Source: an uncultured Acidobacteriaceae bacterium (GTDB taxonomy: Bacteria > Acidobacteriota > Terriglobia > Terriglobales > Acidobacteriaceae). Taken from it: DNA of 64,000 nt. Positions 1 through 64,000 of the stretch are shown here, piece by piece. Below the pieces are notes generated by a model that was not told the DNA's origin, did no database searches, and worked only from the letters and a program-made list of their open reading frames with translations. How positions within the stretch are numbered: position 1 is the first letter of the stretch; each line of letters begins with the position of its first letter. The DNA is taken from positions 1,301 to 65,300 of the forward strand of contig CAVQDN010000022.1 of the NCBI GenBank assembly GCA_963711275.1, in the 5' to 3' direction. The position numbers and the translations under genes are program-made.

Positions 1-1
1 G

Positions 2-568
2 ATCACAGTGCTGCTGATCGCAGTGCTGGGCCTGACCGGTTACGCGTGGCACATGCGAAAAACGGCTGCCTCCACTCCGGTCGCTTCCACCGACACCCGT
101 CCCCTGGCCCCGCCAGTAGCCGGACCCACCGAGCGCGTCACCCTGTTTGTGGCGCACGATAACGATGGCAGCCTACGCGCCGAGTCCGCCCAGATTCCGC
201 TGCCTTCCGGACGCCAGCAGCGCGCCGAAGAACTTCTGCGCGCCCTGCTCTCGCTCTATCTTGATAAGTCCTCGCCCCACGTGCTGGGCCCCGGCGCCGA
301 AGTCCGCAGCGTCTTTCTGGTCGACCCCGGCGTCGCAGTCATCGATCTCAACTCCGCCTTCGCCGACAAGCATCGCTCCGGAATCCTCGTGGAAGAACTG
401 ACCGTAGCGTCCTTGATCCACACCATCTCCGCCAACACTCCCGGGGTTCAAAAAGTAAAGATCCTCGTAGACGGAAACGAACGCGACACCCTCGCCGGCC
501 ACGCCGACCTCTCCTCGTTCTACGACGTAAGCGCAGTAAACCAGCTAGCCGCGCAACTCTCCCCGTAG
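2..568 (+). CDS. GerMN domain-containing protein (5' end outside window)
   Basis: Frame is open to the window edge. TM-like VLLIAVLGLTGYAW, then a GerMN-like core (LFVAHDNDGSL...VIDLNSAF...KVKILVDGNERDTLAGH). Stop TAG 566-568 lies inside palindromic repeat R1. Confidence 0.6.
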   Translation: MTVLLIAVLGLTGYAWHMRKTAASTPVASTDTRPLAPPVAGPTERVTLFVAHDNDGSLRAESAQIPLPSGRQQRAEELLRALLSLYLDKSSPHVLGPGAEVRSVFLVDPGVAVIDLNSAFADKHRSGILVEELTVASLIHTISANTPGVQKVKILVDGNERDTLAGHADLSSFYDVSAVNQLAAQLSP

Positions 569-591
569 AGACGTAGCTAGCTACGTCTCTC
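565..591. repeat. R1 palindromic repeat (consensus GTAGAGACGTWGC-nn-GCWACGTCTCTAC)
   Basis: gtagagacgtagctagctacgtctctc. Contains the stop codon of the GerMN gene. Confidence 0.9.
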
Positions 592-632
592 TCCTGACAG
601 CGCCAATTCCGCTGAGCGCCCCCTGTCTCGCC

Positions 633-671
633 GGGTGCCCCATGTCTCGCCGCTTTTGCGAGACATGGGGA
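633..671. repeat. R3 palindromic repeat (GGGTGCCCCAT...hairpin...ATGGGG)
   Basis: gggtgccccatgtctcgccgcttttgcgagacatgggga. Confidence 0.75.
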
Positions 672-929
672 TTCTCTTCCACCAGGGATCGTGGAAAAGC
701 ATGATCGTGGAAGCACCGTGGAAGAGCGGCGCTTCCAGCGCCGCGTAAAGCGCCAGAATACATTCGGCTTTTGAAGGGCGGCGTAAAGTACCGCGGAAGA
801 GCGGCCCTTTAAGGGCCGCGTAGAGTGCGGGGAATGATCCCGGGCTTCAGCCCCCGTGGCCGCATTCGCTGGAGAGATCGACCCGACATCCGATTCCCGC
901 CGCACCCCATCATTTACAATCCCAAACAC

Positions 930-1667
930 ATGTTCTACCGCTCCGACAACCGATCTCCCGACCAACTCCGCCCCGTCGTCCTCACCCCGGACTTCATCTC
1001 CACCGCCGAAGGTTCCGTGCTGATTGAAGTGGGCAATACCCGCGTGATCTGCACCGCGTCGATCGAAGAGACCGTCCCATCGTTCATGCGCAACTCCGGC
1101 AAAGGATGGATCTCCAGCGAATACAGCATGCTCCCCCGCTCCACCCTGACCCGCACCCCGCGCGAGGTTTCCAAAGGCCGCCAGAGCGGACGTACCCACG
1201 AAATCCAGCGCCTGATCGGCCGTTCCTTGCGTGCCGTGACGGATCTGACGCGCCTCGGCGAACGCACCATCTGGATCGACTGCAACGTCATCCAGGCCGA
1301 CGGTGGCACCCGCACCGCCTCCATCACCGGGGCATTCGTGGCCCTCGGCCTCGCCCTGGAAAAATTGGTGGACTCAGGAACGCTAACCTCCGTTCCGCTC
1401 AAAGACTTCGTCGCCGCCGTAAGCGTAGGAATTGTGGACGGAGAAATCCTTCTCGACCTCTGCTACGAAGAAGACTCCCGCGCCGACGTAGACATGAACT
1501 TCGTCATGACCGCCGGACACAAACTAGTGGAAGTCCAGGCCACCGCCGAGCACCAGGTTTTCGACGAGCAACAATTGTCGAAGATGATCGCCTACGCCCG
1601 CCAGGGCGTGCAGACTCTAATCGCCAAGCAGCAAGCCGTGCTGCAAGCGCTGACGCTGAGGCAATAG
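930..1667 (+). CDS. rph: ribonuclease PH
   Basis: RSDNRSPDQLRPV..GSVLIEVGNTRVICTAS..GWISSEYSMLPRST..GRQSGRTHEIQRLIGRSLRAV..IWIDCNVIQADGGTRTASITGAFVAL. ATG 930 chosen because the upstream in-frame part of ORF 825..1667 runs through repeats. Confidence 0.9.
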   Translation: MFYRSDNRSPDQLRPVVLTPDFISTAEGSVLIEVGNTRVICTASIEETVPSFMRNSGKGWISSEYSMLPRSTLTRTPREVSKGRQSGRTHEIQRLIGRSLRAVTDLTRLGERTIWIDCNVIQADGGTRTASITGAFVALGLALEKLVDSGTLTSVPLKDFVAAVSVGIVDGEILLDLCYEEDSRADVDMNFVMTAGHKLVEVQATAEHQVFDEQQLSKMIAYARQGVQTLIAKQQAVLQALTLRQ

Positions 1668-1986
1668 CCGCGAAACATGTGTGCCCCCTGGCACCTATGC
1701 CAGGATGGCTGCTCCCGCCCCGACTGAAGATAATTCCTCGTGCCTCGATTGAATCAAACAATCGTCAATGCGTGACATGGGGATTTTTCATCAATCAACT
1801 GGCAGTCGATGGGAGTTTGTGGAAGCCAGTGCGGGAAAAGGGGCTGTGTTCCACGGAAGCAGTTGGTAGAGAGCAACCGAGAACAGGATGCCGACTGGAC
1901 GGCTTAGTGCCCCTACTCTATTAGCTTCCATCGTGTGATAATGTGCGACTGACGCGGGCACGGACGATCACGCGGGACGCAGGAGA

Positions 1987-3723
1987 ATGAGCACAGGTGG
2001 CCGAGGTGCGAATGGCTGCGCGCGAATACGCCCTTTTTCTGCGGCTCTCGTTCTCGTCTTGTCGCTGACGGCGGCGTCTTGCGGTGGTGGTCGGGCGACA
2101 CAGCCACAGCCACCACCAGCAGCGCCGTTCTTCCTCCAGGGCGCGGGTACGCTGAGGCCCCTGGTGACCGTTGGTAGTTCGATCCCGTATGGTATCGGTG
2201 CTACCCCGCCTACGGTCACGGCACATCCGGGCATGATTGCTGTCACAATTTCTGGGATGCCTTCCGGGCTGACCGTGAATCCCGATTCCTTCTCACTAGA
2301 TCCAAACAGCAACACCGGACAGACAGTAACGATTACGGCTGCCAATTCATTGCTACCTGGCGTCTACCCCATCACAGTTACTGGCACGAACCAGAGCGGG
2401 AGCAACTCCATAACCGTCACCGTCGGCGTGATGGAACCGACACCGCCGCCCACGCCTATGCAAGCAAACGTCATCTATAGCTTCAGCGGCGCATCCGATG
2501 GCGGAGCCGCATCGGGTCCATTGATCTCGGACAACGCCGGGAATCTTTATGGCGCGACATACGAAGGCGGTACGTATGAGTTAGGAGGAACGGTATTCGA
2601 GCTTTCGTTTTCAAATGGTACGTGGCAAAAAACAGTTCTTTACAGTTTTGGTGACGGTCAGCCGTTAGGTGCTTTGGTTTTCGACGACACGGGAAATCTG
2701 TACGGAGTAACCGGGGAAACCGGCAATTTATGCAACCCAAACGGGTGTAGCGGTGCAAGCAAGGGAACCGTTTACGAGCTCACACCTACGGGATCAGGAT
2801 GGCAGAGAACGGTGTTGCATACCTTTGGTGGCTCTCCAGACGGCGAGCAGCCGGACGCTGGCTTGGTGATGGACAAAGCGGGCAACCTCTATGGAACTAC
2901 GGAGTACGGAGGCGATTCCTCTAAACTAGATTGCGGAGGGGGAGGGTGCGGCACGGTATTCACTCTGCAGCGCTCCGGGAATGGTTGGGTCTACACGGTG
3001 ATCCACACCTTCGAGTATTCCGATGGAGCCAGTCCGCAGTCGGAGTTAATTATCGACCAACAAGGAAATCTTTATGGTACCGCCTTCACCGGCGGGGACA
3101 ACAATTGCCCGTGGGTTCAGCGATCCGCGGTAGGCATTGTAAGTGGCCCCGAATGTGGAACAGTTTTTGAGCTGAGTTTATCGGGAGGTATGTGGCAAGA
3201 AAGCACGATATACACTTTTCACGCAAGCTACGAAGGCGCGGGTCCAACCGGGCTGCTGCTCGACTCGGTGGGCAATCTTTATGGCTTCACCACTTTCGGT
3301 GGTTTCGATACCCTCCTATGTGCTCAGTGCGGCAACTTTTTTAAACTGACCCCCGCCGGCAGCGGTTGGACGCTTACCCCACTCTATTACTTCCTGGGGG
3401 GTGACGATGGCCTGCAACCCTTCGCTAATCTGGTTCGCGATCAGGCGGGAAACATTTATGGCCTGACGCCAAATGGCGGCCCTCCGAACTGTGGCGATTC
3501 TAGTAGCGGCTATTACGGTTGTGGGGCGGTTGTTCGCCTTTCCCAAACCGGAGGGCTGGGCCAAACCGGGCAGGGCTTCGCAGAAACCGGATACTACGAT
3601 TTTCCCGGCGGCACCGCTGGTTGGGTTCCTTGGTCACTCACGCTACGCAGTGGTCATCTCTACGGCACGGCACAGCAGGGAGGCTTACCTGGGAGTGGTG
3701 TAATCTTCGAGATTAGTCCCTGA
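1987..3723 (+). CDS. lipoprotein with about 7 Gloeo_Verruco (GloVer)-type tandem repeats, probable beta-propeller
   Basis: Signal/lipobox LSLTAASC. Repeated G-N-L-Y-G-x-T...GG...G-T-V-F-E-L units (GNLYGATYEGG..GTVFELS, GNLYGTTEYGG..GTVFTLQ, GNLYGTAFTGG..GTVFELS and others). Confidence 0.75.
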   Translation: MSTGGRGANGCARIRPFSAALVLVLSLTAASCGGGRATQPQPPPAAPFFLQGAGTLRPLVTVGSSIPYGIGATPPTVTAHPGMIAVTISGMPSGLTVNPDSFSLDPNSNTGQTVTITAANSLLPGVYPITVTGTNQSGSNSITVTVGVMEPTPPPTPMQANVIYSFSGASDGGAASGPLISDNAGNLYGATYEGGTYELGGTVFELSFSNGTWQKTVLYSFGDGQPLGALVFDDTGNLYGVTGETGNLCNPNGCSGASKGTVYELTPTGSGWQRTVLHTFGGSPDGEQPDAGLVMDKAGNLYGTTEYGGDSSKLDCGGGGCGTVFTLQRSGNGWVYTVIHTFEYSDGASPQSELIIDQQGNLYGTAFTGGDNNCPWVQRSAVGIVSGPECGTVFELSLSGGMWQESTIYTFHASYEGAGPTGLLLDSVGNLYGFTTFGGFDTLLCAQCGNFFKLTPAGSGWTLTPLYYFLGGDDGLQPFANLVRDQAGNIYGLTPNGGPPNCGDSSSGYYGCGAVVRLSQTGGLGQTGQGFAETGYYDFPGGTAGWVPWSLTLRSGHLYGTAQQGGLPGSGVIFEISP

Positions 3724-4175
3724 GACGCAGTCCGGCATACACGATTTGTCCTCGGAACCACAATGCTGCGCGATGCTGGCTGTTCGGGGGCTGGCCCAGC
3801 CGTAGCCTAACACGACACGGGATGCCCCACCCGTGGCAGTTTCACGGGTGGCTGCTGCGATCTCTCCCTGGCATGTTCATCGTGGCATGTTCATCGGTCA
3901 CAGACTAAATCGTCGCATTCCTGTTACATCGTTTCAATGCTGACAACTGCACCGCTACTACGGCTCCGGATACTCCCGCTTTATTGCCACAAGTTCCTAT
4001 CAGCGCCGTCCCCTTCTCGGCACACCCCGCTCTCGCGATCTCTTTCTCGAGGTCATGTCTTCGAAGTGCCGTAGCAGATTCGCCAGCGCCCATCAATTTT
4101 TTGGTTTGGAGACGATTGGCACCGGTAAAGTGAACAAGGCCGCCTCTCGCCCAACATGGTAAGGCGGCCCTGCAT

Positions 4176-4742
4176 TTAGTTTGCTGGGGAGAAGTCGAGC
4201 TTGGTGTCTCCGCTCAGGCTTACCGTGAGGGTCGTAGCCTTGCCGTTGTGCCACGCCGTTGCCTTGTATGTGCCATCCGGGACATCCTTGATCGAGTAGT
4301 CGCCAGCGTCCGTTTCGGCGAAGTACGGCGAGGGGCTGACCACGATAGTACCTGACATCTCAGTGTGCAATGAGCACAGCAGCGGCACATTCCCGGCGTT
4401 GTCATATTTGAAGCTCAAGGTCTTGCCCTTGTTGAAGGTGCCAACGTTGTGAGCGAGCTTTTTGTTGCCGGAAATATTCGGCCATAAGACGTTGTGAGCC
4501 ACGCTATCACTGTTGGTAAACACGACTGTGGTGCCCTGCTGGATGACCAAAAACGCGGGTACGAATTTCATGCCCCGCTGATCCATCGCAGCGTTCTGGC
4601 TGGGCGCAGGATAGGATTTGGCGGGTACAGGCTCAAGCACCACCGCCGACTGGCCCGTCGCTTTGACGTTTCCGCTTAACGTTCCGGCGAAAGCACCAGG
4701 GCATAAGAACAGCAGGCCAAAGAGCAACGAAACGACTTTCAT
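4176..4742 (-). CDS. secreted cupredoxin (plastocyanin/azurin-like) domain protein with C-terminal beta-sandwich
   Basis: Signal MKVVSLLFGLLFLCPGAFA. Cu-ligand-like pattern ..SDSVAHNV...CSLHTEMSG. GGAGG-type RBS before ATG 4742. C-terminal DYSIKDVPDGTYKATAW resembles the carboxypeptidase-regulatory fold. Confidence 0.7.
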   Translation of the reverse strand: MKVVSLLFGLLFLCPGAFAGTLSGNVKATGQSAVVLEPVPAKSYPAPSQNAAMDQRGMKFVPAFLVIQQGTTVVFTNSDSVAHNVLWPNISGNKKLAHNVGTFNKGKTLSFKYDNAGNVPLLCSLHTEMSGTIVVSPSPYFAETDAGDYSIKDVPDGTYKATAWHNGKATTLTVSLSGDTKLDFSPAN

Positions 4743-4768
4743 AAATATTCCTCCCTCAAATGCCACCC

Positions 4769-5713
4769 TTACTTGCGGGGTGGATACCGCGATAAGTACA
4801 AATATGCATCCGCCGCCTCATCCGGCGTGAGGTACGTAAAGACGGGCATGTGACCACGGACGGCTGCTGGGGGCGATCCTTCCAGCGCGGTCGCACCGGC
4901 TGTGACCTTGGTGACGAATTGGTTGAGATCCAGCCGCGAAGTGAAACTGCTGAGCGGCGGGATTTGCCCCGCCATCAACTCCCGGGGGCTGGGGTTATGG
5001 CCGACCGATGCATGGCAGATATGGCATGTGGACTTCACGATATGCTCGCCCACGCGCAAGGGCGGCTCGACCACCGGAACTTGCTCCTTCTCCGCGCCGG
5101 GGATGCCGGCAAGCTGCCGCAGGTATGCGAACAGCGAGCGGACTTCCACATCCGTGAGGTCGGGATTAGGCGAAGGCATGTCGGTCCCGCCCTTGTGAAG
5201 CCGGGTGAGCAGCATGTCCCTGGCCTGTTTGGCGAGCGCCGCGGCATCCTTCGAAGTCACGTCCATCCCAGCCTTCTTCATGCGGTCCATGTACATCCTT
5301 GCTGATGTGGCCCGCACGGGGTCGATGACGGAGTTTATCTCGGGCGGGGCGCCGCCGCCGGACGCGCCGTGGCAGGCTTGGCACTTCAGGCGGTACAGAT
5401 CGGACCCATACAGTCGAGTGGTTTGCCCGGTGAACTTGTTGGAAAGCTGCAACGGAGGGTGCGGGGCCTGCCCTTCGCCGGGGATCGAGGCCGCGGGGCC
5501 GTAGACGAAGGACGACTTGCCCATGCTGGTTGCGTCAAACGCCCGGTGTCTTTGCTCCAGCCAGCTTTCTCCCTCCACCGGAGTCACAACTTGGGGGTAC
5601 CCCGAACACGACAGCGCCACCAGGAAAAATACTACCGCTACTACCTTCGTCCATGTCTCATGCCGGTTTAGTCGCCTCACAAGACGAGCGTCGGCAAAAG
5701 GTATTAGGAGCAT
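4769..5713 (-). CDS. dihaem c-type cytochrome
   Basis: Two CxxCH motifs (CQACH, CHICH) and an N-terminal hydrophobic anchor. Lies 27 nt upstream of the cupredoxin gene on the same strand. Confidence 0.75.
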   Translation of the reverse strand: MLLIPFADARLVRRLNRHETWTKVVAVVFFLVALSCSGYPQVVTPVEGESWLEQRHRAFDATSMGKSSFVYGPAASIPGEGQAPHPPLQLSNKFTGQTTRLYGSDLYRLKCQACHGASGGGAPPEINSVIDPVRATSARMYMDRMKKAGMDVTSKDAAALAKQARDMLLTRLHKGGTDMPSPNPDLTDVEVRSLFAYLRQLAGIPGAEKEQVPVVEPPLRVGEHIVKSTCHICHASVGHNPSPRELMAGQIPPLSSFTSRLDLNQFVTKVTAGATALEGSPPAAVRGHMPVFTYLTPDEAADAYLYLSRYPPRK

Positions 5714-6161
5714 TCTTCCTCTTTGGTCTCGCAGATAGCAGCCTTCCTACTCGCTGTGTTTAGTGATCCATAAATGCGGCTGCCGACAAGATTGCCCGAA
5801 CAGTCTGCTGACGTGTCGAACTCGTGCGGATGTGAGGGTCCAATCGTCGCTCATATGGTCATCACTAATCCTTTGCTCTCCCAAAGAAGGACAACGCAGC
5901 GGTTCTGTCGGCGGTCGCATTAAGAGTTACTTTTCAGTTTGAATTATCTGTCTCAAGATAACGTTGGGACCGTTCACAATTGCTCACTTCTCGCAATTAT
6001 TCCCCAACCTGCGCGTTCCTCGCTGTGAGGTTGCCGAGATGGAAGCAGCAAACGCTGGTGGAGTGGAGACGGTAGTTGAGAACAACTCTGCAGCGGATGG
6101 GTTAGGTTGCTGTTGTTAACACGATTTCACTTGTTTGAGAATTAATGCAGCAGGCGCTGCT

Positions 6162-7526
6162 CTACGCGATCCACACCGTCTTGGCATTCACAAACTCGCG
6201 AATACCAAGCGCTCCCAACTCGCGCCCGTGCCCCGACTGCTTCACCCCGCCAAACGGAATGCGCGGATCGGAAGCGACCATCTTGTTGATGAACACCATC
6301 CCCGCTTCCAGTTCGTTGATGAAACGCTCGCGCTCTTTGTCGTCATTCGTCCAAGCGCTCGCCCCCAGCCCAAAGCGCACATCGTTGGCGATGCGGATCG
6401 CCTCATCCTGATCCTTCGCCCGGAAAATCGACGCCACCGGCCCGAAGAGTTCCTCGCCATAAGCGGGCGAACCTTTCGGAATGTTGGTCAATACGGTGGA
6501 CGCATAGAAATTTCCCTTGCCCTTCAGCGGATGCCCGCCAGTCAGCACCTTCGCTCCCGCCTTCACCGTTTTCTGCACATCGGCATCGAGCGAAGTCACC
6601 GCATCGGCCGTAGCCAGCGGACCCAACTCAGTCTTCTCATCAAACGGATCGCCGATCTTCAGGTTCTCCATGCGGTCCACAAACTTGCGCTCAAACTCCG
6701 CCGCGATCGGCTCGGCCACGATAAACCGCTTCGCCGCAATGCACGACTGCCCGTTGTTGATGACCCGCGCCTCCACCGCCGTCTTCACAGCCGCGTTCAA
6801 ATCCGCACTCGGCATCACAATGAACGGATCGCTCCCGCCCAACTCCAGCACAACTTTCTTGACTCGCTTCGCCGCTCCAATGCCCACCTGAATTCCGGCC
6901 TGCTCGCTGCCAGTCAGCGTCGCCGCCACTACCCGCGGATCGTTGAGCAGCGCATCCACCTGCGCCGAACCGATCAGCAGCGTCTGAAACACACCCTCGG
7001 GAAAGCCGGCTTCCAGGAAGATGCTCTCAATCGCCAGCGCGCACTGCGGCACATTCGACGCATGCTTCAGCAATCCAATATTGCCCGCCATCAGCGCCGG
7101 CGCCGCAAAACGAATCACTTGCCAGAAAGGAAAATTCCACGGCATCACCGCCAGAACCGGCCCGATCGGTAGATATCGTATGAAGCTCTTCTTCGCCCCC
7201 GTCTCAACAATTTCATCAGCCAGAAACCGCTCCGCATTTTCGGCATAGTAGCGGCACGCCGTCGTACACTTCACCGCCTCCGCGACGGCAGCCTTGTAGG
7301 GCTTGCCCATCTCCAGCGTCATCAAGTGAGCGAACTTGTCCTTGTCGCGCTCCAGAATCTCGGCCGCCTTCAGCATGCGTTTCGCGCGCACAGCAAACGG
7401 CGTCTTGCGCTCAGCCTTAAACGCGGTGACGGCAAGCTGCAACTTTTTCTCGATCTCAGCCTCCGAAAGCGCCTGAAATGTTTTGACTACTTCGCCCGTT
7501 GCGGGATTAATGGTTGCAATGGCCAT
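6162..7526 (-). CDS. NAD(P)-dependent aldehyde dehydrogenase, succinate-semialdehyde dehydrogenase-like
   Basis: MAIATINPATGEV.., FPFWQV, ELGGSDP, GQSCIAAKR and PFGGVKQSGHGRELG are classic ALDH motifs. ATG 7526 preferred over the upstream in-frame start. Confidence 0.85.
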   Translation of the reverse strand: MAIATINPATGEVVKTFQALSEAEIEKKLQLAVTAFKAERKTPFAVRAKRMLKAAEILERDKDKFAHLMTLEMGKPYKAAVAEAVKCTTACRYYAENAERFLADEIVETGAKKSFIRYLPIGPVLAVMPWNFPFWQVIRFAAPALMAGNIGLLKHASNVPQCALAIESIFLEAGFPEGVFQTLLIGSAQVDALLNDPRVVAATLTGSEQAGIQVGIGAAKRVKKVVLELGGSDPFIVMPSADLNAAVKTAVEARVINNGQSCIAAKRFIVAEPIAAEFERKFVDRMENLKIGDPFDEKTELGPLATADAVTSLDADVQKTVKAGAKVLTGGHPLKGKGNFYASTVLTNIPKGSPAYGEELFGPVASIFRAKDQDEAIRIANDVRFGLGASAWTNDDKERERFINELEAGMVFINKMVASDPRIPFGGVKQSGHGRELGALGIREFVNAKTVWIA

Positions 7527-7693
7527 GATGGCGGGACTTCCTTTCGTTTCTATGATTGGGCTTCGAGATTTTAAGGTTGCAGGACGCAAATCTAGGCGCG
7601 TGTGAGCCCGCAGACTGGTCAGACCACTATACTATTTTGGATTGCTGAACCCCGGAAGGCAGTATCTACTTTGCGTATATACAAGGGACATTC

Positions 7694-7924
7694 ATGACTA
7701 CTGCAAAGGTGTTTCGCTCCGGCAATAGCCAGGCAGTTCGACTGCCCAAACGATACCGGTTCAAGGGCAAGGAAGTGGAGATTTTCCGTCGGGGCAATGA
7801 AGTTGTTTTGCGGGAAAAGTCCGATAATCTGGCAGACGCCTTTGACCTGATCATCGGCTTGCCCGACGACTTGGAAATTCCGGATCGCAAAACGGATCTT
7901 CCACGGGAACGCGGAGGCTCGTGA
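7694..7924 (+). CDS. vapB: type II antitoxin, AbrB/MazE/SpoVT-fold VapB family
   Basis: MTTAKVFRSGNSQAVRLPKRYRF.G.EVEI.R.G..VVL is the SpoVT/AbrB swapped-hairpin signature. Confidence 0.8.
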   Translation: MTTAKVFRSGNSQAVRLPKRYRFKGKEVEIFRRGNEVVLREKSDNLADAFDLIIGLPDDLEIPDRKTDLPRERGGS

Positions 7925-8064
7925 ATGGACACGCGCTACCTGCTCGACGCGAACATCGATCTTTGGATCGTGGCTGCGCTGTCCGCAGGACTGACCCTGG
8001 TGACGAATAACGAAAGGAATTCCGCCGTGCCCCTGCACTGAAGATCCAGAACTGGACCGCCTGA
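7925..8064 (+). pseudogene. vapC: vapC (PIN toxin) remnant with an internal deletion and a frameshift
   Basis: ATG 7925 gives MDTRYLLDANI (PIN N-terminus) joined directly to DLWIVAALSAGLTLVTNNER (PIN C-terminus). The expected tail EFRRAPALKIQNWTA is reached only after a 1-nt shift near 8010. About 40 codons remain versus about 130 expected. Confidence 0.6.
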
Positions 8065-8148
8065 CTTTGCTCCCCGTGGTTTACAATAATCCGTTCCGCG
8101 CACTCGTCTTCATTGTGCAATTCTGATTCTGCAATTCTGGAGGATCCT

Positions 8149-9150
8149 ATGAAAATCACACCCGGCAAACTGGCCGGCCTTAAAAAAGTCTCGAACGAAC
8201 GCGGCATCATCGCCGCCGCTGCCATGGACCAGCGCGGCTCCCTGCAAAAATCGCTAGCCAAGGAAAAAGGCGGCGAAATTACCGACGCCATGATGGAAGA
8301 GTTCAAGATCCTGGTCACCGAAGTTCTCACCCCGCATGCCTCCGCGATTCTGCTCGACCCCGAGTGGGGACTGCCCGCCTCCAAGCGCCGCGCCAAGAAT
8401 GCCGGCCTGCTGCTCGCCTATGAGAAGACGGGATACGACAAGACCGGCCCCGGCCGCCTCGGCGATCTGCTCGACCACTGGTCCGCCCGCCGCCTGAAAG
8501 AAGCCGGCGCCGATTGCGTCAAGATTCTGCTCTACTACACGCCCGACGATCCCAAAGACGTCAACGACAAGAAGCACGCCTGGGTCGAGCGCATCGGCGA
8601 CGAATGCCGCGCCAATGACATCCCCTACTTCCTTGAATTCGTCGGCTATCAGGAAGGCGCGGACGAGAAGGGTCTCGACTACGCCAAAAAGAAACCGCAC
8701 ATCGTGACCGAAAGCATGCGCGAATTCAGCAAAGACCGCTACGGCGTCAACGTGCTCAAAGTCGAAGTGCCCGTGAACATGAAATTCGTCGAAGGCACCA
8801 AATCGTTTGGCGGACAAAAGGCCTACACCAAAAAAGAAGCCATCGAGTTGTTCCACAAAGCCGCCAACGTCGCCACCAAGCCATTCATTTATTTGTCCGC
8901 CGGCGTCAGCAATGCTGAGTTCAGCGAGACTCTCGAACTCGCCGGAGAATCCGGCGTGAAGTTCAATGGCGTCCTCTGCGGCCGCGCCACCTGGAAAGAC
9001 GGCATCCCGATCTACGCCAAGCAAGGCGCGAATGCCTTCCGCAAATGGCTCGAAACCGAGGGCGTAAAAAACATCCACAACGTCAATGACAAACTGAAGG
9101 CCGCAACCAGTTGGCATTCCATCTACGGCGTAGAACTAGTCCACGCATAG
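8149..9150 (+). CDS. class I aldolase, tagatose-1,6-bisphosphate aldolase (LacD)-like
   Basis: MKITPGKLAGLKKVSNERGIIAAAAMDQRGSLQKSL.. resembles the LacD family N-terminus. RBS GGAGGA before ATG 8149. Confidence 0.75.
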   Translation: MKITPGKLAGLKKVSNERGIIAAAAMDQRGSLQKSLAKEKGGEITDAMMEEFKILVTEVLTPHASAILLDPEWGLPASKRRAKNAGLLLAYEKTGYDKTGPGRLGDLLDHWSARRLKEAGADCVKILLYYTPDDPKDVNDKKHAWVERIGDECRANDIPYFLEFVGYQEGADEKGLDYAKKKPHIVTESMREFSKDRYGVNVLKVEVPVNMKFVEGTKSFGGQKAYTKKEAIELFHKAANVATKPFIYLSAGVSNAEFSETLELAGESGVKFNGVLCGRATWKDGIPIYAKQGANAFRKWLETEGVKNIHNVNDKLKAATSWHSIYGVELVHA

Positions 9151-9174
9151 GGGTTGTTGGCAGAGAATAGAAAT

Positions 9175-9221
9175 GGGTGCCCCATCCTAACGTCGCGCTC
9201 GTTGCGACGTTAGAGTGGGGA
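9175..9221. repeat. R3 palindromic repeat
   Basis: gggtgccccatcctaacgtcgcgctcgttgcgacgttagagtgggga. Confidence 0.8.
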
Positions 9222-9269
9222 TTTTGACTTTCCTAAACCCAACGCCAGCCACCCGCTAAAATATCCCGC

Positions 9270-10046
9270 ATGTCCACCACCCTCATCACCGGCGCCTCCA
9301 CCGGCATCGGATACGAACTAGCCAAACTTTTCGCCCGCGATCACCACAACCTGCTACTGGTCGCACGCAGCGCCGACAAACTCGCGCAAGTCGCGACCGA
9401 ACTGCAACCGCACGGCATCACGGTAAAGACCATCGCACTCGATCTGGCCACGCCACTGGCGCCGAAATTTCTCTTCGACCGGCTGCAAAGCGAGAATACG
9501 ACCATCGACATCCTCATCAATAACGCCGGCTTCGGCGCCCACGGCGAATTCGCCCAAATGCCCGAAGCAGAGATCCTCGGCCAGATCCAACTCAACATCA
9601 CCGCGCTCACCGAACTCACCCGGCTGTTTCTGCCGCCCATGATCGAGCGCCGCAACGGCCGCATCATGAATGTTGCCTCCACCGCGGCTTTCCAGCCCGG
9701 CCCGCTGATGGCGGTCTACTACGCGACCAAGGCGTACGTGCTCTCTTTCTCGGAAGCGATCGCCAACGAGTTGCGCGGCTCCGGCGTCACCGTGACCTGC
9801 TTCTGTCCAGGAGCAACCCACACCGATTTCGCCAAGCGCGCGGGCACAGAAAATTCCCGTCTCTTCAAACAGGTCGGCGCCATGTCCGCGGAGACAGTCG
9901 CGCGCGACGGCTATCGAGCACTAATGGCCGGCCGCACCGTGGCCATCTCCGGCACGCACAACTGGCTCGTGGCCGAGTCAGTGCGTTTCGCGCCGCGCAA
10001 AGTAGTTACGGCCATCTCGCGCTGGGTAGCAGAAAAAGTCCCGTAG
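9270..10046 (+). CDS. SDR family oxidoreductase
   Basis: TGASTGIG cofactor motif, NNAG, and the YxxxK region (YYATKAYV). Stop TAG 10044-10046 lies inside R1 palindrome 10043-10070. Confidence 0.85.
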   Translation: MSTTLITGASTGIGYELAKLFARDHHNLLLVARSADKLAQVATELQPHGITVKTIALDLATPLAPKFLFDRLQSENTTIDILINNAGFGAHGEFAQMPEAEILGQIQLNITALTELTRLFLPPMIERRNGRIMNVASTAAFQPGPLMAVYYATKAYVLSFSEAIANELRGSGVTVTCFCPGATHTDFAKRAGTENSRLFKQVGAMSAETVARDGYRALMAGRTVAISGTHNWLVAESVRFAPRKVVTAISRWVAEKVP

Positions 10047-10070
10047 AGACGTTGCGAGCCACGTCTCTAC
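10043..10070. repeat. R1 palindromic repeat
   Basis: gtagagacgttgcgagccacgtctctac. Contains the stop codon of the SDR gene. Confidence 0.9.
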
Positions 10071-10258
10071 AATACGCAATACATATTCATCACCAGCCCC
10101 GCGCCGTTTACAAATCGCTACTGACTCTTTGCAAACCTTTACCCGCGAAAAAGATACTTTGTGCTAGCGCACGGGTCTAAGCCACTGGGAGCAATATCCG
10201 ATCCCCAGGTCCACAAATCGAAGATTGCACCTCACGGGCCTTCGACAGGAGGTAGCAA

Positions 10259-11326
10259 ATGGTATCTACCAGCCGTTACCCCGTTTCGACCTTTCCAACT
10301 CTGGCCGGGACAATCACAAGAAAAACTTTCGCAGCATTCACAGCGCTACTTTTCACCGTCACCTGCATGGCGCAGGACACCGCTCAACCACCTTCACCGC
10401 ATGATCCACAGAGCAGCACGCAGCCACAGCGCCAGTCTTCCATCGGCACCGTCAGCGTCACGCTTCCCGTAGGAACCAAAATCCCGCTTGTCCTCACGCA
10501 CGACATCCGAAGCAAATCCATGCATCGCGGAGATCCCATCTACGCGCAAGTCAGCGCGCCCGTCGATTCCGGCAACCAGATGGTGATTCCGCCGGGAACA
10601 TTTGTGCAGGGCACGGTGGCCCGGCTGCAACAGAAGCGAGGCCGCGCCGAACTTCATCTACAATCGATGGCAATCACCTTTCCAGACGGTTCCGTCGCTC
10701 CTGTCTCCGGACCACTAACCCTGGAGAGTGATGAAGGCTACGCTTTGAAAGACCCGGGCGCAGGCCGGACGATCGGCTTCGTCGCCTTGCCTGCGGCCGG
10801 CGCGGGCCTCGGAGCTTTGATCGGTCACTCCCTCGCCAGTCCACAAAGCAGCACCATCACCAGTTCGCTTCCGCCCGGTTGCACAGGACCTCCACCGGGA
10901 TGTCTTTCGTCCAGCTTAAGCGTTCCTCCCAACAAGGGAGAAAGCACCGTGATTGGCTCCGCGGTCGGCGGCGCCATCGGACTGGTGGCTTCACTCACGC
11001 TCGTCGCCACGTCTAATAATTTTTTCCTGAACGTAGGAACGCCTGTCAACATGGTGCTGCAGCAACCTCTCTCGCTGCCGGAACCGCAGGCGGCAAACGC
11101 GGTTCAGGAGTCCATTCAACAGCCAGTCGCGGTGCAGCCTATCGCCAAACGTCCGTCACCGCCGCCGCCTTCTGTCAGCGATCACGGGACCTGCTATACG
11201 CCCGATACTCCAGGGACGCCGGACACGGTCATTCCGGGAGCCCCCGGACCTGATGGCGTACCAGGACCTTCAACCACGATACCCGGCATACCGGCAACTC
11301 CCGGCACGCCGTATCCGTGCCCTTAG
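10259..11326 (+). CDS. hypothetical secreted/membrane protein with Pro-rich C-terminus
   Basis: Long ORF with a signal-like FAAFTALLFTVTCMAQD, internal Gly/Ala hydrophobic segments and a PGTP-rich tail. No family recognised. Confidence 0.5.
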   Translation: MVSTSRYPVSTFPTLAGTITRKTFAAFTALLFTVTCMAQDTAQPPSPHDPQSSTQPQRQSSIGTVSVTLPVGTKIPLVLTHDIRSKSMHRGDPIYAQVSAPVDSGNQMVIPPGTFVQGTVARLQQKRGRAELHLQSMAITFPDGSVAPVSGPLTLESDEGYALKDPGAGRTIGFVALPAAGAGLGALIGHSLASPQSSTITSSLPPGCTGPPPGCLSSSLSVPPNKGESTVIGSAVGGAIGLVASLTLVATSNNFFLNVGTPVNMVLQQPLSLPEPQAANAVQESIQQPVAVQPIAKRPSPPPPSVSDHGTCYTPDTPGTPDTVIPGAPGPDGVPGPSTTIPGIPATPGTPYPCP

Positions 11327-11890
11327 GGACCAAGTGGAAAACCGAAGTGAAATGACAAGGATCGGACTCTTCGGTTTTCCACAGAGTTATTTTGGATATG
11401 TGACAAACAACCTTTACTGAGATTTCTATTCTGTCTAATTTGGAATGCGTAGGTGCCGGGTGTGGCGCTGCGCTAGCCTAGGAAACTCGCGGCCCCCGCA
11501 ACCTCCCCATGTGAGTGAGGGACAGCTGGGACATCCGAAAGCCAGGGCGCTTTGGTAAGCTAACCCGAATAGCTCGGGACCGGCGCTCGCTGTGGGAGTG
11601 ATCACTCCTAACGTTTTTCGCAGCAAGGAATAGAAGAAGAAGATAATAAAAGAGAGAGAGGCGAGAAACCAAGAAAGGCCACGTAGGGACAGCCGCCTCG
11701 GCTGTCCAGCCGAGCAAAGCCCGGCAGCCCCGCTTCCGGCCCAGCCGCGAGGACATCTCCATCCATGTCTTGCGCCGAGTCAAGAATTCCCAAAGCTACG
11801 ACGCATCTCCTCGCCTAGGCCCCGCTCACCGCATTCTGCGCAAACTTAGCGACTCTGCGGCAAAAGTTCTTGTTGTACTCTTAAATTGTC

Positions 11891-11920
11891 GAAACCGGAA
11901 GCCGGAAGCCGAAAGCCGAA
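11891..11920. repeat. period-7 microsatellite (GGCTTYC family, reverse orientation)
   Basis: gaaaccg gaagccg gaagccg aaagccg aa, immediately upstream of the cupin start. Confidence 0.8.
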
Positions 11921-11924
11921 TACC

Positions 11925-12287
11925 ATGCCGACACTCATCCCCCAACCCACGCGCATTCAATCCGCCGGCAACAAACCTAAACTCATCGACGAATACGTCG
12001 GACGCGTCAACACGAAAACCTCCGGCGCCAGCGTTGCCCACATGCGCAGCCCGCAGGGCTGGCTCGAACCCGGCCAGAGTCCCGAATTCGACGAGTTCAC
12101 CATCGTCTTGAAAGGCACGCTGCGAGTCGAACACAAAAACGGCGCGCTCGACGTGAATGCCGGACAAGCAGTCGTCGCCCACGCCGGCGAATGGGTCCGC
12201 TACTCCACGCCGCAAGAAGGCGGCGCGGAATACATCGCCGTATGCTTGCCCGCATTTTCTTTAGAGACGGTGCACCGCGACGAATGA
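11925..12287 (+). CDS. cupin domain protein
   Basis: About 120 aa small beta-barrel pattern (GWLEPGQSPEFDEFTIVLKGTLRVEH..G..V..AGEWVRYSTP). Confidence 0.65.
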   Translation: MPTLIPQPTRIQSAGNKPKLIDEYVGRVNTKTSGASVAHMRSPQGWLEPGQSPEFDEFTIVLKGTLRVEHKNGALDVNAGQAVVAHAGEWVRYSTPQEGGAEYIAVCLPAFSLETVHRDE

Positions 12288-12349
12288 TCCCCGAAAGAAG
12301 AAGTCCGCATACACATAATTGTGATATGTTTACACATGAGGGCGAAACC

Positions 12350-12553
12350 ATGCGGACCAACATCGACATCGACGATCGCTTAATGCGCCAAGCCATGCGC
12401 CACAGCGGTACGCGAACGAAGAAAGCAACCGTGGAGGCGGCTTTGCGCCTGCTTGTCGAGACCCATGCCCAGACCGCGATCCGCCGGCTCAAAGGTAAAG
12501 TTCATTGGCAAGGCAACTTGGACGCTTCCCGTCGCGGACGCGTCCAGGAATAA
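12350..12553 (+). CDS. vapB: type II antitoxin VapB (ribbon-helix-helix/DUF2191-like)
   Basis: MRTNIDIDDRLMRQAMRHSGTRTKKATVEAALRLLV is the typical VapB start. Lies 12 nt upstream of the PIN gene. Confidence 0.75.
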   Translation: MRTNIDIDDRLMRQAMRHSGTRTKKATVEAALRLLVETHAQTAIRRLKGKVHWQGNLDASRRGRVQE

Positions 12554-12565
12554 TTAAGAGAACGC

Positions 12566-12961
12566 ATGGTGATCGTCGATACAACTGTGTGGATTGACTA
12601 TCTTGGAGGCGTCGAGAACCGCGAAACGGCGTGGCTCGAGACTGCACTGCGGCGCGAACGATTAGGATTGACGGACTTGATTCTGTCCGAAGTCTTGCAG
12701 GGCATTCGCGAGGACGCGGTCTTCGAGCGCGTGCGGAATGATCTGACGAAATTCCGAATATTCTCTACCGGAGGAACCAATCTCGCGATCGCGGCAGCCC
12801 AGAACTACCGCAACTTGCGCCGGGGCCGCTTTACCATCCGCAAAACAATCGACTGTTGGATCGCCACTTTCTGCTTGCTCTCCGGCCACACGCTTCTGCA
12901 CCGTGATCGAGATTTCGACACATTCGAAAAGGAGCTAGGCCTCGCTGTTGTCCATCCTTAG
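12566..12961 (+). CDS. vapC: type II toxin VapC, PIN-domain ribonuclease
   Basis: MVIVDTTVWIDYL..E..L..D..IA..A...G..LLHRDRDF shows the PIN acidic residues. Confidence 0.85.
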   Translation: MVIVDTTVWIDYLGGVENRETAWLETALRRERLGLTDLILSEVLQGIREDAVFERVRNDLTKFRIFSTGGTNLAIAAAQNYRNLRRGRFTIRKTIDCWIATFCLLSGHTLLHRDRDFDTFEKELGLAVVHP

Positions 12962-13032
12962 ACGCGCACCTCGCGCCCGACCTTCGCTCAGCGGACAGCC
13001 GAGGGCGGCTGTCCCCACATGCTTCTTGGTTT

Positions 13033-13064
13033 AGCTAAAAGCCAAGAGCCAAAAGCTAGAAGCC
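13033..13064. repeat. period-7 microsatellite (GGCTTYT family, reverse orientation)
   Basis: agctaaa agccaag agccaaa agctaga agcc, immediately 3' of the guaA stop. Confidence 0.75.
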
Positions 13065-13068
13065 TCCC

Positions 13069-14772
13069 TCACTCCCACTCAATCGTCCCCGGCGGCTTCG
13101 ACGTGACGTCATACACCACGCGATTCACGCCTTTCACTTCATTCACGATCCGCGTCGAAATCGTCTTCAGCACATCATGCGGTAGCGGGACCCAGTCGGC
13201 AGTCATACCGTCTTCCGAACTGACGGCGCGGATGGCGCAAGTGTACGCATAGGTCCGCATGTCGCCCATCACTCCAACCGACATGACAGGCAGCAGCACA
13301 GCAAAAGACTGCCAAATTTTGTTGTAGAGGCCGGCCTCTTTGACCTCGCTGACCACAATGTCGTCGCACTCGCGCAGCAGCGCCAGCCGCTCGGGCGTGA
13401 CTTCTCCCAGCACACGCACCGCGAGGCCGGGCCCGGGAAACGGCTGCCGCTGCAGGATTTCGTCAGGCATGCCCAGGTCGCGGCCGATCTTCCGAACTTC
13501 GTCTTTGAATAAATCTTTCAGCGGCTCGATCAGCTTGAGCTTCATTTTTTCCGGCAGCCCGCCGACATTGTGATGCGACTTGATCACCTGCGACGGCCCG
13601 CGCACCGAGCGCGACTCAATCACGTCGGGATAAAGCGTCCCCTGCACCAGCCATTTCACCTTGCCTTCGGTCTTCTCGATGCGGCGCGCTTCTTTTTCGA
13701 ATATCTTGATAAATTCATTGCCGATGATCTTGCGTTTCTTCTCGGGATCGCTGACGCCTTTGAGCTTTCCCAGGAAGCGGTCAGTCGCGTCAACCGCATC
13801 CAGATTCAGCTTGAGCTTGTCGCGCAGAACTTTCTGCACTTTCTCGAATTCGTTCTTGCGCAACACGCCGTTGTTCACGAAAACGCAAGTCAATCGCGAC
13901 CTGCCTTTGGCATCGCGCAAGGCACGGTTGACCAGCACTGCCGCGACCGACGAATCCACGCCGCCCGAGAGTGCGCAAATCGCGCGCCCGCTGCCCACCT
14001 GCTGTTTCACTTGTTCAATCGTCGAATCGATGAAGCGCTGCGGAGTCCATGTCGGCTTCGCGCCGCAAATCTGGAAGATGAAATTCTTCAGCATCTGCGT
14101 GCCTTGCGGCGTGTGGTGCACCTCGGGATGAAACTGTACCGCGTACCATTTCTTCGCGGTGTTCTGAATGCCGGCCACCGCGTAGTGAGTCTTGGCCATC
14201 AGTTCGAAGCCCGGCGGCAGTTCGAGCGCTTCGTCCCCGTGCGACATCCATACCGCAAGCTTCTTGGCCAGTCCTTGAAAAAGAATCGATTCCGAAACGA
14301 TATCGACTTCAGCGTGGCCGTACTCGCGCTTGTCGGCGGGACGCACCTTGCCGCCGAGCGTATGCACCATGAATTGCAGTCCATAGCAGATACCGAGCAC
14401 CGGCAATCCCAGCTCGAACACGCGCGAATCCGCGGGCGGCGCGTCCTTGTCGTAGACCGACCAGGGCGCTCCCGAAAGCACGATGCCAACGGGCGCATAA
14501 CCCTTGATCTCGTCGAGCTTCGCCGTACAAGGCAGCACAACGGAGAACACATTCTGTTCCCGGATGCGGCGCGCGATCAGCTGGGTATACTGCGCCCCAA
14601 AGTCGAGGATGACGATGCTCTGTGTGACAGAAGACTGGCCGAGTGCAGACTGGTTGCGCGGGGATTGAATTTGCCGGGATTGTTTTTCCACGAATGAGTT
14701 TCTCAAATTCGGACAGAGACTGTAAAGGACCTCATTCGTAGAGACCTTGCTTGCAATATCTCTCTTCGCCAT
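13069..14772 (-). CDS. guaA: glutamine-hydrolysing GMP synthase
   Basis: GATase (ILDFGAQYTQLIARRIRE, GICYG), the ATP-PPase SGGVDSS motif, and the C-terminal dimerisation end ...KPPGTIEWE. The start is uncertain: ATG 14772 or a downstream alternative. The upstream part of the ORF runs through an R1 repeat. Confidence 0.9.
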   Translation of the reverse strand: MAKRDIASKVSTNEVLYSLCPNLRNSFVEKQSRQIQSPRNQSALGQSSVTQSIVILDFGAQYTQLIARRIREQNVFSVVLPCTAKLDEIKGYAPVGIVLSGAPWSVYDKDAPPADSRVFELGLPVLGICYGLQFMVHTLGGKVRPADKREYGHAEVDIVSESILFQGLAKKLAVWMSHGDEALELPPGFELMAKTHYAVAGIQNTAKKWYAVQFHPEVHHTPQGTQMLKNFIFQICGAKPTWTPQRFIDSTIEQVKQQVGSGRAICALSGGVDSSVAAVLVNRALRDAKGRSRLTCVFVNNGVLRKNEFEKVQKVLRDKLKLNLDAVDATDRFLGKLKGVSDPEKKRKIIGNEFIKIFEKEARRIEKTEGKVKWLVQGTLYPDVIESRSVRGPSQVIKSHHNVGGLPEKMKLKLIEPLKDLFKDEVRKIGRDLGMPDEILQRQPFPGPGLAVRVLGEVTPERLALLRECDDIVVSEVKEAGLYNKIWQSFAVLLPVMSVGVMGDMRTYAYTCAIRAVSSEDGMTADWVPLPHDVLKTISTRIVNEVKGVNRVVYDVTSKPPGTIEWE

Positions 14773-14791
14773 CGTCAGGAACGCTGCCGGC

Positions 14792-14818
14792 GAGAGACGT
14801 AGCGAGCTACGTCTCGAC
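14792..14818. repeat. R1 palindromic repeat
   Basis: gagagacgtagcgagctacgtctcgac. The central TAG (minus strand) is the stop of the 14807..15874 gene. Confidence 0.85.
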
Positions 14819-15874
14819 GGCGAGATTCGGCACATCGCTCAGAATCGGTTCATCACGGTCGATGGTGGTCTGAAGCGGCGGTGTTCGCGGGAATGTTCGC
14901 GGCAGCGGAGCGGGGGGCAACGGCATCAGCAAGGCCAGCGGCGTTTCCGCGATGCAGACGTATCCCGCGAGACGCGCCATGTAGAGCCAATCGGCGAAGG
15001 CCAGGTAAATCAATGTCACCAGAATCATTCCCGCGACAATCACCCGCCCCGGAACAATCCCCGCAAATCCCAGCGGGACTGACACGACCGTAGTTGCCAC
15101 GACGAACACGACCAGATGCGCAAGCCCCATCCAGGTGCTGACGGCAAAGACGGCGCCCGTCCGTTCCCGCGTAAGGGCCACGGCAGAGGCAATGGCACTC
15201 GCTGCGTCCTCAGCATCTCTGACGGCGAAAATGCCGGCCAGCGACAACAGCCAGTTCAATGCCCACCACAAATAGCAGATCAGCCCGGCCAGGGGCAGGA
15301 ACAAAGAAAACGCCAGTCCGGGTTGAGGATTCGCGTCTGGCGAAACGAATCCGGCAACAACCGCCGCACCCACGAACCCCAGGACTGCGGCGAGCGCCAA
15401 CACGACGCGCAGAAAGTTGAGCCTCAGAAGCGAAGCAAAAGATGCCGTAGAGACGTTGCTTGCAACGTCTCTCTCACCATTATTGGGAACGCCGCCGTCA
15501 AAGATGCTGCCGGCAACGTCTCCACGAAAATAATCCAGCAAGCCGCGCACAGTGGCGATCCGGCCCACGGAGCCGACGAAAATCCAGAGAACGCTCAGCA
15601 GCAATGCCGTCAACAACGCCGCCATCGCGGCCCGGTTCAGACTTCCGCGCAAAATATGAGCGATCGCCTCGGCGACAAAATACGGATGCCGCGTGCGCAG
15701 AAAAAGCAGCTCCCCGTTAGTGACCGGCAAGGTATCGAAGTATTCGAACAGGCCGAAGATAAAAACCGCCGCCGCGGTTGCGCCCACAATCCAGCGCCAC
15801 ATGATCTCCGCCAGCGTCAGCGAAGGCCGTCGGAACGCGGCGCGAAACCCTTCGAGCGTGGGCGAGATAGCCAT
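14807..15874 (-). CDS. polytopic membrane protein, function unknown
   Basis: 355-aa ORF with at least 6 hydrophobic helices. Carries an in-frame R1 palindrome ([10 protein letters not shown], 15447-15473). Its stop lies in another R1 copy (..LAVET*, 14792-14818). Confidence 0.6.
   Translation of the reverse strand: MAISPTLEGFRAAFRRPSLTLAEIMWRWIVGATAAAVFIFGLFEYFDTLPVTNGELLFLRTRHPYFVAEAIAHILRGSLNRAAMAALLTALLLSVLWIFVGSVGRIATVRGLLDYFRGDVAGSIFDGGVPNNGERDVASNVSTASFASLLRLNFLRVVLALAAVLGFVGAAVVAGFVSPDANPQPGLAFSLFLPLAGLICYLWWALNWLLSLAGIFAVRDAEDAASAIASAVALTRERTGAVFAVSTWMGLAHLVVFVVATTVVSVPLGFAGIVPGRVIVAGMILVTLIYLAFADWLYMARLAGYVCIAETPLALLMPLPPAPLPRTFPRTPPLQTTIDRDEPILSDVPNLAVET
15447..15473. repeat. R1 palindromic repeat inside a CDS
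   Basis: gtagagacgttgcttgcaacgtctctc. Translated in frame as [10 protein letters not shown]. Confidence 0.9.
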
Positions 15875-16273
15875 GTGAGCCTAGGATAACTGATCCGCCG
15901 AAATCGCGAATGTAGCGCCTGGACTGGACTCCACAAATAATTTCATCCTGAGTTCAGTATCGACTCCTAGCAGTGGAGCCGACGCTAAGTCGAAGGATCC
16001 GTGCTCACATAACAGAGCCCGTAGTGGGGACGGCCGTTCTCTTCTTAACGTACAGAATTCCTCATCGTGAGAATTCCTAAAGCATCAAGCGGTGACAGGG
16101 GTGGCCGCGAAAAATCTTGACGTATCTTGACACGATATTTCCTCCGACCTTGCATCCGCCCCTCATTACCGAGCATCTTGATAGATATAAGCACGATCAT
16201 ACGGTCGCCCGCAGTTTTCGTTTTGTCGAGAACGGGGCGGATTTACTAACGATTCACATCCTCGGAGGAAAAC

Positions 16274-16633
16274 ATGAAATTTGGAGCATCATTGGCTTCA
16301 TGCGCAGTATTCGCAGTCGTGTTATCAGCGGCGGCTTTTGCCAAGGACACACATTCCGGCAAATTCACGCTGAGCGAGCCCGCAAGAGTGGGCACCACCC
16401 AACTGCAGCCCGGAGACTACAAGGCGGAGTGGAGCGGGCCCGCGGATAACCTGCAGATCTCGATCATCCAGCGCGGCCAAACGGTCGCCACTACGCAAGG
16501 GCAGATCAAGAATCTGCAACAGCCCGCACCTTACAGCGCCGTATCCGAGAGCACTCTGGCCGACCAGACCAAGAAAGTCGATGAGATCGATTTCAACCAC
16601 AGCACGGAAGCGCTGCTGGTTGGAGGCGAATAG
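16274..16633 (+). CDS. small secreted protein, function unknown
   Basis: Signal MKFGASLASCAVFAVVLSAAAFA. RBS GGAGGA before the ATG. Followed by a hairpin terminator. Confidence 0.55.
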   Translation: MKFGASLASCAVFAVVLSAAAFAKDTHSGKFTLSEPARVGTTQLQPGDYKAEWSGPADNLQISIIQRGQTVATTQGQIKNLQQPAPYSAVSESTLADQTKKVDEIDFNHSTEALLVGGE

Positions 16634-16651
16634 TCTTTACCCGACACTCGA

Positions 16652-16679
16652 CGGGCAGCTTCGCGGCTGCCCGTTTTTC
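16652..16679 (+). terminator. rho-independent-type hairpin between convergent genes
   Basis: CGGGCAGC-ttcgcg-GCTGCCCG followed by TTTTT, between the stop at 16633 and the leuS stop at 16688. Confidence 0.6.
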
Positions 16680-16687
16680 CTTCTACC

Positions 16688-19333
<2,646 letters not shown>

Positions 19334-19396
19334 TTATTTTACACGTCGCGCGCGAAAAACCGAGCCGCGAGCACAAGACTAGCATTCTCCCGAACT

Positions 19397-20236
19397 TCAT
19401 CCAACCATATTGATCAGAGTTCCAATCGGCGGAATGGTGATGCGGATCTCGTCGCCGATCTTCAAGGTGAAACGAATCCGGAGGCACGATGCCGGTGCCG
19501 GTCAGAAGAAAGCAGCCATGCGGGAAACTGTGATTGCGGTAGAGGTACTCCACAAGTTCCTCTAGCTTCCGCTTCATTTCTTGCAGGGTGGTCGCGCCGG
19601 AGAAAATCGCGACACCGCCGCGACGAATTTCCAGCGCAATTTCCGTGGTGGCCAATAAGGGCTCATTGCCGATCAAAAGGCAGGGCCCGAGGGCGCAACT
19701 GCGGTCGTAAACTTTGGCTTGCGGAAGGTAGAGAGGATTTTCGCCTTCGATGTCACGCGAACTCATGTCGTTGCCAATGGTGTAGCCAGCGATCTTGCCG
19801 CCGGGTGTGACCAACAGGGTCAACTCAGGCTCCGGCACCGACCAGGAAGCATCGTCGCGGATCGCGACCTTCGCGCCTGGTCCCACCACCCGATGCGGCA
19901 TCGATTTGAAGAACAGCTCCGGCCGCGTCGCGTGATAAACGCGGTCATAGAAATCTCCGCCGCCGGCGCTTTTCGACTCCTCCATGCGCGCATTGCGGCT
20001 GCGATAGTACGTCACGCCCGCCGCCCAGACCTCCTGGCTGCCGACGGGTGCAAGCAGGTCCTGCGGCGCGGTGCATTCGTCGGCTTCATTTCACGAATGA
20101 GCGTGGCGCAGATAATCGACCCAGGTCTTCGCGGGTCACCAAATCGTCCCAGGAAGACGCGTTCGAAGATCGTTAAAGAGTAAAAGTGGGCATTGTGCTC
20201 GGCCACAATGCCGTGGCGGGAACGGTAGAGCTTCAT
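19397..20236 (-). pseudogene. fumarylacetoacetate hydrolase family protein, frame-disrupted
   Basis: MKLYRSRHGIVAEHN.., ..[22 protein letters not shown].., [15 protein letters not shown]. Shifts near 20155, 20120 and 19474 (TTT run), plus an in-frame TGA near 20092. Confidence 0.7.
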
Positions 20237-20272
20237 GAAGTTGAGGATGCCATGGCAGAAGAGTATCGGCGC

Positions 20273-20300
20273 GTAGAGACGTTTGCTTGCAACGTCTCTC
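20273..20300. repeat. R1 palindromic repeat
   Basis: gtagagacgtttgcttgcaacgtctctc, between the nfo stop and the FAH-family start. Confidence 0.9.
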
Positions 20301-20340
20301 TCGCCGTCGTCTGCGTATGCTGCCGGCAAGACGCAGCAAG

Positions 20341-21273
20341 CTAGCTCCCTACGACCAGCTTTTTTAATGCATCGACATTTCGGCGGTCGTCTCCCGGCTC
20401 GATCGATCGGCGTTTCCGCGATGAACGCCGCATGCGCCAGGCGCAGATCGTTGAGCAGAATGCGAAACGTTTCTTTGCCGATGGTTCCCTTCCCTATGTG
20501 CTGATGCCGATCCAGCTTCGATCCGCGCGCGGCTTTGGCGTCGTTGCAGTGCCAGACTTTCACTTGATTCAGTCCAATCGGTCGCATCGAGATGCCGTAA
20601 GGTTGCGTAGAGGCCTTCTTCACTGACAATGTCGTATCCAGCCACATGGGTGTGACAGGTATCGATGCAGGCAGCCGACGGGAACGATTCCGCGCAGCCG
20701 CTCCAGAACTTCCGCGACCTGCTCGAAGCTTCCGCCGAGAGAGAATTCCGCGCCGGCGGTGTTCTCGATCAGAATGGTCAAGCCGCCCTTGGCCAGGTCG
20801 AGCCCTTCGGTGGATGCGGCAATAGCGGCGGCGGTGCGAAGCAGACCTTGCTCGCGGTCGGCGCCGCGAAACGAGCCAGGATGCAAGACCAGATATTCCG
20901 CGCACAGAGAAAGCGCCCGCTCCACTTCGCCGCGAAACGCCTGCATCGACTTCTGCAGAAAAAGTTCGTTCGAACTGGCAAGGTTCACCAGATAGTTGGT
21001 ATGAATCACCAGCGGCTTCAGATCGTAACCGGCGCGCAGCCGGTTCATCTCCGCGCACTGCAACTCGCCGAGCTCATAAGGAGCCCATTGCCGCGGGCTG
21101 GAAGAGAAAATCTGAAATGTATTGCAGCCCAGCCGATAAGCCCGCTCGGCAGCGTTCTGCACTCCTCCAGCGGAAGAAGTATGAATGCCGATGCGGCGGG
21201 AAGTAAGGCGGGGCGCCCGCTTCGGCGCAGGCCGCTTAAGAATGTCCTGTTCCTGCGCCATGGAGCGAGGCAT
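20341..21273 (-). pseudogene. nfo: deoxyribonuclease IV (endonuclease IV), frame-disrupted
   Basis: IGIHTSSAGG, CNTFQIFSSSPRQW, LVIHTNYLVNL, LVLHPGS, ILIENTAG, CIDTCHTHVAGYD, WHCNDAK...GSKLDRHQHIGKGTIG. Shifts near 20674, 20580 and 20395. Confidence 0.75.
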
Positions 21274-21358
21274 GGCGGAAGTATAACCAGACGACGCCTC
21301 GCTTTGCTCGGCGGGACGGGCGAAGGCGCCCGTCCCCACACACGAACATTGTTCTCGA

Positions 21359-21419
21359 TTGTCATCCAGAGCGAAGTTGCCGTGCGCGAAGCGCACGGCA
21401 ACGCAGTCGAAGGATCCCT
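21359..21419. repeat. R2 repeat (GTCATCC.GAGCGAAG...GTCGAAGGATCCCT family)
   Basis: ttgtcatccagagcgaagttgccgtgcgcgaagcgcacggcaacgcagtcgaaggatccct. Confidence 0.8.
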
Positions 21420-21512
21420 TTCACTATCCGATAACCCAGGCTCGGTTAGGCATTCGAGCGACAGTCCTGAAACACTTCGCAAAGAATTCCCTGAGTGGTT
21501 CGTCGTGGTTGT

Positions 21513-21572
21513 AGGGATCCTTCGACTCCGTTTTCGTCCGCTTCGTGGACGAAAACTCGCTCAGGACGACAA
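21513..21572. repeat. R2 repeat, inverted relative to 21359-21419
   Basis: agggatccttcgactccgttttcgtccgcttcgtggacgaaaactcgctcaggacgacaa. Confidence 0.8.
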
Positions 21573-21746
21573 ACCCGGCGAAACCCTGCTTCATTTGCGG
21601 TGCAGGTGCGGGCAAAGGTAAACTTGAGTGGCCTTCTCCTGCGGCCGCGAGCACAGTCGGGCTTCGCTCGACGGACAGCCGAGGGCTTGCCCTGAGCGAA
21701 GTCGAAGGGCGGCTCGTTCCTAATAGTCCTTTCCTAAGGTGAATTT

Positions 21747-22806
21747 ATGTTAGTCGTCATGCAGGCGCAGGCCACGGAAGAGCAGGTGCGCGCCGTTTGC
21801 CAGAAAATTGAGAAGCTGGGATATCGCGCGCACTCCATGCCGGGCGCGCAGCGCACCGCCATCGGCATCACCGGCAACAAGGGCGAAGTCGAGCAGGGCA
21901 CGCTGGAAGAGATGCCGGGCGTGCAGGAAGTCATCAAGGTCTCGAAGCCCTACAAACTGGTCAGCCGCGACGTCAAGCAGGACAACACGGTCATTCGTTT
22001 TCCCGGAACCGCTGCCACTATAGGCGGTCCGGGACTGGCGATTGTCGCGGGGCCGTGCGCCATCGAAACTCGCGAGCAGGCATTCACCGTGGCCGAGCGC
22101 GTGGCTCGTGCAGGCGCGCAGTTCTTCCGCGGCGGCGCCTACAAGCCGCGCACTTCTCCCTACTCTTTTCAAGGATTGGAAGAGGAAGGCCTGCGCATCA
22201 TGGCGGAAATCCGCCAGCAGTTTGGCATGAAGATCATCACCGAGGCCATCGACCACGAGTCGCTCGACCTGGTGGAAGAGTATGCCGACGTGATCCAGAT
22301 CGGCGCCCGCAACATGCAGAATTTTTCTCTGCTGAAGCGTGCCGGCCGCGCCCGCAAGCCGGTGCTGCTGAAGCGCGGCATGTCGGCCACGCTGGAAGAA
22401 TTCCTGATGGCGGCCGAATACATTCTGAGCGAAGGCAATTACAACGTGGCGCTTGTGCGAACGCGGCGTCCGCACCTTCGCCGACCACACCCGCAACACG
22501 CTCGACCTGAGCCTGGTGCCCGCGGTGCAGCGCCTCAGCCATCTGCCGATTCTGGTCGATCCCAGCCACGGCACCGGCAAGCGCAACAAAGTCACTCCGC
22601 TGTCGCGCGCAGCGGTGGCTGTCGGCGCCGATGGATTGATGGTAGAAGTACATCACAAACCGGATGAAGCGCTCTCCGACGGCCCGCAGTCGCTGTTCCC
22701 CGATCAGTTCGATGAACTGATGCAGCAGGTGCGCCAGATCGCGGCGGTGGTGGGAAGAACCGTGCCCGCGATTGGCTTGCGGGAGCAGGTGGGCGTCAGC
22801 AAGTAG
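21747..22806 (+). pseudogene. aroF: 3-deoxy-7-phosphoheptulonate synthase (type I-beta with N-terminal regulatory domain), one frameshift
   Basis: [44 protein letters not shown], then after a shift near 22452 CERGVRTF...[12 protein letters not shown]...[21 protein letters not shown]. Confidence 0.8.
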
Positions 22807-22879
22807 GTAGACGACTCGATTCTGGAGAACTCGTGAATAACACCAAGCTAGTCCTGGCGGCGAGCGCCGTGTCCAACGT

Positions 22880-23329
22880 GTGCCGCACAACGAACAACAA
22901 ACACACCCGACGAACAGGCCCACAGACACCCGAAGGAATCCCGAACACAACGGGCTGATCTCCAAGCATGCGTTTCTGCTTTGGGGGAGTGCGCTGCTGG
23001 CGCAAGATCCGCCGCAGGAATCGCAGACCATCGTTTACGACCTTGACCACGTAAGACCGGATGTAACAGCTCCCAAAGCTGTCTACACGCCCAACCCCGA
23101 ATACACTGATCGAGCACGCAGGCAGAAAATCCGCGGCTCGGTTGCGCTTTCGATCGTCATCACAGATAAGGGTGTGGTCCGCGACGCCAAGGTGGTCACA
23201 GGCTTGGACAAAGATCTCGACAAGCAGGCATTGAAAGCCGTCGCCTCCTGGCGATTTGAACCCGCCACCAAAGATGGAAAGCCGGTCGCGGTGCGCGTAA
23301 AGGTCGAGGCCGACTTCAAACTGTATTAA
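22880..23329 (+). CDS. TonB C-terminal domain protein
   Basis: PVYTPNPEYTDRARRQKIRGSVALSIVITDKGVVRDAKVV.GLD..LD.QALKAV..WRFEPATKDGKPV. The start codon is uncertain. Confidence 0.65.
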   Translation: MPHNEQQTHPTNRPTDTRRNPEHNGLISKHAFLLWGSALLAQDPPQESQTIVYDLDHVRPDVTAPKAVYTPNPEYTDRARRQKIRGSVALSIVITDKGVVRDAKVVTGLDKDLDKQALKAVASWRFEPATKDGKPVAVRVKVEADFKLY

Positions 23330-23403
23330 GAAATTCACGATGCCGTCGAAGTTCGACGAGCAAATTCCTGGATCTGTTACATATAATCTGATAATCTGAT
23401 TTT

Positions 23404-23676
23404 ATGAAAAAGCAGGTTATCTCGGTCACCGAGGCCGCGCGCAACTTCGCCGAGTGTGTAAATCGTGTGCGTTATCAAAACATGAGTTTCGTGCTGCTCA
23501 AGAACGGCACACCGGTGGCACGCCTTGTTCCAGAGGGTAAGAAGGGCTGTACGGGCCCGGAATTGGCAGAGGCGCTGAGGAAGGTGGACCTGTCGCAAAG
23601 CGATGCCAGGGCATGGCACCGGGACTTGGTGGCGGCACGCAAGGCTTTGAAACCTCCTAAAAATCGATGGCGATAA
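23404..23676 (+). CDS. type II antitoxin (Phd/YefM-like)
   Basis: MKKQVISVTEAARNFAECVNRV..Q...FVLLKNGTPVARLVP. Overlaps the downstream PIN gene by 10 nt. Confidence 0.7.
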   Translation: MKKQVISVTEAARNFAECVNRVRYQNMSFVLLKNGTPVARLVPEGKKGCTGPELAEALRKVDLSQSDARAWHRDLVAARKALKPPKNRWR

Positions 23677-24080
23677 TCCTCGATGCGGATGTAATTATCA
23701 AAGGCGAGAAGGGAGCCTTCGACCTCATCGGATGGCTGGATTCTCAGACCGGCCAGGATTTGGAAATCGCCGCGATCACCGTCGCCGAACTGTGGCATGG
23801 AGTCGAACGAGCGACAGCCGCGCATCGAACAAAGCGCGAGCGTTACCTGCAGACGGTTCTCGATAGGCTGGACGTCATTGCTTACACTGAAACGACAGCT
23901 TTCGTTCATGCCAGGCTTTGGGCGGATCTTGAGTCTTCCGGCAAAATGATCGGGTCGCATGACCTGATCTTGGCTTCGATAGCTTTGGAACGCGGCAGCG
24001 TGGTGGCGACTTTGAACAAACGACACTTTGTCCTGGTTCCAGGTCTTAGAGTCATCGAGCCCAGGTACGAGCCAAAGTGA
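23667..24080 (+). CDS. vapC: type II toxin VapC, PIN domain
   Basis: MAIILDADVII...ITVAELWHGVERA...GSHDLILASIALERG..V.T.N.RHF. Confidence 0.8.
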   Translation: MAIILDADVIIKGEKGAFDLIGWLDSQTGQDLEIAAITVAELWHGVERATAAHRTKRERYLQTVLDRLDVIAYTETTAFVHARLWADLESSGKMIGSHDLILASIALERGSVVATLNKRHFVLVPGLRVIEPRYEPK

Positions 24081-25333
24081 GGCGCCGCAGAGCCGCCCTT
24101 CTGCTAATCTTTCTTCTTCCTGAGCAGACCGCTACCTTGCGAAAACTCCTCTTCATCGTTGTTCTGATTCCCATCCTGGCCGGGGCCGGCTGGTGGTATT
24201 TCCGCGAGCAATCGCTTCCCGACTATGGTCCCGCTTACCGCGAATACGCTTACGTCACCAATGGCAAGAGCAACACGGTCAGCGTAATTGACCTGCGCAC
24301 ATTCTCATTATTCAAGACTATTCCGGTGGGCAGCGAGCCCACGGGGATCGCGGCCAACAAGAAGAAAAATGAAATTTACGTGGTCAATGCGGGCTCCAGC
24401 AACGTCAGCGTGATCGACGCGGAGATGAACACGGTAGTGGCAACAATTGGCGTCCATGCCCGGCCGTACTTCATCGACGTGGCGGAGGACGGCAAGCGCG
24501 CCTATGTCGCCAACTCGGCCTCCTCCAACGTGAGCGTGATCGATCTGGAGACGCGGCTGGTGATCGGCAACGTGCGCGTCGGCGCGTCGCCGGGGCTGGC
24601 GCGGGTTTCGCCGGACGGTTCGACGGTCGTAGTCAGCAATCGCGGTGACAATACGGTCTCGGTAATTGACACGAAGTTCCTGCGCGTGCGCGCAACCCTG
24701 CCGGTCTGCCAGCAGCCAGAAGACATTGCGATCCTGCCCGACTCGAGCAAGGCATTCGTCGCCTGCTCCGGCTCGGCGCAGGTCGCCTCGATCGCTCTCC
24801 AGAGCGGCAATCAGAAAAACGCTAATCAGAAGAGCGACCGCCTGATGGCGCTGCTCGACGTAGGCCGCACCCCAGTCAGCCTCACGCTGAAGCCCGACGG
24901 CGGCGAGTTGGTGGTGTGCAATTTCGATTCCGACAGCATCTCGATGATCGAAACTGGAAACGACGAAGTGGGCAATAGCCTGGAGATTGGACAACATCCG
25001 TCCCGCGGCGTGGTCACGCTCGACAATTCACGGCTCTACGTCACCAACTTCGGTTCAAATAGCGTTGCAGTCTACGACATTGATATCGGACGTCGCATCG
25101 GCACGCCGCTGATGGTCGGAAGCCGTCCCGATGGCCTCGCGCTGACGCCGGATGAGAATTATCTTCTGGTGCTCGACACGCAGTCGGGTGACGTGACCGT
25201 GATTCAGAAACGAAGGCCACGGCGTACGTTGGAGACGTCGGAGTATTCGCTGCTGACGCTGATTCCAGTGGGCATGCAGCCCAACGCAATCGTGGTGAAA
25301 GCGTTCATCGCCAGCAAACCCGCGAAGAAGTGA
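24077..25333 (+). CDS. YVTN-family beta-propeller repeat protein, membrane-anchored
   Basis: N-terminal TM LLFIVVLIPILAGAGWWYF. Repeated units YVTNGKSNTVSVIDL, YVVNAGSSNVSVIDA, YVANSASSNVSVIDL, VVSNRGDNTVSVIDT, YVTNFGSNSVAVYDI. The start overlaps the vapC stop (GTGA). Confidence 0.75.
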   Translation: MRRRRAALLLIFLLPEQTATLRKLLFIVVLIPILAGAGWWYFREQSLPDYGPAYREYAYVTNGKSNTVSVIDLRTFSLFKTIPVGSEPTGIAANKKKNEIYVVNAGSSNVSVIDAEMNTVVATIGVHARPYFIDVAEDGKRAYVANSASSNVSVIDLETRLVIGNVRVGASPGLARVSPDGSTVVVSNRGDNTVSVIDTKFLRVRATLPVCQQPEDIAILPDSSKAFVACSGSAQVASIALQSGNQKNANQKSDRLMALLDVGRTPVSLTLKPDGGELVVCNFDSDSISMIETGNDEVGNSLEIGQHPSRGVVTLDNSRLYVTNFGSNSVAVYDIDIGRRIGTPLMVGSRPDGLALTPDENYLLVLDTQSGDVTVIQKRRPRRTLETSEYSLLTLIPVGMQPNAIVVKAFIASKPAKK

Positions 25334-25349
25334 GGGCTCGCCACAATGT

Positions 25350-25446
25350 TTTGTCATCCGAACTTTGTCATCCGAGCAAATACTTCGTTATTTCGAGCAT
25401 CCAAGCAAATACTTTGTCATTCCGAACAACGCGAGGAATCTGCTGC
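25350..25446. repeat. R2-related repeat cluster
   Basis: Iterated tgtcatccga / tgtcattccgaacaacgcgaggaatc units. Confidence 0.7.
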
Positions 25447-25512
25447 TTGCCGGTGCCGGCTGACACCAGATTCCTCGTCGCTTCGCTTCTCGGAATGGCA
25501 AGGAGAGCGGAG

Positions 25513-25950
25513 CTATACAGTCGCGGGCTTCCCGCATAACTTGTCGAATGCCGCCTTCAGGTCGGCGGCAATCGCCGGCGCTTCGCGTGATTCGATGTCG
25601 CGGCGCTGCATCATGTAGACGAGTTCCCCGTCGCGCAGAATCGCGATCGATGGCGAGGACGGCGGATATCCCGTGAAGTAGCTGCGCGCGCGGTCGGTGG
25701 CTTCCGTTTCTTGCCCGGCAAATACGGAGTAGGCGTGATCGGGCCGAATGGAATTCTGCAGCGCCATGCGCACGGCAGGACGCATGCGTCCGGCGGCGCA
25801 TCCGCAAATCGAGTTCACGACCACCATCGTCGTTCCGGGACGGTTCTTCAGCGCCCGGTCCACTTCCTCGGCGGTGCGCAGCTCTTCGATTCCCAAACGC
25901 GTCAACTCCTCACGCATGGGCACGACCATAATTTCGGGATACATCGGCAT
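25513..25950 (-). CDS. BrxA/BrxB-family bacilliredoxin (DUF1094)
   Basis: MPMYPEIMVVPMREELT..G..EL.T.EEVD......GTTMVVVNSICGCAAG..RP. The CGC redox motif is typical of the YphP/YqiW family. Confidence 0.8.
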   Translation of the reverse strand: MPMYPEIMVVPMREELTRLGIEELRTAEEVDRALKNRPGTTMVVVNSICGCAAGRMRPAVRMALQNSIRPDHAYSVFAGQETEATDRARSYFTGYPPSSPSIAILRDGELVYMMQRRDIESREAPAIAADLKAAFDKLCGKPATV

Positions 25951-26003
25951 AATAGATTATTCCTCTGATTGATCTCTGTGTCCCTATTGTACTCGCCATT
26001 TCC

Positions 26004-26090
26004 CTGTCATCTTGAGCGAAACTTTGGTCCTGTCATCTTGAGCGAAGTTGTCGTCCGCGAAGCGAACGGCAACGCAGTCGAAAGATCCCT
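26004..26090. repeat. R2 repeat (duplicated 5' box)
   Basis: ctgtcatcttgagcgaa...ctgtcatcttgagcgaagttgtcgtccgcgaagcgaacggcaacgcagtcgaaagatccct. Confidence 0.8.
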
Positions 26091-26188
26091 AACCGATTCA
26101 CGCACCGGCTGGCGTGTCAGGGCGGTTTCCTGAGCTCCGGCATCCTACCTGCGAGCGCGCGGCTGCATTCAGTCGCGGTGAAACTGCT

Positions 26189-26252
26189 AGGGATCCTTCG
26201 ACTGCGTGGCTGTTTCGCAATCGCGAAACAGTCACTTCGCTCAGGATGACGA
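26189..26252. repeat. R2 repeat, inverted orientation
   Basis: agggatccttcgactgcgtggctgtttcgcaatcgcgaaacagtcacttcgctcaggatgacga. Confidence 0.8.
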
Positions 26253-26305
26253 ATCAAGCCGATCCGCGAAAATACTGCCGCTGTGTATATTGAAACGGAC
26301 TCCAA

Positions 26306-27358
26306 ATGCTGCTCCAGGAAAATGTTTCGCTGGCTCCGCTGACCACCTTCCGCCTCGGAGGTCCCGCGCGTTTCTTCGTGGAAGCCAAATCGGTTGGAGA
26401 GGTGCAAGAGGCGATCGCATTCGCGCGGGCGAAGAATTTGCCACTCTTCATCCTCGGCGGCGGCAGCAATCTGCTCGTGGCCGATGCCGGCTGGCCCGGG
26501 CTGGTTGTGAAGGTCGCGATCCCCGGCATCGAGCCGCGCGCGAGCGAGGTCGATGGCAAAGCGCTGTTCGACGTGGGCGCCGGCGAATCCTGGGACCGCT
26601 TCGTTTCACATGCCGTTATTGCGCAGTGCGCGGGAGTCGAGTGCCTGAGCGGAATCCCGGGCAGCGTCGGTGGCACGCCCGTACAAAATGTCGGCGCCTA
26701 CGGACAGGAAGTTTCGGAGACCATCGAATCCGTCGAAGTGCTCGACTTAAAGGATAGCCAGGTGCGCGAGTTGTGCCGCGAGGCCTGCGGCTTCGCCTAT
26801 CGTTCAAGCATTTTCAATACGACAGAACGCGGGCGGTTCGTCATTCTGCGCGTCGCCTACGCCCTCACGCCCGGCGGCGAACCGCGCATCGCCTACACTG
26901 ACCTGAAACGGCACTTCGAAGGCCGTGAGACGCGGCCCAATCTCGCCGAGACTCGCGAGGCAGTACGCCACATTCGCGCACTGAAAGGCATGCTGATCGT
27001 CGATGGCGATCCCGATTCCCGGAGCGCGGGATCGTTTTTCAAGAATCCTGTCATCTCCCAGGAGCAGCACGAAGACTTGAGAAGCCGAGCTGCGGCGCGG
27101 GGATTGACCCTGCCCAGCTATCCCGCGCTGGAAGCCAGCAAGAAAGTTTCGGCGGCCTGGCTTGTCGAGCACTCGGGCTTCGCCCGCGGATACGGCTTTG
27201 GCCACGTCGGCATTTCGACCAAACATGCGCTGGCCCTCGTGAATCGCGGCGGCGCCTCTGCCGCCGAAGTCCTCGCCTTGAAAGATCAGATCCAGCAACG
27301 CGTCGAGCAAATCTGGGGCGTGCGCCTGGAGCCGGAACCGGTGATGGTCGGCTTCTAA
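26306..27358 (+). CDS. murB: UDP-N-acetylmuramate dehydrogenase
   Basis: LAPLTTFRLGGPARFF, ILGGGSNLLVAD, GIPGSVGGTPVQNVGAYG, AGSFFKNP. Confidence 0.9.
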   Translation: MLLQENVSLAPLTTFRLGGPARFFVEAKSVGEVQEAIAFARAKNLPLFILGGGSNLLVADAGWPGLVVKVAIPGIEPRASEVDGKALFDVGAGESWDRFVSHAVIAQCAGVECLSGIPGSVGGTPVQNVGAYGQEVSETIESVEVLDLKDSQVRELCREACGFAYRSSIFNTTERGRFVILRVAYALTPGGEPRIAYTDLKRHFEGRETRPNLAETREAVRHIRALKGMLIVDGDPDSRSAGSFFKNPVISQEQHEDLRSRAAARGLTLPSYPALEASKKVSAAWLVEHSGFARGYGFGHVGISTKHALALVNRGGASAAEVLALKDQIQQRVEQIWGVRLEPEPVMVGF

Positions 27359-27361
27359 GAG

Positions 27362-27439
27362 CAGTTCCCAGTTGTCAGTTGTCAGTTCTCAGTTCCCAGT
27401 TCTCAGTTCCCCAGTTCCCAGTCGTCAGTTGTCAGTTCC
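27362..27439 (+). repeat. period-7 microsatellite, 11 units of CAGTTSY
   Basis: cagttcc cagttgt cagttgt cagttct cagttcc cagttct ..., starting 4 nt after the murB stop. Confidence 0.9.
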
Positions 27440-27449
27440 ATCCTCAAAT

Positions 27450-27539
27450 TTGTCATTCCGAGCGAAGCGAGGAATCCGCTTTCTCTTGCTTGCGCCACAG
27501 CAGATGCCTCGCGCCAAAAACAAGGCGCTCGCAATGACA
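27450..27539. repeat. R2-related hairpin
   Basis: tgtcattccgagcgaagcgaggaatc ... caaggcgctcgcaatgaca. Confidence 0.7.
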
Positions 27540-27556
27540 GACTCTCTTTAAGTTCC

Positions 27557-27573
27557 GCAAGCAACGTCTCTAC
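27557..27573. repeat. R1 half copy
   Basis: gcaagcaacgtctctac. The left arm is degenerate. Confidence 0.6.
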
Positions 27574-27626
27574 GGACGTTCCCTCTCAAGAAATTCCTGA
27601 ACAAAATCTGGCTCGGGACGGTCTTC

Positions 27627-28262
27627 ATGAGTGAGGGCAGACACGTGGTGGCCGGAGAGGCGATCCTGAGCGGAGCGACACCGATCGAGCGCACCGACAA
27701 CGAGCGTTGTCAGGACGAGAAGCTGGAAGCGCTGGTCCGGGAGCATTCGCGGCTGGTCTATCGCATCGCTTATGCCGTGCTGCGCCGCCATCACGACGCC
27801 GAAGACGCCACGCAGGAAACGTTTATGCGAGTGCTGCGCTACAGTTCGAAGCTTGCGGCCGTGGAAAATCAGAAGACGTGGCTGGCGCGAATCGCCTGGC
27901 GCGTCGCCGTGGACCGGAGCATGCAGCTCGGGCGTACGCGGGAAATTCCTCTGGAAGATCCCGAAAAGCCGTTGCCGGAAGTCGCCTCTGCGGACGATCC
28001 GGCGGATGAGACTGTGCAGGGCGCGCAGGTCGGTAGCGCACTGGAACGGATGGTCGCTGCGCTCCCCGAAAAACTGCGCGAGCCGTTGATCTTGTCGACG
28101 ATTGAAGAAATGTCGCCTGGAGAAGTCGCCGAGACATTGGGCATCAACGAAGCGGCGGTGCGGTCGCGAGTCTTCCGGGCGCGGCAGATATTGCGGGAGA
28201 AGTTGGCGCGACTGATTGATAGAAAACAGATTGGCGGAAAACAGCTTGACAGAAACCGGTGA
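27627..28262 (+). CDS. ECF-type RNA polymerase sigma factor
   Basis: Region 2 (LVYRIAYAVLRRHHDAEDATQETFMRV) and region 4 (LPEKLREPLILSTIEEMSPGEVAETLGINEAAVRSRVFRAR). Confidence 0.85.
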   Translation: MSEGRHVVAGEAILSGATPIERTDNERCQDEKLEALVREHSRLVYRIAYAVLRRHHDAEDATQETFMRVLRYSSKLAAVENQKTWLARIAWRVAVDRSMQLGRTREIPLEDPEKPLPEVASADDPADETVQGAQVGSALERMVAALPEKLREPLILSTIEEMSPGEVAETLGINEAAVRSRVFRARQILREKLARLIDRKQIGGKQLDRNR

Positions 28263-28267
28263 CAACC

Positions 28268-28861
28268 ATGGCGGACATGAAGCAGGACGAACTAGATCGC
28301 ATACTCGATGCCGCGCTGGCGAAGTACGCGGCGGTCGAGCCGAGGCAAGGCCTCGACCAGCGGGTGCTGGCGAACTTGCATGCCGAGCGGGCGCGGGTCG
28401 CAAATCGCGCGTGGTGGCGCTGGAGCGTGGCGGCCTTGGCGGCGGCAATTGTCATCGTGGCAATAACCTTCGCGTGGAGATCAGGCGAGCGGCCTCATCC
28501 ACTGGTGGCGGATCATCTTCCAATCCGGACGCCGCGCATGGAGCAGCCTGGACCGCGGGCCGCGGCGAAGACAGGAGCAAACAACGTTCATCCACAAGCG
28601 TCCAGTCTGGCGATACGGCAAGCCACACATCGTGCTGGTCACAAGGTCGTCGAGCCCGCCGGTCCCAAGCTGGATCAGTTTCCGTCGGCGCAGCCGCTGA
28701 ACGCGCAGGAACGGGCCTTGGCAAGATATGTCAGCGAGTTTCCGCAGGAGGCCACGCTGGTGGCACGAGCGCAGGAGGAATATGAGAAAGAGATACAGCA
28801 AAGGATGAAAGACGCCCATTCTGAGACCGAGTTTTCCAATTCAGACCAACAAGAAAGATGA
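28268..28861 (+). CDS. putative anti-sigma factor, single-pass membrane protein
   Basis: Follows the sigma stop within a few nt (GTG 28259 or ATG 28268). Cytoplasmic N-terminus, then TM WWRWSVAALAAAIVIVAITFAW. Assignment is from position and topology only. Confidence 0.55.
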   Translation: MADMKQDELDRILDAALAKYAAVEPRQGLDQRVLANLHAERARVANRAWWRWSVAALAAAIVIVAITFAWRSGERPHPLVADHLPIRTPRMEQPGPRAAAKTGANNVHPQASSLAIRQATHRAGHKVVEPAGPKLDQFPSAQPLNAQERALARYVSEFPQEATLVARAQEEYEKEIQQRMKDAHSETEFSNSDQQER

Positions 28862-29448
28862 GGCAGTTATCAATGCGAAAAACTCTTGTAGTGTTGCTTG
28901 TGGCATTGACGGTAGGGCTCTGGTTCGTACCAAGTCCCGCAGAAGCCCAGGAGGGGTCCAAAGAAAGCAGCCCGGCAGAGCCCCCAAAACCAAAACCAGT
29001 GCAACCTTTGCAGTCCTACCGTCTCGATTTTTCCTTCAATGAGGTAGCTGACGGAAAGACGGTGAACACCAGGCACTATTCCATGAACCTGACTGCCGGT
29101 AACTCAGACGAGATAAAAATCGGGACGCGGGTTCCGGTTGCAAGCGGCTCAGGCTCGACCACGTCGATGCCCACTCAGTACCAGTACCTGGACGTCGGAA
29201 CCCAAATCTGGTCACAATTGCGAGAACACGGCGATGAGTTGATCCTGGTGGTCAGGGGCGAGGTCAGCAACCTGGATGTGGAAACCGGGGAGCACTCCGG
29301 GGCGTTCTTGCCACCCGTAGTTCGGCAAATCAAGATCAATGGTGACACTTTGCTGGTGGTCGGGAAACCGATCCTGATCGGCAGCGTGGACGATCCCAAC
29401 TCGAAACGGCAGTTTCAGCTTGAAGTGACGGTGACGAAACTCAAATAG
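28858..29448 (+). CDS. secreted protein, function unknown, third gene of the ECF module
   Basis: ATGA overlap with the upstream stop. Signal LVVLLVALTVGLWFVPSPAEA. Beta-rich mature part. Confidence 0.5.
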   Translation: MRQLSMRKTLVVLLVALTVGLWFVPSPAEAQEGSKESSPAEPPKPKPVQPLQSYRLDFSFNEVADGKTVNTRHYSMNLTAGNSDEIKIGTRVPVASGSGSTTSMPTQYQYLDVGTQIWSQLREHGDELILVVRGEVSNLDVETGEHSGAFLPPVVRQIKINGDTLLVVGKPILIGSVDDPNSKRQFQLEVTVTKLK

Positions 29449-29467
29449 TTTGGGCGGACCGGAAAGG

Positions 29468-29568
29468 CAATTGTTGATTGTTGATTTTTGATTGCTGATT
29501 GAAAAGCGTAAGCACTTCGGAAAGGGTTGCTGTTCAATCAACAATCAAGAATCAACAATCAACAATTC
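29468..29568. repeat. 101-nt hairpin built from TTGATTG heptamers
   Basis: The 36-nt arms caattgttgattgttgatttttgattgctgattgaa and ttcaatcaacaatcaagaatcaacaatcaacaattc have 3 mismatches and a 29-nt loop. Lies between convergent genes. Confidence 0.9.
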
Positions 29569-29569
29569 T

Positions 29570-30253
29570 TCACTGATCGGCAAATCTTGCCGCCTCTTGA
29601 AAGACTTCCACAAACATTTTGCGGGTGAGCTTGCCAGTCTGCGTGTTCTGATTGGACGGATGATAGGAGGCGAGCAGCACCTTGCCGTCGGGCATGCGGT
29701 AGCTGGCGGCATGCTTGAACAGATAGCTCTTCTTGCTGTCGATTACACCCCGCCGCTTCAGGTAGTTGAGGTAAGCCTCGAAGCCGATCTTGCCCAGAGC
29801 GACGACCACCTTGGCGTTTTTTAATCCCGCCAGCTCGCGATCGAGAAACGACGCGCACGCGGTCAGTTCCTCCGGCAGCGGCTTGTTGTCCGGCGGAGCG
29901 CAGCGGACCGCGGCCGTAATATAAAGATCCGTTAAGGTCATCCCGTCGTTGCGGTCGACGGCCGTGGGCTGGCTGGCAAATCCCGTCTCGTACAAAACGG
30001 GATACATGAACTTCCCGGAAGCGTCCCCGGTAAACGGCCGTCCAGTGCGGTTCGAGCCGTGCGCGCCCGGAGCTAAACCAATGACGAGCAGGCGAGCCTG
30101 AGGATCGCCGAAGCCAGCCACGGGCTTGCCCCAATATTCCCAACCAAGATAGGCGCGCCGCTTGACGCGCGCGACTTCCTCGCGATAGGCGACTAGCCGC
30201 GGGCAGCGAGTGCAGGAAACGACTTCGCGGTTGAGGATGGTAAGCCAGGACAC
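29570..30253 (-). CDS. uracil-DNA glycosylase, family 5 (UDGb)-like
   Basis: CTRCPRL Fe-S Cys motif. GLAPGAHGSNRTGRPFTGD matches my recollection of the family 5 motif GLAPAAHGxNRTGR. HPSNQNT near the C-terminus. Confidence 0.75.
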   Translation of the reverse strand: MSWLTILNREVVSCTRCPRLVAYREEVARVKRRAYLGWEYWGKPVAGFGDPQARLLVIGLAPGAHGSNRTGRPFTGDASGKFMYPVLYETGFASQPTAVDRNDGMTLTDLYITAAVRCAPPDNKPLPEELTACASFLDRELAGLKNAKVVVALGKIGFEAYLNYLKRRGVIDSKKSYLFKHAASYRMPDGKVLLASYHPSNQNTQTGKLTRKMFVEVFQEAARFADQ

Positions 30254-30282
30254 CCAATCATTACATCACATCGCATCCCATC

Positions 30283-30308
30283 GTAGAGACGTAGCTCGCT
30301 ACGTCTTT
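30283..30308. repeat. R1 palindromic repeat
   Basis: gtagagacgtagctcgctacgtctttgc. Confidence 0.85.
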
Positions 30309-30317
30309 GCCGACACC

Positions 30318-30390
30318 ATCGCGACGTCCTGGATAGCGCTCATTGACTAGCGCTCAAAACGTGTAATCGCCTGATTTGGACAGTTAACTT
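30318..30390 (+). repeat. X-box repeat (5' box ..ATCGC..GCGCTCATTGAC, 3' box AATCGCCTG.TT..ACAGTTAAC)
   Basis: atcgcgacgtcctggatagcgctcattgac...gtaatcgcctgatttggacagttaactt. Confidence 0.55.
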
Positions 30391-30526
30391 CGAGTAGGTC
30401 AAAAAAAGGATTCGAATTTGCCACAACCTGGTTTTGGGGAGTTAGCTGGGCACTCGTCCGGTTAGCGCGTGAACCAAGGGCACCGACCCGTCAAGGGTCC
30501 GCCGCCGCCTACTGGCTTGTTTTTGC

Positions 30527-31096
30527 CTAACTGTGCAATTTGGATTCAAGCTCCTTTTGTCGTATCTCTAGAACGCCCCGCTTCCTCACTTGATCCTCAA
30601 TTTCCTTTCGGAGGAACGTGACGCTATTCCGAAGAGTATCGGACGTCTCCGGCCTGCTGGACACCGCGGCTGTTCTGAGCTTTACTTCGCCTCCTTCCAG
30701 CTTCTGTGTCAGCAAGGGGACCGCCCAATTCACGAATGCTAGCTCCGACTGAATCCTCTTTAGTTCTTCGTTGTCGGCGCGCCTCTGCGCTCTGGTTATC
30801 TCCTGTTTTGTTTGATTCAAGGATCGATATTGAATCCAGTTGCCGAACAGTGAACCGACCAGAACCGCAACTGCTGCTAGAACGAGCTGACCTCTCCATT
30901 TCGAGTTTGACATCATGTTTTTGCCTCCTCGGCTGTGATCAACAATTGCAATCAGCACCTGCCTCCAATACCAAGATTCGGAACGTCCTCTCCGATATTC
31001 CTCGATAAGATCGCCCGCCAGCGCATCCCTGTTCTGCTCCGAAGCAAACTGCAGCAACAGCCAAGTTGCAACAGCTGGCGGCTGGGACGACTTCAT
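30527..31096 (-). CDS. PadR-associated membrane protein (permease-prefix-like N-terminus, TM, coiled coil)
   Basis: MKSSQPPAVATWLLLQFA...EALAGDLIEEYRRGRSESWYWRQVL, then TM LVLAAVAVLVGSLFG and a heptad-rich tail. ATGA overlap with the padR stop. Confidence 0.55.
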   Translation of the reverse strand: MKSSQPPAVATWLLLQFASEQNRDALAGDLIEEYRRGRSESWYWRQVLIAIVDHSRGGKNMMSNSKWRGQLVLAAVAVLVGSLFGNWIQYRSLNQTKQEITRAQRRADNEELKRIQSELAFVNWAVPLLTQKLEGGEVKLRTAAVSSRPETSDTLRNSVTFLRKEIEDQVRKRGVLEIRQKELESKLHS

Positions 31097-31428
31097 GCCG
31101 TTCTCCCTTCTAGTTGCGGGAGTCCCTGCCACAACTTCCTCAACGTCCGCTGCGCCTCTCCGACCTCTCGCAGTCCCTTTTCGGTGATATGGAAGTACCT
31201 CTTTGCCCGCCCGCCGCGTTCCGGTGTGGAGTCACCGAATCGCGAAGTCGCCAAGCCTTTCTCTTCGAGCCGTTCTAATGTGGCGTAAACACTGCCAAGC
31301 GCTACTTCACGGCCACTTCTCTCCTCAATCTCACGTGAGATGGGAACTCCGTAGGCGTCCTCGCCGAGACGCATCAAAGCTAGCATTACCATCAGCTCAA
31401 AACCCCCGAGGTAATTTCGTTTTGGCAT
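31093..31428 (-). CDS. PadR family transcriptional regulator
   Basis: GFELMVMLALMRLGEDAYGVPISREIEERSGREVALGSVYATLERLEEKGL is a winged-helix PadR signature. Confidence 0.85.
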   Translation of the reverse strand: MPKRNYLGGFELMVMLALMRLGEDAYGVPISREIEERSGREVALGSVYATLERLEEKGLATSRFGDSTPERGGRAKRYFHITEKGLREVGEAQRTLRKLWQGLPQLEGRTA

Positions 31429-31508
31429 TTGTTCAATAATAGCGAAGAAATATGGATTTTCGCAAGCTCCAGCTCGTACTCCGAAATCAAGGTGTCAGGT
31501 AGGCGCTT

Positions 31509-31540
31509 AATTGGTGAAACATCGCCACAACACTCGCCGG
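31509..31540 (+). repeat. X-box 5' box only
   Basis: aattggtgaaacatcgccacaacactcgccgg. Confidence 0.5.
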
Positions 31541-31658
31541 CCCAGTAGTCATCCCCTCCTCCGTTTGACGCTACTCTCCCTTAGTCTTTACACTCAATCA
31601 ATGGCATGCGAACGGCGTGTTCCATGTCATTGGATAACCGGGCCCGTTCAGGCCGGAT

Positions 31659-32984
31659 GTGGCAGGTCAATCGGAAAGGGTCAAAGTGAGTCCCACAGAA
31701 ACAGTTGACGCCGCGAACGACGCGAAGAGAGACGGCGTCAAACGCGAGATTTCGGTCGAAATCCCAGCCGCCGAAGTCACTCGCGAGATGGAAACTATTG
31801 TCCAGAAATATCAGAAAGTGGCACGGCTGCCAGGCTTTCGCACCGGACACGTCCCCTCGTCCATCATCAAGCAGCGCTTCAAGGAAGACCTGAAGAGCGA
31901 CGTGGTTGAGGCCCTGGTCCCGCGCTACTTCCGCAAAGAGGCGGAAAAGCAGGGAATGATTCCGGTCTCGCAGCCGCGCGTCACCGATCTGCACATTCAT
32001 GACGGCGAGCCGCTCCGTTTCAAGGCCAGCTTCGAAATTCTGCCCGAGATCGTGGTCGAAGGCTACAAGGAACTTCGCGCCGACCATCCCGAAATCGTCG
32101 TAAAAGACGAAGAAGTGGAAGACGCGGTGAACAGCGTGCGCGAGCAGCACGCTACCTATACTTCGGTGGAAGGGCGTCCGCTGGCCGAAGGCGACTTCGC
32201 GCAGGCTTCCATGGACGGCAAGCCGAAAAACGGCGACGACAAGACGCAGCCCGTCCACATGGATGAAGTCCTGATCGAAATCGGCGGCAAAAATACAGTG
32301 CCGGAATTCACCGAGCACCTGCGCGGCGCCAACGCCGGCGATGAGCCGGAGTTCGAGGTCAGCTATCCCGAGGACGTCGCCGACAAACGCCTAGCCGGAA
32401 AAACATTCGTCTACAAAGTGAAGATTTACGCCATCAAGCAGAAGAATCTGCCGGAACTCAACGACGACTTCGCCAAGGAACTCGGCGAGTTCACCAGCCT
32501 CGATCAGGTGCGCCATCAGATCCGCGAAAACATGCAGGCGGAGCGCAAGCACGATGCCGAGCGCGAAGCCAAAGACAAACTGATGGCCGAACTGGTCAGG
32601 CGCAACGACTTTGAAGTGCCGGAGTCGCTGGTCGATCGCCAGATCGATCTGCGGCTGGAACGCGGCCTGCGAGCCCTCGCGGCGCAGGGCATGAAGATGG
32701 AAGATCTGAAAAAGATGGATCTCCCACGCTTGCGGGCGGGTCAGCGCGATCAGGCGGTGCAGGACGTCAAGTCGTCGTTGTTACTGGAACGCGTCGCGGA
32801 GCTGGAAAAAATCGAGGCCGGGGAAGACGAATTGAATCATGAGATCGAAGCCCTGGCCAGGCAGTCCAAACAGACTCCGGAAGCGGTCCGCGCTCGTTTG
32901 ACACAGGATGGGGGCCTCGATAGAATCCGAAACAGAATCCGCAGCGAAAAGACCCTCGACTTTTTGTATCACCAGTCCGCATAG
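31659..32984 (+). CDS. tig: trigger factor
   Basis: Full-length tig architecture upstream of clpP-clpX (..RLPGFRTGHVPSSIIKQRF.., PPIase-like middle, C-terminal arm). Alternative GTG start at 31686 has a better RBS. Confidence 0.9.
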   Translation: MAGQSERVKVSPTETVDAANDAKRDGVKREISVEIPAAEVTREMETIVQKYQKVARLPGFRTGHVPSSIIKQRFKEDLKSDVVEALVPRYFRKEAEKQGMIPVSQPRVTDLHIHDGEPLRFKASFEILPEIVVEGYKELRADHPEIVVKDEEVEDAVNSVREQHATYTSVEGRPLAEGDFAQASMDGKPKNGDDKTQPVHMDEVLIEIGGKNTVPEFTEHLRGANAGDEPEFEVSYPEDVADKRLAGKTFVYKVKIYAIKQKNLPELNDDFAKELGEFTSLDQVRHQIRENMQAERKHDAEREAKDKLMAELVRRNDFEVPESLVDRQIDLRLERGLRALAAQGMKMEDLKKMDLPRLRAGQRDQAVQDVKSSLLLERVAELEKIEAGEDELNHEIEALARQSKQTPEAVRARLTQDGGLDRIRNRIRSEKTLDFLYHQSA

Positions 32985-33097
32985 TTCACCGAGAATGACG
33001 CGGACCCTTTCGACCCTCCCCAGCAGGCTAAGCGTTGCGTCGGGGCGGAGTGTGGCAGGTGAATGTGAATAAGAACGATTCGAAAAACGATCCTCAT

Positions 33098-33694
33098 ATG
33101 ATGCTGGTACCGATGGTCATCGAGCAGACCGGGCGGGGCGAACGCGCCTACGACATCTATTCCCGGCTGCTGCGCGACAACATTATTTTCATCGGCACGC
33201 CGATCGACGACAACATCGCCAATCTGGTGATTGCCCAAATGTTGTTTCTGGCTCAGGAAGATCCGGAGAAAGACATCCAGCTCTACATCAACTCTCCGGG
33301 CGGCTCGATTACGGCCGGCATGGCGATCTACGACACCATGCAATACGTGAAGAATGACGTGATGACTCTGTGCGTGGGCCAGGCCGCTTCCATGGCGGCG
33401 TTACTATTGGCATCAGGCGAAGCGAAAAAGAGATTGGCACTGCCTAATTCGCGGATTCTAATACATCAGCCCTCGATGGGAGGCTTGTCGGGACAAGCCA
33501 CCGACATTGATATCCATGCCCGCGAGATTCTGCGTATGCGCGAGATTACAAACCAGTTGCTCTCCAAGCACAGCGGGCAGAAGCTGGACAAAGTCGAGAA
33601 AGACGTGGAGCGCGACTTCATCATGAACGCGCAGCAGGCTAAGGAATATGGAATCATAGACGATATCATCTATAAGACAGCAAAAGCTGTATGA
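33098..33694 (+). CDS. clpP: ATP-dependent Clp protease proteolytic subunit
   Basis: [64 protein letters not shown]. Confidence 0.92.
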
Positions 33695-33818
33695 TCTGCC
33701 TTCGCGCCTGACGGGAAGTTTGAGCGAAGCGGCACGGCCAGAAGAGGCTGAAAGATGCTGGGCCTGGCACGAAAATCAGGGGATCAGGCCGGGAAAAAGA
33801 TTCAAGGAGTAGAGCCGA

Positions 33819-35099
33819 GTGAAAACCAAGTCGGGCTCCGACGAGATTCTACGCTGCTCGTTCTGCCACAAGTCGCAGGACGCCGTAGCCAAACTGATTT
33901 CCTCGCCCAGTGATTATCCCCGCGCCTACATTTGCGACGAGTGCGTGGCGGTCTGCAACTCTATTCTTGAAGACGACCGCACGGCAACCCCTCAGGCTGC
34001 CAAACCCGACCAACTGCCCAAGCCCCAGGAAGTGAAGACCTTCCTCGATGAATACGTTATCGGGCAGGAGCAGACCAAGAAAAAGCTCGCGGTCGCGGTT
34101 TACAACCACTACAAGCGCATCTTCATGAACCGGCAGAAATCCGGCGACGGCATCGAACTCAGCAAATCGAACATCATGCTGATCGGCCCCACCGGAACCG
34201 GCAAAACCTTGCTGGCGCAGACTCTGGCCCGCATGCTCGACGTGCCCTTCGCCATCGTCGACGCCACCACGCTCACCGAAGCCGGCTACGTGGGCGAGGA
34301 CGTCGAGAACATCATCCTGAAGCTGCTGCAAGCGGCCGACGGAGATGTCAGCCGCACCCAGACCGGGATCATCTACATCGATGAAGTCGACAAGATTGGG
34401 CGCAAGGACGAAAATCCCTCGATTACCCGCGACGTTTCCGGCGAAGGCGTGCAGCAGGCGCTGCTGAAGATTCTCGAAGGAACCATCGCCAACGTTCCGC
34501 CGCAGGGCGGGCGCAAGCATCCCCACCAGGAATTCACCCCGGTGGACACAACCAACATTCTGTTCATTTGCGGCGGAGCCTTCGTCGGCCTCGACAAAAT
34601 CATCTCCCGCAGGATGGGCAAGAAGGCCCTCGGCTTCCGCAGTGGCGAAGAAGCCGAAAAGGACGAATCGGCCGCTGCGAAGAAGCGTACACAGGAACTG
34701 TTGACCGAGATTCAGCCGGAAGACCTGATCAAGTTCGGGCTGATTCCGGAATTTGTGGGACGCTTGCCCGTCGTAGGGATGCTGGAAGATCTCGACGAGT
34801 TCGCGCTCATTGAAATCCTGACCCGGCCGAAAAATGCCATCGTCAAGCAATACCAGCGGCTGTTTGAGTTCGAGAACGTACGGCTGAAGTTCAACGAGGA
34901 AGCTCTGCGGGCGATTGCCCGCCAGGCCATGGCGCGCAAGGTAGGGGCGCGCGGATTGCGCATGATTCTCGAAGAGCTCATGCTCGACCTGATGTTCAAC
35001 CTCCCCAGCCAGAAGAAAGTAAAGGAGTTCGAAGTGACGCGGGAGATGGTGGAAAAGCGTAGCGCCTCGTTCGCGACAGTGATGGAAAAGGCCGGGTAG
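33819..35099 (+). CDS. clpX: ATP-dependent Clp protease ATP-binding subunit ClpX
   Basis: Zinc finger [12 protein letters not shown], Walker [23 protein letters not shown]. Confidence 0.95.
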
Positions 35100-35105
35100 G
35101 AACCC

Positions 35106-35175
35106 GTCTTTGGCGTTCGTCCTTGGTCGTTGGCCTAGGGCAAATCGCATTCGCCAACGACCAAAGACCAACGAC
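35106..35175. repeat. hairpin built from GGTCGTT-type heptamers
   Basis: gtctttggcgttcgtccttggtcgttggc ... gccaacgaccaaagaccaacgac, starting 7 nt after the clpX stop. Confidence 0.8.
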
Positions 35176-35231
35176 TCTCGACGAAACGCGGTAGAATCAA
35201 TTAGAGTTTGCTGTCATTCCAGGGAGACTCA

Positions 35232-37614
<2,383 letters not shown>

Positions 37615-37670
37615 CCCACCGACGCCATCCTGACAGTCCGGCCAGCCCATCAGATAAGAGTGGAACGCAG

Positions 37671-38861
37671 ATGTCCACATCCAACCAGAGTCAGATTTTT
37701 TTTGAAAACGAGCCGGAATCGCTCCATCGACCGAGCTCAGGCCACGCGGACAACGGGAATCCTTCCCTCGCAGGAAATCAGCAACCTGATCGCTCGCGGA
37801 CACGTAAGCGCGTCGCCTGCAATCGAGCCCGAACATATCCAGCCTGCGAGTCTCGACCTGCGGCTGGGCGACATGGCGCACCGGGTTCGAGCAAGCTTTC
37901 TGCCCGGCCCGAACAGCACGGTCGAAGCGAAAATCAAAGAACTCCGCATGGCGCGCGTCGATCTCACCGCCGCGCCTGTTTTCGAAAAAGATTGCGTCTA
38001 CATAATCCCTCTCGTGGAAGAACTGAATCTGCCGGAAAATATTTCCGGGAAGGCGAATCCCAAGAGCACCACCGGCCGGCTCGACATTTTCACGCGCCTC
38101 ATCACCGACTACGGCACCGAGTTCGACAGCGTCCCGCAGGGATACAAGGGCAAACTCTACGCCGAAGTTGTCTCGCGCACTTTCACCGTCGCGCATTCGC
38201 GCGGGGATGAGACTGAGTCAGTTGCGCTTTGTGCAAGGCAGTCCGCGCTCCGGCGACAGCACGATCAAGGGCTTAGACCATGAGGAGCCTCTGGTCTACA
38301 TGGACGAAAGACACCCCGGCCAAGGCCCAGCTTCAGCGCGGCCTGCGCATCACCGTCAATCTCGAAGCCGCGGAACCAGGTGAGATCATCGCCTACAAGG
38401 CCAAGCGCTATGCTCCCGTGATCGAACTCGACCGGGTTGGTTATTATCCGACGGAAGAGTTCTGGGAAGTTCTTCACCAAAGCGCGAATAAGAGTCTGAT
38501 TCTCGAGCCTGGAGACTTTTATATCCTTGCGTCCCGGGAGCGCGTCCGCGTTCCCCCCGACTTCGCCGCCGAAATGGTTCCCTTCGATCCCGCCGACGGC
38601 GAATTTCGCATTCACTACGCCGGATTCTTCGATCCCGGCTTCGGCTACGGCTCCAGCGAGATCAAAGGCACTCGCGCTGTACTTGAAGTCCGTGCCCACG
38701 AGGTACCGTTCCTGATGGAACACGGGCAACTCGTAGGCCGCCTGAACTACATGCACCTGCTATCGCGCCCAGAAAAGATCTACGGCACGAATATCGGATC
38801 GTCCTACCAGCATCAGGCGCTGACCCTGAGCAAGCAGTTTCGCCGCGAACCCAAGGGCTAA
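37671..38861 (+). pseudogene. dcd: 2'-deoxycytidine 5'-triphosphate deaminase (long DCD family), frame-disrupted
   Basis: TGILPSQEI..IQPASLDLRLG..RVRASFLPG..KANPKSTTGRLDIFTRLI.., then ..RAGMRLSQLRF.., then ..FAAEMVPFDP..GEFRIHYAGFFDPGFG. Shifts at the T8 run 37696-37703 (if ATG 37671 is the start), near 38193 and near 38307. Confidence 0.75.
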
Positions 38862-38877
38862 TCACCCGTCCATCCGT

Positions 38878-38902
38878 AAAAACGTAGCTTGCTACGTCTT
38901 GC
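38878..38902. repeat. R1 degenerate copy
   Basis: aaaaacgtagcttgctacgtcttgc. The core acgtagcttgctacgt is retained. Confidence 0.65.
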
Positions 38903-38926
38903 CTGCGGCGCCCCACACGATGGTAA

Positions 38927-38953
38927 GAGAGACGTTGCAAGCAACGTCTCTAC
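38927..38953. repeat. R1 palindromic repeat
   Basis: gagagacgttgcaagcaacgtctctac. Confidence 0.9.
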
Positions 38954-38994
38954 GAAGGCTTGCCAACTTCCCTTCCCTCGTTGCAAACTTGAGC

Positions 38995-39633
38995 ATGAGG
39001 GTTCTCTCCCGCTTTCTGGCGGCGGCCACCGATGCCGCGCACTTCCCTGCTCCCACCCTGCCGGAGATCGCCTTCCTCGGCCGCTCTAACGTCGGCAAAT
39101 CCAGCGTGATCAACTCTCTGGTCGGCACCAAGCTGGCGCGCACCAGTTCCACTCCCGGCCGCACCCGCAGCATTAATTTTTTCGAAATACGCTGGCCCGG
39201 AAAGCCGCGCCCCGAGCTGATCTTCGCCGATCTCCCGGGCTACGGGTACGCTAAGATTTCGCGCGAGATTTCGCAGGAGTGGCCAAAATTCATCGAACCC
39301 TATCTCAACGACCGCCCCACTCTGGGTCTCTGTATTGTTCTGATCGATGCCAACGTTCCTCCACAACCGAAAGACCGCCAACTGCTGGACTTCCTCAATG
39401 CCTCGAGCCGCCAATTTCTGCTCGTGGCAACCAAAAGCGACCGGCTCTCGAACAACCAACTGCATGGTGCCCTGCGAACCCTGACAGGGGAGTATCCCGC
39501 GGCTCGTCTGCTTCCCTTCTCGGCGAAAACCGGCGCCGGACGCGAGGACTTGTGGAAGGAAATCCGGCAGGCGGCGCAGCAGATGGCAACCGCCGAAATC
39601 TCTCCGGGCACAACTCTCTTAGAAGATTCTTAA
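38995..39633 (+). CDS. yihA: ribosome biogenesis GTP-binding protein YihA/EngB
   Basis: PEIAFLGRSNVGKSSVINSL...TSSTPGRTRSINFF...DLPGYGYAK...TKSDRL. ATG 38995 lies just downstream of two R1 repeats. Confidence 0.85.
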   Translation: MRVLSRFLAAATDAAHFPAPTLPEIAFLGRSNVGKSSVINSLVGTKLARTSSTPGRTRSINFFEIRWPGKPRPELIFADLPGYGYAKISREISQEWPKFIEPYLNDRPTLGLCIVLIDANVPPQPKDRQLLDFLNASSRQFLLVATKSDRLSNNQLHGALRTLTGEYPAARLLPFSAKTGAGREDLWKEIRQAAQQMATAEISPGTTLLEDS

Positions 39634-39707
39634 AATCAACCCTCTTCTGATACTAGAACCAACTCTCTTACGTCAGGCGTTCGCCGCGTTCGCTATGATG
39701 AGAGTCG

Positions 39708-40646
39708 ATGGCTCAATATCTCATCACCGGCAGTGGCGGCTTTATCGGATCGTCGCTGGCCCGGGCGCTGCTTGCGCGCGGCGAGCAGGTGCGCGGCGTT
39801 GACAACTTCTCCACCGGCAACCGGCAGAACATGACTGAAATACTAGATCGCATCGACTTCCGCGAAGCCGACATTCTTGACCTGGCCGCGATGCACAAAG
39901 CCTGCGCCGGCGTGGACTTCGTGCTGCATCAGGCGGCGATCCCTTCCGTGCCGAAATCGGTCCTGGACCCGCTGGCCAGCAACCGGGCCAACATCGACGG
40001 CACCGTCAATGTGCTGGTGGCGGCGCGGGATGCAAAAGTGAAGCGCGTGGTCTATGCGGCGTCTTCCTCTGCCTACGGCGATACTCCGACCCTGCCTAAG
40101 CACGAAGCCATGAAGCCCGATCCCATTTCGCCCTACGCCGTGGCCAAGCTGGCGAGCGAGCTGTACATGATTTCTTTTTACCGTTGTTACGGACTCGAAA
40201 CGGTCGCCCTGCGTTACTTCAACATCTTCGGGCCGCGACAGGACCCGACTTCTCCGTATTCGGGCGTGCTGGCGAAATTCATCACCCAAATGCTGCGCGG
40301 CGAACAGCCCACGATCTTCGGTGATGGCGAGCAAAGCCGCGACTTCACTTATATCGACAACGCGGTAGAGGCGAACCTACTGGCCTGCACAGCTCCTGCT
40401 GCGCGGGCAGCCGGGCAAGTCTTTAACATAGCCACCGGCAGCCGCTTTACGCTCAATGAAACTTTCAAATTGCTGCAGGGTATGACGCCCTATAAGGGTC
40501 AGCCCAAGTACGCCCCGGAGCGCGGCGGCGACATCAAACACTCCCTCGCCGATATTTCGCAAGCAGAAGCCGCCCTCGGCTACAAACCCAAAGTAGATTT
40601 TGAAGAAGGACTGCGGCGAACGGTGGAGTGGTACCGCGGTAGATGA
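39708..40646 (+). CDS. NAD-dependent sugar-nucleotide epimerase/dehydratase (extended SDR)
   Basis: ITGSGGFIGSSL Rossmann motif, SSSAYG, the YAVAKL catalytic YxxxK, RYFNIFGPRQ. Confidence 0.85.
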   Translation: MAQYLITGSGGFIGSSLARALLARGEQVRGVDNFSTGNRQNMTEILDRIDFREADILDLAAMHKACAGVDFVLHQAAIPSVPKSVLDPLASNRANIDGTVNVLVAARDAKVKRVVYAASSSAYGDTPTLPKHEAMKPDPISPYAVAKLASELYMISFYRCYGLETVALRYFNIFGPRQDPTSPYSGVLAKFITQMLRGEQPTIFGDGEQSRDFTYIDNAVEANLLACTAPAARAAGQVFNIATGSRFTLNETFKLLQGMTPYKGQPKYAPERGGDIKHSLADISQAEAALGYKPKVDFEEGLRRTVEWYRGR

Positions 40647-40893
40647 GTACGAGCACCCGGTATTAGGAATGTCAGATGCGAAGACAATTTCGTCATCGAA
40701 TGGTCGCATCTCCCGGACCGCTGATGATGAGTGAACCGGCGATTTAACAACCATTGACGAGAAGACGGGCAGTGTCCTGTCGCCGAGTTTCGGCTAATTC
40801 TTTTCCGTCGCTTGTTTCAGGTAGCGAAGCACAACACATCCCGATTTAAAAATCTTTGACTCAACAAGTTTTAATTGCAGTCTCTCCCGCAGG

Positions 40894-41394
40894 CTAACAC
40901 CTTCGGAACAGCCGTCTCCCTTCTCCTGCAACGATTGGCCCAACGACAAAACGATATTCATCAACCAGGCCAAGCTCGATAAGTTGTGAAGGAATGCTTA
41001 CACCACCGATTAAAATATTTTTGCCCTGCTCTTGTTTCAATTTAAGTATTTCGTCGTGAAGGCTGGTACGAACAATTCTCGTCTTTTTATCTTCAGCGCT
41101 GTCTAACGATCGTGAAAAGACAATTTTTTGGATGGAGTCAAATGTTTGAGCAAATTCGTTCGATGCTTTTGTCATAGACTGGTTTTTTGCGATTTCAGGC
41201 CAAAAAGGAACCATCAACTGATAGGTTTTACGCCCGAAGACCAGCAGGTCAACCTCTCGCAGCAGGTCGGTGAAATATTCATGTGTCTCGTCATCAGCAA
41301 GTTGCTTGGCGTGGTCGCAGCAACCATCCAGGGTAATGTTGATTGCGAAGATTACATTTCTCACTTTCGCCTCCGTGCACACACACATCAGCAA
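40894..41394 (-). CDS. dihydrofolate reductase family protein (RibD C-terminal domain-like)
   Basis: INITLDGC.....DE.H.YF..LL...D.LVFGRKTYQLM..FW......ILIGG..I..QL...GLVDEY.....P...G.G..LF. Visibly more AT-rich than its surroundings. The start is uncertain. Confidence 0.65.
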   Translation of the reverse strand: MLMCVCTEAKVRNVIFAINITLDGCCDHAKQLADDETHEYFTDLLREVDLLVFGRKTYQLMVPFWPEIAKNQSMTKASNEFAQTFDSIQKIVFSRSLDSAEDKKTRIVRTSLHDEILKLKQEQGKNILIGGVSIPSQLIELGLVDEYRFVVGPIVAGEGRRLFRRC

Positions 41395-41537
41395 TTATCG
41401 CAAAGCGGATTTGAAGTTGACGAAAAGGCCTTGCACTCAAAATCCCCATCCTCCGCGTCAATGAGAGATCTGGCGATTTACGCCAACAACCCCTCACCTC
41501 CGAGAGTGCATTCGTCACAGTGGAGTGGAGGTACTTC

Positions 41538-41764
41538 ATGAAGACGATGACGTGCCAATCGCTGGGTGGACCCTGGAACCTGTGAACAAAAGCTGTCTGC
41601 CCGATCATGGGACGAAATGGTGCAGTTAATGACGAAACATGTGATGGAAAAACATGGAAAAACATCCTGACACCGCAAAAGCGATGGAAAAAATGCATAC
41701 CGAAGACCCTAAGAAATGGGGCAGAGAAACCAAGCCGAAGTGGGACGCGACACCGGAGACGTAA
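41538..41764 (+). pseudogene. DUF1059-family small protein broken by two short tandem duplications
   Basis: MKTMTCQSLGGP.. after a GGAGTGGAGG RBS. Removing a 7-nt imperfect duplicate (cctggaa|cctgtgaa) and a 10-nt perfect duplicate (ggaaaaacat x2) restores MKTMTCQSLGGPCEQKLSARSWDEMVQLMTKHVMEKHPDTAKAMEKMHTEDPKKWGRETKPKWDATPET. Confidence 0.6.
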
Positions 41765-42036
41765 CGCTGAGTGTGATAGCAACGTTAAGTCAATCGGCAT
41801 AGTTTCCGAGTAGCCGACTAACCGGGAATTGATCGAACCGTTTAGTAGTTACAAAACGCAGTTCTCGCGAGTGGGAGGAGAAAACAGCCGGCGAGCCGCG
41901 GTCGGCAGCACCCAGCATTTCTGTAGTAGACTTGCCACGCGATTCGTCAGATTGCGCCTCAGTTTTTTACCCTGGACGTTCCCCGCACCCTTGCCTATTA
42001 CGATTCGCAGCGCGAAGATAGAACCCAGGATTTTTC

Positions 42037-42064
42037 TTGACTTGAGGACACTTCAAGATAAACT
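42037..42064 (+). promoter_or_regulatory. possible sigma70-type promoter for the 42148 gene
   Basis: TTGACT (42037-42042), a 16-nt spacer, then TAAACT (42059-42064), about 85 nt before the ATG. Pattern match only. Confidence 0.3.
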
Positions 42065-42147
42065 TATGGCCCCCCCTTTGTAGAGCTTCACGATTTTTTC
42101 CCCGGGTGCTTTCGTTCAGAAGCGAAATCAGAACTGAGGAGACTTTC

Positions 42148-44133
42148 ATGAAAAAGGGGCTCAGCATCTCGCTCGCAGTTTTTTTTCGTTCGAAAATACG
42201 AGGCGCTTTCGCGGCTGGAATTCTACTGGTCCTCGCTATTGTTCCAACGGACGCCATCGCCCAGAGACTTTTCTACCGTTTGACTTCAATCGCCGATACG
42301 AAACCGGGGTTTCCCTGGGCGAATTTATCCCAGTTTCCCTGCCAGAACAGCTCCTCACGCGATGCCTTCGAAGCCCTTATGGTTGGCGATCTGGGTGTAG
42401 ACGGTATGTTCTCGCACCACGGAGTCGCTTCGTTCGATACTCTCGCAGACACTGGCCTGGGCGAATACGACTCCATCGGCTTGGACTGCACCATCAATCT
42501 GAACGGCACAGTCCTGTTCAGCGCTCTCAAAAAGGTGCAAGACGGCTATCAGACACTGCTTCTGCGTGGCGCCGCTGGCACTCAGCTACAGACGCTTCTG
42601 GCTACGGATGGAACCTTCGACGAGTTCGGCGGCTGGCAACTGAGCCTTCAGGGGACTGCCGTCCTACTCGCGGAGCGGCCAGATGGCAGCTATGTCATCC
42701 TGACCCAGGGCTCCGGCCCTCTCACCGGGCCGCAAAGAATCATTGCTGACAACCGGCCCACCAATTCGCCGTACACGCAATTCGGAAATGCTCCCTCCAT
42801 CAACAACAGCAACACGGTCGCATTTACGGTGGTCCGCAGGTCCGATGGCTCGAATGCCATCGTCACCATCGCCCAGGACGGCACGGTCACAAATCTGATC
42901 GACAGCACCGGACCATTCGCAGGCTTCTCCGACATCGATCTGAACGCGGAAGGTTCGCTCGCCTTCGACGGCGTGCAGTATGGAGGCTTGTGGGGAGTGT
43001 GGCGCCTTGATCCCACTGGCTCCAGCCCCGCGCTCACAAAAATTACCGACTCGACCCAGACCGGCTCTATAAATTTTACGGCCGTGTCCATCAATGATGC
43101 CGGACAGGTCGCGTATTCGTTCCGCGATCCGGATAATTTTGTCGGCACGGTAGGCATCGGCAATGGTTCGAGGTTCCATTCCGTGTTCGGTCCGGGGCCG
43201 ATCGTGCTCGGGCCCGGCGCCGCCGTCTTCGGCCGCATTGTTGCCTCCGCCGATATCGGCCGCGATTCGCTGAACAATTTCGGACAGATTGAGATGCACA
43301 TCGATTTCTACGACGGCTCACAAATGATCGCGCGCGCCGAGCTCGTCAATCCCTGGGCGAACATTGCCGTGGTTGCGGAACAGGCGTTCGCCTTGACGAC
43401 CGGAACCGGCAACCAGGCTGGTACGGGCACCACTGTCAGTCTGCCTCCAACACTTATGGTGCTCAGCTTCGATGCCACCTTCCTGACCGGCGAAGGCGAG
43501 TTGAAGGTTCAGCTCGACGATCGCCTACTGACGACCGTTCGGGCAAGCTCGCGCGGAGTTCGACAAAGGATCCGAATTCCCATCGACTTACGTCAGAAGA
43601 CTCGCTCGACTGCCCCACGCAAAGCGCAGGAGCTCAAGTTCGTCCTGGCCGGGGCCCCGGGCGTCGCTGCGCAGATTAGCAACATCAGTATTCCCGGAGG
43701 TAGATTGGATTCGAGGCGGCCTGACGCGAGAGTCCAATGGCACTTTAATACCCAGAGCGGCGGATGGGCCGGTCTCGTCAACGCGACGCGCTTCCCGGTC
43801 CAAATCAAAGTACTCGCGGAAGAGCCGCGCAACGAGGCACAGGCAGGTATCGCGCCGGTGGCGATCCTGAGCAGCGCAAGCTTCGATGCCACACGCGACA
43901 TCGAGCGCGACACGCTGAACTTTGCGGGCGCCCCCGTACGCCGCGAACCTGAAGCGAAAGGGGGCGACCGCCCAAAATGCGCCGAGCGCAACGTCAATGG
44001 CGACAAACGTCCCGATCTGGTTTGCGACTTCGGCTCGCCGGCTCCAGTAGCGGGTGGCGCGGCGCGCGTCCGCAACGCCACACTCGAGGCGATGACGCCC
44101 TATGGCTGGATGATTGAAGGGCGAGCCGACTGA
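42148..44133 (+). CDS. large secreted protein with NxxGxxAF-type tandem repeats
   Basis: Signal AAGILLVLAIVPTDAIA. Repeats INLNGTVLFSA, INNSNTVAFTV, DLNAEGSLAFDG, SINDAGQVAYSF. RBS GAGGAG before ATG 42148. Confidence 0.65.
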   Translation: MKKGLSISLAVFFRSKIRGAFAAGILLVLAIVPTDAIAQRLFYRLTSIADTKPGFPWANLSQFPCQNSSSRDAFEALMVGDLGVDGMFSHHGVASFDTLADTGLGEYDSIGLDCTINLNGTVLFSALKKVQDGYQTLLLRGAAGTQLQTLLATDGTFDEFGGWQLSLQGTAVLLAERPDGSYVILTQGSGPLTGPQRIIADNRPTNSPYTQFGNAPSINNSNTVAFTVVRRSDGSNAIVTIAQDGTVTNLIDSTGPFAGFSDIDLNAEGSLAFDGVQYGGLWGVWRLDPTGSSPALTKITDSTQTGSINFTAVSINDAGQVAYSFRDPDNFVGTVGIGNGSRFHSVFGPGPIVLGPGAAVFGRIVASADIGRDSLNNFGQIEMHIDFYDGSQMIARAELVNPWANIAVVAEQAFALTTGTGNQAGTGTTVSLPPTLMVLSFDATFLTGEGELKVQLDDRLLTTVRASSRGVRQRIRIPIDLRQKTRSTAPRKAQELKFVLAGAPGVAAQISNISIPGGRLDSRRPDARVQWHFNTQSGGWAGLVNATRFPVQIKVLAEEPRNEAQAGIAPVAILSSASFDATRDIERDTLNFAGAPVRREPEAKGGDRPKCAERNVNGDKRPDLVCDFGSPAPVAGGAARVRNATLEAMTPYGWMIEGRAD

Positions 44134-44340
44134 TTTGCGCCTGGAAATGGCGACTCGGACTGTCTGATCGCTGCCAATGTCTGAAGGACCATGAGGTCCA
44201 GTAAAGCGAGCTTTGATTCGGCCCGTCAGATCTCCTGCGGAAATGCCAAAGGAATATTCCGGGTCATCGTGGCTAATGAACCCCTCGCGCCCAGGAAATG
44301 AATCGCACCAATTTGCCAACCTCCAACGATCGTTCGCAAC

Positions 44341-44432
44341 CAAGTTTAGCGTGGAGGGATCTTCAAGTGGCGAAAAATCGTCACACTAACCGACAGGGGT
44401 TCTGATTGGAATCGCCTGGTTACGCCAACTGG
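44341..44432 (+). repeat. X-box composite repeat upstream of the TlpA-like gene
   Basis: caagtttagcgtggagggatcttcaagtggcgaaaaatcgtcacactaaccgacaggggttctgattggaatcgcctggttacgccaactgg. About 80 percent identical to 46144-46232. Confidence 0.7.
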
Positions 44433-44606
44433 CTTCGGAGAGGTTGAATGACGGCTTCTCTCGACATTCCAGCTTGTTTCTTGACTTACTGACCTTTGGC
44501 GTGAGGTTTTCAAGGTAAACGCGTGGTAGAGTCTATTCGAAACGATGCGATGTAAGGGCTGCCTTGAGGAAACGCACGACATTGTGTTGGGACAAGGAGT
44601 CTGATA

Positions 44607-45687
44607 ATGCGTTCGGTCTCGATTGGAGTACTTGTCGTTTGCTGGGCGGCACTTCTTTTTGCGCAGGACTCAGCGGCGCCTCCAATGGATAAGAAGGCGC
44701 AGAAGAGCTATCAGCAGGCACAGGAGCAGTTACAGAAACGCGATCAGCGGTTGGCGCTTTGGTACTTTCGCGATGCCAATAAGCAGGACGGCGGGCATTG
44801 CCTCCCCTGCCAGGAGCAAATGGTGCGGATCGGCCTCGTGATTAAGGACTGGAAAGCGGTCGAGGATGGCGCATCGGGAATGGCCCCGGAGGTACACGAA
44901 CCAAAGCAGCAGGCCGTTGCGCACTACTATCTCGGCCTGGCCTTGCTGAACGAAGGCGGCAACAATCATCAGAACGATTTGCTCACCCACGCTCACGACG
45001 AATTTTCGAAAGCAACTTCCTTGTACTCGCAGTTGGCCGACGTCCTCTTCGAGGACGGGAGAGCGCTGGCACAACTGCACATGGATGACGAGGCTAAGGC
45101 TGAGTTTCAGAAGTATGTTGCGATGACGCCGGAAGGGCAGTTCAGACATCGGCGAGCGCTACAGTTCATCGGCAAACCGGAACTCGCCCGCGCCAATATG
45201 GTTCCGGAGTTTGCGATCGTGACTGCCGACGGCAGGCGCATCTCGCCCAAAGACCTGGCCGGTAAAGTTGCCCTCGTTTATTTTTGGGGATCGTCGTGCG
45301 AAACGTGCATGCGGGCATTCCCGCGCTTGCGCGAGATCACGAAGAAGTTCGAGAACCAACCGTTCGTGCTTCTGAGTGTGAGCATCGATTACAACCCGGC
45401 GGTGTGGCGTTCTTATAGAGAAGAATAATGTCCCCGGGCTGCAGTATATCGACGGCTTCGACGGCCAGCTCGCACAGGCCTTAGGCGTGGAGGTTCATTT
45501 CAACACCAGCGCCGACAATCCGGTCGCAGGAGTCTGGCAGTCCTCCTATGGATTCAAAGAAGATGTTCCCAAAACTTTCACGATTGATGCAGATGGCGTA
45601 CTGCAGATGGACAAAGTGTCAGACTCGCTGGATGCCAGGTTGCAAGAGATGATCGCCCGCGGGGAGCAGAGCGCAGCGAGCCAGTGA
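44607..45687 (+). pseudogene. secreted TPR-like + TlpA/redoxin-like thiol:disulfide oxidoreductase, one frameshift
   Basis: Signal MRSVSIGVLVVCWAALLFA. Helical-repeat N-terminal half. GKVALVYFWGSSCETC (WxxC..C thioredoxin-fold motif). The frame shifts near 45410, then continues ..NNVPGLQYIDGF...PKTFTIDADGVL to TGA 45685-45687. Confidence 0.65.
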
Positions 45688-46050
45688 AATGCGGGCGTTC
45701 TTCCGGCGCACAGGGGCAGCGCGATTGAGTAGAAAGAGCGTCCTGGCTAATGTCGCCGCCTCCACGTGACCGTACCCAGTATGAATTGGCTGCTGGCCAC
45801 AATCTTCTGCTCGTAGTAATTGAGAACCCGCTCCTATTGCTGCCTGCTGTAGAACCGAAACGTGAACGGGCAGACGGAGACGAAGACTACGTCGTGCGAA
45901 ACCAGCGTAGGAGCAATCCAGTGCCCGCGCACGGGTTCAACGGCATCGGGCAAGGCGTCCGGCAATCGGCCGTGTTTCACTGAATCGAAAGCCTCTTTCC
46001 AGATTCTTGCCATGCAGGAATTGTATGTTGCAAAAGCGAGTTTGTGGGTG

Positions 46051-46140
46051 GTTGGCGAAAATCCCCATTTCACTGATTGACCCGAATCGAACTCCACGCG
46101 AGTTCACAACAGGTCCGCGATTCGCAGGTGCAACACCTGT
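46051..46140 (+). repeat. about 90-nt direct repeat, left copy (upstream of the DsrE-like gene)
   Basis: gttggcgaaaatccccatttcactgattgacccgaatcgaactccacgcgagttcacaacaggtccgcgattcgcaggtgcaacacctgt. Confidence 0.75.
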
Positions 46141-46143
46141 AAC

Positions 46144-46232
46144 CAAGTCTAGCGTGGAGGGATTTTCAAGCGGCGAAAAATCGTCATCACACTCACCGCG
46201 GGATTTTGGGTGCTATGGCTGTTTACGTCAGC
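46144..46232 (+). repeat. X-box composite repeat upstream of the DsrE-like gene
   Basis: caagtctagcgtggagggattttcaagcggcgaaaaatcgtcatcacactcaccgcgggattttgggtgctatggctgtttacgtcagc. Confidence 0.7.
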
Positions 46233-46288
46233 ATCGCCAAGGTATACATTCGTCCGCAGCTTACGGCTCGGGATATTCCACGGAGGAG

Positions 46289-46752
46289 ATGATGATTCGA
46301 CGCCAGCTACTTACCAAAATCCCACAGTTGCTTGGCTTAGGTCTGCTCGGACTCGGGGCCGCCAATGCGCAAGAAACGACGGCACGTAAACCGCTGAAGA
46401 TCATGATGAAGAGTGCATGGGGATCGGATGACCCCACTCGGGCCTCTTTCGTTTCGCGCATGGCCTTGCGTTGGCCGACGCAGGTCACGAGGTGCAGATT
46501 TTCCTCACCGGCGAGGCTACCTACCTCATGCGGAAAGCAACCGTTTCGCAGATTTTCCCGGTCGGCTGGCCGCCGCTGAGCGAAATGCACGAGAAGGTCG
46601 TCGCGAAGCACATTCCGGTCTTTTCTTGAGGGGCCTGCTCCCGTGCCCGTGGGGTTACGGAAATAGATCTGAAGGATTGGGGAGCAAAGTTCGGCACTCC
46701 CGCAATTTTCGTATCGCTGGTCGAGTGGGCGGACCGCATCATCTCCGAATAG
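46289..46752 (+). CDS. Tat-signal DsrE/YchN-like protein with in-frame TGA (candidate Sec) and one frameshift
   Basis: MMIRRQLLTKIPQLLGLGLLGLGAANA (twin-Arg signal). KIMMKSAWGSDDPTRA, then after a 1-nt shift at C-run 46443-46444 ..FAHGLALADAGHEVQIFLTGEATYLM...AKHIPVFS-TGA(46627-46629)-GACSRARGVTEIDL...ADRIISE*. Confidence 0.55.
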
Positions 46753-46771
46753 CGGCGCACAGAGACCGGCG

Positions 46772-46862
46772 TGATTGGTGAAACATCCCATAACGCTCCT
46801 TGACCGCATCGAACTCTGCGCGAGTTCACTATAGGTCCGCTATCGCAGGCGCAACACCTATC
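46772..46862 (+). repeat. about 90-nt direct repeat, right copy (downstream of the DsrE-like gene)
   Basis: tgattggtgaaacatcccataacgctccttgaccgcatcgaactctgcgcgagttcactataggtccgctatcgcaggcgcaacacctat. Confidence 0.75.
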
Positions 46863-46906
46863 CCGGCGGAAAGGCCAATGGCTACCGCTCGAAACCCCTC
46901 AGGTCC

Positions 46907-46967
46907 GAAGTCTAACGTCGGAAGTCTAACGTCGAATTCTAACGTCCGGCCTCCGCCGTTACGTTAG
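46907..46967 (+). repeat. three 14-nt direct repeats plus one inverted half-site
   Basis: gaagtctaacgtcg gaagtctaacgtcg aattctaacgtccg ... acgttag, 40 nt upstream of the REC-PilZ gene. Confidence 0.8.
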
Positions 46968-47007
46968 TTATCTACGGCCACCTTACCGACATGTCTAGAG
47001 TAACGAC

Positions 47008-47685
47008 ATGACACTTTCCTCGATGGTGGTTTCGCGCGACTGGCAGGAAGTCAGTGTTCTGGAGTGCATCCTCGGCGGCTTGCAGATGGATGTTGCCGTA
47101 GAAAACGAACCGCAGCGGGCGCTGGCCCGGCTGGCTAAGTCAAAGATCGACGCGCTCATCGTGGACTGCGATCTGAATGGAAGCTCCCAATTCATCCGCG
47201 AAGTGCGCAGCGCGGAAGGACAGCCGGGAGCCATTCCGCTGGTCGTTATGGGGAGCCGGCAATGCAATCAGAATTTGGACGAGACCGGGGCGCTGTTCGC
47301 CTTCGAGAAACCGATTTCCGTGGAACAGGCGGTCCGCACTCTCTCCGCGGCCCGCAACATGATTCTCGACGGACGCCTGCGCTATCACCGCACCGGCCTG
47401 GAAGTGCCGGTATCGGTCAGTTGCAAGGGCCGCAAAGCCATGGGCGCATATCTGGTGAATCTGAGCCAGGGTGGAATGCAGCTTCGGACCAATGATCTCG
47501 TGGCGAACCCGAAGGCGTTGCAAGTGTCGTTCGCGCTGCCGGGCGCGCGGACGGGATTAAAAGCGAAAGCCGAAGTGGCGTGGCAGGACCAGCGCGGCAA
47601 CCTGGGCATCCGCTTCGTAAAACTCGCGCCGCAGCAGCAGCGGACGCTGCAACTCTGGCTGGCGCAGCAATATTTTGCGAACTGA
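47008..47685 (+). CDS. receiver-like domain + PilZ domain protein
   Basis: N-terminal CheY-like fold (..IDALIVDCDL..PLVVMG..) without a clear acidic pocket. C-terminal PilZ with RLRYHR and NLSQGG (near-canonical RxxxR / D/NxSxxG). Confidence 0.7.
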   Translation: MTLSSMVVSRDWQEVSVLECILGGLQMDVAVENEPQRALARLAKSKIDALIVDCDLNGSSQFIREVRSAEGQPGAIPLVVMGSRQCNQNLDETGALFAFEKPISVEQAVRTLSAARNMILDGRLRYHRTGLEVPVSVSCKGRKAMGAYLVNLSQGGMQLRTNDLVANPKALQVSFALPGARTGLKAKAEVAWQDQRGNLGIRFVKLAPQQQRTLQLWLAQQYFAN

Positions 47686-47743
47686 TCTGCGAGAGCATTG
47701 ATCTAGCAGACCTACGCGCCGGAACTCCCGCCTCCAGAACTTC

Positions 47744-48679
47744 TCAGCGAAAACGAGCGTCGTACTCTTCCGTGTCTTGGGCTAGATCCCAGCCAGCCAT
47801 GCGGGCCAGCCGCTCGCCCGGACTCGACTTTCCAAACAACCGAAAAAATCCCCAATACAATCCCGCGACAACGATTGTGGCCGCGCCTGCCGTGGCCAGC
47901 GGCCATCGTGGAAGCTCGCCGGTAATCGAAAGAAAGACCAGCGCAAACAGCAGGAGAGCGGCCACGATTACAAGCGTATTGATGGTCCATACCAGACCGC
48001 GGCCCGACAGCGGCTGAGAAAGCCAGTCTAATACAGTTTCAGTTTCAGTTTCAGTCAACGCCAGCGATTGAAGCGATTGAAGCGACTGAAGCGAACTCCC
48101 GGAGTTGCGCGCGTTGGGCGGCTCCAATGGATCGGGATGCAAGGGCAAGCGAATGGCGCTGACCGGCGCGGCGGAAACCATCAGGCCGTCGGCGACTTCG
48201 GCATCCAGCGTAAACATCGAACCTTCCCGCTCCGAATGCCGCGAAACCTCCTCCAGCAGGTTCCCGAAAATCCATTCATTGATCTGGCGCGCCGCCTTGG
48301 GCGAGAGGTCGAGGAAGCGAATGCCGCACTGTCCGGAGCGCGTCGCCCATGAGACCTCGCCGCGAGCTTCCACGCGCAGCCGCGGATGGCCCAGTTCAAA
48401 GCGCACGCGTAATTGCTGCTGCGGACGCACAGCCGCCACCACCTGCAATCCGAGGCCCTGGTGACTGATGTCGCGAACAATGCCTCCGTTCGCCTGATCG
48501 AGACAGGCGTAGGTCAGCGTCCGGAGTTCGTGCCTGGGATGGGCCCGTCGAGCCTCGGTTTGCGCAGTCTCGGTTTGCGGAGTATCAGTTGGCGAAGTCT
48601 CCATCTCTCGATCCCGGGTCTGTCGCGTAAGGGATAATTCGGTTTCCATACAAAGGCCGCCAAGCCGCCGACTAGCCAA
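47744..48679 (-). CDS. PilZ domain membrane protein
   Basis: RRAHPRH (RxxxR) and DISHQG (DxSxxG). C-terminal two TM helices (VWTINTLVIVAALLLFALVFL, LATAGAATIVVAGLYWGFF). ATG 48649 is an alternative start. Confidence 0.65.
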   Translation of the reverse strand: MASRRLGGLCMETELSLTRQTRDREMETSPTDTPQTETAQTEARRAHPRHELRTLTYACLDQANGGIVRDISHQGLGLQVVAAVRPQQQLRVRFELGHPRLRVEARGEVSWATRSGQCGIRFLDLSPKAARQINEWIFGNLLEEVSRHSEREGSMFTLDAEVADGLMVSAAPVSAIRLPLHPDPLEPPNARNSGSSLQSLQSLQSLALTETETETVLDWLSQPLSGRGLVWTINTLVIVAALLLFALVFLSITGELPRWPLATAGAATIVVAGLYWGFFRLFGKSSPGERLARMAGWDLAQDTEEYDARFR

Positions 48680-48752
48680 AACATACTTCTCTTAATCTTA
48701 TCGTCGGTAGAAAGTATCGAATCAGTAACTAATCTGGTTCAAAAAAGCTTCC

Positions 48753-48779
48753 GTAGAGACGTAGTACGCTACGTCTCTG
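48753..48779. repeat. R1 palindromic repeat
   Basis: gtagagacgtagtacgctacgtctctg. Confidence 0.9.
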
Positions 48780-48934
48780 CATGCGGCGCCTCGAACCTGG
48801 AAAAATAAGTGGGAAGCCCGGCCCTTGCGATGAAGCCCGGGAAGCCGCCGTTACCAGAGTACATGGCCAAGAGGGCACATTTAAGTAATTGAAAGTCGCC
48901 TCAAAGCCCGATAACTTACTAGTGAACATCCTCA

Positions 48935-49918
48935 ATGGCAACCACCACAACCAAGCCGGACTTGGACGTAACTTCTCCGTTTACTGGGGTTAGCGTCTCT
49001 GCCTGGCCGCGAGAGCAGGCCGCTTCCGGCCTCTCCGAGAATCCCGGCGAAGATTCCGCGAAGCCATCGCAACTCGATGCCCTGCATGCCTTGCTGGCGT
49101 TCTCGGCGCTGCATAATCAAGTCCGCCGCCGCAAAGCTCTGGCCGCGCGGAACAATGGTTTCGACGCCGCAGCTCCAACACAAGAGTTTGATAAAGACGA
49201 GCAGTTCGTTCTCGATGAAGTGCTGCGACTGGTCGCCGAGCGTGCGGTCGCTATCACGGGCGCGGACGGCTTGGCCATTGCCCTCGCGGAAAATAATGAA
49301 ATCGTCTTGCGGGCCGCAGCAGGCAAAATCCGCCCCAGCGTCGGCGCGCGCATTGATCGCGATTCCGCATTCACCGGCGCTTGCTTCCGCTCGGCCCAGG
49401 TCGTGAGCTGCGACGACACCGAGATGGACCCTCGGGTAAACCTGCAAGCCTGCCGCCAGCTGGGAGCGCGTTCCATGGTCGCGGTGCCGCTCTGCGGACG
49501 CCGCCGCGTAATTGGTCTGCTGGAAGCTTTCTCCTCGTGGCCCTTCGGCTTCAACGAAAGCGACATTCGCAATTTGACTCTGCTCGCTGAATTGGTATTA
49601 GGAGCGCTTAAGCCGGAGGATGAAGACCGTTTCGCGCAATCGGCGCAGGCAGCGGCCAGCCAGCTGGAATCGCCTGCGCACCTGCGGCAAACGCCTGCCG
49701 CAATCGAAGCGTCACGCGCGCTCACTGAATCGTCAGCCCGGGTTGTTCCCGTGGCTGCCGAAATAGTGGTTCAGAAATCCGTCGAACAAAGCCGCCAAGA
49801 ATGTTACCGGGCAAACTGGGAAGAAAAGTGGCGCCGAGCTGATCGAGGCCAAGGTCGCTTCCGCTCCGGCAGCAGCCACTGTCAACAGATCCGCGACCCG
49901 GCTGTCTCCGAAACTTGA
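48935..49918 (+). CDS. GAF domain protein (probably the N-terminal part of a GAF-TM-AMIN-amidase; see findings)
   Basis: GAF-like core [25 protein letters not shown]...VGARIDRDSAFTGACF...ARSMVAVPLCGRRRVIGLLEAFS. The last 40 or so codons read as Arg/Ser-rich nonsense, while the +1 frame is open and protein-like from 49767. Confidence 0.65.
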   Translation: MATTTTKPDLDVTSPFTGVSVSAWPREQAASGLSENPGEDSAKPSQLDALHALLAFSALHNQVRRRKALAARNNGFDAAAPTQEFDKDEQFVLDEVLRLVAERAVAITGADGLAIALAENNEIVLRAAAGKIRPSVGARIDRDSAFTGACFRSAQVVSCDDTEMDPRVNLQACRQLGARSMVAVPLCGRRRVIGLLEAFSSWPFGFNESDIRNLTLLAELVLGALKPEDEDRFAQSAQAAASQLESPAHLRQTPAAIEASRALTESSARVVPVAAEIVVQKSVEQSRQECYRANWEEKWRRADRGQGRFRSGSSHCQQIRDPAVSET

Positions 49919-50012
49919 TGCGAGAGCCGCGACCGCAACTGCTGCCGCACCAAGAATCACCGCCGCTTCCTCGCAAGCCGAAAAGGGACGGCCCTTCGCT
50001 CTGCTTCTGCTG

Positions 50013-51473
50013 GTGTGCGTCGTGATTGCCGCTGCGTTTGCCGGCGGAGTCTGGTGGAAGTTGAAGACCGTGCAGTTGGGCAGCGCCATGGTTGACGCGG
50101 AAAAACTCGACGAGGAAAACGCCCGCGAAGAGAATATCCAGAACGAAAAAATTGCGGCCAAACCCTTTGGAGAGAGTGCGCAGAACGCTGTTCCACCATC
50201 GCCTGAAGCAAATTCCGCAACCGCCGCGAACTCCAGTTCAGACCTGATTTCCGATTCCAGCCAGCCCACCAATTCGCCTGCAACCGCGCAGGAGTTGTCG
50301 AAGTTTCCGCGAGTCACCGGAATACGGCACTGGTCTTCCGTCGATTCCAGCACCGTGGTTCTCGATCTCGAAGATCAGGTGCAATACGAAGCGCACCGCC
50401 TGGCCGGCCCGGAGCGCATTTATTTCGATTTGCGCGATACCCAACTCGCCAACGACCTGATCGGCAAGGCGATGGATGTGGGCGAGACGCTGGTCAGCCG
50501 GGTCCGCATGGCGCAGCCCGTGGCGGGCATGACGCGCATTGTTCTGGAAACCAAGGCCAACTCAACCTTCTCCGTCAGCCTGGAACCGAATCCGTACCGC
50601 CTCGTCGTGGAAGTGCGCAAGGTGGGCGCGACTCCGAAAGCCGCAGTGAATCTGTTCCCCAACACTCCAGCGGAGAAGAGCAAGCTGGCCATCGTGATTC
50701 CTCCGCCCGGCAAAGAAGATTTGCAGCTGCGGACGCGCGTCCCCAAAATGCGCATCGTGGTCGACGCCGGCCACGGCGGATGGGATCTCGGAACGGTAGG
50801 CCGCCGCGGCTTGCTGGAAAAAGATCTGGTCCTCGAAATCGCGCAACGCCTGGGCAAGCTGCTCGAAAGCCGGCTGGGGATGGAAGTGATCTACACCCGC
50901 CAGGACGACAACTACATTCCTCTCGACGAGCGCGCCAGCATCGCCAACCAGTCGCAGGCCGACTTGTTCGTCTCGGTGCACGCCAACTACAGCGACCTGC
51001 CTTCGGCGCGCGGCGTGGAAACCTACTATACAAATTTCTTTTCGGCGCCGGGGTCGAAAGAGGCTGGTCCAAGAGAAGCCGGCCCAAAAGAAATTGGCTT
51101 TAGAGATGTTGACGCTCGTTCGAACGCCAGCGGCGCCAGGAATCTCGTGACCCCCACGCTTTCGCCCGCCGAACTGCACGACCGCATCGAGCAGTCGCGC
51201 CGGCTGGCGGCCAGTGTGCAGCGGTCGCTTTACGGCACGCTGTCGGTGCAAAATCCCGGCCTGCGCGACCGCGGCATCAAAGAAGCCGGATTCGTCGTGC
51301 TCACCGAAAGCGCGATGCCTGGAATCCTGGCCGAAGTCTCCTTCGTCAGCAGCCCCACCGACGAGCAAAAACTCCGCAGCGACGGCTACCGCGAACAAAT
51401 CGCCGAAGCGCTGTACAAAGGCATCGCGCGCTATGCGGCAAGTTCGCATGCGGTGAAAGTGGCGGCGCGGTAG
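50013..51473 (+). CDS. amiC: N-acetylmuramoyl-L-alanine amidase with TM anchor and AMIN domain
   Basis: TM LLLLVCVVIAAAFAGGVWW. AMIN (VTGIRHWSSVDSSTVVLDL...TRIVLET...YRLVVEV). Amidase_3 (IVVDAGHGGWDLG...DLFVSVHAN...GFVVL..S.MPGILAEVSF.S). The frame is open upstream to 49767 with no ATG/GTG/TTG before 50013. Confidence 0.8.
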   Translation: MCVVIAAAFAGGVWWKLKTVQLGSAMVDAEKLDEENAREENIQNEKIAAKPFGESAQNAVPPSPEANSATAANSSSDLISDSSQPTNSPATAQELSKFPRVTGIRHWSSVDSSTVVLDLEDQVQYEAHRLAGPERIYFDLRDTQLANDLIGKAMDVGETLVSRVRMAQPVAGMTRIVLETKANSTFSVSLEPNPYRLVVEVRKVGATPKAAVNLFPNTPAEKSKLAIVIPPPGKEDLQLRTRVPKMRIVVDAGHGGWDLGTVGRRGLLEKDLVLEIAQRLGKLLESRLGMEVIYTRQDDNYIPLDERASIANQSQADLFVSVHANYSDLPSARGVETYYTNFFSAPGSKEAGPREAGPKEIGFRDVDARSNASGARNLVTPTLSPAELHDRIEQSRRLAASVQRSLYGTLSVQNPGLRDRGIKEAGFVVLTESAMPGILAEVSFVSSPTDEQKLRSDGYREQIAEALYKGIARYAASSHAVKVAAR

Positions 51474-51501
51474 GGCTTTCGGCTTTCGGCTTTCGGCTCT
51501 C
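51474..51501 (+). repeat. period-7 microsatellite (GGCTTTC x3-4)
   Basis: ggctttc ggctttc ggctttc ggctctc fills the entire 26-nt gap between convergent stops (51473 and 51500). Confidence 0.85.
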
Positions 51502-52123
51502 AGCTGTCCGCTGGCTTCTCGCTCGCTACCTCTAGCAACCAATTGCGGGCAAGTGTCTGCACGCTTCTCCGAACCTCGTTCCGCCGGGTCTCATTCATCG
51601 CGTCTGCTTTCGCCCCTTCGATTTTCGCTTCTTGGCCCTCTTCTTCTTCCGCTCCTTCGGCCTCTTCTTCTTCCGGTTCCTCGGCCTCTTCTTCGTCGGA
51701 CGCCGCCTCGTCCTCGGCTTCAAAGTCTTCTTCAAACCACTGCGGACCGCCCAGGCTGGTGCGATGGACGTCGTCGCGGTCGATTACAACGTCCGTGGCG
51801 TCGCGCACTTCGAAGGTCGCATTGCGCAGGTTGACGCTGGCCGTCTGCAGAGCGTAGAGCATGAGTCCGGCGGTCTTGTGGTCCAGGCGCCCGGCGCCGA
51901 GCATCTGGATCACTTTCATCAGCGCCATCTGCACCGAGTTCGCGTCTTCCAGCAGCGGCAACTCGAACAGACGCTGCGCCGACAGATCCGCCGCAATTTT
52001 CGCCTGCTCCCGCCGAATGCGCTCATGAAAAAAGCAATGCCGCCTGCGCCGCAGCGCCGGAGACCCGCACTGCGTCCCATTCATCTTTACATGCTGACAT
52101 CTTGGAACATCTTCCAGCCCCAT
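51500..52123 (-). CDS. hypothetical protein with Cys/His N-terminus and poly-acidic tail
   Basis: CQHVKMNGTQCGSPA..RRRHCFFH (possible zinc knuckle). Tail EDEAASDEEEAEEPEEEEAEGAEEEEGQE. Confidence 0.5.
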   Translation of the reverse strand: MGLEDVPRCQHVKMNGTQCGSPALRRRRHCFFHERIRREQAKIAADLSAQRLFELPLLEDANSVQMALMKVIQMLGAGRLDHKTAGLMLYALQTASVNLRNATFEVRDATDVVIDRDDVHRTSLGGPQWFEEDFEAEDEAASDEEEAEEPEEEEAEGAEEEEGQEAKIEGAKADAMNETRRNEVRRSVQTLARNWLLEVASEKPADS

Positions 52124-52463
52124 ATTTTTCTCACCTCATTCTTCTCGTCAGTCTTCTTGTCCCCGCGGAAATCGAGGGTATCCCCCTCCCCCCGTGAATC
52201 TTGGGAATCATGGGGTTAGCACGAAATTCCCCGCAAAATCCGGATGGCAAAGACGTTAGATATCAAAATCCGTGAAACAAAGGATTTAGAGGCGGACTGT
52301 TTGGTTTCGACCAGACTGTCGCGACCTGGGCCATAATTGCGCGGATGAAATCCTCAGTCAAGGTTGGGCGTCACATGCGGGGCTGTGGAAAAGGGCAAGC
52401 CTCAGGTCAGTTGCAACTGTGATTTCAATTGGAGATTCGACATTCCCGACCTAAAATGGTTCT

Positions 52464-52688
52464 ATGGAGATTTCATTAGCACCTGAGCTTGAGGCGAGGC
52501 TTGCCCGGATCGCTTCAGAGGCGGGAAAGGCCACAAACCAAGTGGTGCAGGAATTGGTTGCGAGCTACGTGGACCATGACGAATGGTTCAGACGAGAAGT
52601 GCAGAAAGGGCTGGACTCCCTGGACGGCGGCAAGTTTGTGTCGCATGAGGAAGTGGGCCGGCAAATCGAACGCATTCTGAAATCGTAA
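52464..52688 (+). CDS. type II antitoxin (ParD/RelB-like)
   Basis: MEISLAPELEARLARIASEAGKATNQVVQELV..YVDHDEWFRREVQKGL.SLD.G.FVSHEEV. TAATG overlap with the toxin gene. Confidence 0.7.
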   Translation: MEISLAPELEARLARIASEAGKATNQVVQELVASYVDHDEWFRREVQKGLDSLDGGKFVSHEEVGRQIERILKS

Positions 52689-52964
52689 TGATCGTTCGCT
52701 GGTCGCCTGAAGCCGCCGCCGATTTCGCAGCGATTGTCGAATATATCCACAGGCAGAATCTCTCAGCAGCCGAACGCGTAGCGCACAAAATCTACGAAGG
52801 TGTGGCATCGCTGGCATCGTTCCCAAAGCAAGGAACGTCCCGGAAGAATCAAGGGCACCCGTGAATTGGCGTTTTCGCCTCTTCCCTACGTTGCTGTGTA
52901 TCGAGTGAAGGACGAAGTGGTGGAAATTGCGCGGGTGCTGCATGGGGCGCAGCGCTGGCCGTGA
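52688..52964 (+). pseudogene. RelE/ParE-family toxin with a 1-nt frameshift
   Basis: MIVRWSPEAAADFAAIVEYIHRQNLSAAERVAHKIYEGVASLASFPKQG, then after a shift near 52835 RPGRIKGTRELAFSPLPYVAVYRVKDEVVEIARVLHGAQRWP*. Confidence 0.65.
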
Positions 52965-53032
52965 GGTGGCTCGCGGCGTGGGCGACGATGTTCGAGTCGA
53001 ATTAAAGAGCGCTCGCTGCATGCTTCACCTTG

Positions 53033-53067
53033 CCCACCCTTGCGAAGAACGCAAGGATGGGGCACCC
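53033..53067. repeat. R3 palindromic repeat (opposite orientation)
   Basis: cccacccttgcgaagaacgcaaggatggggcaccc. Confidence 0.8.
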
Positions 53068-53163
53068 TCTGTGTTGATGGTGCCAGCGAAAATCAAAATA
53101 TGGGCCACCCGCCCGTTCAGTCGAGCGGAATCCTGCTTCTATTCCATCGGCCTCCGAGATAGC

Positions 53164-53242
53164 TGGTGAAAAATCGCTATTACGCTCATTGACCACGCAG
53201 CCGGGGTTTTGAGTGTAAACGCCTGGTTACGACAGTTAACTT
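53164..53242 (+). repeat. X-box repeat
   Basis: tggtgaaaaatcgctattacgctcattgaccacgcagccggggttttgagtgtaaacgcctggttacgacagttaactt. Confidence 0.65.
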
Positions 53243-53347
53243 ATTCTGCGCGAAATATTTTCCTTCAAACTAGCGATTCGCTTAGCATGTAAACGTGCCA
53301 CAACTCACGAAGGTGTGCGTAACACCCACATCCCTGCTGGCGGCATA

Positions 53348-53695
53348 ATGAAATCGGTTCTTCCACCTGAGCTGGAATCAAAGCGCATTAAAATAGCGAA
53401 AGTACACAATCTCCTCGTCTGTGTTTTGCTAGGGCTGCTATTCGGGCTGTTGCTGATCGCCGTGTTATTGCCGCACAGCCCTACCCACAAACCTTTTAGT
53501 ATGGTCCTCGTGGTGGCTTTCTTGGCAATTGGTCTGCTTGAGGCGTATGGAATCTACCGAATCATCCAGCATGACAATGAGCTTTGCCGCCAATTGGGCT
53601 ACATGTGCCCCTTTTGTCACAAGCCGCTGTACGAAGCGCGTGCATCCACTTGGGTTGACGGCCTCTGTCCGAAATGCCACAAAAGCGTTGTTTAG
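53348..53695 (+). CDS. small 2-TM protein with C-terminal zinc ribbon
   Basis: TMs LLVCVLLGLLFGLLLIAVLL and MVLVVAFLAIGLLEAYGIY. CPFC...CPKC pair. AT-richer island. Confidence 0.5.
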   Translation: MKSVLPPELESKRIKIAKVHNLLVCVLLGLLFGLLLIAVLLPHSPTHKPFSMVLVVAFLAIGLLEAYGIYRIIQHDNELCRQLGYMCPFCHKPLYEARASTWVDGLCPKCHKSVV

Positions 53696-53761
53696 GTCTG
53701 GCAGCGCGTTTTCTGCCTTACTTTATTCAAGTGAGAGGTTCGCGGAACCCAAGTCATCCTG

Positions 53762-54202
53762 TTAGTCGCTCGGGTAGTAACGGTGGATCACGTTTGAATT
53801 GATCCTCTGTTCAACTTTGCACCCGTCGATAGACTCATCGGGGATGAACCAAACGTTTGGGTTCGACGGGTCATAGCGAAGTAAAAACTTACGCCCAATC
53901 ATTCGGTCAACGATGGATTGAATGAGTTCCTCACTGGGGAACCGCTTTGGCATCAGGGCAAACCGGCCAGAGTAATACTCCCCGGCGACCTGATAAGAGA
54001 ATGCGAATGTCGGCAGAACGACTTTATTAGTCTCTGAGGTCGCTTCAAGCGCACCTGATTCGACCTTTGCTTCAACTGGAAGCCATTGCCTGGCTTCTTG
54101 AAGAACCTTGCGCTGCCGATAGACCGAGACGATCCAAAGAGCAATGCAAATGCCAACGGCACTTGCAACGACGACTATAACGGTCGCCAAGCTTACATCC
54201 AC
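53762..54202 (-). CDS. DUF3592-like membrane protein
   Basis: N-terminal TM VIVVVASAVGICIALWIVSV, then W.PVEAKVESG.........LPTFAFSYQVAGEYYSGRF, which resembles DUF3592. Confidence 0.55.
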   Translation of the reverse strand: MDVSLATVIVVVASAVGICIALWIVSVYRQRKVLQEARQWLPVEAKVESGALEATSETNKVVLPTFAFSYQVAGEYYSGRFALMPKRFPSEELIQSIVDRMIGRKFLLRYDPSNPNVWFIPDESIDGCKVEQRINSNVIHRYYPSD

Positions 54203-54357
54203 AACACGAATTATGGCATATATCCAGTTCGGCGAATGTCTAAGGTGCCTTGTCGGTCAGGGGTCTGCTTCGCCCATTGCACACTTTGTTCGTGTGGTCC
54301 AATTCCGGACCATCCCTGTAAAATGCCAATACGAAGATGCCTTGGTGAGAGCGGTAG

Positions 54358-54951
54358 ATGAGCCAGATCAGTCGCAGGAACTCGCTGGTCCTACTGTTGA
54401 AATTCCTGGTATGCGCAGCTCTGCTGTTCATCATTTTCATCTTCGTTACCATCCCAGGATTCAAGGATCTTCCACGAACGATATACAACTATTCTCGCCG
54501 GTCCCCGCTTATTATGGCGTGGAATGGCGTGGAGTTTAAGCTGCCGCCGCCATGGTTCCGATTGGGTAACAAAGAGCAGGTTGACGGAGAAGTGACGTTC
54601 TTTCGCGATCAATTTCCTTCGGCACAGCATGTGTTTTCCTCAATTACATTGAAGCCCCCATTCAGCAACAATTTCGCTCAAGATCCTGAAAACGGGTTAG
54701 TACGATGGGAGCACCTTCACGATTCGGTAAGGTCGATCCCAAACGCATACCCCAAAGTCGTTACGTCCTATTACTCGAATGCCTACACGGCGAAACATGC
54801 GTTTCGTTGCGCGAATACGGTCTTGCAAGTGGGGGGTGAGACACTCATGAACATTGATTGCATTGAGACTCACGATGGCTGGCGCTTCGATTACAAAGGA
54901 GTGCCAGACGATTCTTCTGAAGGGATGTCGGTCCTGCAAAAGAGCATGTAG
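54358..54951 (+). CDS. membrane-anchored hypothetical protein
   Basis: ORF with N-terminal TM LLLKFLVCAALLFIIFIFVTI. No family recognised. Confidence 0.45.
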   Translation: MSQISRRNSLVLLLKFLVCAALLFIIFIFVTIPGFKDLPRTIYNYSRRSPLIMAWNGVEFKLPPPWFRLGNKEQVDGEVTFFRDQFPSAQHVFSSITLKPPFSNNFAQDPENGLVRWEHLHDSVRSIPNAYPKVVTSYYSNAYTAKHAFRCANTVLQVGGETLMNIDCIETHDGWRFDYKGVPDDSSEGMSVLQKSM

Positions 54952-54970
54952 AAGAACATTTGGGTAACTC

Positions 54971-55040
54971 TTGAAACATCGCCATAGCGCTCAAAATGCT
55001 CGGAACAGGGATTCTGAGTGTCAATTGGGCGTGGCTGTTG
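54971..55040 (+). repeat. X-box repeat (diverged)
   Basis: ttgaaacatcgccatagcgctcaaaatgctcggaacagggattctgagtgtcaattgggcgtggctgttg. Confidence 0.55.
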
Positions 55041-55257
55041 AAAAACTCGATCCCCAGAAAATGCCCGAAAAAAACTTTGCAATAGGAAGCCCTACAAACG
55101 ACTTACTCGGTTTTCCTAGACATTTTCCATCCCCCAAATTGTGGCTGTTTTGCAGAAAATGGACTTTTTCAACACCCACGAGCCTTTACAGCAGTAATCT
55201 TGAAATCGCGCGGAAATACGATATGGTGTTTTTGCAGAAAGCTCTTTTCGCATCCTC

Positions 55258-55659
55258 ATGGTTCCGACCGTACAATCTGACGCGAAACGAACAGTTGGAG
55301 CTGGGTTGCTGATGCTGGGCTCCGTAATGCTAGCGCTGGGCGTTTCAATGATGGGCAGCCTGCTCTGGGTTGGGTGGCCGCATACCACAAATCTGGGGAG
55401 AACGCTCGCATTGTCTTTACTGGGCGTCGTTCTGGGTGTCGGCGGATACCGGGTTGCATCCAACACGTGGGTCGATTCCTGGCAGGTACCGCACAGAGCG
55501 ACAGCACTAGGTGCGCTGCTCTTTTTGGGGTATGCAGTTAAAACAATGCTCCTACACGTACCCAAACCTCAATTTCCTCCGCTTTGGATGTTGATGGCTG
55601 CGCTACTGGCGCTAGTTTCTTGGTATTTCGCGATACGCCACAGGCATACTTGGCGATAA
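55258..55659 (+). CDS. small polytopic (about 4 TM) membrane protein
   Basis: Four hydrophobic segments. The stop TAA overlaps the start of an X-box repeat. Confidence 0.45.
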   Translation: MVPTVQSDAKRTVGAGLLMLGSVMLALGVSMMGSLLWVGWPHTTNLGRTLALSLLGVVLGVGGYRVASNTWVDSWQVPHRATALGALLFLGYAVKTMLLHVPKPQFPPLWMLMAALLALVSWYFAIRHRHTWR

Positions 55660-55725
55660 ATCGCCATTACACTCATTGACCCGGATCGGGGCCAATTATC
55701 AACGAGTGTGGCCCGATATCTGGCA
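55652..55725 (+). repeat. X-box repeat
   Basis: tggcgataaatcgccattacactcattgacccggatcggggccaattatcaacgagtgtggcccgatatctggc. Confidence 0.6.
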
Positions 55726-56028
55726 GCAAACAACAGTCGTCGGATCACTACCAGACTTGCGTCGCGTAAGGGCATGGCTTGCCACCGTGCCCTGTCATGT
55801 CGTGTTCTTTTAGAAGCCGTATTGCGAATTGCTCTGCTCGAATAGCCGCCAGCCTCTCCTCCGCCGTCAGGTCACGCCGTGCCGCGAGCTTGCGAATGTT
55901 AGAAAGGTGTTGCTCCAATTCGTCCTTGCCTGCGCATTCCATTACTCATGCTCCCCTAAAACGTTACTGCGTGGTTGGCCCTGTCGCCAATCTATTCGCT
56001 CAGTTTAACGGGCTGTTCAGGTCAAAAT

Positions 56029-56070
56029 CCCCACCCTAGTCGCAAAGGGCGCGACTAGGATGGGGCACCC
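56029..56070. repeat. R3 palindromic repeat (opposite orientation)
   Basis: ccccaccctagtcgcaaagggcgcgactaggatggggcaccc. Confidence 0.8.
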
Positions 56071-56109
56071 TCGGGGTCTTTTTCAGATTCAATCGTATTT
56101 CAGATTGAA

Positions 56110-58305
56110 TCAGTTTCCGGCGGGGAGGCCGCCGTATTTTTGCAGCCAGTTTAGTTCTTCACGCACTTTGATTTTTCCGTGCCAGGGATTTTTGCTTAGG
56201 CTGTGGCCTTCGCCGGGGAAGATCAGCAACGCGTTGGGGATGTCTAGCGAGTAGAGGGCGTGTTCGAGGAGATAGTCTTCCATCACGGCTACGCGGATGT
56301 CGTTGGCGCCGGCGACCATGTGGGTGGGCGTTTTGACTTTGTCGATTTGGAAGATGGCGGCTTCGTCGTGATAGCGCTGGGGGGCTTCCCAGGGGCGTCC
56401 GCCGAGGAAGTAGGCGTCGTCGTAGGTGGTGTCGTCGTTGCCCCAGTTGCCGATGTGCTCGACCGCGCCGGCGCCGGTGACGGCGGCTTTGAAGCGGGTG
56501 GTTTGGGTGATGAGCCAGTTGGTCATGTATCCGCCGTAGCTGTAGCCGGCGATGGTGAGGTGGTCAGGATCGGCGATGCCGTCTTTGACCAGGGCGTTGA
56601 CGCCTTCGAGAATGTCTTTGCCGGGGCGGGAGACGATGGTGGGAACGATCTGCAGGAGAAATTTGTCGCCGTATCCGGTGGAGCCGCGGTAGTTGGGCTC
56701 GAAGACCAGCCATCCGTTAGTGGCGGCGAGCGCGGCCCACTGGTACCAGTCGGCTTCGAAGTGGTTGCCGTCGGCGTCGGCGGGGCCGCCGTGAATCAGG
56801 GTCAGCATCGGTAGGTGTTTGGCTTCGAATTTTCCCGGGGGATAGATCAGCATGCCTTCGACGGTGGTGCCGTCGTCGGCCTGCCATTTATAGGGCTTGC
56901 CTTGAGGGAGATCGCGTTCGGTGAAGAGTTTATTGAAGGATGTGATGGGCTTCGCTTGATCGAGGTTAGCGGCGCTGTCGGCCAGGTAGATCTCTTCGGG
57001 CTTGCCGAGAGAGGAGTAGATGAAGGCGATTTTTGGCGAGTGTGTGGCGGTGGAAATTTGGGCATAGGTGCCGGGCCATTGGCTGAGGCGGTGGAGTTCA
57101 TCGGACGGTTTGGCGGCGGAATATATTTGGACTTCGGTGCCTAGGCGCGCGGAGGCGAAAACGCTATCGCCGGACACGGCATAGTGCTCGACGGGACCGA
57201 TGAAGGCTTTGGACCATTGCTCGATGGTGCCATTTTCGCTATCGACCCAATAAAGATGGGGTTGCAGGTCGCGGTAGGGGCCGGAGACGTCGCCGACTTC
57301 GACGGTGAAGAAGATGTGGCGGCTGTCGGGAGCCCAGTGGGGGCGAGTTTCGGTAGCTTGATTGTTGGTGATGCGGCGGGGGTGCGATGGGGCTTGCGAA
57401 TCGACTCCGGCGTGCGCGTTACTTTCGGCAGTGGCGGACAGGAGTGTCCGCCCCGCATTTAACGTGTAGATTTCGACGTCTTCGTATTTTTCCTGGCGCT
57501 GGTTGATGGCGTTACTGATGAAGGCTAGCTTTTGGCCGTCGGGGGATGTGATCAAGCTTTCTACTCGCAACGGGGTGGTCGCGATGGCGTGGGCGCCGGG
57601 AGTGAGATCGGGTTCTTTTTCGGTGTCATGATCGCGCTTCTTTGTTTTTGTCGGGCTGGCTGCGTGGCGGGCCAAGGCTTCACCCAAGTCGAGCGCGAAG
57701 ATGGTGTCGCCGCGTTCGGCGGTGCGGTATTGGAGGACGTCTTTCCATTCTTTTTTGTAGTCGTCTTTTTGCTGCTTGGTCCAGGGTTGGCGCGTGGCGA
57801 AGTAGATGGTTTGCGAATCCGCCGACCAGGAAAATGTGTGGACTTCTTCTTCGCCTTGAGTCACGGGAAAGGCTTCGCCCCCGTTGGGCGAGATTAGATA
57901 GATCTGAGCGGGTTCGCCATTATTCTTAGAGTCGGACTCGGAGTCGGAATCGTTGTCGTCATCTTTCTCGGCCGAGGACTTGCGTTCCGAGAGGAAGGCG
58001 ATCCAGCGACCGTCGGGCGACCACTTGGGTTCTGTGTCGTGGCCGGATTGCGTCAGCTGAATCAGGGATCCGCCTTTGCCGTCGTCGCGATAGAGCCAGA
58101 GATCTTTGCGGAAGATTTGCTGGTCCCAGTCGGCGCGCTCGGTTCCAATCACAACGGAATTGCCGTCGGGAGAAATTTCGAGCGCGGGGAAGCTGACGGA
58201 GTTGAAGAATTCGTCGAGCGTGAGTTTGGGTTTGTTTTGGGCTGCGGTGATAACGGCGAGGGTCGCGACGATCCCCGCGATGCAGACAAGTTTCCGGATT
58301 CGCAT
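56110..58305 (-). CDS. S9 family serine peptidase (prolyl oligopeptidase/acylaminoacyl peptidase-like) with N-terminal beta-propeller
   Basis: Signal MRIRKLVCIAGIVATLAVITA. TolB-like propeller repeats (PKWSPDGRWIAF, SPDGQKLAF). Catalytic GYSYGGYM, later D and H (FPGEGHS). Confidence 0.88.
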   Translation of the reverse strand: MRIRKLVCIAGIVATLAVITAAQNKPKLTLDEFFNSVSFPALEISPDGNSVVIGTERADWDQQIFRKDLWLYRDDGKGGSLIQLTQSGHDTEPKWSPDGRWIAFLSERKSSAEKDDDNDSDSESDSKNNGEPAQIYLISPNGGEAFPVTQGEEEVHTFSWSADSQTIYFATRQPWTKQQKDDYKKEWKDVLQYRTAERGDTIFALDLGEALARHAASPTKTKKRDHDTEKEPDLTPGAHAIATTPLRVESLITSPDGQKLAFISNAINQRQEKYEDVEIYTLNAGRTLLSATAESNAHAGVDSQAPSHPRRITNNQATETRPHWAPDSRHIFFTVEVGDVSGPYRDLQPHLYWVDSENGTIEQWSKAFIGPVEHYAVSGDSVFASARLGTEVQIYSAAKPSDELHRLSQWPGTYAQISTATHSPKIAFIYSSLGKPEEIYLADSAANLDQAKPITSFNKLFTERDLPQGKPYKWQADDGTTVEGMLIYPPGKFEAKHLPMLTLIHGGPADADGNHFEADWYQWAALAATNGWLVFEPNYRGSTGYGDKFLLQIVPTIVSRPGKDILEGVNALVKDGIADPDHLTIAGYSYGGYMTNWLITQTTRFKAAVTGAGAVEHIGNWGNDDTTYDDAYFLGGRPWEAPQRYHDEAAIFQIDKVKTPTHMVAGANDIRVAVMEDYLLEHALYSLDIPNALLIFPGEGHSLSKNPWHGKIKVREELNWLQKYGGLPAGN

Positions 58306-58451
58306 AGGGTCCCGTGGGAAGAAGGGTTATACAACGGCGGATTCGGTAAGCGCAAGTCTGCGACTCAGGTTTCGTCGCGGAAAATGTTTTGCAGTACGCC
58401 GTTCTTTTATCGAACTTTTATCGGACTTTAGTACTGCCCGAGACGTGCAGA

Positions 58452-59795
58452 TTAGAGCGAGCCACGCAATGTGCGGCGAAGGCTCAACGCCAGCACTCCC
58501 AACAGCGCGACTGGCAGGACCGCCGCCGTACGAAGGGGAAGGGCGAAGACCGCTTTAGAGTAAAACACGCGGCCCGCGACGAATGGTCGTAATGCAATCA
58601 GGCCAAATGCGGCGAGCCATGGCCACAGCAAAACGGCGGCCCCGATGGTCAGGAGCGCCCGGTAAGTTCGACTAGACGGGAGTTCCCTCCACCGATAGGC
58701 AACGAGAAAGATGCCGGGCAGGAGGATAACATGGTCCTGGAAGCCCTGGCTGGGAAGTAATGTAACCGCAGTGATGCACAGCACAGAACTCAAGGCCAAC
58801 CAGAATTCGATGGAACCAGTGCCCCAGCTTCGCTTTTTCCACGACAGCGCCAGAGTCAGTAGCAACCCAACGGCAGCCAGCGAGACCGTTCCGCCTAGGT
58901 GCGGGCCTAAGTAAAGTATCTCACCCGCCAAGGGAGGCTTCGCATAGCGAGGGTATCTGAGTAGAACGCCGAACCACGCTTGGACCCAATGCGGCCAAAC
59001 GAGCATCGCCGCACCGATCAGGATCAGACTCGCCGAAAACATTCCGATACAGAAACGGCCCCGCTCTCGCCAATCATGCCAACTCCAGATGAGCAGATAA
59101 GCCACGGCGAGGATGCTCATCTGCGGCTTGATTGTCGTGAGGGACATCGCTATCCCAGCCAGCAGGTGCCATCCACGTTGCAGAGCGAGAAGGGAGGCTG
59201 CCAGCAGGAAGCCGACCAACAGGCCCAATTGGTCGGCATACAAACCTTCAAGGACCGGATAGCTGCATAAGACGAGCAAAGCGATAGCAGCCAATGAAGA
59301 TGGCGCGGGACGCAAGGAAAGAGCTTGCATCCACAAAAAGACGCTCGCGATTGTCAGCCCAACCAGCAGGACGGCGACAACCAGGCGCACTGCCGTGAAG
59401 GGAAACTGTGCAGCAGGCCAAAATAACAGATCCGCGAAAGCAGGATAGACGAAGGTGCGATAGTCCGGGGGCGGATCGGAAGAGATCTCTGAATCCAGGG
59501 TTCGACCAAACAATCCTTGCTGAATTTTGCGGGTCATCTCAGGACTGTATGGATCACAGCGGGCCGGTATGCATTCGTGCGATGTCAGCCAGACTGGGTA
59601 AAAGTCGTGCCCGAAGGCATAGGAGCCAGCAAAGTTGTTGGCTGCCTGGGCCTGGACGAGGCGCGGCATAAAGAGCCCGAGATAGTAGTCCAGCATGGAT
59701 GCAGAGCCGAGTATGGCGAGACCTAAGACAATTGAACCCATGCGGAAACGACTGCGAGTCTGCAGATCACCAGTGATCGCGCCAGGAATCTTCAA
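58452..59795 (-). CDS. polytopic membrane protein, glycosyltransferase family 87 (DUF2029)-like
   Basis: 447 aa with more than 10 TM helices. The family assignment is by general resemblance only. Confidence 0.5.
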   Translation of the reverse strand: MKIPGAITGDLQTRSRFRMGSIVLGLAILGSASMLDYYLGLFMPRLVQAQAANNFAGSYAFGHDFYPVWLTSHECIPARCDPYSPEMTRKIQQGLFGRTLDSEISSDPPPDYRTFVYPAFADLLFWPAAQFPFTAVRLVVAVLLVGLTIASVFLWMQALSLRPAPSSLAAIALLVLCSYPVLEGLYADQLGLLVGFLLAASLLALQRGWHLLAGIAMSLTTIKPQMSILAVAYLLIWSWHDWRERGRFCIGMFSASLILIGAAMLVWPHWVQAWFGVLLRYPRYAKPPLAGEILYLGPHLGGTVSLAAVGLLLTLALSWKKRSWGTGSIEFWLALSSVLCITAVTLLPSQGFQDHVILLPGIFLVAYRWRELPSSRTYRALLTIGAAVLLWPWLAAFGLIALRPFVAGRVFYSKAVFALPLRTAAVLPVALLGVLALSLRRTLRGSL

Positions 59796-59940
59796 TAGAG
59801 CCTCCGGTGACGATGCTGGAATAACGGAGCCGAGGATTTACTCTGAGAGACAACTTCGACGGATCTCCCCGGTGCGATGACGCAAGCGGCAAACTGCATG
59901 AAGACTATCCCCGAAAAGCAAATGGTGTAAACGAAACTGG

Positions 59941-60542
59941 TCACTGCGCGGACTCGGCGTTTTTGAGGGCGTCGTCCAGCGGCTGCCCCGGCCGAGCGGC
60001 ACTCGGGGCGATGACGACGCGCCAGCCGTCATCGTAGTCGCGAAAGCCGACGCTGGAGAGATAATGCACGTCCGTTGAATAGAGCGCGGCGCCCACTTCG
60101 TTTATGGGCGCCCATTTCCAGAGGAAATCGACATCGGCGGCGCTGCCCTGCTTGCTGATGCCGGTCACGCCTAACAGTTCGCGCTTTGCAACCGGAATGA
60201 AGAGCAAGGCCTTGTCGGCTTCCTGGGGGGGACCAGGGCGCGGACTGTGTCTACCCCGGATGGCGTGAGCAGAACGTCCCAGCAGGGCGGCGGCAAGCCT
60301 GGAGAGCATGGGGCTTTGGTGGCGGAGATCCAGCCGTGTTGCTGGAAAACAATATATTCCGGCGACACGTAGTCTTTGTTGGCAACGGTTCCGGTCTGCA
60401 GGGTGAACTGCTGTGGAGTCTGAAACTGTGGGGTAGCGGCGATCAGGTCGGTCGCGAGACGGCGGGTCAGGAAGTCGCGCGGGGAGCAGGAGGCGAGTGC
60501 TAGGCTGAGCAGAGGCAGAGCGAAGATCAGGATTTTTCGCAT
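59941..60542 (-). pseudogene. lipoprotein, function unknown, frame broken at a poly-G/C tract
   Basis: MRKILIFALPLLSLALASC lipobox. The N-terminal frame ends ..VRALVPP and the C-terminal frame continues QEADKALLFIPVAKRELLGVTG.... The junction is the G7 run at 60225-60231. Confidence 0.5.
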
Positions 60543-60752
60543 CTTGCTTATTGCTGCTTGAAAGATTGACGGAACTGCTACCGGGCTGCGCCCGGCAGAC
60601 AGCCGTGGGCGGCTGTCCCCCACATAAAAGTGCGACGTCGAGTTCAACATCTTCCCGGTGTGTCCCCCCGGCGCCGGGTGCGGCCGAGATCCTTCCCTCC
60701 GCCTGAAAAGCGGCTCCGGTCAGGATGACGCCATCGAAACCGCACTACACCT

Positions 60753-61913
60753 TTAACGAGTTGTGATTGTAAATAAACGGGAGCGTTTGTGCGGGGAGAA
60801 AGGGTGGGAAGTAATCTGGCCTTCGAAATGGGCGGGCCAGCGGCCGGGGATTTGGGCGGAACAGCGGGGGCAGCGGCCTTCGGGCGTCATGCGGTAGTCC
60901 TGGATGAAATATCCGTAGCGGCTGATTAAAGTTTCGCTGCACTGCGGGCAGCGCGTATCTTCCCAGGGTCCGACCATGCCGGGAAGATTGCCGGCGTAGA
61001 TGTAACGCAGTCCCGCCTCTAGACCGATTTCGGCGGCGCGCAATAGATCTTCGGGGCTAGTGTCGCGCTGGCCATCTCCTTGCATTTTGTAGTCGGTGTG
61101 GAATGCGGTCACATGCCAGGGGATATCGGGCGAGATGTTAGCCAGGAATTCTGTGAGTTGGCGGAGTTCGTCATTGGAATCGTTGAAGCCGGGGATGAGC
61201 AGGGTGACAATTTCAAGCCACAATCCCATCTGGTGAATGCGGCGGATGCTGTCGAGGATGGGGCCCATGCGTCCGCCGAGTTCGTGGTAGTGGCGGTCGT
61301 CGAAACTTTTGAGATCGACTTTGTAGAGATCGAGCCAGGGGCGCAGGTATTCGAGGACCTGCGGAGTGCCGTTGCCGTTGGATACGAATCCCGTGAGCAG
61401 GCCGGCGGCTTTTGCCTCTTTGAAAACCGCGACGGCCCATTCGCTGGTGATCAGCGGTTCGTTATAAGTACTGACCAGAACTTTCGCGCCCTGGTCGAGG
61501 GCATCGCGGACAAGGGCTTGGGGAGTTGCCTCCACAGGCGGCGACACAGCATTGGGATCGCGCAGAGCCTGCGAGGTGACCCAGTTCTGACAATAGCCGC
61601 AGTGCAGGTCGCAGCCCAGCATGCCGAAACTGTAGGCTAGCGCGCCGGGATGGGCGTGGAAGAACGGCTTTTTCTCGATAGGATCGCATTGCATTCCCGC
61701 GGTGTATCCCCAGGGAACGTAGAGCTTGCCGCCGCGGTTGAAACGGACTTTGCAGACGCCAGGCTGGCCTTCGGGAATGGGGCAGCAGTGGCCGCAGGAG
61801 AAGCAGCGGACGCGGTTGTGGTCCAGTTTTTCGTAGAGAGAGGGGTCCGCTTCGCGGGTTCGTTCGTCCAGGACTTGGCGCAGGGTGGGCACGGAAAACC
61901 TCTTTGGAGACAT
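60753..61913 (-). CDS. amrS: AmmeMemoRadiSam-system radical SAM enzyme
   Basis: CFSCGHCCPIPEGQPGVCKVRFN.GGKLY, DPIEKKPFFH, and the CDLHCGYCQNW radical SAM CxxxCxxC. Confidence 0.8.
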   Translation of the reverse strand: MSPKRFSVPTLRQVLDERTREADPSLYEKLDHNRVRCFSCGHCCPIPEGQPGVCKVRFNRGGKLYVPWGYTAGMQCDPIEKKPFFHAHPGALAYSFGMLGCDLHCGYCQNWVTSQALRDPNAVSPPVEATPQALVRDALDQGAKVLVSTYNEPLITSEWAVAVFKEAKAAGLLTGFVSNGNGTPQVLEYLRPWLDLYKVDLKSFDDRHYHELGGRMGPILDSIRRIHQMGLWLEIVTLLIPGFNDSNDELRQLTEFLANISPDIPWHVTAFHTDYKMQGDGQRDTSPEDLLRAAEIGLEAGLRYIYAGNLPGMVGPWEDTRCPQCSETLISRYGYFIQDYRMTPEGRCPRCSAQIPGRWPAHFEGQITSHPFSPHKRSRLFTITTR

Positions 61914-61955
61914 TTTAGCGCGAAGCGACTTATTTTCCGATTTAGGAAGTCACAG

Positions 61956-62002
61956 TCCCCACCCTAACATCGCAAAGAACGCGATGTTAGGATGGGGCAC
62001 CC
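61956..62002. repeat. R3 palindromic repeat (opposite orientation)
   Basis: tccccaccctaacatcgcaaagaacgcgatgttaggatggggcaccc. Confidence 0.8.
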
Positions 62003-62012
62003 GCGGTCTCGG

Positions 62013-63722
62013 CTAGTTGGTGATTGCTGCTGTTTCTGTTCTCTTGCGGCCGGCGCCCGGTTTTTTGGGCGTGTGCTGTTGGAGCCAGAGATCGGCTCGC
62101 TGTTCGATGGCAGCGGCTTGTTCACGGGTCATGCCGGAGGCCAGGACGGCGGCGAGATCTTTGTTCTCCTGGTCGCCGCGAGCTCGCGCTACCACGGTCC
62201 AGAAATAGGCTTGATTCACGTCTTTGGAAACACCGCGTCCGCCCCAATAGAGGAATCCTAACTTGGCCTGGGCCGCGAGACTGCCATGTTCGGCGGCGCG
62301 GCTGAACCAGCGGAAGGCTTGTTTCTCGTCGCGAACGATTCCGTTTTTTTCGTCTCCCTGAAAATAACGAAGGCCCAAAGCATTCTCGGCGACGGGATCG
62401 CCATCCTGCGCCATCTGCCGCATCAGCTCGAACGATCTAGTCTCGAGTTCCGGAGACGTGGTAGAAGGCTCCGCCGGGTAGGACTTAGGGGGTGGAGACG
62501 AGGCCAGAACGGTCGGTATGGGAATTCGCCCACGCTGCTGAAGCTTGCTCTGAATCAAGGGGGCGAGGTTGTAGCCGAGAACCATCGCAATCGCCGCGGC
62601 GACACAAACCAGCAGGATGAGGTGAGACCGGGGCAAGCTGATGCCACCAGACATTTTCTCATCGGCGCTCTCGGCTTTGTGGTCTTGATCGGGCGCGGAA
62701 GCGAACAGCACGCTGCCCGGCGACGGGGAGAATCGGTTGACGGGGGTTGCATCGGCAAGAATCGCGAGATCTTCAGAACGAACAGCGCGATTGACTGCGG
62801 CCATCACGGTCTCGGCGAGACGCTGGAGCACCCTTCCGTCATTCTCAGAAAAGACATGCGCGTGGCTGGAGAAAACCTCGAGAATTCCAATCGATCTCTC
62901 GGCGACTCGGAGGGGAACGGCGACCATGGAGCGAATGCCCAAGGCACGGCAGCTCTCTCGATCCACCCGGGCGTCGAGCTCGGCGTCATCGCAGCGGAGC
63001 AACGTTCCAGTCTTTACGCATTCCCCGGAAAAACCGGATCCCACCTGCAAACGTGCACCGACCGGAGGCGCGTCCGGACCAGAACTGGCGCGACAAACCA
63101 GGAAATCCGGATCGGCGTCCGCCATGGCGATGGCAGCGCCCGAGGCATGAACCAGAGTTTGGGCGCGTTCCACAACTAGTTGCAGAGCCCCGGCAAGATC
63201 GGAACCGAGGGCCTCCACCTGACGTTGCACGGCGGTGACGGCCGCCAGGGTATCGCTGTAGTTAGGACGCGGAGGAATTTCTTCCTGAGCTCTGGCCGGG
63301 GCGGCAAGCTGAGTCTCGCCGTTGGCCACTCCGGCCATCACGTTGACGAAAAGCCATTCCCGCAAACGGGACAGGGCTTCCGAAGAGAGCTCGGAAAAAT
63401 GAAGACCGGCGCGTCCCGAAGCGTTCGACCAGATCACCTGGCCGGTGGTGTAAATATGCTCGGCGCAATCGGCCAGATCCAGGCACAGATTCACGGTCTT
63501 TTCGATTTCGAGAGGAGAATGGCACTGGATGGCGACGCCGTCTTCGCTGATGTCGACGATCTCATGCAGATCGAGCATCGCGCCCTGGGATTCGGCGGTG
63601 AAACTGATGTAGGCGGGCGTCTGGATTTTATGTCGCACACGCCGGCGCCGGTTGGGTGAAACGGGTCGCAGCGCCGAGTTCATGACCGCCATGGGGAAGG
63701 GCCCGAGTTCTGGTTGCTCCAT
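62013..63722 (-). CDS. PilZ-GAF-TM-Sel1 repeat protein
   Basis: N-terminal PilZ (RRRRVRH, DISEDG). GAF (..IRSMVAVPLRVAERSIGILEVFS). TM HLILLVCVAAAIAMVLGY. C-terminal Sel1 repeats (AENALGLRYFQG, AQAKLGFLYWGGRGV). Confidence 0.75.
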   Translation of the reverse strand: MEQPELGPFPMAVMNSALRPVSPNRRRRVRHKIQTPAYISFTAESQGAMLDLHEIVDISEDGVAIQCHSPLEIEKTVNLCLDLADCAEHIYTTGQVIWSNASGRAGLHFSELSSEALSRLREWLFVNVMAGVANGETQLAAPARAQEEIPPRPNYSDTLAAVTAVQRQVEALGSDLAGALQLVVERAQTLVHASGAAIAMADADPDFLVCRASSGPDAPPVGARLQVGSGFSGECVKTGTLLRCDDAELDARVDRESCRALGIRSMVAVPLRVAERSIGILEVFSSHAHVFSENDGRVLQRLAETVMAAVNRAVRSEDLAILADATPVNRFSPSPGSVLFASAPDQDHKAESADEKMSGGISLPRSHLILLVCVAAAIAMVLGYNLAPLIQSKLQQRGRIPIPTVLASSPPPKSYPAEPSTTSPELETRSFELMRQMAQDGDPVAENALGLRYFQGDEKNGIVRDEKQAFRWFSRAAEHGSLAAQAKLGFLYWGGRGVSKDVNQAYFWTVVARARGDQENKDLAAVLASGMTREQAAAIEQRADLWLQQHTPKKPGAGRKRTETAAITN

Positions 63723-63800
63723 ATATTAGCGCGGCTTAAGGGAAAAGTAAGCAAGGAAGAGAGAATAAGGTGGGCCAGTCTGACTGCCCCCGTGGGGAAA

Positions 63801-64000
63801 CTACTTCCGCGTCATCCGCAGCTCGATCATCATCCATTCCTCCCCTTTGTCATCGATCATGAAATGGCGATGAAGGAGAAGGCGGCCGTTTTCCTCAAGG
63901 TGTGCGCGCGCGACGGTCTTCCGCCCAGGATGCTCGGTATCGAGGGGCGTGGTCCACAGGACAATGTTCTGGCCGTCGAACGTGCCGTCGCTTTGGCGAA
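63801..64000 (-). CDS. hypothetical protein (3' part only; the 5' end is outside the window)
   Basis: Open frame to the window edge, ending ..DGTFDGQNIVLWTTPLDTEHPGRKTVARAHLEENGRLLLHRHFMIDDKGEEWMMIELRMTRK*. Confidence 0.4.
   Translation of the reverse strand, partial: RQSDGTFDGQNIVLWTTPLDTEHPGRKTVARAHLEENGRLLLHRHFMIDDKGEEWMMIELRMTRK

Follow-up and report, generated by a model that had tools for sequence, protein, structure and literature searches.

The stretch of DNA analysed here (64,000 nucleotides, the window) contains a small gene of the DsrE/YchN family that carries an in-frame TGA at the place of the first cysteine of a CxxC motif. The locus raises the question of whether this codon ends the protein or is read as selenocysteine (Sec), as the first-pass annotation had proposed, and whether the copy at hand, which also carries a frameshift, is a working gene. 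The open frame behind the TGA was confirmed in the sequence, the codon being preceded by ...EKVVAKHIPVFS and followed by 40 in-frame codons (GACSRARGVTEIDLKDWGAKFGTPAIFVSLVEWADRIISE) up to the TAG at 46750-46752. The parts of the gene are as follows:

46289-46752, + strand: DsrE/YchN-family gene (Pfam PF02635), with one frameshift and one in-frame TGA
46289-46369, + strand: N-terminal signal peptide, MMIRRQLLTKIPQLLGLGLLGLGAANA followed by QE, with the twin arginine at 46298-46303 and an A-x-A site at its end
46452-46454, + strand: T-run one base short (TTT, not TTTT) by alignment of close relatives, producing the frameshift
46627-46629, + strand: in-frame TGA, putative selenocysteine codon, TGA in 66 of 80 GTDB representatives and on 7 metagenome contigs
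46627-46638, + strand: U-G-A-C motif (CGAC or CGVC in the Cys forms), with an invariant second Cys (46636-46638)
46630-46752, + strand: C-terminal 40 codons and TAG stop, translated only if the TGA is decoded

The reading that we favour, and regard as highly probable, is that the gene encodes a small exported selenoprotein of the DsrE/YchN fold, with UGA decoding directed by a SECIS element, and that the frameshift is an assembly error.

Once the missing base is restored, the gene encodes a protein of 154 aa, or of 153 aa if the start is placed, like that of its relatives, at the second ATG (46292), the subfamily ranging from 147 to 157 aa. The repaired protein matches Pfam DsrE (PF02635) over residues 51-152 (E=1e-9, 39 bits, cutoff 22.7), a precomputed match to the same family is present in all full-length homologues, and the identity to a full-length Cys form (P0001) is 87%. 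An AF2 model of P0001 (pLDDT 76) was compared with the PDB by Foldseek, and the top matches were YchN (1jx7), DsrE (2hy5_A), 3pnx and TusD (2d1p_A), with probabilities of 0.94-1.0 for YchN, DsrE, DsrF, TusD, 3pnx, 3mc3 and 2qs7. Profile and model together place the protein in the DsrE/DsrF-like family, with a predicted DsrE/YchN alpha/beta fold. In the same model the invariant second Cys of the U-G-A-C motif lies between a strand (114-116) and a helix (118-123), with a pLDDT of about 90 there. No NCBIfam model recognised the subfamily, the DsrE2 match reaching only E=0.1. The JGI label 'predicted peroxiredoxin' was rejected as a legacy source name, PF02635 alone being matched, with no AhpC/TSA or Redoxin match. 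The selenium-linked YedF (TIGR03527) has a CGxC motif in a DsrE-like domain (PMC5322559), comparable to the [U/C]-G-[A/V]-C found here, but it is cytoplasmic and not a selenoprotein, and identity with YedF was also discarded, as the present protein lacks a SirA/TusA-like N-terminal domain and an NCBIfam YedF match and has only that motif in common with it.

Among solved structures, E. coli YchN (1JX7) is the best match in both sequence and structure. Its segment VPVKLCKTCTDGRGIS aligns with IPVFS[TGA]GACSRARGVT (E=0.012), in such a way that C-K-T-C-x-x-G-R-G of YchN corresponds to U-G-A-C-S-R-A-R-G here and, therefore, the TGA falls on the first Cys of the YchN CxxC. YchN differs in being cytoplasmic, in having Cys instead of Sec and in sharing only about 22% identity; to our knowledge it has no known function. 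A profile search of PDB sequences gained nothing beyond YchN. DsrE and TusD (2HY5, 2D1P) have the fold in common with the present protein, and the persulfide Cys78 of TusD aligns with the Sec column in a statistically weak alignment made with an approximate TusD sequence. However, these proteins work as heterohexamer subunits together with DsrF/H or TusB/C, the products of adjoining genes, whereas neither dsrF/dsrH nor tusB/tusC was adjacent to this gene and no conserved neighbours were found across 87 related loci. Unlike DsrE and TusD, the protein has a second Cys that would form a CxxC-type pair.

The N-terminal region resembles a Tat signal. The RR pair is invariant in the two sets of homologues aligned (9/9 and 30/30), with RRxFL in many relatives, and the copy in the window reads RRQLL...ANA before QE. 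No Tat-signal match was obtained at E<=1 in Pfam or NCBIfam. The signal peptide is probably of the Tat type.

To determine whether the TGA recurs, the corresponding column was read in 80 GTDB species representatives, mostly Terriglobia, taken from relatives known in at least 410 GTDB species. TGA was found in 66 of them, a Cys codon (TGC or TGT) in 13 and TGG in one, and seven independent metagenome contigs likewise carried the TGA and the conserved 40 codons. The closest protein relatives (91-96% identical to the repaired protein) stop at residue 112, exactly at the TGA, and on their contigs all have TGA followed by 40 conserved codons. When 87 loci were scored, with the Cys forms counted in, 86 had 40 codons between this column and the stop, and the one that departed from this, L046, carries a 1-nt insertion. 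Conservation downstream of the TGA is of the coding type, at about 0.9-1.0 in first and second codon positions and about 0.5 in third positions. This pattern shows the UGA to be conserved and the codons behind it to be evolving as translated sequence, and its recurrence across species is far beyond chance. As the TGA-bearing assemblies include Illumina ones, the codon is not a sequencing error. TGA is also the commonest ordinary stop in the window, where it ends 10 of the 23 well-supported genes, and therefore any recoding has to be site-specific.

These data bear directly on the simplest alternative, namely that the TGA is a plain stop or a nonsense mutation, the product being a 112-residue fragment or the gene decaying with residual similarity downstream. 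The 112-aa proteins annotated by gene callers agree with it, but a nonsense codon would not last at one column in 66 species with 40 codons kept behind it, and a 112-aa product would lose the final strand and helix of the fold together with the RARG segment and the second Cys, which is invariant. We regard this explanation as extremely improbable, the more so since it leaves without explanation a property of the RNA downstream of the codon, where the following element was identified:

46641-46660, + strand: SECIS-like hairpin of 20 nt, with an 8-bp stem and a one-base bulge, using the upstream CCCGTG copy
46641-46648, 46649-46651 and 46652-46660, + strand: 5' arm, GUG loop and 3' arm of the hairpin, with the bulge at 46655 in this copy

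The hairpin begins 11 nt past the UGA and its stem corresponds to alignment columns 15-22 and 26-34, with the loop holding G23, invariant among 60 distinct sequences, and U24, nearly so. Between positions +12 and +35, third-position identity is about 0.89 in Sec forms vs. about 0.68 in Cys forms; it is this freezing of the synonymous sites of the hairpin, present in TGA forms only, that a plain stop does not explain. In parallel, the full stem is intact in 58 of 60 distinct TGA sequences vs. 3 of 13 Cys sequences. Pairing is kept in 94-96% of cells of the alignment, none of 500 shuffles reached the observed pairing or covariation score, and controls slid along the sequence scored lower than the hairpin position. 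Compensatory changes were detected at pair 18:31, seen as UA, AU, CG and GU, and at pair 21:27, which alternates between CG and GC, with covariation also at pair 18:30. The hairpin thus appears to be maintained by compensatory change. The covariation comes from few independent events, and L067 and L068 are sister sequences. RNAalifold returned the hairpin as the only consensus helix; a longer-range GCUCCC/GGGAGC stem suggested by single-sequence folding had no support from RNAalifold and was dropped. The fold energy of single sequences was not better than that of shuffled ones (z-scores of -0.24 and +0.84), an unremarkable value that could be cited for a plain stop but is uninformative. The weak 4-bp CCGT/ACGG hairpin pointed out in the first-pass annotation is present, but it shows no covariation and is broken in 17-19 relatives, the real stem being the one of 8 bp.

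The geometry of the element was compared with that of the E. coli fdhF SECIS, for which the rule is that a stem-loop begins 11 nt past the UGA and carries G23/U24 in its apical loop (PMC8659212). Both features are found here, and in both cases the element lies within the coding sequence. The differences are a GUG triloop (CGUGG if the closing pair opens) and a single unpaired base on the 3' arm (column 29 or 31), instead of the U17-type bulge on the 5' arm, which is absent; no conserved lower stem was found.

A hairpin of this kind could also serve a decoding system that inserts something other than Sec, that is, Cys or Ser through a SelB-like factor and a Sec-like tRNA(Cys), or through an acidobacterial allo-tRNA acting as suppressor. 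Such a scheme has precedents in the SelC*-type tRNA(Cys), maybe an opal suppressor, and in the suppressor-like allo-tRNAs described in Acidobacteria (Mukai et al., PMC5389517), and Cys is functionally acceptable at this position, as the 13 Cys forms indicate. However, Acidobacteria are not among the groups in which SelC* was found (anaerobic Firmicutes, Thermodesulfobacteria, Nitrospirae and Proteobacteria), and most allo-tRNAs tested were inactive or had other anticodons (PMC5389517). Moreover, the hairpin fits the canonical SelB-type SECIS geometry and Terriglobia with canonical selenoproteins are documented, such as Occallatibacter riparius, a Sec user with FdhA, AhpD-like and deiodinase-like selenoproteins (PMC12013277). 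Decoding as Cys or Ser is therefore very unlikely, although slightly less so than a plain stop.

The insertion of Sec is also in agreement with what is known of the family. As the first-pass annotation had correctly noted, DsrE-like proteins with a UxxC motif figure among the predicted selenoprotein families (PMC1088965, PMC1794560, PMC13188914), and the prediction was made for Desulfovibrio vulgaris and for Sargasso Sea data (Kryukov & Gladyshev 2004; Zhang et al. 2005, 2006). When the present family was aligned by hhalign with a reference member, WP_014524487.1, its C/U-G-A-C fell on U-G-K-C of the latter, Sec-to-Sec (probability 88%, E=3e-6). The known proteins have the same PF02635 domain, a U-G-x-C motif and a homologous Sec column; about 38-40 residues likewise follow the Sec, and the UGA has a SECIS hairpin just downstream of it. 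In contrast, they are only about 28-35% identical to the subfamily described here, measure about 104-107 aa, lack a signal peptide and were found in anaerobes or in marine samples, whereas the present subfamily has a conserved twin-arginine signal, belongs to soil Terriglobia and has Sec as its majority state (66/80 species). Taken together, the TGA column, the coding-type conservation behind it and the covarying SECIS-like hairpin lend strong support to the proposal that the in-frame TGA encodes selenocysteine at the first Cys of the CxxC of this signal-bearing protein.

The genes for Sec decoding were sought in the vicinity. Neither the 64-kb window nor 1.6 Mb of sequence flanking the related loci revealed any selA, selB, selD or tRNA-Sec. 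For tRNA-Sec, the window was scanned with both ARAGORN and Rfam, and all 88 loci were scanned with ARAGORN; for the proteins, tblastn with approximate E. coli SelA, SelB and SelD sequences and with Treponema SelD (PMC12013277) gave no matches other than to ThiL-like and IF-2 genes. A 101-nt 'tRNA-Arg' called by ARAGORN at 50308-50408 was rejected as a false positive because it falls within an amidase gene and Rfam gave no match to it even at E<=10. Genes for AhpD-like, deiodinase-like and FdhA proteins were likewise absent from the window and loci. The genes around the DsrE-like gene are not conserved either, no family being common to more than 9 of the 87 loci within about 4 kb. The TlpA-like neighbour, with which the protein had been proposed to form a redox pair, loses its significance in this comparison, as a weak thioredoxin-like match is found nearby in one of the 87 loci at most.

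As regards the frameshift, a single base is missing from this copy, as had been noticed before, but not from the C-run at 46443-46444 where it had been placed. The window reads GTTTC at 46451-46455, whereas the frame is intact in all six close relatives aligned, which have GTTTTC or GCTTTC at this point and read DPTRASFVFAHGLALADAGHEV across the site, so that the deficit lies in the T-run at 46452-46454. Among the 87 loci, the frame is broken only in the window and in L046, which comes from a long-read MAG and whose copy of the gene carries a 1-nt error unlike the present one. Other genes of the window are split as well: the LeuRS gene at three sites, although its homologue in a syntenic contig (L090) is an intact 866-aa ORF, Lon at two sites, and also the dCTP deaminase and the TlpA-like genes. 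As LeuRS, Lon and dCTP deaminase are frame-broken too, the indels of the window look like assembly errors and not like decay. Runs of T, A or G/C coincide with the junctions in the DsrE-like gene and in the TlpA-like gene and with the two in Lon; a homopolymer origin for all the indels holds only partly, as no long run is found at any of the three LeuRS junctions.

The frameshift may, on the other hand, be real in the source genome. The family would then be a genuine selenoprotein family of which this copy is a recent pseudogene, with a true 1-nt deletion at 46452-46454, and would no longer yield the complete protein. The frameshift is indeed present in the sequence as given, the gene context is variable and flanked by repeats, and the locus does turn over, as shown by the Cys, Trp and Arg found at the Sec codon of some relatives. 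Nevertheless, if the missing base is set aside, the DNA identity of this copy to intact relatives is 92-95%, and the SECIS and the downstream frame are kept. At least some of the breaks in the essential LeuRS and Lon genes must be spurious, since no living cell could carry them all, and L046 shows another 1-nt error in this gene. We therefore consider a pseudogene rather unlikely, even if better placed than the two previous alternatives; the simple decay raised at first is weakened by a frameshift unique to the window and by the broken essential genes, and an assembly error at 46452-46454 is the most likely origin.

On the reading of an intact exported selenoprotein, Sec insertion, export and chemistry can be inferred as follows. 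The product would be a mature DsrE/YchN-fold protein of about 126 aa, made with an N-terminal twin-arginine signal peptide, in which the UGA standing for the first active-site cysteine would be decoded as Sec to give a U-G-A-C centre. Decoding would be directed by the hairpin within the gene, to which SelB with Sec-tRNA(Sec) would bind while the ribosome is at the UGA. Export to the periplasm is probable, most likely through the Tat pathway. In that compartment a selenenylsulfide could form between the selenol and the thiol located three residues further on, or a sulfane sulfur or selenium atom could be carried, at a site that would correspond to the one where the Cys of DsrE/TusD bears its persulfide.

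Selenoproteins of the DsrE-like UxxC kind have been on record since 2004-2005, and what appears to be new is an exported, Acidobacteria-wide member. No concept is changed, because such selenoproteins and the fdhF-type SECIS were already established. Still, a small, presumably exported DsrE/YchN-fold protein seems to be carried by most soil Terriglobia, and as gene callers end it at residue 112 and label it 'hypothetical', the databases hold the 112-aa form and the whole subfamily would therefore be mis-annotated in soil metagenomes and MAGs. A widespread selenoprotein would thus be added to the Terriglobia, among the most abundant soil lineages, suggesting that selenium use in the phylum is commoner than the few selenoprotein families so far listed indicate. 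The natural series of Sec, Cys, Trp and Arg at one catalytic position of the DsrE fold may also be useful for probing the role of the CxxC-type DsrE/YchN proteins, given the lack of a known function for YchN.

A broader proposal, which we put forward tentatively and hold to be possible but doubtful, is that Sec is the ancestral and prevailing state in this exported, probably Tat-dependent DsrE-fold protein of most Terriglobia, that the unit of about 600 bp formed by leader, gene and internal SECIS is a mobile, self-contained cassette, and that the U-G-x-C centre, with its likeness to the CGxC of the selenium-linked YedF domain, serves periplasmic sulfur or selenium trafficking and not generic thiol redox reactions. 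If true, the dominant soil Acidobacteriota would commonly be capable of Sec decoding. The surroundings of the gene comprise the following elements:

46219-46288, + strand: conserved block in front of the gene (leader, likely promoter region), present also in the closest relatives
46058-46140, no strand assigned: left copy of a direct repeat of about 80 nt that brackets the gene block
46780-46862, no strand assigned: right copy of the same repeat

A strict sigma-70 promoter scan upstream of the gene returned no site. Further copies of the repeat were found neither in the window nor in the loci or metagenome contigs, and five metagenome matches to its 19-base core are attributable to chance. An integron attC-like or REP-like nature of the repeats was rejected after folding, which gave no convincing hairpin common to both copies. 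Homology to the closest relatives spans from 46219 to near 46806, and the right copy starts about where this homology ends.

The DsrE-like gene of the window is read in the following segments:

From 46289 (ATG; second ATG at 46292), + strand: start of the DsrE-like ORF, with the N-terminal frame MMIRRQLLTKIPQLLGLGLLGLGAANAQETTARKPLKIMMKSAWGSDDPTRASFV and then nonsense.
Up to 46627-46629 (TGA), + strand: second frame, carrying ...FAHGLALADAGHEVQIFLTGEATYLMRKATVSQIFPVGWPPLSEMHEKVVAKHIPVFS.
Up to 46750-46752 (TAG stop), + strand: segment past the TGA, 40 in-frame codons, GACSRARGVTEIDLKDWGAKFGTPAIFVSLVEWADRIISE.

When these were joined with Cys put for the TGA, a protein of 154 aa was obtained that scored above the gathering threshold of the Pfam DsrE/DsrF-like family (PF02635, E=1e-9); therefore, the TGA-interrupted frame noticed in the first-pass annotation was confirmed. 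An NCBIfam search with this repaired protein matched no specific model.

A search with the protein returned 5,724 relatives. The closest (P0081, P0089, P0101, P0102, P0104 and P0119; 91-96% identity) were each exactly 112 aa long, with ends coinciding with the in-frame TGA, and their contigs, from independent soil metagenomes, carried TGA wherever the sequence reaches, with the conserved 40 codons again behind it. The examined full-length relatives (147-157 aa) had C-G-A/V-C at the TGA position, except for the protein P0002, with Arg at the active-site codon (VFSRGVCSRARG), a single base from TGA. When species-representative genomes were scanned, 80 loci were found among the matches listed, mostly in Terriglobia/Acidobacteriota MAGs of both short-read and long-read assembly, and the aligned codon was TGA in 66, TGC/TGT in 13 and TGG in one (locus L022, 10337-10339, Trp, inside a Cys-type clade), so that the proposed check of this column in homologues came out in favour of a Sec/Cys position. 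P0002 and L022, with neither Sec nor Cys, may have lost activity or may reflect errors in sequencing. The active-site codon was followed by 40 codons up to the terminal stop in 86 of the 87 related loci, the exception being the frameshifted L046. Past the TGA, codon positions 1 and 2 were conserved at ~0.9-1.0 and position 3 at ~0.4-0.6 (70 distinct TGA-type sequences), a pattern that, as judged from the alignment, is the signature of translated sequence.

The third positions from +12 to +35 nt were nearly invariant in the TGA forms (1.00, 0.63, 0.97, 0.99, 0.97, 0.66, 0.99, 0.93; in the 13 Cys forms 0.92, 0.46, 0.77, 0.38, 0.54, 0.62, 0.85, 0.92). A hairpin lies in this region, with positions counted from the U of UGA:

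46641-46660, + strand: SECIS-like hairpin, 5' arm 15-22, loop G23 U24 G25, 3' arm 26-34 with one unpaired base.

Position 18, which is an Arg wobble position, has 31 as its partner in the combinations U-A, A-U, C-G and G-U, or else 30 in a G-C pair; pair 21:27 changes from C-G to G-C in two loci (L067 and L068). Pairing holds in 94-96% of cells, falls to <=74% when the partner strand is slid, and neither it nor the covariation score was matched in any of 500 shuffles. An independent RNAalifold run gave no consensus structure other than this helix. The stem was complete in 58 of 60 distinct TGA sequences versus 3 of 13 Cys sequences. As in the Escherichia coli fdhF rule (PMC8659212), in which the upper stem-loop lies 11 nt past the UGA and its apical loop contains G23 and U24, the window hairpin also starts 11 nt past the UGA and exposes G23/U24, although the fdhF bulge is U17 whereas that of the window is on the 3' arm. 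The 4-bp CCGU/ACGG hairpin put forward initially was without covariation and broken in 17-19 sequences, and has in common with the supported hairpin its 3' arm.

In a rough neighbour-joining tree, Cys forms were scattered among the Sec forms, in no fewer than five separate places, and three of them still kept the hairpin, which suggests repeated Sec-to-Cys replacement. Five TGA-type loci (L023, L040, L067, L087 and L088) are titled Binatus, Dormibacterota, Methylomirabilota or Verrucomicrobiia and not Acidobacteriota, a result of horizontal transfer or else of contigs that were mis-binned.

Within the window, TGA serves as an ordinary stop more often than either other stop codon, ending 10 of the 23 well-supported genes (guaA and clpP among them), and is not generally reassigned there. 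The conserved TGA, the translated downstream codons, the SECIS-like hairpin and the ordinary TGA stops together identify, unusually cleanly by standard comparative criteria, a predicted bacterial selenoprotein gene. A formal but unlikely alternative to selenocysteine, raised in PMC5389517, is that Sec-like or 'allo' tRNAs decode the UGA as Cys or Ser. Genes for tRNA-Sec, selA, selB and selD were not found in the 64-kb window or in 1.6 Mb of flanks of related loci. Acidobacteria were listed with three selenoprotein families in 2006 (PMC1794560), and use of Sec is documented for Occallatibacter riparius (Acidobacteriaceae), which has FdhA, AhpD-like and deiodinase-like selenoproteins (PMC12013277); through these reports, Sec decoding in the host is evidenced at the lineage level only. 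A 101-nt 'tRNA-Arg (tcg)' called by ARAGORN at 50308-50408 (- strand) is probably a false positive, because it falls within the gene for N-acetylmuramoyl-L-alanine amidase (49767-51473) and had no Rfam tRNA match at E<=10.

The DsrE-like protein with UxxC (PF02635) is an established predicted selenoprotein family, as stated in the first-pass annotation, with members in Desulfovibrio vulgaris and in Sargasso Sea data (PMC1088965, PMC1794560, PMC9312934, PMC13188914). The window-gene family aligned Sec-to-Sec by hhalign with WP_014524487.1 (107 aa, UGKC; sequence taken from the supplement of PMC12013277) with a probability of 88%, E=3e-6 and ~28-35% identity; thus, by homology, the gene is a predicted member of this family, and the original selenoprotein proposal is well supported, in a category already known. 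In contrast to known members, the window-gene family has a conserved twin-arginine signal peptide, is longer (147-157 aa), is found in soil Terriglobia, and has more Sec than Cys (66 of the 80 species listed). The finding corrects a systematic annotation error and points to a widespread, predicted exported selenoprotein in Acidobacteriota.

An AlphaFold2 model of P0001, an 87%-identical Cys form, gave the DsrE/YchN alpha/beta fold (pLDDT 76, about 90 around the motif), with YchN (1jx7), DsrE (2hy5_A), the putative sulfurtransferase DsrE (3pnx), DsrF and TusD (2d1p_A) as best PDB matches. In the model, the Sec/Cys residue follows strand 114-116 and precedes the N-terminal end of helix 118-123, with the second Cys one turn on. 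U-G-A-C aligned with the CKTC of YchN, and the Sec with the persulfide carrier Cys78 of TusD, the latter in a weak alignment that is a lead only. Regarding the claimed twin-arginine signal, the N-terminal RR was invariant (30/30 sequences), RRxFL was present in many relatives, and the residues after it form a hydrophobic stretch rich in glycine and then an AxA site. These features favour Tat export, although the Pfam and NCBIfam searches of the repaired protein gave no match to a Tat HMM. Sec would be inserted at the UGA in a SelB-dependent manner, and the folded, probably oligomeric protein would then be exported to the periplasm, where the selenol could cycle through a selenenylsulfide with the thiol three positions on; alternatively, the pair may carry an atom of sulfane sulfur or of selenium.

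The frame had been restored by an extra C in the C-run at 46443-46444, and this does rejoin it, but homologues place the missing base in the T-run at 46452-46454, with GTTTC in the window versus GTTTTC (T4) in six close relatives (DNA alignment A3), which read intact across this region (...DPTRASFVFAHGLALADAGHEV). The frame is broken in just two of the 87 loci, the window and L046; the latter, from a long-read soil MAG, is the species-representative locus nearest to the window (95% identity). In L046 the error is different, an extra C past the hairpin (GACCTG to GACCCTG, around 10380) that breaks the C-terminal frame, and is a probable second case of run-length error in this gene. Other genes of the window are also broken:

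16691-19333, - strand: LeuRS (leucyl-tRNA synthetase), four frame pieces, junctions near 18718, 18447 and 18070.
35205-37573, + strand: Lon protease, three ORFs, junctions at the CCCGGGCC run near 36445 and at GAAAAAG (A5) near 37010.
37615-38861, + strand: dCTP deaminase, two ORFs (N- and C-domain), split near 38280.
44607-45687, + strand: TlpA/thioredoxin-like neighbour, frame change after a T-run near 45415.

In L090, a syntenic metagenome contig, LeuRS is encoded by one unbroken ORF of 866 aa (6272-8869), and in the window the TlpA-like gene matched thioredoxin-like profiles over its first half only, the remainder being in another frame. As LeuRS is essential, broken at three sites, and cannot have been lost by a free-living bacterium, assembly error is the most plausible source of the indels; therefore, we infer that the DsrE-like frameshift is no evidence of decay, the alternative first considered, which is weakened accordingly.

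Around the 87 loci, no neighbour family was common to more than 9, and a thioredoxin-like gene was nearby in at most one other locus; therefore, the suggested redox pair with TlpA, whose adjacency is not conserved in relatives, was not supported. The relatives L001-L005 are 90-95% identical to the window gene at the DNA level; what they share with the window is confined to 46178-46806, and each has different neighbours, including a SPOUT methyltransferase, a peptidase M28 and MgtC. A transposase and two repeats lie in the surroundings of the gene:

L001 55-1119 and L002 272-1501: IS110-family transposase directly upstream of the DsrE-like gene.
46058-46140 and 46780-46862: ~80-nt direct repeat, core about 85% identity.
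44338-44383 and 46141-46186: 46-nt repeat, 93% identity, upstream of the TlpA-like and DsrE-like genes, respectively.

No further copies of either repeat were found in the window, the related loci or a metagenome pattern scan. The ~80-nt repeat brackets exactly the ~600-bp block common to the window and its closest relatives, and the gene and its leader may move as a unit.

A 675-aa ORF at 42106-44133 (+ strand) has a hydrophobic N-terminal segment and no Pfam match at E<=0.001. The window also contains a housekeeping cluster:

31638-37573, + strand: tig-clpP-clpX-lon, in the classical arrangement.

Together with guaA, leuS, murB and DAHP synthase elsewhere in the window, this shows that the window is core chromosome rather than a mobile element.

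Follow-up and report, generated by a model that had tools for sequence, protein, structure and literature searches.

Peptidoglycan amidases are potentially lytic to the cell that makes them, and their licensing from inside that cell is an active question, with FtsEX–EnvC, NlpD, ActS and LytH–ActH as known examples. The window analysed here, a 64,000-nt stretch of DNA from an uncultured Acidobacteriaceae bacterium, contains an ORF for a GAF domain that overlaps an open frame for a cell-wall amidase. Does this locus encode two proteins, or one polypeptide in which a cytoplasmic sensor-type domain is joined across the membrane to the amidase, and what would such a GAF domain do?

A probable single gene interrupted by one inserted base

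The following features define the locus as assembled.

48935..51473, plus strand: GAF–TM–AMIN–Amidase_3 gene, split as assembled into the two frames below
48935..49918, plus strand: GAF ORF, 327 aa as assembled
49767..51473, plus strand: open +1 frame
49785..49786, plus strand: one-base insertion (frameshift), an extra A in GTCGAACAAAG, placeable within about 49782–49790

The initial annotation had described the GAF ORF as degenerating near its 3′ end. Its last ~43 codons (SRQECYRANWEEKWRRADRGQGRFRSGSSHCQQIRDPAVSET, then the stop) indeed have no counterpart in P0001, a 94%-identical orthologue of 850 aa in which one ORF corresponds to the reconstructed fusion over 100% of its length. The description of the +1 frame also held: it is open from 49767 and contains no ATG, GTG or TTG before the GTG at 50013, which sits within the hydrophobic helix. 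This frame reads ...KAAKNVTGQTGKKSGAELIEAKVASAPAAATV...AEKGRPFALLLLVCVVIAAAFAGGVWW, with RAAENVTGQTGKKNGAEVIEAKVASAPAAAAV in P0001 at the corresponding position, and past the GTG it encodes AMIN and then Amidase_3. Homology to P0001 follows the 0 frame up to ...VVQKSV(D) and the +1 frame from KAAKNVTG. A single indel between 49767 and 49915 had been proposed to hide a fusion of about 845 aa, and DNA alignment to the orthologous locus L001 located it at 49785/49786 as a 1-nt insertion (GTCGA[A]CAAAG in the window versus GTCGACAGAG), the only indel in the gene that is not a multiple of 3. Because this alignment pins one 1-nt insertion, the break is not a matter of chance. Removal of one A at 49786 yields a continuous ORF of 845 aa, the product of which comprises, in order, an N-terminal helix, GAF, a predicted disordered linker, one TM helix, a second linker, AMIN and Amidase_3.

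Orthologues carrying GAF and Amidase_3 in one ORF had been suggested as a check on the fusion, and two consistently separate genes as the outcome that would speak against it. The opposite of the latter was seen. All of the best 120 matches to the reconstructed fusion are single ORFs (796–897 aa) with GAF, AMIN and Amidase_3, and an intact single ORF (798–950 aa) is present in 71 of 80 species-representative Acidobacteriota genome loci. The layout recurs, down to 35% identity, in at least 55 full-length sequences that each stand for one 50%-identity cluster, and the family extends over dozens to hundreds of species of soil Acidobacteria. The GAF–amidase fusion is real, and 48935–51473 is very probably a single gene with an artefactual frameshift. 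The GAF–TM–AMIN–Amidase_3 architecture was not found described in the literature searched.

Origin of the frameshift

Broken copies of the gene occur at 8 of the 80 species-representative loci, all 8 in MFD (Microflora Danica) metagenome-assembled genomes (MAGs), and at none of the 34 non-MFD loci (Fisher p = 0.009 versus MFD). The MFD MAGs were produced by Nanopore sequencing (PMC12313526). In the other broken copies the break sites lie at differing positions, scattered along the gene. Further genes are disrupted in the same window: Lon lies in three frames and dCTP deaminase in two, a class-I aminoacyl-tRNA synthetase is disrupted, ParE is split and a thioredoxin-like gene is truncated. The sequence downstream of the shift has a Ka/Ks of 0.12, and the TM, AMIN and amidase part one of 0.09; the gene is under purifying selection. 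Because broken copies are confined to MFD assemblies, other genes of the window are split and Ka/Ks is ~0.1, the most plausible cause of the break is a one-base error in Nanopore assembly, not a biological pseudogene or split gene.

A genuine frameshift, reflecting either a recent pseudogene or a gene split into a soluble GAF protein and an amidase started from GTG 50013 or a non-canonical codon, is very unlikely. The extra base is present in the sequence as given, its AA/AAA context is no long homopolymer, and databases hold many GAF-only ORFs of 226–345 aa; however, those that could be inspected (L004 and L005) are each broken more than once and come from assemblies made in the same Nanopore project, and every broken species-representative copy is a Nanopore MAG. 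Further arguments against it are the low Ka/Ks (0.09–0.12) downstream of the shift and the disruption of five or more other genes of the window, Lon and the aminoacyl-tRNA synthetase among them; a start at GTG 50013 would truncate the TM helix, and inspection by eye revealed no Shine–Dalgarno-like purine run just upstream of this codon. Programmed +1 ribosomal frameshifting that joins both frames has as its sole support their overlap of ~150 nt, stop-free in both, and is effectively refuted by the intact orthologues, since the whole protein lies in a single frame in the closest of them and in 71 of 80 relatives; moreover, other broken copies break at different positions, and the junction has neither a 0-frame stop nor a slippery prfB-like context. 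In Nanopore MAGs, adjoining GAF-only and start-less amidase ORFs of this family are thus to be regarded as assembly artefacts and merged when annotating.

Domain architecture of the reconstructed protein

The 845-aa product contains the following parts.

49070..49150, plus strand: conserved N-terminal helix (SQLDALHALLAFSALHNQVRRRKAL), preceding GAF
49211..49600, plus strand: GAF domain of a Cys-bearing subfamily (Pfam GAF_2/GAF/GAF_3)
49667..49997, plus strand: cytoplasmic linker, low-complexity and Ala/Pro/Lys/Val-rich, containing the frameshift
49998..50057, plus strand: single TM helix ALLLLVCVVIAAAFAGGVWW (signal anchor), from hydropathy and a helix predicted in the AF2 model
50058..50321, plus strand: juxtamembrane helix extension and low-complexity periplasmic linker, between TM helix and AMIN
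50322..50603, plus strand: AMIN domain (Pfam AMIN, 5.7e-11), aligning to AMIN of E. coli AmiC (PDB 4bin)
50754..51428, plus strand: Amidase_3 catalytic domain, N-acetylmuramoyl-L-alanine amidase (Pfam PF01520, 1.7e-50)
51036..51158, plus strand: Pro/Gly-rich insertion (FFSAPGSKEAGPREAGPKEIGFRDVDARSNASGARNLVTPT) at the position of the AmiA/B/C autoinhibitory regulatory domain

The N-terminal helix is kept in family alignments A2, A3 and A6 and is helical in both AF2 models (pLDDT about 30–45 in the full-length model and 58–71 in the GAF model). The GAF domain is the best-conserved stretch of the cytoplasmic region; it matches Pfam GAF_2 over residues 93–222 with 54.9 bits against a cutoff of 28.6 (PF13185/PF01590 families) and carries the conserved motifs GxC, CDD, D.RV, aCR and RSxxAVP. 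Its AF2 model has a mean pLDDT of 84.7, with blocks of 88–98 over residues 51–180, and retrieved many GAF structures in Foldseek at about E 1e-9 and probability 1.0. The family alignment and the AF2 model together show conservation to be concentrated in the part that as a rule forms the pocket lining, and the strong conservation of polar and Cys residues extends to clades with as little as 30% identity. Across 80 species, GAF identity is 78–87%, compared with 43–65% for the neighbouring PilZ–TM protein.

No ligand class could be inferred for this GAF domain, as Foldseek and profile matches spread evenly over GAF types. The domain has the canonical GAF fold, and its nearest structures by profile are Geobacter 3e0y and the GAF domain of PmGH HD-GYP (4mcw), but it fits no ligand-defined subgroup of known GAFs. 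The output of known sensor GAFs is a cytoplasmic enzyme or DNA binding; here it would be a periplasmic effector reached through a TM helix. In a profile alignment to the PDE10A GAF domain, DPRFNREVD there is opposite D.RVN..AC here, a comparison that covers part of the NKFDE-type motif. The proteins carry the JGI label fRMsr/MsrC (free methionine-(R)-sulfoxide reductase), an identity that we rejected: in an hhalign comparison of A2 with E. coli MsrC (probability 73%), the MsrC cysteines C84, C94 and C118 are paired with Pro, with Ser and with a column that is not Cys, each ~3 residues out of register with the conserved cysteines of the family. Between GAF and the TM helix, the linker measures anywhere between about 58 and 269 aa in representatives of the family, and no secondary structure is predicted at residues 249–358 in the low-confidence full-length AF2 model.

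The TM helix is the sole 19-residue window of the protein with Kyte–Doolittle hydropathy >1.6 (peak, 2.78). The N terminus is hydrophilic (MATTTTKPDLDV...), the only hydrophobic segment begins at residue 355, and hydropathy gave no sign, anywhere in the 845 aa, of a signal peptide for cleavable Tat or Sec export. Within the clade of the window, conservation is high over the TM and juxtamembrane residues (FAGGVWWKLKT.QLG), but the TM sequence is not conserved between clades (A4 consensus). In the model of P0001, the TM helix continues to residue 407 and residues 408–455 are without secondary structure, at low confidence; with a mean pLDDT of 48.5, the full-length AF2 model is of low quality and allows no more than weak statements about disordered linkers and a missing blocking helix. 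Flanking charges favour neither orientation (K+R of 2.4 on the N side and 2.15 on the C side), and it is domain logic that suggests a bitopic inner-membrane protein with an N-in/C-out topology. The product is likely, with good confidence, to be a membrane-anchored periplasmic amidase.

The AMIN domain, which we take to be the peptidoglycan- or septum-targeting module of AmiC-type amidases, scores 42.8 bits against a cutoff of 20.5 and is predicted to be beta-rich (pLDDT about 78). Amidase_3 scores 171.9 bits (cutoff 27) over profile positions 1–173 of 174, and its PDB matches comprise AmiC, AmiA, AmiB and CwlV. In alignment A6, made from 36 sequences, DAGH618GG, LLE633KD, SVH687AN and AE805VSF (P0001 numbering) show no variation. 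They supply the zinc ligands H/E/H and the catalytic Glu and line up with the AmiC motifs, and the domain is, to judge from these residues, catalytically competent. An invariant Asn (HAN) replaces the zinc-ligating Asp of AmiC (HAD), and an HxN motif is visible in the alignment with 4rn7. In AmiA, D135, two residues past the second zinc His, ligates zinc in the resting state (PMC10268282). The regulatory domain of the autoinhibited AmiA/B/C amidases comprises a blocking helix, whose Glu or Gln latches the zinc, and a hydrophobic interaction helix for a LytM activator. The insertion of ~41 aa lies opposite the AmiC blocking-helix region without similarity to it and varies among orthologues; no secondary structure is predicted for it (pLDDT about 30), although in so poor a model a docking element is possible. 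The amidase seems to be without a convincing blocking helix of the AmiA/B/C type.

Relation to known amidase systems

E. coli AmiC and AmiB (4bin; Bartonella AmiB, 3ne8) have the same order of AMIN, linker and Amidase_3, and among PDB and NCBIfam entries AmiC matches best (E 9e-33 over residues 464–841), in an alignment that extends from AMIN into and across the catalytic domain. Zinc H/E/H and catalytic Glu are kept, as is an insertion at the position of the regulatory domain. Scores of 135, 119 and 89 bits remain below the NCBIfam equivalog cutoffs of 700, 400 and 532 for AmiC, AmiA and AmiB, respectively. In place of the Tat or Sec signal peptide, the protein has about 350 cytoplasmic residues (helix, GAF and linker) and an uncleaved TM anchor, and its insertion, in contrast to a blocking or interaction helix, is Pro/Gly-rich and variable.

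FtsEX–EnvC–AmiA/AmiB couples a cytoplasmic event to a periplasmic amidase across the inner membrane: driven by an ABC-type ATPase, a LytM activator in the periplasm moves the blocking helix of the amidase aside (PMC10268282). The GAF–amidase faces conceptually the same coupling problem, but FtsEX–EnvC consists of three or four separate proteins, whereas here one polypeptide carries both the sensor-type domain and the amidase, with neither a LytM partner nor a blocking helix evident. S. aureus LytH (7tj4; with ActH) and the sporulation amidase CwlD (7rag), also Amidase_3 enzymes, are among the PDB matches. LytH is held in the membrane by an N-terminal TM helix; both have no more than a very short tail in the cytoplasm, are not known to carry GAF or AMIN, and need a separate membrane or lipoprotein activator. 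The Nostoc AmiC2 catalytic domain (5emi) and the unregulated Amidase_3 enzymes of the CwlV type match in two stretches that skip the insertion; they are secreted with signal peptides, AmiC2 having two AMIN domains, and none is known to carry a cytoplasmic sensor.

We read the family as a variant of the septal amidase with a cytoplasmic input handle. It places a sensor-type cytoplasmic domain directly on an AmiC-like enzyme, seemingly without the classical blocking-helix latch, in soil Acidobacteria, a group that is abundant yet poorly studied. If GAF gates deployment, this would be a much simpler solution than the known licensing systems.

PilZ neighbours and a paralogue

Three further genes of the window bear on the role of GAF.

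47744..48679, minus strand: PilZ protein (Pfam PilZ) with C-terminal hydrophobic, apparently transmembrane segments, divergently transcribed
47008..47685, plus strand: receiver-like and PilZ protein (Pfam PilZ, 4e-14; weak Response_reg match)
62013..63722, minus strand: paralogue PilZ–GAF–TM–Sel1 (Pfam), same GAF subfamily

The divergent PilZ protein has canonical RRxxxR and DxSxxG motifs (RRAHPR...DISHQG), and the receiver-like protein has NLSQGG but a non-canonical Arg motif (RLRYHR). In the clade of the window, a PilZ gene lies upstream of the GAF–amidase gene at 80 of 85 loci (70 of 72 by local HMM) and downstream at 0 of 67. The gene for the receiver-like PilZ protein is present at about 74 of 85 loci, and a REC–PilZ gene lies upstream in a 35%-identical clade. 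In another clade, the PilZ neighbourhood is found at 0 of 15 loci, with DUF507, QueG and BMC genes as neighbours. PilZ genes are frequent in these genomes, three lying in the 64-kb window alone. The PilZ domains of the neighbours and the paralogue score 42.7–53.2 bits in Pfam and, by profile and motifs, would be c-di-GMP receptors.

The paralogue, whose PilZ motifs read RRRRVR...DISEDG, had been said to share the GAF and TM layout and a recognisably similar helix; the layout stands, with GAF 47% identical over 132 aa, but the likeness of the TM helix is weak and comes down to LLVCV. Its architecture recurs in metagenome loci L133–L145 and L149. Other partners to which a TM helix connects this GAF subfamily are, besides Sel1, TonB_C modules and an uncharacterised C-terminal region, and the subfamily is also seen with WD40 repeats.

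Possible roles of the GAF domain

As a whole, we consider a single gene split by error, encoding a tethered AmiC-like amidase with GAF as a deployment handle, reasonably probable. The AmiC-like enzyme would strip peptide stems from peptidoglycan, probably at the septum, by analogy with AMIN-bearing amidases; unlike those, which are released by a signal peptide, it would stay tethered to the membrane. GAF may serve as a cytoplasmic input or docking handle that responds to an intracellular cue and would set where, when and how many amidases deploy, by clustering, localisation, stability or partner binding. Such a handle, rather than rigid allostery, is the role that we tentatively assign to GAF, at somewhat less than even odds. 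Long linkers of variable length, predicted to be unstructured, flank the TM helix on both sides and make a rigid relay unlikely. Because the PilZ neighbourhood is conserved and the paralogue is a PilZ–GAF fusion, the adjacent PilZ proteins are candidate partners in the clade of the window, which would tie the system to c-di-GMP.

The initial annotation had favoured control of hydrolysis by a small-molecule-sensing GAF inside the cell. GAF domains often dimerise and bind small ligands, and in direct inside-out allostery a ligand would alter the geometry of the GAF dimer, a change relayed through the TM helix to switch the amidase. This general behaviour of GAF domains speaks for it, as do the strong conservation of polar and Cys residues down to 30% identity, the highly conserved TM and juxtamembrane sequence within the clade of the window, and the other control that an amidase without an obvious AmiA-type blocking helix would need. 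We nonetheless regard it as unlikely: a GAF–TM linker varying over 58–269 aa, followed by a TM–AMIN linker, makes a rigid relay implausible, the TM sequence is unconserved between clades, and no ligand class could be inferred. Rather improbable is a GAF without a signalling role, which, whether as a remnant of evolution or as a structural module for oligomerisation or retention, would do no more than hold a multimeric amidase at the membrane. No ligand motif was identified in it, cNMP-type positions differ, the fRMsr cysteines are out of register, and the presence of the same module on unrelated periplasmic domains fits a generic anchor. However, a plain TM anchor would be enough for retention, GAF is better conserved across the 80 species (78–87%) than the PilZ–TM neighbour (43–65%), and invariant D.RV, RS..AVP and Cys positions fall within the pocket-forming segment.

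Beyond the deployment-handle reading of the amidase, the Cys-bearing GAF and TM helix could form a phylum-wide ‘inside-out’ module of Acidobacteriota that puts periplasmic effectors under one shared cytoplasmic signal, an idea that we hold as doubtful. Such effectors would range from the septal amidase through Sel1 and TonB_C modules to an unknown domain, perhaps with WD40 as well. The conserved cysteines might sense redox state or a metal as this signal, or it might be c-di-GMP, received by way of PilZ partners or fusions. If so, the amidase member would be a one-polypeptide alternative to the control of cell separation by FtsEX–EnvC and NlpD.

Two reading frames of one GAF-amidase gene

The GAF-amidase region of the window (48935..51473, +) is divided between two overlapping reading frames:

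48935..49918, +, GAF ORF; ATG start, 327 aa
49767..51473, +, second open frame, in the +1 frame and overlapping the GAF ORF; first canonical start is the GTG at 50013

Pfam placed GAF_2/GAF/GAF_3 at residues 93–222 of the first ORF, and AMIN (5.7e-11) and Amidase_3 (1.7e-50) in the second frame. The final ~43 codons of the GAF ORF read SRQECYRANWEEKWRRADRGQGRF... and are non-biological in appearance; the same bases in the +1 frame read KAAKNVTGQTGKKSGAELIEAKVASAPAAATV..., leading into a 20-residue hydrophobic helix, ALLLLVCVVIAAAFAGGVWW. From the sequence alone, the initial annotation had proposed that one indel hides a GAF–linker–TM–AMIN–amidase fusion. Its descriptive statements all proved correct when the ORFs, +1 frame, start codons and Pfam domains were rechecked, and removal of one A indeed yielded an uninterrupted ORF of 845 aa.

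The 845-aa product of the artificially joined frames then served as the query in a search for the fusion (E <= 1e-10). Orthologues consistently in two separate genes, which the initial annotation had named as a refutation, were not seen: the best 120 of 2770 matches carried GAF, AMIN and Amidase_3 (precomputed Pfam) in single proteins of 796–897 aa. Most of these 120 spanned 100% of the query at 66–94% identity, and several were named N-acetylmuramoyl-L-alanine amidase, from Candidatus Sulfotelmatobacter. Closest among the matches listed was P0001, an 850-aa orthologue with 94% identity, encoded on a 912-kb contig. Alignment of the window with the P0001 locus, L001 (5.1 kb, 90.6% DNA identity), revealed just two indels within the gene: an in-frame 15-nt deletion in the window at 49179, and one surplus A in the window at 49785/49786 (GTCGA[A]CAAAG versus GTCGACAGAG). 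Homology to P0001 followed the 0-frame up to ...VVQKSV and the +1 frame from KAAKNVTG, locating the shift to within a few bases. Together, these comparisons indicate that 48935..49918 and 49767..51473 are one gene.

Origin of the frameshift

One genome per GTDB species was scanned with a 9-sequence GAF alignment as the query; nearly all of the 80 best loci carried the label Acidobacteriota, Terriglobia or Sulfotelmatobacter. The gene was one intact ORF of 798–950 aa in 71 of the 80, cut by a contig end in one and broken in eight. All broken copies were in Microflora Danica (MFD) MAGs (8/45 MFD loci versus 0/34 others; Fisher p = 0.009), which derive from deep Nanopore sequencing (PMC12313526). 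Break sites in these eight copies and in L004 and L005, two loci from the same Nanopore project, were spread over the cytoplasmic linker, periplasmic linker, AMIN and amidase, with two or three breaks apiece in several broken copies. At least five other genes of the window are also disrupted:

35205-37573, +, Lon protease, in three reading frames with at least two frameshifts
35205-36503, +, Lon part 1: LON_substr_bdg and AAA profile positions 1–37
36265-37092, +, Lon part 2: AAA profile positions 43–126 and Lon_lid
36947-37573, +, Lon part 3: Lon_C
37615-38861, +, dCTP deaminase: DCD_N part 37615-38283 and DCD_C part 38277-38861, in different frames
16688-19276, -, class-I aminoacyl-tRNA synthetase, interrupted
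52688-52964, +, ParE toxin, split between frames (52688-52864 and 52800-52964)
44607-45687, +, thioredoxin-like protein: 44607-45428 ends mid-domain and the open frame resumes at 45382-45687

The Lon frameshifts are most likely assembly errors, and the dCTP deaminase split is a probable indel error near 38280. By coordinate arithmetic, the N-terminal catalytic part of the synthetase (18218-19276) and its remainder with the anticodon-binding domain (16691-18187) lie in the same frame; the in-frame stops at 18215-18217 and 18188-18190, ~27 nt apart, would suggest two nearby compensating indels. Upstream of ParE, a 74-aa ORF (52464-52688) with no Pfam match may encode the antitoxin.

Between the window and L001, Ka/Ks was 0.12 downstream of the shift and 0.09 for TM, AMIN and amidase, indicating that purifying selection acts strongly on the part supposed to be untranslated. 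Because this selection continues past the shift, broken copies track the sequencing platform, their break sites differ and other genes of the window are disrupted, the frameshift at 49785/49786 is most likely an assembly error. That it is instead a genuine, very recent mutation we regard as very improbable. Programmed frameshifting was rejected, given the intact orthologues and the scatter of break sites between copies, which excludes a conserved programmed site. Stand-alone GAF genes as a real variant were likewise rejected, since the inspected GAF-only cases (L004 and L005) were multiply frameshifted copies; the GAF-only protein search, which returned short GAF-only proteins alone, appears biased to matches near the query length.

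In two different Nanopore MAGs (L004/L065 and L054), the amidase gene is broken at the same codon, ~676 in P0001, within ...IANQ.QADLF..., which hints at a systematically mis-called sequence context.

Protein anatomy and topology

Segments of the full-length protein, in P0001 numbering (past the 15-nt gap, at P0001 residue ~82, subtract 5 for the window protein)
1–45, variable N-terminus
46–72, conserved helix, ALQALLAFSALH.QVRRRKAL
~93–228, GAF domain
232–248, conserved acidic tail, ALKPEDEDRF
~249–358, cytoplasmic low-complexity segment, Ala/Pro/Val/Lys-rich
from 359, TM segment, the sole hydrophobic segment
after the TM to ~455, second segment predicted unstructured
464–567, AMIN
568–607, conserved linker, PPP.KEDLQLR.RVPK
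609–845, Amidase_3

The TM segment reaches a 19-residue Kyte-Doolittle peak of 2.78, the next highest in the whole protein being 1.5. Spacing from GAF to TM ranged from 58 to 269 residues among 50%-identity cluster representatives. The full-length AF2 model was poor (mean pLDDT 48.5) and the 'unstructured' assignments are indicative only; linker composition and length variability are directly visible in the sequences. Flanking K+R counts averaged 2.4 on the N side of the TM and 2.15 on the C side across 154 family members, making the positive-inside rule uninformative. We strongly infer an N-in/C-out topology, because an N-terminal signal sequence is absent, a folded N-terminal region of 230–450 residues precedes the single TM, AMIN has been described for secreted or cell-surface proteins alone (PMC2572700), and Amidase_3 enzymes work on peptidoglycan.

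Antisense to the AMIN-coding region, ARAGORN called a 101-nt tRNA-Arg(tcg) at 50308-50408 (-). An Rfam search of the whole window found neither a tRNA nor any other family, and the call, lacking Rfam support, is most likely a false positive.

An AmiC-like amidase, probably outside the autoinhibited group

The best solved relative was E. coli AmiC (4bin, E 9e-33), in an alignment that extended from AMIN across the catalytic domain; the next PDB matches were AmiA and AmiB, along with CwlV, 4rn7 and Nostoc AmiC2, which are unregulated enzymes. The zinc ligands and catalytic Glu (H618, E633, H687 and E805) are invariant in the family, and on this ground the enzyme should be active.

Compared with the E. 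coli division amidases, GAF, linker and TM replace the signal peptide, and NCBIfam scores fell far under the equivalog cutoffs. In AmiA/B/C, a regulatory domain of ~44 residues pairs a blocking helix, whose Glu/Gln latches the zinc, with a hydrophobic interaction helix to which the LytM activator binds (PMC10268282), whereas the GAF-amidase has in its place a Pro/Gly-rich insertion at 51036-51158, FFSAPGSKEAGPREAGPKEIG...NLVTPT. This insertion is dissimilar to that of AmiC and shorter in distant clades, and among close orthologues it varies and is duplicated in part; it is predicted to be unstructured in the full-length AF2 model, which is too poor (pLDDT 48.5) to judge active-site blocking. 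D135, an Asp that contributes to zinc ligation in resting AmiA, is replaced by an invariant Asn in the family, as in 4rn7, a short Amidase_3 match without the insertion. Judged from sequence, the protein is AmiC-like in architecture and chemistry, and by its low NCBIfam scores, altered insertion, Asn for Asp and absent signal peptide we class it outside the autoinhibited AmiA/B/C group.

The GAF domain

Modelled alone, the GAF domain gave an AF2 pLDDT of 84.7, with blocks of 88–98 across model residues 51–180. In a PDB profile search the nearest matches were Geobacter 3e0y and the PmGH HD-GYP GAF 4mcw, entries that carry no ligand-specific annotation, followed at similar scores by PDE, phytochrome and fRMsr GAFs. 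A specific ligand class was assigned neither by this search nor by Foldseek (flat match spread) or hhalign against fRMsr. JGI labels the family proteins 'putative methionine-R-sulfoxide reductase with GAF domain'; in the hhalign comparison with E. coli MsrC, the three fRMsr cysteines did not coincide with the conserved cysteines of the family.

Conserved GAF positions, numbered along the window GAF segment (first row of the family alignment)
P94, G97, C110, C119, D125, R127, V128, C133, S140, P145

Family-specific conservation clusters between strands 2 and 4 of the model, where the pocket of GAF domains usually forms. Of the cysteines, three or four ('vCRA', 'GxC', 'CDD', 'aCR') are kept down to 30% identity, the first (vCRA) being Leu in the window's own clade. 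They recur in the amidase, PilZ-Sel1 and TonB_C architectures, with 3/4 retained in the soluble form, and may have a redox, metal or Fe-S role.

Gene neighbourhood

The genes flanking the GAF-amidase gene in the window are:

47008-47685, +, receiver-like PilZ protein, before the amidase gene in the window's clade
47744-48679, -, divergent PilZ-TM protein; its C-terminal segments are hydrophobic and apparently transmembrane
51500-52123, -, downstream gene, 207 aa, no Pfam match; contains a long acidic stretch rich in Glu and Ala

In the window's clade, a PilZ ORF lay within 2.5 kb upstream in 70/72 loci and downstream in 0/67; the PilZ-TM gene was present in 80/85 loci. Genes farther out and downstream vary between loci, and the 51500-52123 gene, adjoining the amidase gene in 9/85, is not conserved there. 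In a Terriglobales clade of 35% identity, a gene for a Response_reg-PilZ protein lies upstream. In a third clade PilZ was absent from the neighbourhood in 15/15 loci, which rules out PilZ as a universal partner; this clade is flanked by DUF507 half-genes, QueG, and BMC and aldehyde-dehydrogenase genes. A PilZ/c-di-GMP connection is thus a reasonable hypothesis for the window's clade, not the whole family, given the conserved PilZ neighbours and the PilZ-GAF fusion in the paralogue (62013..63722, -; PilZ-GAF-TM-Sel1).

In loci L091-L132, from a second clade of GAF-amidases, half-length DUF507 genes stand on both sides of the amidase gene: upstream a 103-aa ORF matching profile positions 88–181, and downstream one of ~92–144 aa matching positions 1–89. 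QueG lies upstream, BMC-domain and aldehyde-dehydrogenase genes lie downstream, and no PilZ gene is near.

Proposed mode of action

In orthologues, one polypeptide combines a conserved active site, AMIN, a single TM helix and a conserved GAF. We propose that the protein would be inserted N-in/C-out and tethered to the inner membrane by a flexible leash of ~50–75 residues, a length that we would expect to suffice for reaching the peptidoglycan layer. AMIN would direct the enzyme to septal peptidoglycan, by analogy with AmiC. The cytoplasmic GAF would take an intracellular cue (a ligand, redox or metal state via the cysteines, or a protein partner, for which the neighbouring PilZ proteins are candidates), and this cue would set amidase localisation, clustering, stability or abundance. 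We prefer such deployment to rigid transmembrane allostery, since each of the two tethers is long, simple in composition and very variable in length. With the blocking-helix latch and the zinc-ligating Asp apparently lost, control seems to have shifted from LytM-type activation; if so, we speculate, a cytoplasmic module would gain a reason to exist. The regulatory meaning of the architecture is wholly what we infer; the architecture itself is real, unusual and testable.

A full-text literature search found no description of a GAF-amidase fusion, the paper defining AMIN architectures does not mention GAF (PMC2572700), and databases annotate the family proteins simply as amidases. Judged by that search, the cytoplasmic sensor-type anchor of this AmiC-like amidase, which is uncharacterised and widespread in Acidobacteriota, is without precedent.

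Family breadth and other architectures

Of the best 148 matches in HMMER searches against 1.84 billion cluster representatives, at least 55 were full-length proteins with the GAF-TM-AMIN-amidase layout, at identities as low as 35%. Distant members that carry names belong to Terriglobales. Scanning metagenomes with a GAF alignment of the second clade added ~30 further GAF-amidase loci. In the metagenome scan the same GAF subfamily also appeared as PilZ-GAF-TM-Sel1 (the paralogue type), GAF-TM-TonB_C, GAF-TM with a Pfam-less C-terminal region, and, in a soluble protein, together with an N-terminus that weakly resembles a zinc ribbon. A profile search with distant members found few family members, but recovered GAF-TonB_C, GAF...WD40 and zinc-ribbon architectures. 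This recurrence in several architectures argues that in Acidobacteriota GAF and TM form a cytoplasmic 'handle' that can be reused with different periplasmic modules.

Five loci (L115, L117, L118, L124 and L125; for example L115:5908-7653) encode GAF-TM proteins of ~580 aa whose conserved C-terminal periplasmic region of ~150 aa has no Pfam match and carries the motif …FAIYAQ.QGGAPLWQEVQ.VEVDQ.G.F.AQVG.TSAGGFP.FARGLWLGWLVQ.PGEVERRMWLVDT. The soluble proteins of L146-L169 (for example L156:5692-6540; ~283–350 aa) join a Cys-containing N-terminal segment (CVQCE...C.ACG), with a weak Zn_ribbon_NOB1 match alone, to the same GAF subfamily, and are very highly conserved across soil metagenomes. GAF-amidase genes also occur on SMAG-catalogue contigs labelled Candidatus Binatus, Binatia, Verrucomicrobiia and Eisenbacteria (L014, L049, L059 and L079); their GAFs are 79–85% identical to Acidobacteriota ones, the genes have the same PilZ neighbours, and the contigs are probably mis-binned or mislabelled rather than from other phyla.
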